DNA of 35,647 nt from Candidatus Micrarchaeia archaeon (lineage in GTDB: Archaea > Micrarchaeota > Micrarchaeia > Micrarchaeales > CABMGC01), in contig JBMFWW010000005.1 in assembly GCA_049964835.1 (NCBI GenBank), positions 1-35,647 of the forward strand, in the 5' to 3' direction. Both the position numbers and the translations under genes were made by a program. Below, piece after piece: positions 1-35,647 of the stretch (the stretch's first letter is position 1; each line of letters begins with the position of its first letter). Below the pieces are notes generated by a model. It saw nothing but the letters and a program-made list of their open reading frames with translations. It did not search any database and had not been told where the DNA came from.

Positions 1-12
1 GGAGCATAAGTA

Positions 13-20
13 TTTAAATT
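13..20 (+). promoter_or_regulatory. Archaeal TATA box, probably driving a leaderless transcript of the pilin-like gene
   Basis: AAGTA-TTTAAATT lying 19-26 nt before ATG 39; same pattern as other promoters in the window. Confidence 0.5.
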
Positions 21-38
21 TTTAGTTTTCTAATAATA

Positions 39-1523
39 ATGGCATACATGTCCAAAAAAATAGTTAAAAAATACAAAAAAGAGACTCACGGTCAATCAGC
101 AATGGAATACCTAATGACATACGGTTGGTCAATACTTATTATTGCAATTGCTCTTGTTTCACTCTTCGAATTAGGATACTTTAACACAAGTAATATTTCA
201 CGAAGTGCATGTTTATCACAAGTAGGTTTTCTATGTACAAATCCAATTTTAAATTCAACTGGTAATCTTACATTAACCGTTGGAAATAATCAAGGAGGAA
301 ATCTTGTAGTTACTGGGCTTGGTTGTTCTAATTCATCTGCAGCTCCAACAGTTTATTCTCCAATACTTTTGACATTAGGCGAGGGTCAAGAGAAAAATGT
401 AACATTTATGTGCCAATTGCAATCGCAAAGTTTAGGTTCATCATTTAAAGGCTCTTTATGGTTAAAATTAAATAATGGCCAACAAGAAGAGTTAGGAAGT
501 ACATCAGCAACTGTATCTACTGGAAGTCCAACCGGATCTAGTGGGAGTAACGGACAAGGAACAATATATCTTTCAAATAGTGAATCTGAATCAAACAATG
601 TAATACAATTAAACTTAGCAAATGGTAATATAATAAATTCGATAAGTTTAGGTGAAACGCCTCTTGATGGTCCTATTTCTGTTGCATTTTATGATCAAGA
701 TTTATATATAACCAATCAATATGGTGGCCAATATGGTTCTGGAAATATAATCATCTACAACACCCAAACAAACCAATTCTCCTCAATCGACTCACCTCTT
801 TTCGATCGTCCTCAAGGAATAGCCTTCTCCGGAGCGAATGCATATATAACAAATCTATATGGAGGTTTATTACAAACTGGAAATATAATAACTTTAAATA
901 TTTTCGACAATATAATAACAGGTTCACCACGTTTTACAAATAATAATATGCTTTATAATCCTTCTTCAATAATTTTAAATGGTAGTTTAGGATATCTTAT
1001 GGGTGAACAATATGGACAATACGCATTATTTACATTTAATCCCTTTAATAATGAGGTAAATAAAATCAGTTCTTATATTAATTACCTCGGTTCAACTCCA
1101 AGTTTAAGTATTTATAATAATAATTTATATATGGTTTATTCGTATACTCCTGATCTTTTATCTGGTAATTTATTAATCTACAACACCCAAACAAACCAAT
1201 TCTCCTCAATCGACTCACCTCTTTTCGATGATCCTCAAGGAATAGCCTTCTCCGGCGCGAATGCATATATAACAAACCCAAATGGTGGCCAATATAACTC
1301 CGGCAACTTGCTCATCTACAACACCCAAACCAATCAATTCTCCTCAATCGACTCATCTCTTTTCGATAATCCGGAATATATAACAAAATCAGGAAGTGAT
1401 CTTTACATCTACAATAGTGGCAATAGTAATATTCTAGTTTATAATCCATCACAAGATGCGATAGTAAATACAATAACTTCGGTATCCCATGGTTATTCAA
1501 TAACTGGTATGTCTAATACTTAG
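39..1523 (+). CDS. Class III signal peptide (type IV pilin-like) surface protein with C-terminal beta-propeller repeats
   Basis: N-terminus KKETHG|QSAMEYLMTYGWSILIIAIAL (prepilin peptidase site, E at +5), Cys-containing pilin-like domain, S/G linker, then repeated blades PQGIAFSGANAYITN...IYNTQTNQ. Confidence 0.8.
   Translation: MAYMSKKIVKKYKKETHGQSAMEYLMTYGWSILIIAIALVSLFELGYFNTSNISRSACLSQVGFLCTNPILNSTGNLTLTVGNNQGGNLVVTGLGCSNSSAAPTVYSPILLTLGEGQEKNVTFMCQLQSQSLGSSFKGSLWLKLNNGQQEELGSTSATVSTGSPTGSSGSNGQGTIYLSNSESESNNVIQLNLANGNIINSISLGETPLDGPISVAFYDQDLYITNQYGGQYGSGNIIIYNTQTNQFSSIDSPLFDRPQGIAFSGANAYITNLYGGLLQTGNIITLNIFDNIITGSPRFTNNNMLYNPSSIILNGSLGYLMGEQYGQYALFTFNPFNNEVNKISSYINYLGSTPSLSIYNNNLYMVYSYTPDLLSGNLLIYNTQTNQFSSIDSPLFDDPQGIAFSGANAYITNPNGGQYNSGNLLIYNTQTNQFSSIDSSLFDNPEYITKSGSDLYIYNSGNSNILVYNPSQDAIVNTITSVSHGYSITGMSNT
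753..1367 (+). repeat. Intragenic direct repeats encoding propeller blades
   Basis: 753-853 vs 1176-1276 differ at 3 of 101 nt; 1314-1367 matches the first 54 nt of copy 1 with 3 differences. Confidence 0.9.
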
Positions 1524-1682
1524 TTTTACTAAAAACATCAATTTTGATTTACGTAAAAATTAAATATACATTTAAATATCTTTAAATAAAATACATATTA
1601 TTATATAAAAGTATAAAATAATAAAAAATTTTAAAAAGAGCAGAAAAAATTCTAATTTAGATGTACATACACATACTTATCC

Positions 1683-1698
1683 AAAAAGTATTTAAATA
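1683..1698 (+). promoter_or_regulatory. BRE/TATA promoter of the ribosomal protein operon
   Basis: AAAAAGTA-TTTAAATA, implying a transcript start near 1717-1722 and a 5' UTR of about 130 nt. Confidence 0.6.
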
Positions 1699-1716
1699 CG
1701 TTTGACTATAAATATT

Positions 1717-1818
1717 GAGTATTCTGTAGGCCTTAATATTTAAGGCAATGTGTGCAAGATTTTATCGTTGCATAACTCTTAACATTTGTGGACACAAGTT
1801 GTCTAAACGCAGTAAGAG
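1717..1818 (+). ncRNA. Candidate structured 5' leader (ribosomal protein leader) upstream of eL15
   Basis: Stems GCCTTAA/TTAAGGC (1730-1746), TGTGCAA/TTGCATA (1751-1774), GGACA/TGTCT (1790-1804), CTCTTA/TAAGAG (1776-1818). Confidence 0.5.
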
Positions 1819-1849
1819 AAAAATTGGAATTTAAAATTGGTGCTATAAA

Positions 1850-2425
1850 ATGGGCGCTTATAAATACATAAAGGAAAACTTTCAAAAGCAATACAAAAAT
1901 AGAGATTCTATACTCAAGAAAAGGGTTTCAGAATGGGGTAAGGAATCATCTATAGTTAGGTTAGAGAAGCCAACAAATATAGCAAGAGCAAGAGAATTAG
2001 GCTACAAAGCAAAGCAAGGTGTAGTTGTAGTTAGATGTAGTATAAGAAAAGGTATGAGAAAAAGAGAAAAGCCTAGAGGCGGAAGAAAACCATCAAAGAA
2101 CGGAAGATTTTTTTCATATGTAAAATCGTTACAGTCGATCGCAGAAGAAAGAGCTTCAAGAAAGTACATGAACACAGAAGTCTTAAACTCTTATTATGTC
2201 GGAGAAGACGGAAGATATAAATTTTTTGAAGTTATACTTTTAGACGGAAGCCACGGTTCAATACTTTCCGACAGTCTTTATAGCGATGTTGTAAGTTCAA
2301 AAGGAAGAGTATTCAGAGGGCTTACAAGTTCTGGTATAAAGCACAGAGGTTTATTACATAAAGGTAAAACAACTATAATTTCAAGGCCAAGTGTAAGATC
2401 TGCACAAAGAGGAATAAGGGTATAA
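1850..2425 (+). CDS. rpl15e: 50S ribosomal protein L15e
   Basis: MGAYKYI...PTNIARARELGYKAKQGVVVVR...EVLNSYYVGEDG...GRVFRGLTSSG. Confidence 0.97.
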   Translation: MGAYKYIKENFQKQYKNRDSILKKRVSEWGKESSIVRLEKPTNIARARELGYKAKQGVVVVRCSIRKGMRKREKPRGGRKPSKNGRFFSYVKSLQSIAEERASRKYMNTEVLNSYYVGEDGRYKFFEVILLDGSHGSILSDSLYSDVVSSKGRVFRGLTSSGIKHRGLLHKGKTTIISRPSVRSAQRGIRV

Positions 2426-2428
2426 TAA

Positions 2429-2653
2429 ATGAGTTGCGCAAATCTTAATATTGACTTAAAAGATTCAAATCAATATATTTCAATACTGCAAAGTGATAAA
2501 GATATAGATTCAGGAGTAAATTTTAATAAAACAGATAACGGCTTAAAAATAGAGTTTCATGCAGAAACTCCAAAGGCCCTGCTTTCTTTAATAGGAAGCA
2601 CGATCAGAAAGATAAGAGTAATAGAAAATGTTTCAGAAATATCAAAGAATTAA
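2429..2653 (+). CDS. Small protein, probably KEOPS subunit Pcc1-like
   Basis: 74 aa; LKIEFHAETPKALLSLIGSTIRKIRVIE resembles the Pcc1 C-terminal strand-helix; lies between rpl15e and rpl3. Confidence 0.5.
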   Translation: MSCANLNIDLKDSNQYISILQSDKDIDSGVNFNKTDNGLKIEFHAETPKALLSLIGSTIRKIRVIENVSEISKN

Positions 2654-2667
2654 ACCGTGTGAGTTAA

Positions 2668-3624
2668 ATGAGAAAAGGTTCATTAGAATATTGGCCACAT
2701 AGGCGCGCTAAAAGACAAATGCCTAGAGTTAGGACCTTTGCAAATCAAAAAGATGCTGCTTTGTTAGGTTTTGTAGCTTTTAAAGCTGGAATGACACATT
2801 TATTAATGATAGATGACAGCGAATCACCTGCAAAAGGAACAGAGGTTTCAAGAGCTGTGACCGTTCTAGAAATTCCAAAGGTTTACATTTATGGTATTAG
2901 ATCATATAAAAAAGGATACATCTACAAAGAAATAGCCAATGAAGTTTACGATGCCAAATTAGCAACAAATGTAGGTATTAAAGCTACTAAAAACACAGAA
3001 CTTTCAAAGATAAAATCAAAATCTGATGCTCTTGTAGATATTGCTGCGTTAGCATATCTTGATGCAGGTTCATTAAGTTTTGGTAATAAAAGAATAATGC
3101 GTTTTGAGGTTCCTATAAGTGGATCAGATATAAATACAAAGCTTACATATGCAGAAAGTATACTAGGTAAAGAGGTAAAAATCTCTGATTTTATAAAACC
3201 TGGAGAGTATATTGACATAACCGCCATATCAAAAGGAAAAGGATGGGCAGGAGTAATAAAAAGATTTGGAGTTTCAAGGCAGTATAGAAAAGCAACCGGA
3301 AAGGTAAGGCACGTAGGTACTCTTGGAGCATGGCATCCTCCTAAAGTTCTTTTTACAGTTCCACATTCTGGTCACAAAGGTTATAACTACAGAACAGAAA
3401 TAAATAAAAGAGTAATAAAGGTAGGAAGTGAAAAGGACGTGAACACAATAAATATAAAAGGAGGATTTACAAATTATGGCGTTTTAAAGAATGACTTTAT
3501 AGTAATAGATGGAAGTATACCTGGCTCTTCAAAAAGATTAATAAGAATAAGAAAGGCTGTAAGAAGTACATCAAAAATAAAGGAGCCAAATGTCGTTTAT
3601 ACATCTTTAGAGTCTAAGCAGTGA
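2668..3624 (+). CDS. rpl3: 50S ribosomal protein uL3
   Basis: RKGSLEYWPHRRA, FKAGMTH, SKGKGWAGVIKRFG, RHVGTLGAWHP. Confidence 0.97.
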   Translation: MRKGSLEYWPHRRAKRQMPRVRTFANQKDAALLGFVAFKAGMTHLLMIDDSESPAKGTEVSRAVTVLEIPKVYIYGIRSYKKGYIYKEIANEVYDAKLATNVGIKATKNTELSKIKSKSDALVDIAALAYLDAGSLSFGNKRIMRFEVPISGSDINTKLTYAESILGKEVKISDFIKPGEYIDITAISKGKGWAGVIKRFGVSRQYRKATGKVRHVGTLGAWHPPKVLFTVPHSGHKGYNYRTEINKRVIKVGSEKDVNTINIKGGFTNYGVLKNDFIVIDGSIPGSSKRLIRIRKAVRSTSKIKEPNVVYTSLESKQ

Positions 3625-3629
3625 GCTAA

Positions 3630-4433
3630 ATGGAAGTAAATGTTTATAATATAAATGGAGAAAGTTCTGGAAAGATAAAGTTACCAGAGGTTTTCTCAGA
3701 AGAGTTCAGAGAGGATCTGATAAAAAGAGCAATACTAAGCGAGCAAAGCAAAGAGCAGCAGCCACAAGGCCATTATCTAATGGCGGGTTTAAACACTACC
3801 GCTGTTTATGTAGGAAAGTACTCCGGATATAGAAGAGGAAGACATATGGGTATAGCCATAAGACCAAGGCAAAAACTTGCTGCAGGGGCAATGGGAGCTG
3901 TTAGAAGAATACCTTCTAGTGTAAAAGGAAAAAGAGCACATCCACATAAGATAGAAAAGATAATTGAAGAGAGAATAAATAAAAAAGAGTATGTAAAAGC
4001 AATAAAGTCCGCAATAGCCGGCTCCGCAAATAACATTGCATTGAAGAAAAAGCATATCTTTCAAGAAGAGTTCCATTCACCAGTAATAATAGATGATTCT
4101 ATTGAAAGTATTTCAAAATCAAAGGAAGTTATGCAATTAATTAAAAAATTAGGCCTATCTAATGATATTGAAAAGTCACATAAACCACGTTTAAGGAAAG
4201 GACTTTCAAGAAGTTCAAACAAAAGACGTTTTAGAAAGTCAATATTAATTGTTACAAAACCAAATTCAAAGATAGAAAAAGCAGGCAGAAATATTCCTGG
4301 AGTTGATGTTTGTACAATAGACTCATTGACAGTTAATAAATTAGCACCTGGAGGTTTGCCTCGTTTTGCAATATGGAGCAAAGGAGCTGTAGAGTCCATA
4401 GAAACACAATTAAAAAATAAGGAAAATAGTTGA
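3630..4433 (+). CDS. rpl4: 50S ribosomal protein uL4
   Basis: LPEVF...REDLIKRA, GKRAHP, RNIPGVDV, LAPGGLPR; operon position. Confidence 0.95.
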   Translation: MEVNVYNINGESSGKIKLPEVFSEEFREDLIKRAILSEQSKEQQPQGHYLMAGLNTTAVYVGKYSGYRRGRHMGIAIRPRQKLAAGAMGAVRRIPSSVKGKRAHPHKIEKIIEERINKKEYVKAIKSAIAGSANNIALKKKHIFQEEFHSPVIIDDSIESISKSKEVMQLIKKLGLSNDIEKSHKPRLRKGLSRSSNKRRFRKSILIVTKPNSKIEKAGRNIPGVDVCTIDSLTVNKLAPGGLPRFAIWSKGAVESIETQLKNKENS

Positions 4434-4437
4434 TTAG

Positions 4438-4689
4438 ATGAATGCATTAGAGTATCCAATAGCAACAGAAAAGGCGCTTAATCTTGCCGAAAGAAACAAT
4501 ACAATAATATATGTTGTTTCAAATAAATCAACAAAAAAAGATATTAAAAAGGAGTTTGAAGAAACTTTTAAGGTTAAGATAGAAAAGGTTAATACAGTTA
4601 ACGAGCCAAATAACATAAAGCGTGCTTATATAGTACTTAAAAAGGAGTATCTCGCTTCAGAGATAGCAAAGAAATTAAAATTAGTGTGA
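4438..4689 (+). CDS. rpl23: 50S ribosomal protein uL23
   Basis: YPIATEKA...NNTI...KVNT...KRAYIVL. Confidence 0.95.
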   Translation: MNALEYPIATEKALNLAERNNTIIYVVSNKSTKKDIKKEFEETFKVKIEKVNTVNEPNNIKRAYIVLKKEYLASEIAKKLKLV

Positions 4690-4704
4690 TAACAAGGTGA
4701 AAAG

Positions 4705-5424
4705 ATGGGAAAACGATTAAAACAGCAAAGACGTGGAAAAGGCAGTAATGTATACAGAAAACCTGCAAACCACTTTAAGGCTGATGTTTTATTTAAAAAT
4801 CATAACTCTCAAAATAAGGTTGTCGGAGAGGTAGTAGAGTTCATAGACGACCCTGGACATACCGCTCCATTAATGAAGATACTTTATGAAGATTATACAA
4901 CTTCAACATTAATAGCACCTGAAGGAATAAAGATAGGAGATAAGATAGAAGAAGGAAACAACGCATCATTGACATTAGGAAGTGTTCTAAAATTAAAAGA
5001 AATACCAGACGGAATGCCTATATACAATATAGAGTCATTTCCAGGAGATGGCGGCAAGCTTACGAGAGCTGCAGGAACATTCGCAACCGTAGTTGCGCAC
5101 AACAGCAATTCGGTAACAGTTTCTATGCCTTCAAAACAAAATGTAGATTTTAGTCCAGAGTGCAGAGCAGAGATTGGCGCTGTGGCTGGAGGAGGAGCAA
5201 AGGCAAAACCAATAATGAAGGCCGGAAAGAACTTTTATATTAAACATGCAGTTAATAGAACATGGCCAACCAACAGAGGAGTAAAATCAAACCCTGTGGA
5301 TCATCCTTTTGGAGGAAAGCAACACCACAAGGGAGCTTCAAGTATGACCTCAAGAAATGCGCCTCCTGGAGCAAAGGTCGGCCATATAGCGGCTAGAAGA
5401 GTAGGTAGAAAGAAGAGAGGATAA
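4705..5424 (+). CDS. rpl2: 50S ribosomal protein uL2
   Basis: MGKRLKQQRRGKG, DPGHTAP, NPVDHPFGG, RNAPPGAKVGHIAARR; AGGTGA SD. Confidence 0.97.
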   Translation: MGKRLKQQRRGKGSNVYRKPANHFKADVLFKNHNSQNKVVGEVVEFIDDPGHTAPLMKILYEDYTTSTLIAPEGIKIGDKIEEGNNASLTLGSVLKLKEIPDGMPIYNIESFPGDGGKLTRAAGTFATVVAHNSNSVTVSMPSKQNVDFSPECRAEIGAVAGGGAKAKPIMKAGKNFYIKHAVNRTWPTNRGVKSNPVDHPFGGKQHHKGASSMTSRNAPPGAKVGHIAARRVGRKKRG

Positions 5425-5426
5425 AT

Positions 5427-5819
5427 ATGGCAAGGCAGTATAAATTTAGAGGAAAAAGTTTAGAAGAGATAAAAGCATTAGACTTAAAAGGATATTCAGA
5501 ACTTCTTAACTCAAGGCAAAGAAGGTCAATAAAAAGAATGGGCCATGAGTATAAAGAGTTAATAGCAAAAGTAAATGAAGCGATAGAGAGCAAAAGCGAT
5601 AAGCCAATAAAAACACATATACGTGAAGCTGTAATACTTCCAAATTGGGTAGGTTTAAGATTCGGTATTTATAATGGAAAGGAGTTCAAGGATGTACTAA
5701 TAACTGAAGAGATGCTTGGTCATAGATTAGGCGAGTTCTCATTTAGTACAAAGAGAGTTATACACTCAGCTCCTGGAATCAGGGCTACAAGAGGTAGTAA
5801 GTTCTTAGAGGTGAAGTGA
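5427..5819 (+). CDS. rps19: 30S ribosomal protein uS19
   Basis: IKTHIREAVILP...YNGKEF...MLGHRLGEFS...PGIRATRGS. Confidence 0.97.
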   Translation: MARQYKFRGKSLEEIKALDLKGYSELLNSRQRRSIKRMGHEYKELIAKVNEAIESKSDKPIKTHIREAVILPNWVGLRFGIYNGKEFKDVLITEEMLGHRLGEFSFSTKRVIHSAPGIRATRGSKFLEVK

Positions 5820-6610
5820 TGAAATACTCATTCAATATAAATGTAAATAAAGATTCAATAGCATATGCTTACAAAGAGGACATAAATGCCAGTTATAAAG
5901 ATTTAGGAGCAGTGTGCGATGCTGTAAGATATCTAAAAGCTAGCAGCGCAGTAGCATTAACCGAAAAGCTTTCAAGAATGGAAATGCCAATACCTTTCAG
6001 ACGACATAACAAGCATATGGGAGCTAGGCATGAATTGCACGGAAGGAAAGGAAAGTATCCTGTAAAGGCAGCAAAGGAGGTAAGGCTTGTACTATTAAAT
6101 GCGATAGCAAATGCCAATAATAAAGCACTATCTGGAGAAGATTTAATAGTTCTACATGCAAGTGCAAACAAAACACAGATAATCAGAAGACAGCCTTCAA
6201 AAGGAAGCCTTGCTTGGGGGCGCGGAATGTATGGTAGATCTGCACTTATGCATAGTGATATTGAGTATGCAAAGATAGAGATAATTCTTGGCAGTCCAGA
6301 TGAAAAAGAACTTACTAAAAATATGAAATATTTCATAAATAAAAAATCAAAGATATCAAAGAAATTTGAGTCAGTCGAAAGAGTTGTAATAAAAAAGAAA
6401 AAAGATGATCCAAAGAAAGAAAAGGAAAAAGCACAGTCAAAAACAGATGAGTCTAAAATTAAAAAAGAGCAAAATCAAAATCCAAAGCATGAAAAGGAAA
6501 AGACAAGTACACAAAGTAATTCAGTTACAAAAAACTTAGAACATGAAAATGAACCGAAGGCTGAGTCAACAAAAAATGACGTTAAAGAATCAAAAGATAA
6601 AAATGAGTGA
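5819..6610 (+). CDS. rpl22: 50S ribosomal protein uL22 with long charged C-terminal extension
   Basis: GKYPVKAAKEV...LLNAIANA; ATG 5819 overlaps the rps19 stop (TGATG) with a GAGGTGA SD; K/E-rich tail. Confidence 0.93.
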   Translation: MKYSFNINVNKDSIAYAYKEDINASYKDLGAVCDAVRYLKASSAVALTEKLSRMEMPIPFRRHNKHMGARHELHGRKGKYPVKAAKEVRLVLLNAIANANNKALSGEDLIVLHASANKTQIIRRQPSKGSLAWGRGMYGRSALMHSDIEYAKIEIILGSPDEKELTKNMKYFINKKSKISKKFESVERVVIKKKKDDPKKEKEKAQSKTDESKIKKEQNQNPKHEKEKTSTQSNSVTKNLEHENEPKAESTKNDVKESKDKNE

Positions 6611-7269
6611 ATTTTGTGGTAGTAGAAAGAAAGTTTATATCAGATCTTATAGTTAAAGCAAGAATTTCAAGATACTTAGAGGTAAAGCTCTCAAAGGCAG
6701 GCTTCTCAAGAGTAGAGATACAAAAGACACCAATAATAACTAGAATAACTCCTTATGTAATAAATCCTGGCAGAGTAATAGGAAGAGGCGGAGAGACGAT
6801 CGACTCGCTTACAGAAACAATGAAAAAGAAGTTCAAGCTTGAAAATCCACAAATAAGCGTTGCACAGGTTGTAAATCCAAAGCTAGAGCCAAGACTAGTA
6901 GCTAAATCAATAGCAAACTCTCTCGAGAGAGGCATAAATCCTAGAAGATTAATACATACAGCAATAAAAGAGATAATGGAAAATGGCGCTCTTGGAGCAG
7001 AGATAATAGCAAAAGGAAAGCTCGCTGCGAAGGGCGCTAGAGCAAAGAAGATGAAGGTAAGATTAGGATACCTGCCTAAATCAGGAAACGCTTCAAAACT
7101 TGTAGATGTAGCACAAATAGCCTCATATCCTAAATATGGAGCTATTGGAGTAACAGTTAGAATAGTGCAGCCAGGAACAAAGTTTCCAGACAGAGATGTT
7201 AAGAAGGTCGACATACCTAAAAACATAGCAGCAGCAGGCATACGTGATAATAAATATCCAAGAAAATAA
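6607..7269 (+). CDS. rps3: 30S ribosomal protein uS3 (start may be GTG 6616)
   Basis: AGFSRVEIQKTP, KH motif PGRVIGRGG, GALGAEII, GYLPKSG. Confidence 0.97.
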   Translation: MNFVVVERKFISDLIVKARISRYLEVKLSKAGFSRVEIQKTPIITRITPYVINPGRVIGRGGETIDSLTETMKKKFKLENPQISVAQVVNPKLEPRLVAKSIANSLERGINPRRLIHTAIKEIMENGALGAEIIAKGKLAAKGARAKKMKVRLGYLPKSGNASKLVDVAQIASYPKYGAIGVTVRIVQPGTKFPDRDVKKVDIPKNIAAAGIRDNKYPRK

Positions 7270-7299
7270 GAATAAAAAGATAATAAACAAAAAATAATA

Positions 7300-7311
7300 A
7301 AAGTTTAAATA
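7300..7311 (+). promoter_or_regulatory. Internal TATA box upstream of rpl29
   Basis: AAAG-TTTAAATA, 24-31 nt before ATG 7335, in a 65-nt gap after rps3. Confidence 0.5.
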
Positions 7312-7334
7312 TCTTTTTCGACATAATGATACTT

Positions 7335-7532
7335 ATGAAAATAAAAGAACTTAGAGCTTTATCAAATGAAGCTTTAATTGCAAAGTTAAGCGAGTTAAAA
7401 CTCGATAAGAGCATAGAGAAAAGAAAGATAGTCTCTACTGGAGTTTCAAGTAAGCAGGTTAAATTGCGAGAGATGAAAAGAACTATTGCTCAAATACTGA
7501 CTCTTCTTAAGGAAAGAGGTGCGGCAACCTAA
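7335..7532 (+). CDS. rpl29: 50S ribosomal protein uL29
   Basis: MKIKELRALS...LREMKRTIAQILT; follows rps3; alternative start 7326. Confidence 0.92.
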   Translation: MKIKELRALSNEALIAKLSELKLDKSIEKRKIVSTGVSSKQVKLREMKRTIAQILTLLKERGAAT

Positions 7533-7837
7533 TGCCTGATATCTGTCCAAAATGCGGTCTTCCAAAAGAGATCTGCGTATGCGATGTTCTTAACAAAGAG
7601 ACAAACAGAAAGATAAAGATATACACCGAAAAGAAAAAGTTCAAAAAGTATATGACAGTTGTTTCTGGTCTTACAGGGGATGAGATGGACAAAACAGCTA
7701 AGGAACTAAAGCGAATGCTTGCCTGCGGCGGCACATCAAAGAATGGAATAATAGAGCTTCAGGGAGAGCACAAAGAAGCTGTAAAGAAGGCCCTACTATC
7801 TCTTGGATATCCTGAAGAAAGCATCGACGCTGCTTGA
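7532..7837 (+). CDS. sui1: Translation initiation factor aIF1/SUI1
   Basis: ICPKCGLPKEICVC zinc-ribbon start; LKRMLACGGTSK; IELQGEH. Confidence 0.95.
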   Translation: MPDICPKCGLPKEICVCDVLNKETNRKIKIYTEKKKFKKYMTVVSGLTGDEMDKTAKELKRMLACGGTSKNGIIELQGEHKEAVKKALLSLGYPEESIDAA

Positions 7838-7895
7838 TATAAATAATAATTATAATAATTATCAACATTTTTATTCTTGAATTCTTCTTATCCTT

Positions 7896-8558
7896 TTAAT
7901 TATTTTGTTTCTTTTTTATAACCGTGCTGCTGGGACAGATTTTATTCAGTACACATTTGTCACAGAATGTTTTCTTAGCGGTGCAAGTATCTCTTCCTAG
8001 CGCAATAAGTAAATTAGATGAAATCTTCCAATATTTTTTTGGTAGTTTTTTCATCAAATCTTTTTCAATAACCTTAGGTTTTTTACTTTGCGTAAGACCC
8101 AGCCTTTTTGAAACTACTATACAATGCGTATCTATTGCTATTCCAAATTTAGATATTCCAAAACCCTCATTTAAAATGACGTTTGCAACCTTTCTTCCAA
8201 CTCCCGGTAGCTCCATAAGTCCATTTATAGTTTTTGGAACAGTTCCATTGAATTTATCAATTATTATTCTAGAAGATTCTCTTAGATGCTTTGCCTTTGT
8301 CTTATAATAATTCAAGCCATTAAGATATCTATAAAGTTCTTTTAAATCAGCATTTGAATAATCATTAAATGTCTTATATTTTTCAAACAATGTTTTAGTA
8401 ACTTTATTTACCTGATTGTCATTGCATTGCGGTGATAAAAGAACAGCAACAAACAACTCTGTAAGATTTTTATGCAAAAGCTCTGTATGCATCTTGTCTT
8501 TGTATCTTTTTCTTAGCTTCTTTATTACATTTACTGCATAATCATAATCAGTATCCAT
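7896..8558 (-). CDS. nth: Endonuclease III
   Basis: LLSPQCND, HhH motif LPGVGRKVAN, IDTH, C-terminal FeS motif CTAKKTFCDKCVLNKIC. Confidence 0.95.
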   Translation of the reverse strand: MDTDYDYAVNVIKKLRKRYKDKMHTELLHKNLTELFVAVLLSPQCNDNQVNKVTKTLFEKYKTFNDYSNADLKELYRYLNGLNYYKTKAKHLRESSRIIIDKFNGTVPKTINGLMELPGVGRKVANVILNEGFGISKFGIAIDTHCIVVSKRLGLTQSKKPKVIEKDLMKKLPKKYWKISSNLLIALGRDTCTAKKTFCDKCVLNKICPSSTVIKKKQNN

Positions 8559-8604
8559 AAATATAAATTGCTTAAAAAGAAATATATAATCTATTAAATA
8601 ACCG

Positions 8605-10089
8605 GTGTTTATATTGGAAAAATCAAAACGTTTATATCTTATAGGAATAGATTCTGCACCTTTATGGCTAGTTGAGGAGCTTTCAAAAAATAATAATTTA
8701 AAAGGTTTTAGTACATTTCTTGAAAAAGGAATGATAACTGAGATTGATTCTACAATGCCACCTATGACTGGAGCCGCATGGCCAACTATATATACTGGAA
8801 AAAATCCATCTGAGCATGGTGTCCCTGATTTTTTTGAGATGAAAAGCGACTACACTCCAGACCTTGCATTCTATAATGATGAAAAAACACCTCCTTTTTG
8901 GAAAAAACTAACTGAGAACAATTATAAATGTCTTGTAATAACACCTGCGATGGTAACTACTCTCCCAACATATAAAAATATAGATTTTATAAGTGGTTTT
9001 CCATTAAAGGCAAAAACAAATTCCGTATTGATGCAGTCTCTAATGAAAAAGTATGACTTTACTGGGGAACCCGATATAGAAAAAGATATGAAAGCAGGCA
9101 AAATGTCTGAAGAGGAAGCAGTAATACACTTTACAAAAAGTATAAATTCTAGATCAAAGATTGCAATGGAAGCAATGAAAAAGAATAGTTATAATTTTGT
9201 TTATGTATGCTTTACCGAGACTGACAGACTTCAGCATTTTGTTCTAAACAAAGAAAATTACAAAGAACTTCTTTTACCTATCTACTCCTCAATAGACAAC
9301 TTTATCAAGTTTTGCATAGATCGTGCAGAAAAAGAAAACGGCGTTGTTATGTTAATTTCAGATCATGGTGCANNNNNNNNNNNNNNNNNNNNNNNNNNNN
9401 NNNNNNNNNNNNNNNNNNNTAACTTTGCTTATTTAAAAGAGAGTGTAATAAAGAGCATGGAAAAAACAAGTACCTCGAAAACCTCTCTTTCTTATTCAGT
9501 AAGAGAAAAAGTTATGAAAACAAAATTAAGAAGAGTTTATGATAAGCTTCCTCATACTGCTAAAAAGGTAATTCATAAATCTGTAGGAACAGTTTTATCA
9601 TCAGCATCTTCTTCAGATTACACACGACTTCATCTATTTGATTATGAAATGAGCAAAACAATCGCATTTGCAGGAATATCAAATATAAATGTAGCTACAA
9701 TATTCATAAATGATAAAAGATTTGAAAAAGGTATAGTAAAACCAGAGCAAATATCTACAATAAAGAAGAGGCTTGCAAAAGAATTAGTAACAATAACAGA
9801 TTCAAAAGGAAATAAAATAATAAAAAATGTTTACGACGCCCTTCTTTATTACAATAAAAAACCACAATTTATAGCTCCAGATCTTTTTGTAGAGGCGATG
9901 CCTAATTATTCTATAGATATATTCAACTTTTCAAAGAAAACAATATTCATGAAGCCGGAACCTCCCAAGCGTGGAGATCATACAAGAATGGCTATATTTG
10001 GCGCATACACACCAAAATCTAAACCAAACATATCTAATATAAAAATAAATCAAATAGCTGCTACAATACAAAAATACTTCAATTTATGA
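8605..10089 (+). CDS. Alkaline phosphatase superfamily (type I phosphodiesterase/nucleotide pyrophosphatase-like) protein; N-gap 9373-9419
   Basis: IGIDSA, STMPPMTGAAWPTIYTGKNPSEHG (Thr nucleophile), ETDRLQH, ISDHG, GDH. Confidence 0.85.
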   Translation: MFILEKSKRLYLIGIDSAPLWLVEELSKNNNLKGFSTFLEKGMITEIDSTMPPMTGAAWPTIYTGKNPSEHGVPDFFEMKSDYTPDLAFYNDEKTPPFWKKLTENNYKCLVITPAMVTTLPTYKNIDFISGFPLKAKTNSVLMQSLMKKYDFTGEPDIEKDMKAGKMSEEEAVIHFTKSINSRSKIAMEAMKKNSYNFVYVCFTETDRLQHFVLNKENYKELLLPIYSSIDNFIKFCIDRAEKENGVVMLISDHGAXXXXXXXXXXXXXXXXNFAYLKESVIKSMEKTSTSKTSLSYSVREKVMKTKLRRVYDKLPHTAKKVIHKSVGTVLSSASSSDYTRLHLFDYEMSKTIAFAGISNINVATIFINDKRFEKGIVKPEQISTIKKRLAKELVTITDSKGNKIIKNVYDALLYYNKKPQFIAPDLFVEAMPNYSIDIFNFSKKTIFMKPEPPKRGDHTRMAIFGAYTPKSKPNISNIKINQIAATIQKYFNL

Positions 10090-10150
10090 AGTTTCAAAAA
10101 GTTTAAAAAATATAAAAAGAAGAAATTAAAAAACAGAAAAATCAAAAAGT

Positions 10151-11275
10151 TCAAGTCTTAAAAATTATGCTTGTTACGAGTTTTCCTTCTAATAGGCGTT
10201 CTATAATATCCGCATAGCTCTGTAAGTTTTCATCATTATCAAACTGCTTTGAAAACTCCAAAGCATTTCTTGCAAGCTCTTTTCTCAATGACTCCCTTTT
10301 GTATAAATCGTAAAATNNNNNNNNNNNNNNNNNNNNNNNNNNNNNNNNNNNNNNNNNNNNNNNNNNNNNNNNNNNNNNNNNNNNNNNNNNNNNNNNNNNN
10401 NNNNNNNNNNNNNNNNNNNNNNNNNNNNNNNNNNNNNNNNNNNNNNNNNNNNNNNNNNNNNNNNNNNNNNNNNNNNNNNNNNNNNNNNNNNNNNNTGAAA
10501 CAAAAAATCCTGCAGAGTTATACATTCTAACAAGATTCTTTTCATCCATGTAACTCATGAACTTTATATTTTTTTCTAATGAGTTAATCTTCACATACTC
10601 TTTGTATTTTTTTTCATCAGGCCCATTTCCTATTATTGTAATTAAATGCTTGCCTCTAAGCTCTGGATTAAGCGTAGCTACTCTCTCTATTCCTTTTATA
10701 AGAAGCCCTACCTTCTTTTGCTTCTCATCTAATCTTCCAACATATATTGCGCTGTTTGTTTTATTACCAACAAGAATAATCTTAAATGCCTTATTAGGAG
10801 TTATAGGCAGATAACACAGCTGCGTTTTTTCTTTGAAATACGTCTTTGCAAATCTGTACTGATTTGCAGACAGTGCAATATAACACGTTAACCATTTTTT
10901 CATCCTAGATATAAGATACTGTCTAATGATCATCTTAGGAAGAAGCTTTTTAACTTTTGCATTTTTAAAGTTTAATAAAACATTTCCTCTATCTACATAA
11001 ATATACTTCGCATTCTTGCTTTTTCCACCTATAAGATACTTTATTACAAAAGGTACATCCCTTATAGAGTTCATTAAAACTGCATCGTAGCGTGTTTTTT
11101 TCATCTTTACTAAATCAATACTTTTAATATTAGGATCTATTTTTTTAAAATCTGCAAAAAGTTCTACATTGTACTCTTTATTTTGTTTTAGGTAACTGTA
11201 TATATCATAAGTAGCGTTTGCAGCGCCACCAAAGGTTTTAAAAGAGCCAGACTCCATCACTAAGATATTTTTCAT
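10151..11275 (-). CDS. GT4 (GT-B fold) glycosyltransferase; N-gap 10317-10495
   Basis: FGGA, YVGRLDEKQKKV, IIGNGPD, YNSAGFFVS; the ExF motif region falls in the gap. Confidence 0.85.
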   Translation of the reverse strand: MKNILVMESGSFKTFGGAANATYDIYSYLKQNKEYNVELFADFKKIDPNIKSIDLVKMKKTRYDAVLMNSIRDVPFVIKYLIGGKSKNAKYIYVDRGNVLLNFKNAKVKKLLPKMIIRQYLISRMKKWLTCYIALSANQYRFAKTYFKEKTQLCYLPITPNKAFKIILVGNKTNSAIYVGRLDEKQKKVGLLIKGIERVATLNPELRGKHLITIIGNGPDEKKYKEYVKINSLEKNIKFMSYMDEKNLVRMYNSAGFFVSXXXXXXXXXXXXXXXXXXXXXXXXXXXXXXXXXXXXXXXXXXXXXXXXXXXXXXXXXXXXFYDLYKRESLRKELARNALEFSKQFDNDENLQSYADIIERLLEGKLVTSIIFKT

Positions 11276-12279
11276 TTTATCATATCTACGATTCCTATGC
11301 CTGAAAATGTGTCATTGTCATAAATTGCAAATCTTCCAAGCTCAGGTATTTTATCAAATTTATCAATATATATTTTATCTTCGATTCTTATTAAAACCTT
11401 TGCCGCAGATAATGGCTTTATTTTGTTTTTGTTTACCTCCTCTCCAGTTTTCAGATCTATTGTTTTGTTTATTTTAATGCTTTTGCAGTTTACTTTAGAA
11501 CCATTTATCAATACTGATAGATGTCCATTCATATTTCTTATAAAAAATACTGTCGCTAGTATCTCTCTAGATGGTTTTTGTTTGTTATCAAGTCCTATAA
11601 GAACCGAACCTCTTATAGTACTTTTTGGCTCATTTTCAAGTGCAAACGCAACATTTTCACCAACGGTAGCTTTTTTAACAGAGTCTCCTCTTACTACAAT
11701 ATTTTTAATGTTAGTTATCTCTTCAGAAGGCATAATTTTTAACGATGTATTTTTTTCTATAGAACCAGAAAGTACCTTTCCTGTAACTATTTTTTTGTCA
11801 TTGCCTAAAGTTCCTTGCAGTAAAACTGCGACTTCATTTTTCTTTTCTGGACTTTTGTTGGTAAGTTCTATCAAAGAGTTTATCAACGCTGACCCTTTAT
11901 ACCAACTCATATTTTTACTTTTTTTAATAAGCATTTCTCCAGTATATGCAGATATAGGCACAAAATCAAGATTCTCCTCTTTGAAACCTATATTTATAAG
12001 ATACATCAAAAGCTCCGATTTCATCTCTTCAAATATCTTTTTATCATAACCTGCAAGGTCCATCTTATTTATCGCAACAACTATCTTTTGTATGCCTAAC
12101 ATTTTTGCTATGAAAAGGTGCCTTCTTGTTTGCATCTTTATCCCTTCATCCTTTTTTGTAGATACCATAAGCAAAGCAGCATCAGCATATGACGCACCGC
12201 TTATCATATTCTTTGTAAGCTCTTCATGTCCCGGCACGTCTATGAATTCAAATGCAAAGTTTCCATACTTTATTTGGAC
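11272..12279 (-). CDS. cysN: Sulfate adenylyltransferase large (GTPase) subunit, 5' part lost in N-gap 12280-12618
   Basis: FIDVPGHEELTKNMISGASYAD, QTRRH, INKMD, PISAYTG, LGRFAI; directly downstream of cysD. Confidence 0.8.
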   Translation of the reverse strand, partial: VQIKYGNFAFEFIDVPGHEELTKNMISGASYADAALLMVSTKKDEGIKMQTRRHLFIAKMLGIQKIVVAINKMDLAGYDKKIFEEMKSELLMYLINIGFKEENLDFVPISAYTGEMLIKKSKNMSWYKGSALINSLIELTNKSPEKKNEVAVLLQGTLGNDKKIVTGKVLSGSIEKNTSLKIMPSEEITNIKNIVVRGDSVKKATVGENVAFALENEPKSTIRGSVLIGLDNKQKPSREILATVFFIRNMNGHLSVLINGSKVNCKSIKINKTIDLKTGEEVNKNKIKPLSAAKVLIRIEDKIYIDKFDKIPELGRFAIYDNDTFSGIGIVDMIK

Positions 12280-12618
12280 NNNNNNNNNNNNNNNNNNNNN
12301 NNNNNNNNNNNNNNNNNNNNNNNNNNNNNNNNNNNNNNNNNNNNNNNNNNNNNNNNNNNNNNNNNNNNNNNNNNNNNNNNNNNNNNNNNNNNNNNNNNNN
12401 NNNNNNNNNNNNNNNNNNNNNNNNNNNNNNNNNNNNNNNNNNNNNNNNNNNNNNNNNNNNNNNNNNNNNNNNNNNNNNNNNNNNNNNNNNNNNNNNNNNN
12501 NNNNNNNNNNNNNNNNNNNNNNNNNNNNNNNNNNNNNNNNNNNNNNNNNNNNNNNNNNNNNNNNNNNNNNNNNNNNNNNNNNNNNNNNNNNNNNNNNNNN
12601 NNNNNNNNNNNNNNNNNN

Positions 12619-13288
12619 TCTTTGCATTTGATTTTATTGGAACTGTGCAGTGAGTACAACCCAGACTTCTATATCTAAAGCCATTTCTAGAGAAATAGAG
12701 AGGATTCATTGGTATTTTTTCTCTTTTTGTATAATTCCAAATATCTATCTCATTCCAATCAAGCAAAGGATGTACTCTAACATGGCCCCCTCTTCCTAAT
12801 TCTGATAGATAGTTGCCCCATACCTCTGCAGGTTGGTTCTTATAATTCCATTTAAACTCCTTTGTCCTTGGACTTACATATCTTTCCTTAGCTCGTATTC
12901 CGTGCTCGTCTCTTCTTATTGATACTATGAGCGCGTCAAAGCCACGTTCTTTCATCAACTTTTTAAGTGCAACAGTTTTATTTGCTCCACAGCAGGCAAA
13001 GCCTGACATCTCTGGTTTTATCTCGCTTTTTGCCACAATAAGATCAAGATTCCATTTCTTTGCAAGCTCATCCCTGAATTTGTAAGTTTCTGGAAAGTCT
13101 ATTCCATTGTCTATGTGTATTACGGGAAAAGGCACCTTTCCAAGAAAAGCCTTTCTAGCCAGCATTAGCATAGATGTACTATCCTTTCCCATACTCCAAA
13201 GAGCTGCGACATTCTTAAAGTTGTTAGTTGCTTCTCTTATTATATAAATACTTTTTTCTTCAAGTTCTTTTATATCTTGTATAATCAT
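12619..13288 (-). CDS. cysD: Sulfate adenylyltransferase small subunit, 3' end lost in N-gap
   Basis: LEEKSIYIIREA, WSMGKDS, RRDEHGIRAKER, HVRVHPLLDWNE, YRSLGC; ATG 13288 preferred over TTG 13300. Confidence 0.9.
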
Positions 13289-13301
13289 TTTATCAACCAA
13301 A

Positions 13302-13583
13302 TTAATTATTTAGTATTTCTAGACCTACTAAGTATATTGTTGCTCCAGTTAGTTTTTTACCTTCAGTCATGAATATCGGTATTTTTCCCAACAATTTTTT
13401 CTTATCATCAAAGAGTTCAGCATAAGACTTTCTAAGATCTTGTTCATTGTTAATCTTGCCTTGTTCAAAAATTATTTTATAATATTTTGCATTGCTTTTC
13501 TTAAGATAATTTCTGAATTTTTCCCAATTCTCTTTGTTTTGTTTTTTCCATAACTCATTTTCTATATCTTTGAATGTATTCAT
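13302..13583 (-). CDS. Hypothetical protein in the cysDN operon
   Basis: 93-aa ORF tightly packed between the RHH gene and cysD. Confidence 0.65.
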   Translation of the reverse strand: MNTFKDIENELWKKQNKENWEKFRNYLKKSNAKYYKIIFEQGKINNEQDLRKSYAELFDDKKKLLGKIPIFMTEGKKLTGATIYLVGLEILNN

Positions 13584-13587
13584 TTAA

Positions 13588-13815
13588 TCAACCAGTATAA
13601 CCAAGCGCCTCTAATTTTTTAATGACTGTGCTTTTTTCATTTTTATCTTTATTTTCCATATCTATCATAGTTTCACGCAATACAAAGGTGACCCAATCTG
13701 AAACAGAAGAAAAACCAGTATTCTGTATGCTTTTTTTGATGTTGTCAAACAAAGGTTGCGGTATAGTTATAGTTGTATACTTCCTTGCTATCTTATTCGT
13801 TTTTTTATTAGGCAT
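13588..13815 (-). CDS. Ribbon-helix-helix (CopG-like) protein with C-terminal LxxLGY motif
   Basis: YTTITIPQPLFDNIK...TGFSSVSDWVTFVLRE; ends VIKKLEALGYTG. Confidence 0.85.
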   Translation of the reverse strand: MPNKKTNKIARKYTTITIPQPLFDNIKKSIQNTGFSSVSDWVTFVLRETMIDMENKDKNEKSTVIKKLEALGYTG

Positions 13816-14048
13816 CTACTCACTTAATAATGTATTATAATGTAATTTAATGTTATAACATTAAGATATATAAAGGTATCTGTACTTTGGCTTTGCTAAT
13901 ATTTTCATTTCTGTTAATAAATTATGAAAGTTGCTAACATATTCCTTAAAAATACTATTATTTGGCAAATTACTATACTTTTACTTATTTTAGCTTAAAA
14001 ATAAGAATAACTCTATAAATTAAAAATTACAAAAGCAGTTAGAAATAG

Positions 14049-15140
14049 CTAATTTCTAATTAAACCGTACAATTTATTGCGCATATCTCTTACTTCTCCT
14101 GGACCTCCAAAAACAAGTGAGCTGTATATTTGAATAGTATTTACTCCCATATCAATAATTTCATTAACATTTTTATGCGAGACTCCTCCTACTGCATTTA
14201 GAATAAAGTCATTGCCCATATCACTTCTATAATCATGAACATTTCTTTGTAGCGTACTAAAAATAGGTTCTCCACTCATACCTCCTGCACCCATTGTAAG
14301 CCTTTCATCTTTTACAGGTACTGTATTTATTGCAGTTATACCATCTCCAACTGTACTTAACCATCTACAAGCCAATTCAAAATTAGCCTTTTTCTCATTT
14401 TTATTTGTGTGCGGTGGCATTTTCAAAAGAAGAATTGTATTTGAAAAGTTGTCATTTTTAAATACACAGGTTAGTTCCTTAAACAAATCGTTTTGTAAAA
14501 AAACGCGCACTCCTTTTGTGTTCGGTGAGGAAAAGTTAGCCTCTATCATCTTTATTCTATGTGGTGTAAAGTGTGATATTCTTTCAACCATCATAGAAAA
14601 TTGCATAATCTGAAGGTTTTGCGAATCTGAATCACCCGGTTTAACCGAAACACTTATGCTTATCGGAGTTGTGCCTTTATAATTTGCTATATTCCCTAAT
14701 ACATTTTCCACGCCTAACGATGGAAAGCCCAAACAGTTTATTATTGCTTGTTTTTCATCTAATCTTATGCATCTTCTTTTTTCAATGCCATTTTCAGTAA
14801 TAACTTTAGGATTTTCACTATCTTTATACGGAAGAACAGTTCCAACCGTAACATAATCAAAAAGATTTGATAAAAAGTCTATTGCAACTCCATTTTTGTC
14901 AAAACCTGCAGCTAATCCGATAGGCCCCTCTAGTTCCAATTCCTTGTTATTTTTGCCCTTTAAAATAGTTTTTCTCCTATGCATTTTAGGTTTAAAATAT
15001 CTACTTATCAGATTCAAAGCAATGGGATTATCATTTCTTCTCATTTTCTCCAAAGCAATCTCGTGCACCTTTTCAAACTCTTCATTTCTTATAATTGGGA
15101 AAATACCTTTCTTGTAAATTTTAGTAGCTAAACTTTCCAT
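14049..15140 (-). CDS. pyrD: Dihydroorotate dehydrogenase, class 2 (quinone)-like
   Basis: PIGLAAGFDKNG, IINCLGFPS, NFSSPNT (Ser base), GGMSGEP, VGGV, QIYSSLVFGGP; ATG 15140 preferred. Confidence 0.85.
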   Translation of the reverse strand: MESLATKIYKKGIFPIIRNEEFEKVHEIALEKMRRNDNPIALNLISRYFKPKMHRRKTILKGKNNKELELEGPIGLAAGFDKNGVAIDFLSNLFDYVTVGTVLPYKDSENPKVITENGIEKRRCIRLDEKQAIINCLGFPSLGVENVLGNIANYKGTTPISISVSVKPGDSDSQNLQIMQFSMMVERISHFTPHRIKMIEANFSSPNTKGVRVFLQNDLFKELTCVFKNDNFSNTILLLKMPPHTNKNEKKANFELACRWLSTVGDGITAINTVPVKDERLTMGAGGMSGEPIFSTLQRNVHDYRSDMGNDFILNAVGGVSHKNVNEIIDMGVNTIQIYSSLVFGGPGEVRDMRNKLYGLIRN

Positions 15141-15364
15141 ATTTTTCTTTGGTCTATTCAGATATTTATTGTTTGTGATGCATAGGACGCAGAGCTTTAG
15201 GATAATTTCTAATCTAATAATAATTAGCAAGTTCAAACAGCCTTATTTAAAAACTCCAAATCTGTCCATAAACCCTGTACGTTGTCGAAAAATGAGTTTT
15301 TAAACAAAATCAGTTCAAACAAAAAGATTAAATTCTTTTAAAATATAATACTTCTGGTTATTTA

Positions 15365-17059
15365 ATGAAGATACTTCAAATGGATGTTGACAATATAACA
15401 TTTGAGCCTGTAAAACCAGAAGCTAGTATATACGAGGATGTCAAAAAAGAAAGGCACTCAATAGATAATACATTAGTGATATTTGTAACCGTAGAAACAG
15501 GTGACACGGTAGAAACTGGAGATAAGGCCATGGATGATACATTTGAGTATATGAAAAAGCTTGCAAGAACCTCTCTTGTTATATATCCTTTTGCACATTT
15601 AAGCGGAGATCTAGCTCCGCCTAAAGAAGCGATGCAGATACTAGATCATATGTATAAGCGTGTTCCTTCAGAGATAACTACAGTTAAAGCTCCTTTCGGC
15701 TGGAATAAGAAGCTCATTTTAGACATAAAAGCGCATCCGCTAGCTGAGCAGTCTAGGAGCTATGGTGCTTCCGGTTCGGAGAAGGTATATAAGAAGGCTA
15801 AGCCGGTAAGCAGAAACACTTCGATAGTAAAGAAAAGCTCGTGGGCCGGCCTTCCAGAGCAAGATCATAGAACAATAGGCGAAAAGCTAGATTTATACAG
15901 CTTTCAAGAGATCTCTCCAGCTATGGTTTACTGGCATCCTCATGGCCATACAATTTATAGAGAACTCATACGCTTAATGCGTGAGCTAGAGCATAAGTAT
16001 GATTATCTAGAAACTAGCACGCCTGTAGTAGCTAATCTAGCTCTTTGGCAGGTTAGTGGCCATCTAGATCATTATAAAGACAATATGTTCATATTCGATA
16101 CCGATTCTGGAGAGCACGGGCTTAAGCCTATGAACTGTCCAGCAACAATAATGATATATAAATCAAAGAAATGGAGCTACAGAGAGCTTCCCTTTAGGAC
16201 AGCTACATTTGATAAGCTATATAGAAGAGAGTTATCGGGAGTAGTAAGTGGTCTTTTACGTGTTCAAGAATTAACTCAAGATGATGGCCATATATTTATA
16301 AGGGAGGATCAGTTGCAGGAAGAGATATCTAACTTTTTGAAACTTGTAAAGGAAACATATTCTATCTTTGGAATGGAGTTCAAAGCCAATCTTTCAACAA
16401 TGCCTGATGATCACATGGGAGACGAAAAGCTTTGGCAAAATGCTGAAACTCTCCTTAAGAAAGCATTAGAATCAAACGGTATAGAGTATGGCATTAAGGA
16501 CAAAGACGGTGCCTTTTATGGCCCTAAAATAGATTTTGACGTTATAGATTCAATGGGCAGAAAGTGGCAGTGCTCAACAATACAATTAGATTATCAATTG
16601 CCACTGCGATTTAATCTTGAGTATACTGGAGAGGACGGTCTCGCTAAAACCCCTATAATAATACATAGAGCAGTTTTAGGTTCATTAGAACGATTCACCG
16701 CGGTAATGGTTGAACACTATCAAGGTAAGTTTCCTACATGGTTATCGCCTATGCAGGTAAGAGTTCTATCGATATCACAGCAAACAAACGATTACGCAGA
16801 AAAAATATACAAAGAACTCAAATTACATGGAATAAGGGCTGAACTTGACATTTCGGATAGAACCTTAGAGTATAAAGTTCGAGAAGGAATATCTCTAAAA
16901 CTTCCTTATATCTTAGTTTTGGGTAAAAAAGAAGAGGATGCATCTAAGGTTACTGTACGTTCACGTTCCGGAAAACAAAAGTTCAATGTAGAGTTAAACG
17001 AGTTTATAACTGAGATAGAAAAGGAGATAAAAGAAAGATCAAAAGAACTTCGTTACTGA
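15365..17059 (+). CDS. thrS: Threonine--tRNA ligase
   Basis: N-terminal archaeal editing domain (YPFAHLS, APFGW, HPLAE); core DHR, LKPMNCP, LLRVQELTQDDGH, GAFYGPKID, IHRAVLGSLERF; anticodon domain. Confidence 0.97.
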   Translation: MKILQMDVDNITFEPVKPEASIYEDVKKERHSIDNTLVIFVTVETGDTVETGDKAMDDTFEYMKKLARTSLVIYPFAHLSGDLAPPKEAMQILDHMYKRVPSEITTVKAPFGWNKKLILDIKAHPLAEQSRSYGASGSEKVYKKAKPVSRNTSIVKKSSWAGLPEQDHRTIGEKLDLYSFQEISPAMVYWHPHGHTIYRELIRLMRELEHKYDYLETSTPVVANLALWQVSGHLDHYKDNMFIFDTDSGEHGLKPMNCPATIMIYKSKKWSYRELPFRTATFDKLYRRELSGVVSGLLRVQELTQDDGHIFIREDQLQEEISNFLKLVKETYSIFGMEFKANLSTMPDDHMGDEKLWQNAETLLKKALESNGIEYGIKDKDGAFYGPKIDFDVIDSMGRKWQCSTIQLDYQLPLRFNLEYTGEDGLAKTPIIIHRAVLGSLERFTAVMVEHYQGKFPTWLSPMQVRVLSISQQTNDYAEKIYKELKLHGIRAELDISDRTLEYKVREGISLKLPYILVLGKKEEDASKVTVRSRSGKQKFNVELNEFITEIEKEIKERSKELRY

Positions 17060-17090
17060 TTTTCATATTTATTATTAGGTTTGATTACTT

Positions 17091-17153
17091 CTACAAAATT
17101 ATAACTATTATTACTCCTATTCCTACTATTTCTTTTGATGCTATAAAATCACC
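17091..17153 (-). pseudogene. Possible relic of a signal-anchor gene start
   Basis: GGTGA SD, then ATA GCA TCA AAA... reading (I)ASKEIVGIGVIIVIIL* on the minus strand. Confidence 0.3.
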
Positions 17154-17282
17154 TATGGTCTATCAAATATATATTATATGATGGTTTCTTTAGGACATTA
17201 TAATTACTTATTCCAAAAGCTAAAGATGGTTCATAAGTTTTTTATATCCTTATTGGTATATTTAATCATAAAGTGTTATTTC

Positions 17283-17930
17283 ATGAGTGAACTTTCAATA
17301 ATAGTAGATAATAGGGAAAGAAACTATGAACTTCTTGAAGGTCTTTCACAAAGCAATGTAAAAATAGTTTTTAAACAACTTCCTGTTGGTGATTACATAA
17401 TATCTGAAAGGATGTGTGTAGAAAGAAAAACAATAACTGATTTTGAAAGTTCAATAATAGATTCAAGAATATTTGATCAAGCTGATCGTTTAAGTAAAAG
17501 TTTTACCAAACCTATTCTTATCTTAGAAGGGGATATAAACAATACAAACTTAGGAAGAAATGTTATATTGGGAACAATTCTCACTCTTTATAGAAAGTAT
17601 AGTATATTGGTTATAAACTCAATTTCACCAGAGGAAACATCTTATTTATTATTAAAATTTGCAGAAAAGGAGCAGTTAGAAGAAAAAAGAGAACCCAGAT
17701 TGGCAGGAATTAAAAAATCACATTCTAATTATGAGTCACAGATAATACTTCTTAGTTCTATTCCAGGGGTAGGTACAAAATTAGCAATTAATCTTCTAGA
17801 GAAATTTAAAAGTATAAAAAACATAGCAAACGCTACCCCGTCAGAATTAATGGAGATAGAAAAAATAGGCAAGAAAAAGGCAAATACCATAAGTTTTTTA
17901 CTTTCATCTAACTATACTACTGTTGATTAA
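17283..17930 (+). CDS. xpf: XPF/ERCC4 structure-specific nuclease (short form, nuclease plus HhH2)
   Basis: IIVDNRE, LPVGDYII, VERKTITDF, ILEG, IPGVG, IEKIGKKKA; ATG 17283 preferred. Confidence 0.9.
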   Translation: MSELSIIVDNRERNYELLEGLSQSNVKIVFKQLPVGDYIISERMCVERKTITDFESSIIDSRIFDQADRLSKSFTKPILILEGDINNTNLGRNVILGTILTLYRKYSILVINSISPEETSYLLLKFAEKEQLEEKREPRLAGIKKSHSNYESQIILLSSIPGVGTKLAINLLEKFKSIKNIANATPSELMEIEKIGKKKANTISFLLSSNYTTVD

Positions 17931-17931
17931 A

Positions 17932-18567
17932 ATGTCCAATTTCTTTAAAAATTTAACATTAAGTGGTGAAGAAAATGCGTTTATTCAATCAAAAACGCTT
18001 ACTGATTTTGCATTAAAAGCAAATAAAGAATTCAAGGAAATGATAAACAACAATTCAAAAAGGAGCACGATATCTAAAATAAGAAACTTGTCTGCAAAGG
18101 AGTACTTTTCTTTATCACATATGATAACTTCTGGCTCAATAGCTCCAAACATTTTAGATGATATGCTTTTATTGATAAATAAGGAAGAAAGCATACTTGA
18201 TTATCTTTTTGCATTAATGCGTCAATATCAAAGATATGGCTCCAACGATAAAAAAATAAACGAGTATTTAGACACTTCATTATTTTCATTCACTAAAAAT
18301 GCAGATGAATCAATAACTCTTCTATCAAAAATGCATAAAGCCAAAAAATTATCAATGGTTAAAAGTTATCGTTCAAGAATAAAAGAAATAGAAAATGAGG
18401 TTGACATGTTTAGGGATTCACTGCTTGATTTTGCATACACTGTAAAAACTGACTTTAAACTTTTTTATCATATAACTGAATTAGCTTACTTATGCGATAG
18501 TGTAATAGATTCATGCGAAGATTCCTCTGATTTGTTTTTGAGTATAATGCTTTCAATACTATCATAA
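17932..18567 (+). CDS. DUF47/PhoU-like helical protein
   Basis: IKEIENEVD and LCDSVIDSCEDSSD repeats typical of DUF47; about 210 aa. Confidence 0.7.
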   Translation: MSNFFKNLTLSGEENAFIQSKTLTDFALKANKEFKEMINNNSKRSTISKIRNLSAKEYFSLSHMITSGSIAPNILDDMLLLINKEESILDYLFALMRQYQRYGSNDKKINEYLDTSLFSFTKNADESITLLSKMHKAKKLSMVKSYRSRIKEIENEVDMFRDSLLDFAYTVKTDFKLFYHITELAYLCDSVIDSCEDSSDLFLSIMLSILS

Positions 18568-18572
18568 ATTTA

Positions 18573-18631
18573 GTGACATCCCCCACCTGTAAATGGCGTG
18601 GACTTCCTTGTGGAATTTCCCGCTCACGTTG
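18573..18631 (-). mobile_element. Remnant right end of an IS200/IS605-family (IS1341/TnpB-type) element
   Basis: Minus strand CAACGTGAGCGGGAAATTCCACAAGGAAGTCCACGCCATTTACAGGTGGGGGATGTCAC: GGAAG, imperfect GC hairpin, terminal TCAC; GC-rich in an AT-rich spacer. Confidence 0.6.
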
Positions 18632-18732
18632 TTAAATAGCATAATCAAGGAACATATATACACATATATTAATAATTATTGCATATTTAATATGTTAAAG
18701 CAATAAATTATACAATTTAAAGGACTGTAAAA

Positions 18733-21700
18733 ATGGTTAAAAAATTCAATAGGAAAAATAATCAAAAGGTTAAAAATAGTTTAACTTATTTTTTAATTCT
18801 TATTTTATTGCTTATGATTACTTTTTCTTTTTTTAATTCAATAAAAACATCAAAATCTACATTATCAGACAAAACGGGATCATTTTCTAAAAATACAATA
18901 AATATAAATGCAAATAACCAAAGTTCAAAAAGTAAAACTTCAACTCAAACAACATTTACCAAAACTGGCTATTTATTTCCATCAAACTACTACTCTTATT
19001 ATGATGTTTTATTGGTGTGCAATCCTGCAAGTCAAGAAAGTATAGATGTTTGCAATTACTTTAAAAATGCAAGAGTAAGCGAAGGCTTCAACGTATCAAA
19101 CATACTAAATCTTACAAATATACCTACCTCTGAATACGTTAACAATACAGTTACAAACTCTATACTCGAACAAATAAAAGAAAAGTTAAATACATCACAT
19201 AACATACAGTATATTGTAACAACGGTAGGTGTTCCGTTAGATGATAATGCATACCCTGCGCTTGATGGAGTAGGATCATCAATCGATTCATTGATTGCAG
19301 ACAATCTTACAAATAATCCAGCAGATCAATGTTCAAACTGCTATGGTGATGTTTATAATCCTTATTACTTATATATATATCGTCAACTTTTTGCTTATAA
19401 CCCCGGATATATAAATCAGTATACTCTTGAAAATTATACATTCAACAACACAAATCCAAATTATAAAGGGATGTATATAGTTACTAGATTAGATGGGCCA
19501 ACACTTCAAAGTATTTATAACTTAATAAACGATGCAACTAACGCTTCAGATGCAGATAAGCAAGGCTATGTGCTTTTAATAAGCAATACCACTAACTCTG
19601 GTTATCAAAATTTATATGGGCAAGATATAGCAATTACTAACATTTCACTAAATCAAATGGGTAGAAAGGCAGTTGATGTTTTTTCAACATTCCCAATAGG
19701 CTTGAAAAATTTAAGTAGTTATCTTTCATGGGGCTCAAATTGTGGTTGTTCTGCAGGCCAAAATTCAAGTAAATGGGATTACGGTTTTGTTCCTGGAGCT
19801 ATAGGTGAAACGTATGTTTCTACAAGCGCAAGAACATTATTACAATATCCTTGGACTGGTGGACAATCCTTAATATCTGATTTAGTAATGGATAACATTA
19901 CTGGTGTAAGCGGATATGTAAGTGAACCTTATGCTTATTGCTTAGAACAATCAGAAATGTTATATCCTCTTTATTTTGAAGGTTTTACTCTTGGAGATGC
20001 TTTTTATGCGGCAATGCCATGCTTAGAGTGGAAAAGCGTAGTTATAGGCGATCCTAAGGCACACGCCGTAATATTTACTGCAACTGCTCCAGTCCAACCT
20101 ACTCTGAAACAACATTTTTCACCTGAAAATGTTATTTCCGGAGAAAATGTAACAGCAACACTGAATATCTATAATGAAAGTCCATATTTTTCGTTTGTAA
20201 ATTCCCAATCAAGTAGTTACTCTATAAATCTAAGGGAAGGAACTTCTCAATCTTGTGCAAATGATAATAACTATTCTATTGATGAATATTCTTATAGTAT
20301 TGGAATTTTTAATATAACGCATTCAGTATCCATCACAGCTCCAGTATATCTTTGCTTTTATTTACAACAAGTCGCAAGTACTCAAAACGGTTCGTTTTTG
20401 TATTCTCCAGTGATGTATACTCCCACAGTTCCAATATCTTATAATGGCCAAAGTCCATCAACATCCACATCAACAAGTATCTCAACAAGCACATCAACCT
20501 CAACATCTACATCAACAATAAAAACAACTATCTCAACATCAACAAGCACATCAACCTCAACAAGTACATCAACCTCAACAAGTACATCTGCCTTAACATC
20601 TACCTCAACATCTACATCAACAAGCACATCAACCTCAACAAGTACATCAACTTCAACATCAATAACATTGACTACACAAGCAACTACTTCAATAATTCCA
20701 ACAACAGCATCTACAACAGTTTTAACAACTACTTCAACTACATCAACAATACAAACAACCTCGCAAACAACACAACAAGGTTCAATAACAGTTCCAACAA
20801 CTACGGTTATACCATCCGTATCAACAAATCTACCTAATTTATTAGCAACAAATGGCGCAAATATAGGCATAGCTCCAGAGTTAACTCCAGAATATGGGCA
20901 GTATGATAATGGTTTTAATGTATTTCCATTTTATGTTAACTTTAATGGAAGTAAATTAGGAAATAAGCTGGTGTCAAATCAGCAGTGTCCTAATGGGATT
21001 GCAATAAATAACGGATTTACTGCAAATACATCATTTTGTAAATCACAGTTTATCGGAGTTCCAGATTTAAATGCATCCATAAATAATGGAATTATAATAT
21101 CATATGTTAAAAATGTTTCAATAAATAACGGATATATAATCTGGTGCTGGTTACATACAGGTGGTTATTGTAGTCCTTCAGAAGAGGTATCAAATGGCAT
21201 CATAAATTTATACTCGGATTCAATAGGCCAAGACGACAGTTTATACCCTATAGATATTATAACATCTAACAGCATAGAAAGTTATATCTATTATACCTTA
21301 AGTTATCTTGGAGTTGCGACTTATCCACCAAATGGTCAAATGCCAGTAACAACATATGGGAATGTAGAAACTTTTGGAAACTCTCAGTGTGGGAATATAC
21401 CCAATTCATTAAAACCATTGACCGGTTATTGTATACCATTAAAGATAGAAAACAATCAAGTACTTAAATTTTCAAATAATAGCACTTTGATGATATCATT
21501 CAACGCATTAAATTACAGTAAATATCTTGCTCCTAACTTACAAAATATCTATTTATATAATAAGAGTTCAGGAAAAACAATACCGTCCTGGATACAGGGA
21601 AATGCTTCGAACGGGCAACAATATACAAATCTTAACTATGCTTCGAATATACTAATTTGGGTTAAACTGCCTGAATCTATTATAGGATTTTCTTCAGATC

Positions 21701-23382
21701 AAAATATTGCAATCGGAATAGGTAGTTATGTTCAACAATCTACAACAACTTCCATACCTTCTTCAGGTGGCGGTGGAAGCGCTGGTGGTGGGGGCCTACC
21801 ACATCCTACAGTAACGCAAACTTCTTATGGCTATTTGGTTAGTAATATCGGTGTACCTGCAACATTTAATTTTGAATTTTGCGGAGAAGATGTTTTAGGA
21901 ACACTAAACTTTATAAGTCCAGATACTTCTGGAATAACACTTAATAATATTCCATATACTATAATATCAAATTCAACTCCAATTTCTGTATTAAATAATC
22001 AGAGTTGTTCAATGCAATTATATAATATTTCATATATACNNNNNNNTATAATATCAAATTCAACTCCAATTTCTGTATTAAATAATCAGAGTTGTTCAAT
22101 GCAATTATATAATATTTCATATATCCCGTTACAGCAAACAGTTGCAATAAAGTTTTTTGAAGTTCACAAAATCTCACAATCAAATAATACTATAAATACT
22201 ACAAAAAATATTACAATAACAAAACCTACAAACATAACAATTTCAGAGTCTTCAAAGAATATTACATTTAAAAATAGAGTAGTAAATACAACCGTAAGTA
22301 TATCAAATATTACTCCAACAATAATCCATAGCGTTAGCAACAACAATAACGTTTCATTATATATATCTTCAAAGTCAAATACAAACACAAAATTGAGTTT
22401 CTCAGTTCCTCCACTTTCTGATTATCCACTACCTAATAAATATAAAACTACAATTTCATTAGTAAACGTTACATTAAATAAAAGTTCAAATGTATCTACA
22501 AAATTAAACTCATCTTACAACTGCAGTATACCTTCAAATACAATAGAACCATTTATCTATACAAACGATCAATGGGTTCAAATTAATAATTATACAATAA
22601 ATACAAAATTATGTATAATATCGGTTGTAATACCAAAAGATCCAATAATTGGAATTTTCACTAATTACACATTAAGTACACCATCTAATAAATCTATCAC
22701 TTCTACACAAACAACTACTCAAATAACATCAGTAATAACAAGTACCTACAACTCAACCAGTAAAATAATAACTAAAAACGGTACCTCTACAGCAATAACT
22801 ATTTCAAGTAACAATCCATTATATCTTGTTGTGTTTATAATTGCCGCATTGCTTGTAATTGCATATATACTTAAAGAAAAAATTCTAAAACAAAAACCAA
22901 CAAAACCTACTAATATTCAAAATGAACTTAAAGAAGATAGAACCATTCAAAACAATCAACAAACAAACTATATCAGAGAAAGTAATGATACAGAAAGAAA
23001 CATAGAAAATGATAACAAAAAAGAACTAGATAATAATGAAATTAGTAATGCCGAAGAAATTACAAATAATGAAAATAAAGAAAGCTCTGATGAAACCAAT
23101 ACAGAAAATACTGAAGGTCAAACTGATTCTAGCGAAGAAAATAATAATATAAATAATCAAGAAAATACTAAAGACGAAATAGATACTAATCCCGATGAAG
23201 TAAATACTCAAGAAAAATCTAGCGAAGAAGAATCTCAAGATGAGAATAAAAAAGAAAACCTTGAAAATAATAACAGTTTAGACAAAGAAAATAATCCTAA
23301 TTCGGATTCAACTCAAAACACAAATATCGAACCTAAAAATAACGATGATACTGACTATAATTCTGATTCACACGACTTTTAA
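18733..23382 (+). CDS. Large membrane-anchored surface protein: TIGR03790-like domain, Ser/Thr linker, DUF2341-like segment, C-terminal TM helix, acidic/Asn-rich tail
   Basis: N-terminal signal; VTRLDGPT, SWGSN, PGAIGETYVSTSAR, GVSGYVSEPY, GFTLGDAFY, VIGDP; YLAPNLQNI...IPSWI...IWVKLP; TM LYLVVFIIAALLVIAYIL. Confidence 0.8.
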   Translation: MVKKFNRKNNQKVKNSLTYFLILILLLMITFSFFNSIKTSKSTLSDKTGSFSKNTININANNQSSKSKTSTQTTFTKTGYLFPSNYYSYYDVLLVCNPASQESIDVCNYFKNARVSEGFNVSNILNLTNIPTSEYVNNTVTNSILEQIKEKLNTSHNIQYIVTTVGVPLDDNAYPALDGVGSSIDSLIADNLTNNPADQCSNCYGDVYNPYYLYIYRQLFAYNPGYINQYTLENYTFNNTNPNYKGMYIVTRLDGPTLQSIYNLINDATNASDADKQGYVLLISNTTNSGYQNLYGQDIAITNISLNQMGRKAVDVFSTFPIGLKNLSSYLSWGSNCGCSAGQNSSKWDYGFVPGAIGETYVSTSARTLLQYPWTGGQSLISDLVMDNITGVSGYVSEPYAYCLEQSEMLYPLYFEGFTLGDAFYAAMPCLEWKSVVIGDPKAHAVIFTATAPVQPTLKQHFSPENVISGENVTATLNIYNESPYFSFVNSQSSSYSINLREGTSQSCANDNNYSIDEYSYSIGIFNITHSVSITAPVYLCFYLQQVASTQNGSFLYSPVMYTPTVPISYNGQSPSTSTSTSISTSTSTSTSTSTIKTTISTSTSTSTSTSTSTSTSTSALTSTSTSTSTSTSTSTSTSTSTSITLTTQATTSIIPTTASTTVLTTTSTTSTIQTTSQTTQQGSITVPTTTVIPSVSTNLPNLLATNGANIGIAPELTPEYGQYDNGFNVFPFYVNFNGSKLGNKLVSNQQCPNGIAINNGFTANTSFCKSQFIGVPDLNASINNGIIISYVKNVSINNGYIIWCWLHTGGYCSPSEEVSNGIINLYSDSIGQDDSLYPIDIITSNSIESYIYYTLSYLGVATYPPNGQMPVTTYGNVETFGNSQCGNIPNSLKPLTGYCIPLKIENNQVLKFSNNSTLMISFNALNYSKYLAPNLQNIYLYNKSSGKTIPSWIQGNASNGQQYTNLNYASNILIWVKLPESIIGFSSDQNIAIGIGSYVQQSTTTSIPSSGGGGSAGGGGLPHPTVTQTSYGYLVSNIGVPATFNFEFCGEDVLGTLNFISPDTSGITLNNIPYTIISNSTPISVLNNQSCSMQLYNISYIXXXIISNSTPISVLNNQSCSMQLYNISYIPLQQTVAIKFFEVHKISQSNNTINTTKNITITKPTNITISESSKNITFKNRVVNTTVSISNITPTIIHSVSNNNNVSLYISSKSNTNTKLSFSVPPLSDYPLPNKYKTTISLVNVTLNKSSNVSTKLNSSYNCSIPSNTIEPFIYTNDQWVQINNYTINTKLCIISVVIPKDPIIGIFTNYTLSTPSNKSITSTQTTTQITSVITSTYNSTSKIITKNGTSTAITISSNNPLYLVVFIIAALLVIAYILKEKILKQKPTKPTNIQNELKEDRTIQNNQQTNYIRESNDTERNIENDNKKELDNNEISNAEEITNNENKESSDETNTENTEGQTDSSEENNNINNQENTKDEIDTNPDEVNTQEKSSEEESQDENKKENLENNNSLDKENNPNSDSTQNTNIEPKNNDDTDYNSDSHDF
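20455..20660 (+). repeat. Degenerate tandem repeat encoding (ST)n
   Basis: Repeated ACATCAACCTCAACAAG(C/T) units. Confidence 0.9.
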
Positions 23383-23412
23383 TTAAAAATAAACATAAAT
23401 GTAACTATAAAC

Positions 23413-23627
23413 TTAATCTCGCCACATTAAACATATAATGGTAGTGTTGTCTTCCTCATTTAATAAATTAAATCCTAAACCATCAATAAGCAAAAGTGTG
23501 TTTTTTCTGATTTTTCTATCAATTTGCCATTTCCTGCTGCAAATTCATTGAAAACCTCCATATTGCTGTTCTTAAAGTCTGGAAATAAAAGCTCATTATT
23601 TTCGAGCTCATTTTTTAAAGTACTCAT
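23413..23627 (-). pseudogene. Frameshifted, truncated N-terminus of an AlkP-superfamily gene
   Basis: ATG 23627 MSTLKNELENNELLFPDFKNSN...; a frame change near 23510 gives KNTLLLIDGLGFNLL, the first metal-binding strand of the family; stop at 23413. Confidence 0.55.
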
Positions 23628-23822
23628 AAAATACCTTTTCAAGAAACATACTACTTTAGTAGTATGGCTTTATTAATCTTATTGTTTATAAAATAATTAT
23701 AATAAGTTGCACTAACAGGAATGAGTAAATGTTTTACAATATTAATCTTACGCTAATTTACTTTGGAAATAGCTCATATGAGCTACTTACTGTATAGTTG
23801 CGGCTTTGCATAGTGATTAGCT

Positions 23823-24200
23823 ATGAAGCAGGCAATAAAGGAGTCGTATAAGGCACATAGAGTAGAACGATTACTATTCGATCTGAAGTCATCCTTTGTA
23901 ATAGTTGAAGGGAAGCACGATCTAAATGTGTTGAATAAATTAGGTATAAAATCATACACATATGAAAGTGTGATGCGCAAAATAAATGTCCCAACAGAAA
24001 AGGCTATTCTAATGATGGATTTAGATAGACGTGGAGTTGCAAAGGCAGAGATGGTTTCATCCTTGCTTTTAGGCGAAAATATAGCAGTAGATAATAAAAC
24101 GGGCAGGTCTCTGCTTCTTCTTCTAAACACTATCCACGTAGAAGGAATACTTACTCCTGTTGAGCAGTTATTTAAAATAGAAAAACAAAACGTGATATAA
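23823..24200 (+). CDS. Small Toprim-domain protein
   Basis: VIVEGKHD...LGI and DLDRRG (DxD); abuts dnaG. Confidence 0.85.
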   Translation: MKQAIKESYKAHRVERLLFDLKSSFVIVEGKHDLNVLNKLGIKSYTYESVMRKINVPTEKAILMMDLDRRGVAKAEMVSSLLLGENIAVDNKTGRSLLLLLNTIHVEGILTPVEQLFKIEKQNVI

Positions 24201-25622
24201 ATGGCGAAAACATATTTAGACATAGTAAAGTATATGGTAGAGGCAAAGTTCTCTATAAGCGGAATGGTAGACAAACCAGACATAATAGGTGCGGTATTTG
24301 GCCAGACTGAAGGTCTTTTAGGAGATGATTTAGATTTAAGAGAGCTCCAAAAGAGCGGAAAGATTGGAAGAATAGAGATAGATTTTCAACAATCAAACAA
24401 CAAGAGCTTTGGAAAGCTTTTCTTACCTGCATCATTAGATAGGATAGAGACATGTATCCTTGCTGCAGCTGTAGAGTCTGTTGATCGTGTTGGTCCTTAT
24501 GAATCCCAGTTCTCTGTGGAAAAGATAGAGGATACAAGATCTGAGAAAAGAAGAAAGATACTCACAAGAGCTAAGGATCTTGTAAAGCTACTGCTCAATA
24601 CTGAGATACCAGATAGCAAGGAGCTAAGCGAGATGGTCCAATCTGACGTAAGAACTAGCGAGATAACTACTTATGGTCCAGAGAAGCTTCCAGCAGGTCC
24701 CGAGGTAGGAAAAAGTGCCGAACTTGTAATAGTAGAAGGCAGAGCAGATGTAATCAACCTATTAAGAAATGATGTTACTCATGTCATAGCAGTAGGCGGC
24801 GCATCAGCTGTTCCTAAATCAATAATAGATCTTTGTAGGCAAAAAGAGGTTACTGTATTCTTAGATGGAGATCGCGGCGGAGATATGATACTAAAGAACA
24901 TATCCTCTGTTGCAGATGTTGATTATGTTGCAAGAGCTCCAGATGGTAAAGAGGTTGAAGATCTTACAAGAAAGGAAATAATAAAATCATTAAGAACAAA
25001 GATACCTTTAGATCAGTATCATCCTGGCTATAGGCAAAGACAAGAACCTGCTCAAGACTATTCAGAAAAATCTAATATGAATGAAAACAATAAACTCGAC
25101 AGCAACGGTAGCAACAATAGTGGCAGCAATGGCAACAACACAAACAGCCAAAACCAAAGATTTACAAATAATAGGCAGGAGTACTCAAGGCAGAAAGATA
25201 CTAACTCATATTCTTCATACAAAAGCAAAACAGAAGATAATAAGAGATATGAAAGCACAACAAAAGACACCCAAGAAAGTATGAAAACTGATGACGCTAC
25301 GGAGCATACAAAACCAGCACTTGAAAGTGTAGTACTAACTGAGTATTTAAATGGTCTTGAAGCGCTTTCAGGTACTCTTAGAAGCAGACTTTATGACAGC
25401 ACCGGAAATATGATGAAGGAGATACCTATTCGCGATCTTCTTTCTTCAGTTCAAGCTTCTAATGGTGTACATGCAATAGTTCTCGATGGTGTAATAACCC
25501 AAAGACTTGTAGAGTTGTCAATTCAAAAAGGTGTAAAGGCAATCTATGGCATAAGAGCAAATCCAATGCCTAAAAAGCATCAAGAGATACTGCTTTATAC
25601 AAAGGAGCATGGGCAGGAGTAA
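24201..25622 (+). CDS. dnaG: Archaeal DnaG
   Basis: VDKPDIIGAVFGQTEGLLG, LRELQKSGKIGRI, VEGRADV, DGDRGG, DGVITQRL. Confidence 0.95.
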   Translation: MAKTYLDIVKYMVEAKFSISGMVDKPDIIGAVFGQTEGLLGDDLDLRELQKSGKIGRIEIDFQQSNNKSFGKLFLPASLDRIETCILAAAVESVDRVGPYESQFSVEKIEDTRSEKRRKILTRAKDLVKLLLNTEIPDSKELSEMVQSDVRTSEITTYGPEKLPAGPEVGKSAELVIVEGRADVINLLRNDVTHVIAVGGASAVPKSIIDLCRQKEVTVFLDGDRGGDMILKNISSVADVDYVARAPDGKEVEDLTRKEIIKSLRTKIPLDQYHPGYRQRQEPAQDYSEKSNMNENNKLDSNGSNNSGSNGNNTNSQNQRFTNNRQEYSRQKDTNSYSSYKSKTEDNKRYESTTKDTQESMKTDDATEHTKPALESVVLTEYLNGLEALSGTLRSRLYDSTGNMMKEIPIRDLLSSVQASNGVHAIVLDGVITQRLVELSIQKGVKAIYGIRANPMPKKHQEILLYTKEHGQE

Positions 25623-25794
25623 TTATTAATAATTATATAACTAAAACTAAAATTGCCTTAACTGTTCTATACTATTACTTTTGGTGTTTTTTGTTATAAA
25701 AGTTATGGGTATATTCTAGTTACAAAACCTCCATAACCTTCTTTTTATATTTATTTTTTAATTTAGTTTGTTTTGGAAATCGTTTTTTTAACAA

Positions 25795-27726
25795 TTAGTG
25801 CTTTATTCCGAGTGTCATAAGTATAAATGCATATTTAAATGCTAGCGATTTATATCTTTCTTCATTTTTAGAACTCATTACATGTCCTCCTGAAATGTTT
25901 ATCCTCAATAATAATAAATTATTATCACTTTTCATTTTTCTCATTTTTGCAATAAATTTTAATACTTCCAAATAATAAACTTTTACATCATTTATTCCAA
26001 TAATTACAAGAATATTAGGATATCGTTGCGATTTAATATTTTCATAAGGAGAGTAAGACTTAATATAATTATAATACTTTTTTTTATTTGGGTTACCCCA
26101 TTCTTTATACTCTCTTATGGTAAATGGGCGTTTTTTATCTGATATTTTACTTAATAACTCTACAACTGGTGATGTCATTACTGCAGCTTTAAATAATTCT
26201 GGTCTTTTATTTATTACAGATCCGATAAGCAATCCACCGGCACTAGCTCCTTCAATAACTAGTAACTCTTTAGATGTATATCTTTTAGCTATCAAATGTT
26301 CTGCACAGGCTACGAAATCATTAAACGTATTTTTCTTTTTTAATAATTTACCTTCTTGATACCATCGACTACCTTTTTCAGAACCTCCTCTAATATGTGC
26401 TATTCCAAAAATAACTCCTCTATCAAGCAAACTCAACCGCTCAACTGAAAATGTTGGTAAATAACAAATTCCATAAGCCCCATATCCCCAAAGTAACATC
26501 GGTTGCCTTTTATTTCTGTTTAACTCTTTTTTATAAATAATTGAAATAGGTATTTTATTTCCATCTTTCGCAGTAGCATAAATTTTTTCTGTTTTATAAT
26601 TAGAACTATTATACTTTTTTATTTTATCTATCTCATTTAATTTTAAAATATTATTATCCATATCATATTCCAATAATGATTTAGGAATGGTAAATGAGCT
26701 ATAAATCAAGCGTAAGTTTTTACTATTAAAATCTTGATATGTATCAAATGAAACGGTACACATTTTTTGGGGCATTTTAATAAATTTTTTAGTTCCTGTA
26801 ACTATATTTAAAACAATAATTTTATTTGTTGCGTCTGAAATAACTTTAATTACTATATAATTACGAAATACCTTAAAACTATCTAATTTATTATTTTTAT
26901 TATTTGGAATTAACGTTTTCCAATTTTCTTTTAGTTTGTTATTAACTGGTGTTCTAACTAACTTAAAATTAGGCGCATTTTCATTTGTTAACATATAAAA
27001 ATATTTACCAAACTGTTCAATATAACATATACTTTTTTTGTTCTTATTGAAAAGTTTTAAATCATTCTTATAATCCCCTATTTGGATAAATCTTATTTCT
27101 GTAGAATCAATCCCAATCGAATATAAAAAAAGAAATTTTTCACTTTCAGATTTTTTAACAGATAAATAGTAATAAGCGTTTTTTTCTTCATATAATAACT
27201 TATTCTTTTTAAATTTATCTATAAAATTTGAAATATAAGCTCTATAAGATCTATATATTTTATCAATAGTTGTATAAACTATTGTGTTATCATCTAACCA
27301 CTCTAACTCCCACACTCCGGTTATTTTTTTAATAATTTTATCTGTACTTATTTTTTTAATATATGTTATATACTCTTCTGTTCCTGTTGTATTAACTGAA
27401 TAAGCAATAAATGTGTTATTTGTACTAATTTTAAAATCATCAAATAAAAAGTATTTATGTCCTTCTGCAATTTTATTAAGATCTAAAATAAGTTCCTCTT
27501 TTTTATTCAAGGAGTTTTTTCTAAAATATGTCTTATACTGCGCACCGTTTTTAATTTTCCAATAATACTCATACTCTTTTATTTTTATAACATTTGAAAA
27601 ACTAATACTTTTATATCGATTTTTAATCTCATTATATATTTTATTTTGTAATTCAGAAGTCTGTGCCATTATTGAATTAGTATACTCATTTTCTTTTTTT
27701 ATATATGCCTTAATCGTTTTTACCAT
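25795..27726 (-). CDS. S9A peptidase (oligopeptidase B/prolyl oligopeptidase family)
   Basis: GYGAYG, SLLDRG, HIRGGSE, KKNTFNDF; triad GASAGG, NDVKV, GGH; N-terminus possibly frameshifted. Confidence 0.9.
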   Translation of the reverse strand: MVKTIKAYIKKENEYTNSIMAQTSELQNKIYNEIKNRYKSISFSNVIKIKEYEYYWKIKNGAQYKTYFRKNSLNKKEELILDLNKIAEGHKYFLFDDFKISTNNTFIAYSVNTTGTEEYITYIKKISTDKIIKKITGVWELEWLDDNTIVYTTIDKIYRSYRAYISNFIDKFKKNKLLYEEKNAYYYLSVKKSESEKFLFLYSIGIDSTEIRFIQIGDYKNDLKLFNKNKKSICYIEQFGKYFYMLTNENAPNFKLVRTPVNNKLKENWKTLIPNNKNNKLDSFKVFRNYIVIKVISDATNKIIVLNIVTGTKKFIKMPQKMCTVSFDTYQDFNSKNLRLIYSSFTIPKSLLEYDMDNNILKLNEIDKIKKYNSSNYKTEKIYATAKDGNKIPISIIYKKELNRNKRQPMLLWGYGAYGICYLPTFSVERLSLLDRGVIFGIAHIRGGSEKGSRWYQEGKLLKKKNTFNDFVACAEHLIAKRYTSKELLVIEGASAGGLLIGSVINKRPELFKAAVMTSPVVELLSKISDKKRPFTIREYKEWGNPNKKKYYNYIKSYSPYENIKSQRYPNILVIIGINDVKVYYLEVLKFIAKMRKMKSDNNLLLLRINISGGHVMSSKNEERYKSLAFKYAFILMTLGIKH

Positions 27727-27853
27727 GTTTATCTTCCACTAATGAACAATTATCCGCTTCATTTTTTAACTGTTTTTGAATTTTTCTTTATCGATAATAC
27801 TTTTTTCATGTAATCTTATAAAATATATAAACACATCATTTATTAATTTAATC

Positions 27854-29083
27854 TTATTCAGCAAATAATGGTTTTATATGTAGTGGGCATAATGGCAAAT
27901 CATTGTTTATATTTTCTTTATAATTCAAAACAGATCCAGTACGACAGTAATCAAAATGCTCACATTTTTTACATACATTCGGTATACTTGCGTTTCTTAA
28001 CATTTCTAAATTTTTATTATTATTCCATAATTTGCTTATACCCTCTTGAAAGACATTGCCCAAAAAAGCTTTATTATGTGGTAAATCATATGTAGTGCTA
28101 TAAGTTGATCCGTCATACAAAATATGTAAAACTCTTCTAGTATCTATTGTTCCATATAAAATATTCGATAAGTTCTTATCATATTCTAGATCCATATCCT
28201 CATAAATCAGAAAAGGGAAATTTGTACGTGAAGTTATCTTAACATTATATTTTTTACCAATTATCATGGCTTTTTTAAGAATTTCTTTAAAATCCCAAAA
28301 ATCTATTCCATCTTTTTGGTTAATAGAACCAAAATCACTTTTACTCCAATGAAATAAAGTTATTGCTTTTATACCATTATCACACAAAAACTTTATAGTT
28401 TCTAATACTGAATCTTTATTATTTTTCGTAATTAAAGTTGTAACATGCGTTTTTAATCCCTTATTTATTACTCTGTCCAAAAAATTCAGTTCTTTATTTA
28501 GTGCTACGTTATTATTTACAATATCTGCATGTATTTTAGGCAAATGTGAGTGAAATGATAAACTAAATGATATATCATATTCAACTATCTTATTTATTAG
28601 ATTTTCATTATACATTGTTCCATTGCTTGATATTGAAATAATCAAATCTCTTTTATAAGCGATATCCAAAAGCCATCCCAAATCCCTATATAATAAGGGT
28701 TCGCCACCTAGAATAGATAAAGAAAAAATACCATTTTCAACTAATTCATTCATTATGCTAATAGCATTTTTTCTACTTAAGCCATTTATTTTATTATCTA
28801 ATCTATTCCCAATATAACAAAATTTACATCTTTCGTTACAAAATAATGTAGGATATAAATCTACTGTAGTTGGAGCTGAAAGTATATCACTTCTGAGAAT
28901 CTTGCTTTTTAGAAATTTAATTTCGGATGAATCAAAAAATTCATATTTATTATTTTTTGCTACTTCAACTCCCCTACTAAAATCTAAATTTTTATTAGTT
29001 TTATAAGTGTATATTTTATCCTATTTATTATCATAAAATAAATAACCAAAAAACTCCTTTCTAACAAATAATCTGTATACCAT
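27854..29083 (-). pseudogene. Radical SAM/SPASM peptide maturase with RRE-like N-terminus, interrupted by an in-frame TAG at 29021-29023 (codon 21)
   Basis: Frame extends upstream of the track ORF: MVYRLFVRKEFFGYLFYDNK*DKIYTY...LSAPTTVDLYPTLFCNERCKFCY (CxxxCxxC 28817-28840), GGEP, SSNG, C-terminal CKKCEHFDYC...CP. Confidence 0.85.
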
Positions 29084-29112
29084 AAATATCTAGTTGGTTA
29101 TTAATATGTTGT

Positions 29113-29247
29113 TTATTTTCTTTTGATTGGACTATAACTTGGCCACTTTTCTGATCTTGGCATACCAAATTGTTTACTATTCACGGCCTCTTCAATTTTT
29201 ATAACTGAAATTATCTTATTTTCAGTTACAATTTTTCTTAATTTCAT
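29113..29247 (-). CDS. 44-aa candidate RiPP precursor MKLRKIVTENKIISVIKIEEAVNSKQFGMPRSEKWPSYSPIKRK
   Basis: GGTGA SD at 29252-29256, ATG 29247, TAA 29113; ends 29 nt before the radical SAM start; absent from the ORF track. Confidence 0.75.
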   Translation of the reverse strand: MKLRKIVTENKIISVIKIEEAVNSKQFGMPRSEKWPSYSPIKRK

Positions 29248-29276
29248 TATTTCACCAATATTTATTATTCTTTCCT

Positions 29277-29290
29277 GTATAAATACTTTC
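29277..29290 (-). promoter_or_regulatory. BRE/TATA promoter for the peptide-rSAM unit
   Basis: Minus strand GAAAGTATTTATAC about 30 nt before ATG 29247; resembles the rpl15e promoter AAAGTATTTAAATA. Confidence 0.55.
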
Positions 29291-29407
29291 TACCATAATT
29301 ATTAGATTCTTTAGAAAAAAAAACAAAAAGTATTATACTAATTTAGAAATTTTCTAATTTAGTCAAATAAATATGTTGTTAGAGTAAATTACAAACTAAA
29401 TAGTTCT

Positions 29408-30322
29408 CTATGACAATTCAGAAAGCTTTTTCATATTCATTCCAAATTTTTCAGAAAGAAGGAAATTTAAAATATCCTTACATTCAAAAACATGTCCAGA
29501 ACCGATAACCAACGCAACACTCTTAGTTGTTTCAAGTTCCTTTAAAACTCGCTCTATAATATGGGTATTTCTATATGCTTCAAGATAAGCGCTAGCCTTG
29601 TTTATTGGATATTTAACACAATATGGAAATGGAACTGTAAGCTCTTCATAATTTTGTATATCAGAAAAACTCTTTCCAGTATTTTTAATATTATTATGCT
29701 CAATAAAAGTATTAATCCCTGCATCTATCTCTGGCGAATACTGTTTCATCAACTCTAAAAATTGGTTTTTGTAAGAGTATAGAGAACCATTTTCATTTAA
29801 AAACTCCCATTTAAGTACATCTAGTGTTTTTTCATAAACCTCTTCATTACTCTTATCTAACATATTGCCCTTAAAGTACCTATATATGCTTACAAAGTTC
29901 CAATAAACTCCAAGCTCAATTCCTGTATACTGCTTTTTGTCATATTCCGAAAGTATTTTCAAATAAGTGGCTCTTGAAAGATTAATTCCAAGAACCGTTG
30001 ATTCAAATAAAAAGGACAACCTAGCTCCTATACCTACCTCATCCCCCTGAGCTACTAATTTTTCTATTCTGCTCTGTGGCGTGTTCTCATCAATCTCAAG
30101 AAATGTAGTTTTAGGCCGAAATCTTTTGAATACGCTTGAAAATGCATCTATAGTATCTCCAGTTAGCTGCTGGTGTCTATGGCCTAAGAACAAAAACGTT
30201 TTTTCATTATTATAATAAAGTACACTGTTATCTAAAAATAACTCTTTTTGTGTCATGATTTTATAGTTGGTCTTTGGTATATGCTTGTATATAAGGTATT
30301 CATAAAATTCTTCTGGCGCCAT
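29408..30322 (-). CDS. Hypothetical protein, TraB/Tiki/EreA-like fold suspected
   Basis: FLGHRH, RPKTTFLE, RNTHII...ALVIGSGH match the H/E/RN/GxxH pattern of that superfamily. Confidence 0.5.
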   Translation of the reverse strand: MAPEEFYEYLIYKHIPKTNYKIMTQKELFLDNSVLYYNNEKTFLFLGHRHQQLTGDTIDAFSSVFKRFRPKTTFLEIDENTPQSRIEKLVAQGDEVGIGARLSFLFESTVLGINLSRATYLKILSEYDKKQYTGIELGVYWNFVSIYRYFKGNMLDKSNEEVYEKTLDVLKWEFLNENGSLYSYKNQFLELMKQYSPEIDAGINTFIEHNNIKNTGKSFSDIQNYEELTVPFPYCVKYPINKASAYLEAYRNTHIIERVLKELETTKSVALVIGSGHVFECKDILNFLLSEKFGMNMKKLSELS

Positions 30323-30431
30323 AAGTATTACTTTATCATTACTAAAAATATTAAAATATAAGTTAGTTTATCAATATATCCCATTAAAACAAAAGGTATA
30401 TATTCTTATCCTTAAAAACATTATTGGGGAC

Positions 30432-30800
30432 AAGTTTCAATTTCCAAAAGAAAAAGAGGTAGATTCTATGTTAAAACGATGTTTTTATTGGTATCCTACA
30501 AAAATGATCAAATATTTAAATTTTTGGCTTAAAAATAATAAAGTAATATCTTTTAATAGAATACCGCAATATATTTCATCTTTAAATGCTGGAATTAAAC
30601 AATTAAAAGATAAAAATTATCATATTTTCTATGTGGATGTCTCTTTAAATGAAATTAAAAAAGCTGGATTTACGACAGGCAAGGTAATCATTCCAGAATT
30701 ACAACCTTTATACCTTGCTGAAGAATCAAAAATGCTTTATAGTATACATGGTGGAAATATTAAACCCGATAAAAATCTTAAACCACAACCGTTTTGTTAA
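30432..30800 (+). pseudogene. C-terminal fragment of a YcaO-family cyclodehydratase
   Basis: YVDVSLNEIKKAGFTTGKVIIPELQPL and Pro-rich end KPQPFC; only about 110-120 aa; N-terminal ATP-binding part absent. Confidence 0.8.
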
Positions 30801-30811
30801 AAGTGTTTATT

Positions 30812-31513
30812 ATGTTAAAAGACGTTGAGGAATTTTATAAAAAAACTAAACTTACTGAAATATCTCTTCCTAAAGGTAAAGCACCAATAGAATATATTCA
30901 TGTATTCCATAAAGAATATCCAAGATTTTATTCTATAAAATTACCACGCAGTTCAAAAGGCGGTGAGTATAATAAATTATTAAATACACGAAAATCTGTC
31001 AGACTTTTTTCAAATAAATTTATTTCAATTCAAACATTGGCAAATATTTTTAAATCATGTGCAATTATAAAAAACAATCCTGAGAGAAGGTGTTATCCTT
31101 CAGCAGGTGTAAGGTTTCCAATAGAAATATATCTGGTAGCGTTCAGAATAAAAAATTTAAAACCAGGAGCATACCATCTAAATATTAAAAAATTTTCATT
31201 AGAGTTGTTATTAAAAACTAATTTAAGAAAATATGAACAGGAATTAGTATCTCCTTTCCTAAATAATACCGCAGGTATTATAATATTGACATCAGCAATA
31301 TCACGTTCTGAAGTTAAATATGGATATAAATCATATCCGTTTTCATTATTAGAAGCCGGACATATAAGTCAAAATATATTACTTTCTTGTACTAAATATA
31401 ATGTAGGTAGTTGTCCAGTAGGTTGATTTATAAATGATACTATTACAAAAATTTTAGATCTAACTGACGATGAGATTCCGTTAGAAACCATAGGTTTTGG
31501 ATATTCAATATAA
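30812..31513 (+). pseudogene. SagB/McbC-type azoline dehydrogenase with in-frame TGA at 31424-31426
   Basis: RKSVR, RCYPSAG, KYGYKSY, LEAGHISQN; after GSCPVG* the frame continues FINDTITKILDLTDDEIPLETIGFGYSI to TAA 31513. Confidence 0.85.
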
Positions 31514-31528
31514 AGTTTAGGTATAAAA

Positions 31529-32770
31529 ATGAAAAATATAGTAATTAATTCAGATAAAATGTTTGATGGATACAAAATAACTGACAATGTTTCGATATTA
31601 ATAATTGATGGTATAATAACTAAGATAGGTAAAAGAGGTGAATTTAAAGGGAAAACATTAAATACTAAATTTATACTTCCTGGATTAATCGACATGCATA
31701 TACATTTGAGTACTTACGGTGGTTTGTATTATAAAAGTATAAAACTTATTCCTTATTTTAATAAAATGTTAATTTATAATGGCATAACTACAGTTAGAGA
31801 TTTAGGCAATTCTTTAAATAATGTTTATAATTTTGAACATTACGATGAACTTAAACCCAAAATTTTTTATTCTTTATTTTTAGATAGCGATAAACCATTA
31901 TGGAGTATGTCATTTATTATAAAAAATAAAAAACAAATACCTGAATTAATAAAAATGTACAGTGAAACAGGAATTAAATGGGTTAAAGCTTATCGAGGTA
32001 TTAATCCAAAAATATTAAAAGAAATTATAAAAGAAGCACATCATAGAGGGCTTAAAGTTGCAGGGGATTTATTAACTACAAAACCAATAGATGCAATTAA
32101 TATGAACATAGATACATTAGAACATGTTGTGATGTTAATAAATGAAACATATGGAAACAAAGATAAATCAATAGAAAAAATATATAAAAAATGGGCTAGT
32201 ATAAATTTGAATTCTAAAAGTATTGAAAAACTTATTAATAATTTAGTTATAAGTAAGACAGTACTATGTCCTACGTTAATTTTAAGCCAAATGGAATTGT
32301 TTCCTTCGTTAAAGTATTCAGAATATTTAAAAATCTTATTTCCATTAGATAAAATTTATACAAATAAAAAGACTAAGAATAATTTTAGTAAGATTAACTA
32401 TAGTGTTAGAAAAAACGCATTTAAAAATATGCTGAAATTAATTAAGAAGCTAAATGAAAACGGAGTAAAATTAATATCTGGAACTGATTCTGGAAATCCG
32501 TATATTGCCCCAGGTTTTTCAATGCATCAAGAACTAAAATTATTAGTAAATTGTGGTTTAACCCCAATCGAAGCATTAAAATGTGCAACAACTAATGCCG
32601 CTGCTGTTCTTGGAAATGAAAAAATAGGACAGATAAAAGATGGTTATAAAGCAGATATTATACTTTTAACAAAAGATGTTGAATATAATATAGCCAATAT
32701 AGATAAAATATCACATGTTATTTTAGATGGAAAAATTAAGAAGATTAATATTAAAAATCTTAGAAAATAG
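31529..32770 (+). CDS. Amidohydrolase-superfamily protein
   Basis: PGLIDMHIH, GITTVRDLG, WVKAY, LEH, GTDSG, ATTNAA, GYKAD. Confidence 0.9.
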   Translation: MKNIVINSDKMFDGYKITDNVSILIIDGIITKIGKRGEFKGKTLNTKFILPGLIDMHIHLSTYGGLYYKSIKLIPYFNKMLIYNGITTVRDLGNSLNNVYNFEHYDELKPKIFYSLFLDSDKPLWSMSFIIKNKKQIPELIKMYSETGIKWVKAYRGINPKILKEIIKEAHHRGLKVAGDLLTTKPIDAINMNIDTLEHVVMLINETYGNKDKSIEKIYKKWASINLNSKSIEKLINNLVISKTVLCPTLILSQMELFPSLKYSEYLKILFPLDKIYTNKKTKNNFSKINYSVRKNAFKNMLKLIKKLNENGVKLISGTDSGNPYIAPGFSMHQELKLLVNCGLTPIEALKCATTNAAAVLGNEKIGQIKDGYKADIILLTKDVEYNIANIDKISHVILDGKIKKINIKNLRK

Positions 32771-33220
32771 GAACTTGACAAATTAAATATCTTTGTGTTT
32801 ATAGTATTTTGTGGAATTTCTCTTCTCTTTTTGTCGTCGTAAGACGATTTACCGTTAGGCTCCTGAGCAACAGATACAACGAGTGCATCGGTCGCCTGCC
32901 AGGAGATGTATAAAATGAAATTATATGAGTCAAAGAATAAAATACTAGAGATTTGGGCAACAGCCCGGGTTATAGTCCAGAAATATGGGCATAGAAAGAA
33001 GTTTGCAAAGCATATTGTTGCATTTGTAATTAAACAAATGAAACATTTTACAGATGAGGAGCTTGCAGACTTTTTACTTGTGGATAAGATTGGTAAAATA
33101 TTAGGATATAAAAAGAGACCGCACGCATCAGTATTTTCCAAGGTTAGAAAAAGGTCTGATCCCAAAATTTTTGAGGATATGTATAATTGGTTTCTAAAAG
33201 AAAAGTATGTAGGAAGGCAG
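32771..33220 (+). mobile_element. Truncated IS remnant (IS4/IS5-like transposase N-terminal region; DDE domain missing)
   Basis: EELADFL...ILGYKKRPHASVFSKVRKR resembles a transposase N-terminal HTH region; GAACTTGACAAA directly after the amidohydrolase stop is a possible left end. Confidence 0.6.
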
Positions 33221-33400
33221 ATAAAAATAAGAGTAGAAAAAGATAAGGCCTTTGTACAAGATCTAAGAACCAATATGATATTTTTAACTACCGCGGATGT
33301 TGCAAAACGAATAAACATCATTTTAAATAAGACCTTTGAAGAGGCTTCTCGCTCCGATCCTGATATTCTTAAGTTATTTGAATACAGAAAAAGTGCGTAA
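32906..33400 (+). CDS. Chimeric ORF: transposase N-terminus fused in frame to an RRE/PqqD-like segment
   Basis: C-terminal 59 aa IKIRVEKDKAFVQDLRTNMIFLTTADVAKRI...; stop lies 1 nt before the rSAM ATG. Confidence 0.5.
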   Translation: MYKMKLYESKNKILEIWATARVIVQKYGHRKKFAKHIVAFVIKQMKHFTDEELADFLLVDKIGKILGYKKRPHASVFSKVRKRSDPKIFEDMYNWFLKEKYVGRQIKIRVEKDKAFVQDLRTNMIFLTTADVAKRINIILNKTFEEASRSDPDILKLFEYRKSA

Positions 33401-33401
33401 C

Positions 33402-34442
33402 ATGGAAAGGGTATATCCTGATTTTCCATTTAGGGTAGAGTTTGAAGTAACCAGTGTTTGCAATCTTGATTGTAAGTACTGTTATGCAAAACCGTTTACA
33501 TGGAAAACGCCTTCATTTGAAAATATAGAGTATCTCTTTAAAAAAACAAAAGAGGAAGCAGATCCTTTTGAGACTGTGCTTGTAGGCGGAGAGCCATTTA
33601 TAAGAACAGATATGGTTTCATTAATTGAACTTGCAAATAATGTATTCAGAAGAGGCGTTCAAATAAGTACTAATGGAACATTGTTATCAAGGCTTGATAA
33701 AAAGCAGCTCATACGCTTAAAGGATGCAGTAAATGATGGGGTTTCACTGCAGGTATCTATAGATAGTTTAAATCCAAGTATAAATGACATTACCAGAGGA
33801 AAGACCAAAGAGTCAATAGACGGCATAAATACACTTGAAAAGAGCGGCATACCCTTCTCCGTAGGGATAGTATTTACAAATGTAAATTCTAATGATATAG
33901 TTGCAACAACTTCTAAACTCATAAAAGAATACTCATATTTAGTTTCGTTAAATCTAGAGCCTCTCCAGCCAACTTCTATACTGGGCGCTGAGTACTTTGA
34001 ATTAAAGCAGGAAAGCACCGAAATGAGACGACTCTTTAATTTAGTTAATGGTATTATTAAAGTTCATGGGAGGGACGAATTAAAACTTTATGGTATAGTA
34101 GAGGACTGCTCTGAATCTGTAAAGTTTGAGACGCCTGTTCTTGACAAATACGCATTTAAAACCTGCACCGCTGGCCTTGTTAGAGCTGCAGTTTTTGTTG
34201 ATGGTTCAGTTACTCCTTGTTCATTAATACGTGATATAAAAATTGGAAATCTATATACAGATTCATGGGTAGGTATATGGCAGCGTTCCAGAGAAAGATT
34301 TGAGTCTATAAAAGATAGTGGTGTAAGCCAGTGTGCAATAAATCTTCTCCATGAGTCTAAAAGAAATGATAGCTCATTTGTATCACTTGCGGAGGTTGTT
34401 GAAAGAATAGAAAAAAGAAAAAGTAGAGTTCTTTCAAAGTAA
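33402..34442 (+). CDS. Radical SAM protein with SPASM/twitch domain
   Basis: CNLDCKYC, GGEP, STNG, QVSID, CTAG...DGSVTPC...IGNL; ATG 33402 preferred over TTG 33336. Confidence 0.9.
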   Translation: MERVYPDFPFRVEFEVTSVCNLDCKYCYAKPFTWKTPSFENIEYLFKKTKEEADPFETVLVGGEPFIRTDMVSLIELANNVFRRGVQISTNGTLLSRLDKKQLIRLKDAVNDGVSLQVSIDSLNPSINDITRGKTKESIDGINTLEKSGIPFSVGIVFTNVNSNDIVATTSKLIKEYSYLVSLNLEPLQPTSILGAEYFELKQESTEMRRLFNLVNGIIKVHGRDELKLYGIVEDCSESVKFETPVLDKYAFKTCTAGLVRAAVFVDGSVTPCSLIRDIKIGNLYTDSWVGIWQRSRERFESIKDSGVSQCAINLLHESKRNDSSFVSLAEVVERIEKRKSRVLSK

Positions 34443-34493
34443 GAGAAGCATAGAAAAATATTTATGTATAAGTAGCAATTCAATACTGTTATA

Positions 34494-35237
34494 TTGGTGT
34501 TATTTTTGAGCGTAAAAAAGGTTAAGGATGATACACTTGTTTTACAAGGCCATGAAAAACATTCAACAACAAATATTCTATCTGATTTCATATTGGGGAG
34601 CCAGGATGGCCTTGTAAATGTTCTTGGAATAATTCTTGGCATTTCAGCTGCAACAAGCGATATAAGACTTATCTTTGTTGCTGGACTCGCGGCATTAGGT
34701 GCAGAATCAATCTCTATGGGTGCAGTAGCCTATACATCGACTCTTGCAAGGCGTAAGTATTATCTAAAGGAGCGCGAACGTGAGCTAAGTGAAATGAAAA
34801 GTGTTCCAAAAACCGAGAAGGCTGAGATACGCAATATATTAAAGGAATGGGGCTACTCTGGAAAGAATCTTGATAGCATGACAAATAAGATAGTAGCAAA
34901 TCCAAAAGCCATGCTTGAGTTTATGATGTCCTTTGAGCTTAAGCTTTCACCAGTTTCAAAACATCAACCATTGCGCAGCTTCGGAATAGTCTTTGCTGCT
35001 ACGATTCTGGGCTCTATAATTCCATTGATTCCATTCTTTTTCATAAATAACATACATACTGGAGCTATACTCTCGTTAATATTAAGCGGCATAGTGCTTT
35101 TTGGAATAGGATATTATGAAGCAAAGAAAACGATAGGCTCTCTATGGAGAAATGGCATGCAGATGTTAATAATAGGCCTTTTGGCAGGTATAGCCGGTTA
35201 CTTAATAGGCTACTTCGTAGGAGCCGTGCCTATATAA
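34494..35237 (+). CDS. VIT1/CCC1 family metal transporter (start probably TTG 34506)
   Basis: DFILGSQDGLV, AESISMG, ERERE, GSIIPLIPF. Confidence 0.92.
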   Translation: MVLFLSVKKVKDDTLVLQGHEKHSTTNILSDFILGSQDGLVNVLGIILGISAATSDIRLIFVAGLAALGAESISMGAVAYTSTLARRKYYLKERERELSEMKSVPKTEKAEIRNILKEWGYSGKNLDSMTNKIVANPKAMLEFMMSFELKLSPVSKHQPLRSFGIVFAATILGSIIPLIPFFFINNIHTGAILSLILSGIVLFGIGYYEAKKTIGSLWRNGMQMLIIGLLAGIAGYLIGYFVGAVPI

Positions 35238-35319
35238 TTAGAAAATAAATTAATCTATGTACTCTATGGGATTAAAATTGAGTATTAAAACCGATTAATT
35301 ATATTATTTAATCTCAGTA

Positions 35320-35647
35320 CTATTTTTTTAACTTATTCAATTCAGGATCTATCTTCATATACACCATTGTCCATTCAAATCCAAGTTTTTCAAATATTTT
35401 CCTATTTTTCTTTGTGGTTACAAGTTCCACATACTTTCTTTTTTTGCACCAATACTCTGTAAACATCTGAACTAAAAGCCTAGCAACTCCTTTTCTTCTG
35501 TATTTTTTAAGAACGTATATATTTTCAAGAAATAGGTTCTTAAACTTGCCATATCTTCTAATATTAAGTTCTCCTTGTATATAATCTACTATTTTTCCAT
35601 CGCCATTGAATTTGTTTACCTTATACCTTTTTTCTATCAATTTTTCC
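35320..35647 (-). CDS. GNAT acetyltransferase, probably 5'-partial at the window edge
   Basis: LENIYVLKKYRRKGVARLLV, FEKLGF; frame open to the window end. Confidence 0.8.
   Translation of the reverse strand, partial: EKLIEKRYKVNKFNGDGKIVDYIQGELNIRRYGKFKNLFLENIYVLKKYRRKGVARLLVQMFTEYWCKKRKYVELVTTKKNRKIFEKLGFEWTMVYMKIDPELNKLKK

Follow-up and report, generated by a model that had tools for sequence, protein, structure and literature searches.

The nearest solved relative of the enzyme described here is SuiB, from the streptide system (StrA/SuiA with StrB/SuiB; PDB 5V1Q, 5V1S, 5V1T), in whose product Lys C-beta is bonded to Trp C7. As in streptide, the minimal unit is one peptide with one enzyme, and the precursor has, near its C-terminus, a tryptophan with a basic residue at the fourth position ahead of it. 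SPASM domains canonically display seven C-terminal cysteines, and Aux I is the name of the auxiliary cluster whose three cysteines are missing from the present enzyme. A second point of comparison is WprB, a radical-SAM cyclophane synthase that, according to the part of PMC11851443 available to us, joins Trp-C5 to Arg-C-gamma through a carbon-carbon bond without Aux I cysteines; its substrate WprA displays a three-residue W-P-R motif, with Trp first, in three repeats, and a separate WprC protein is required. WgkB, the Trp-Lys crosslinking radical-SAM enzyme of tryglysin (NF050035), has W-G-K as its motif, again with Trp first (same part of PMC11851443).

The window, by which we mean the whole stretch of 35,647 nucleotides analysed, contained the following features:

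25623..34493, no strand: accessory island of 8.9 kb between DnaG and a VIT1-family gene, delimited by congener comparison and partly of low GC
25795..27726, minus: oligopeptidase-B-like serine peptidase of family S9A, uninterrupted frame of 643 aa (PF02897 3.5e-60, PF00326 1.3e-57)
27854..29083, minus: putative radical-SAM peptide maturase with SuiB/StrB-like fold, 409 codons if read through, TAG at codon 21
27887..27973, minus: CX2CX5C...X18...C, the only four invariant C-terminal cysteines (C371, C374, C380, C399)
28817..28840, minus: CX3CX2C radical-SAM cluster motif, Cys82/86/89 in read-through numbering, coordinates computed from the ATG at 29083
29021-29023, minus: in-frame TAG at codon 21 of the maturase, Glu in homologues P0002 and P0003
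29113..29247, minus: putative precursor peptide gene, 44 aa, central motif IKIEEAVNSKQFG, core MPRSEKWPSYSPIKRK
29252-29256, minus: GGTGA, possible ribosome-binding element, 4 bases before the peptide ATG
29278-29283, minus: TTTATA, possible TATA element, upstream of the peptide ATG
29408..30322, minus: protein of 304 aa without family assignment, upstream of the peptide gene and in its orientation

The overall reading that fitted best, at a rough probability of 55 %, is that of a putative streptide-like [Arg/Lys]-x3-Trp macrocycle cassette, broken in this genome and accompanied by an unrelated S9 peptidase. The "new RiPP class" proposed in an earlier note on this DNA appears too strong a designation, given the kinship with SuiB and the resemblance of [K/R]x3W to the KxxxW of streptide.

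The 44 residues quoted in that note were the exact translation of the ORF, lacked cysteine and displayed W-P-S and Y-S-P as described; the letters read there as TATA box and GGTGA Shine-Dalgarno sequence were likewise present 5' of the ATG. The composite pattern TTTATA-N18-30-GGTGA-N3-8-ATG, defined post hoc, had a single match in the window where 0.09 were expected, and at least one in nine of 100 shuffles. A scan for bacterial-type promoters and terminators gave no enrichment, its model being bacterial and unsuited to an archaeal host. The ORF, said to be unannotated, was already a predicted protein (P0121) in the protein collection, but bore no family name; NCBI was among the sources listed for two of its relatives. 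The window peptide matched nothing in Pfam, nor did seven peptides in NCBIfam. The ORF is a conserved gene.

Ten peptides were aligned: the window peptide, P0122-P0124 (73-80 % identical to it, where the enzymes displayed 85-87 % identity) and the remoter relatives P0126-P0128, L086, L087 and L007. All ten contained N-x3-F-G-x2-[K/R]-x3-W with fixed spacing. Tryptophan (W35 in the window peptide) was invariant, and N23, F27 and G28 were so to the same degree; Arg31 and Trp35 of the window peptide occupied the invariant basic and Trp positions of the family. K-x3-W and R-x3-W were each found in five peptides, Arg in all five of the window's sub-clade and Lys in the remaining clades. Conservation of WPxYxP, put forward earlier as a check, held within this sub-clade, where all five peptides including P0126 retained it (as W-P-S/D and Y-S/T/K-P triplets), but not family-wide, Tyr and the second triplet being missing from the other five. 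A single residue followed Trp in four peptides (L086, P0127, L087, P0128), and Cys was absent from eight of the ten. The peptide profile, searched against 1.84 billion proteins, gave six matches at E <= 0.001, namely five short family peptides and one protein of 1469 aa; a word-indexed search with the same profile yielded nothing beyond the relatives already known.

The radical-SAM gene started 29 bases downstream of the peptide gene in the same orientation, in agreement with the earlier description. A motif-bearing peptide was found directly 5' of an enzyme homologue in four loci (window, L007, L086, L087), with gaps of 29-72 bases in the window, L086 and L087, while the L007 peptide abutted or overlapped the called enzyme ORF. 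Four further pairs were inferred from contigs of equal length, P0126 lying apparently beside an enzyme of 55 % identity; in the family locus L006, no motif-bearing ORF was found within 6 kb. Complex prediction for the enzyme family (A1) with the peptide family (A4) scored 0.14 against a mark of 0.32. The pairing of small ORF and radical-SAM gene proposed in the earlier note was supported by direct adjacency in four loci and by the invariant Trp, and the ORF very probably encodes a ribosomal peptide precursor with the adjacent radical-SAM enzyme as its maturase. A sister family, gathered from five loci (two of them duplicate records), displayed related enzymes of 27-38 % identity (L089, L090, L092, L093) and 33 % identity (L010/L088), each with an ORF directly upstream ending in G-[F/L]-x-K-[S/G]-S-W. 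Its Lys-Trp pair is spaced by three, so that a basic residue and Trp form the common denominator of both families. ORF 3239-3427 of L010, far upstream, was rejected as precursor, the adjacent ORF 3591-3875 carrying the sister-family motif.

The maturase matched PF04055 (2e-19) and the SPASM domain PF13186 (2e-05), and its CX3CX2C motif (C82, C86, C89) was invariant in all 13 sequences of the enzyme family. The assignment to SPASM stood as far as the Pfam match goes, but not for the cysteines, of which four rather than seven were invariant at the C-terminus; these are enough for a single predicted auxiliary cluster. A profile search of solved structures placed SuiB 5v1q first (E 1.6e-35), followed by SkfB (3.5e-16), and an AlphaFold2 model made on a homologue of 87 % identity (pLDDT 84.7, pTM 0.87) had SuiB 5v1t as best structural match, with TM-scores of 0.75 and 0.71. 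SuiB may rank first partly because close families, GeoRSP and WgkB among them, were absent from the solved-structure matches. NCBIfam scores of the enzyme family were nearly tied and far below cut-offs. The window protein matched best TIGR04080, "KxxxW cyclic peptide radical SAM maturase", at 86.9 bits against a cut-off of 500. P0002 scored 88 bits with StrB, 87.5 with pseudo-SAM/SPASM and 87.3 with GeoRSP; P0010 scored 97.2 with GeoRSP, 96.8 with WgkB (cut-off 650) and 89 with StrB; and P0011 scored best with GeoRSP (99.5), StrB being unlisted at E <= 1e-15.

Identity to SuiB amounted to 16-19 %, and the alignment began only at SuiB residue 78, with non-Cys residues opposite three SuiB Cys positions. 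The "RRE-like start" noted previously was not recovered: no PqqD/RRE Pfam match (PF05402) was obtained, and residues 1-58 of the model formed six beta strands and no helix, so that the enzyme differs from SuiB in a predicted all-beta N-terminal domain of about 60 residues in place of the winged-helix RRE. With scores below cut-off, three cysteines missing and no RRE, the enzyme is placed by sequence and model outside the StrB/SuiB family. It differs also in its hosts, which were archaea and scattered bacteria. An order-wide search of 248 genomes gave five matches at E <= 1e-40, of which reading of the ORFs retained only G000, G002 and G250 as family members; those in G100 and G278 were discarded, their ORFs showing other radical-SAM enzymes. 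Among viral contigs, 17 loci were matched, all weakly and partially (23-45 % identity), and no family member was found.

The maturase frame is interrupted by the TAG at codon 21, and without read-through its first ATG, GTG or TTG start lies at 28753, past the CX3CX2C motif. TAG as a sense codon was considered and rejected: it terminated 84 of 500 long frames genome-wide, no tRNA with a CUA anticodon was present among 31, and TAG read-through gave other genes at 27.7-35.6 kb merely short extensions. TAG is an ordinary stop in this genome, and the pathway is therefore probably dead as assembled, the peptide probably not being matured in this host.

For intact relatives, the following course is proposed. 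The short beta-only N-terminal domain, with its nearly invariant R-x-E-x-F-G, would hold the conserved strand-like I-x-I-E...N-x3-F-G of the peptide. The radical-SAM cluster would generate a 5'-deoxyadenosyl radical, which would draw a hydrogen off the side chain of the basic residue that precedes Trp by four (Arg31 here, Lys in others), and the resulting carbon radical would join the indole, the single auxiliary cluster accepting an electron at re-aromatisation. The product would be a five-residue macrocycle of streptide type, and the WPxYxP tail specific to the sub-clade may bear a second modification. The cassette is read as a two-gene unit moving between lineages; here it is lodged in the 8.9-kb island. 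The odds of a crosslink between the basic residue and Trp were judged about even. Speaking against it, the proposed donor is Arg rather than Lys throughout the window's sub-clade, a difference from streptide as well, and a literature search found no precedent for an Arg-x3-Trp link in the proposed orientation; the auxiliary cluster located at the Aux I position of SuiB is missing as well. WprB offers a likeness in its Trp-Arg link made without Aux I cysteines, but its motif is of different order, length and number, it needs WprC, and the precursors of Table S7 of PMC11851443, in the part available, are unlike the present peptides. That intact relatives make an undescribed Arg-x3-Trp carbon-carbon macrocycle with one auxiliary cluster and no RRE, as the first characterised modified peptide of a DPANN archaeon and with a second ring on WPxYxP, is a tentative proposal and rather doubtful as a whole.

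A true precursor and maturase might instead perform other chemistry, such as epimerisation, hydroxylation, an ether link or a link at the invariant Phe, Gly or Asn. The real site could be among N23, F27 and G28, the missing Aux I cysteines separate the enzyme from SuiB, and the NCBIfam similarity spans several families of differing chemistry. This remains unlikely in view of the fixed spacing of four between basic residue and Trp in all ten peptides and of the recurrence of Lys and Trp, at a spacing of three, in the sister family. A thioether was excluded as the shared reaction because eight of the ten peptides lack Cys.

Less probable still is the pathway suggested in the earlier note, in which a triceptide-like enzyme would close one three-residue cyclophane on each of the aromatic-X-X triplets W-P-S and Y-S-P, and the S9 peptidase would cut after K34 to release WPSYSP(IKRK). 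The constancy of W-P-x-Y-x-P in the sub-clade, extending to P0126 and its apparently paired, more divergent enzyme, speaks for it, and a second ring on Tyr may occur in that sub-clade. A Trp-X-X cyclophane is nevertheless not the shared reaction of the family, because four of the ten peptides end one residue past Trp and so lack the third residue of the ring; five have no Tyr, and the nearest solved fold is that of SuiB. No triceptide maturase model was among the best 25 NCBIfam matches of the window protein, and AmcB was matched by P0011 only (60.5 bits, the cut-off being 425).

The peptidase itself was as described earlier: codirectional, 127 bases after the radical-SAM gene, with GxSxGG, D and GH stretches that align with those of oligopeptidase B and that we take to be the catalytic triad. 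It has the beta-propeller and alpha/beta-hydrolase domains of oligopeptidase B, with which residues 7-637 aligned (PDB 7NE7 and others; E 7.9e-114), although its 413.9 bits with NF007511 fall short of the cut-off, 1313, and the protein is some 33 residues shorter at its N-terminus. Its intact frame, its place in the same island and orientation as the cassette, and the failure to find either peptidase or maturase in any of the ten congeners searched speak for the suggested pathway. Cleavage after K34 is not supported by the other four sub-clade peptides, which display Ser at this position. Nor is a partnership in the pathway supported by tblastn (E <= 1e-5), which covered 164 further related loci, without the contigs of the closest homologues, and detected the peptidase in none of them. 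S9 genes of just 27-29 % identity were present in seven of 117 family genomes, and the maturase match was absent from those seven. Involvement of the peptidase is accordingly rated unlikely, and the enzyme is most likely unrelated island cargo rather than a conserved partner.

That the small ORF is no substrate at all, being a chance ORF or else a small regulatory or accessory protein that accompanies the enzyme, is very improbable, since the peptide is kept immediately upstream and co-directional across enzymes of 87 % down to 38 % identity, displays a short conserved C-terminal motif behind its variable N-terminus, and lies in a 58-codon open stretch that at 26 % GC would be uncommon by chance (~0.5 % per frame position, a rough estimate).

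The assignment of the host to DPANN archaea, of Micrarchaeota type, was supported: G002 belongs to the same order as G000, and the ORFs of L002 equal those of L007 (Candidatus Micrarchaeota). A literature search found no characterised modified peptide from a DPANN archaeon, and a 2025 survey, in the part available, reported modified-peptide clusters across archaea as predictions only (PMC12144867). For the host genome itself the finding is modest, the maturase being interrupted and the cassette being cargo of a variable island. The two-gene family nevertheless offers a compact test case, with ten natural substrates differing in donor (Lys or Arg) and ring context, and an enzyme that lacks both an auxiliary cluster and the customary domain for recognition bears on how peptides are recognised and oxidations completed. 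Should the Arg-x3-Trp reading be true, the DPANN peptide might possibly serve dealings with a host organism.

The 304-aa protein matched no Pfam or NCBIfam model and had no tblastn homologue in the related loci. An atlas search returned mainly unnamed clusters, with weak leads to DUF5694 and Cofac_haem_bdg (0.87-0.88, below the reliable level), and in a protein cluster look-up both this protein and the S9 peptidase formed single-member clusters. A repeat search for the island borders gave AT-rich chance matches only. In congeners G284, G100 and G209, DnaG was followed directly by VIT1, and G344 harbored different cargo at this site; GC content at 26-32 kb of the window was 24.5-26.5 %, against 31.9 % for the genome.

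The window is one entire contig of a genome of 806 kb (46 contigs, 31.9 % GC). Four genes on its minus strand follow one another in the same direction (ORF calls):

29408-30322, minus strand, 304-aa protein without known family
29113-29247, minus strand, 44-aa ORF as quoted in the earlier note
27854-29083, minus strand, radical-SAM gene
25795-27726, minus strand, S9A peptidase

GGTGA was found four bases before the ATG of the peptide gene and TTTATA 31-36 bases upstream of it. The composite TTTATA, GGTGA and ATG pattern occurred once in the window versus 0.09 expected, but it was defined after seeing the site and counts for little as evidence. The 304-aa protein encoded upstream had no family match; in the Atlas it was mostly linked to unnamed clusters, with weak leads to DUF5694 and Cofac_haem_bdg (scores 0.87-0.88).

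Judged from sequence comparisons, the 44-aa ORF is conserved as a gene and goes together with the radical-SAM enzyme. The two represent a genuine streptide-like family of precursors and maturases, so far uncharacterised, whose enzyme is distinctive. Searching with the 44-aa query retrieved three related peptides, 44-45 aa long and 73-80 % identical, on contigs of 3538, 36609 and 2419 bases, equal in size to those of the closest enzyme homologues, which suggests the same pairing there. The expectation of similar small ORFs beside radical-SAM homologues was borne out at three related loci, where one lay just upstream of the enzyme gene: L086 (32 bases), L087 (72 bases) and L007, which comes from a Micrarchaeota genome in the order of the window's own genome. 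No motif-bearing ORF was seen at the family locus L006 (Thermoplasmatota), which is flanked by transposase-like genes. A seven-peptide profile run against 1.84 billion proteins gave six matches at E <= 0.001. Five were short family peptides, of which P0126-P0128 were new, and the sixth was an unrelated protein of 1469 aa.

Ten Trp-anchored peptides shared the motif N-x3-F-G-x2-[K/R]-x3-W with fixed spacing. Five were of an Arg-type (window, P0122-P0124 and P0126), displaying Arg at the basic position followed by W-P-[S/D]-Y-[S/T/K]-P, and five were of a Lys-type, ending one to three residues past the Trp (WP, WP, WI, WS and WPKT). The conservation of WPxYxP envisaged in the earlier note thus held for all five Arg-type peptides and failed for the Lys-type. 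P0126 kept W-P-x-Y-x-P with an apparent enzyme partner only 55 % identical.

Pfam assigned Radical_SAM and SPASM domains to the enzyme. In NCBIfam, the window protein scored highest against TIGR04080 (86.9 bits, cut-off 500), the model named 'KxxxW cyclic peptide radical SAM maturase'; since other family members tied with or preferred GeoRSP or WgkB, all far under cut-off, NCBIfam alone does not decide the family of this enzyme. Among all solved structures, the family profile ranked SuiB, the streptide maturase, first (E 1.6e-35) and SkfB next (3.5e-16), and SuiB was also the best match of an AlphaFold2 model of P0002, a close homologue (pLDDT 84.7, pTM 0.87; TM-scores 0.75 and 0.71). The family differs from SuiB in two respects. 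Its invariant cysteines number only seven, of which three lie in CX3CX2C and the other four in CX2CX5C...C; at three SuiB cysteine positions, those of the auxiliary cluster I ligands, the alignment displayed other residues, here and in a sister family. In addition, the N-terminal 58 residues of the P0002 model formed six strands and no helix, and no PqqD match was found in the radical-SAM protein, which disagrees with the RRE-like start previously proposed. The first strands of this domain aligned with the longer N-terminal domains of sister enzymes (L090 and L092, the two aligned). In a Parcubacteria record (L008 5587-7056), the N-terminal domain was a separate 82-aa gene, with R-K-E-P-F-G-G, ahead of a 370-aa enzyme; the 46-aa ORF before it had an I-V-K-I-E-G-V-N stretch like the leader considered here and was devoid of Trp.

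The sister family comprised five loci with enzymes 27-38 % identical to those described here: L089, L090, L092, L093 and L010, the last (33 % identical) being the same sequence as L088. In all five, the directly upstream ORF ended in G-[F/L]-x-K-[S/G]-S-W:

L089, 1221-1343, sister precursor ORF
L090, 5446-5685, sister precursor ORF
L092, 5540-5716, sister precursor ORF
L093, 1110-1340, sister precursor ORF
L010, 3591-3875, sister precursor ORF

Both families kept a basic residue that precedes, by three or four positions, a Trp close to the C-terminus.

As in streptide, the enzyme would link the side chain four residues before the Trp (Arg31 here) to Trp35 and so close a ring of five residues. 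In WprB, a published enzyme that bonds Trp-C5 to Arg-C-gamma, the Aux I cysteines are likewise missing (PMC11851443). There is precedent, therefore, for a cyclophane synthase of the single-cluster kind as well as for a bond between Trp and Arg. A ring within the W-P-S triplet, as previously suggested, was ruled out as the shared reaction, four of the ten peptides having a single residue after the Trp. All five Arg-type peptides retain W-P-x-Y-x-P, so their Tyr may carry a second modification specific to the clade. Literature searches on archaeal streptide/KxxxW peptides, DPANN RiPPs, Micrarchaeota radical SAM enzymes and archaeal cyclophanes yielded no description of this family.

The maturase gene of the window was interrupted. 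Its frame, starting at the ATG at 29083, met a TAG at 29021-29023 (codon 21) and was then open for 388 codons. At this place the window read ...FYDNK*DKIYTYK..., against ...FYDNKEDKIYTYK... in two 409-aa homologues (87 % and 85 % identical). TAG is an ordinary stop codon in this genome, where it terminated 84 of 500 frames of at least 200 codons and where none of the 31 tRNAs found had a CUA anticodon. Because the 20 residues ahead of the stop hold R8, E10, F12 and G13, invariant or nearly so throughout the family, the maturase as assembled is most likely inactive, and the cassette of this genome appears as a damaged copy inside an accessory island.

The maturase family was present in three of 248 genomes of the order, judged by reading the ORFs of five matches, and had no match within the taxonomic family, of which 117 other genomes were searched. 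Its relatives resided in Micrarchaeota, Thermoplasmatota and one Acidobacteriota genome. This rarity and the scattered hosts fit a mobile two-gene cassette. GC content fell to 24.5-26.5 % across 26-32 kb of the window. In three congeners (G284, G100 and G209), DnaG was directly followed by a VIT1-family gene; 8.9 kb separated the two in the window (25623-34493), and a fourth congener (G344) carried about 9.9 kb of different cargo, which as judged by eye included AbiE-like toxin-antitoxin genes and a glycosyltransferase. The junction (L184-L187 in the congeners) was a variable hotspot.

The S9 peptidase was clearly oligopeptidase-B-like in sequence, aligning with PDB 7NE7 (residues 7-637) at E 7.9e-114 and about 385 bits with catalytic motifs in register, versus about 200-220 bits for prolyl oligopeptidases. 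Its proposed role as the cassette protease found no support, and among the loci compared nothing except proximity appears to tie it to the cassette. No homologue was detected by tblastn in the other 164 related loci, and different genes lay downstream of the enzyme at other family loci. Within the taxonomic family, seven of the 117 further genomes had an S9 gene, at 27-29 % identity only, and none of these seven had a maturase match. At K34, after which cleavage had been proposed, the other four Arg-type peptides had Ser; K25 was absent from P0126.

Other genes of the island were also noted. A second radical-SAM/SPASM gene (33336-34442, plus strand) had ScmE (84.6 bits) and WgkB (81.5 bits) as best NCBIfam models, both under cut-off; its last 44 codons only, 91 % identical, persisted beside VIT1 in G344 (L185 903-1034). 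Positions 30468-31426 (plus strand) held a relic of a thiazole/oxazole-type cluster, in which a 110-aa ORF matched positions 293-343 only of the 377-position SagD/YcaO model (TIGR03604, 5e-08), had stop codons upstream, and overlapped the first part of a SagB-family dehydrogenase (210 aa) ending at profile position 145 of 173. Elsewhere in the window, a 1549-aa ORF (18733-23382, plus strand) displayed no Pfam match; homologues of its flanking genes lay only about 300 bases apart in G284, which makes it another insertion.
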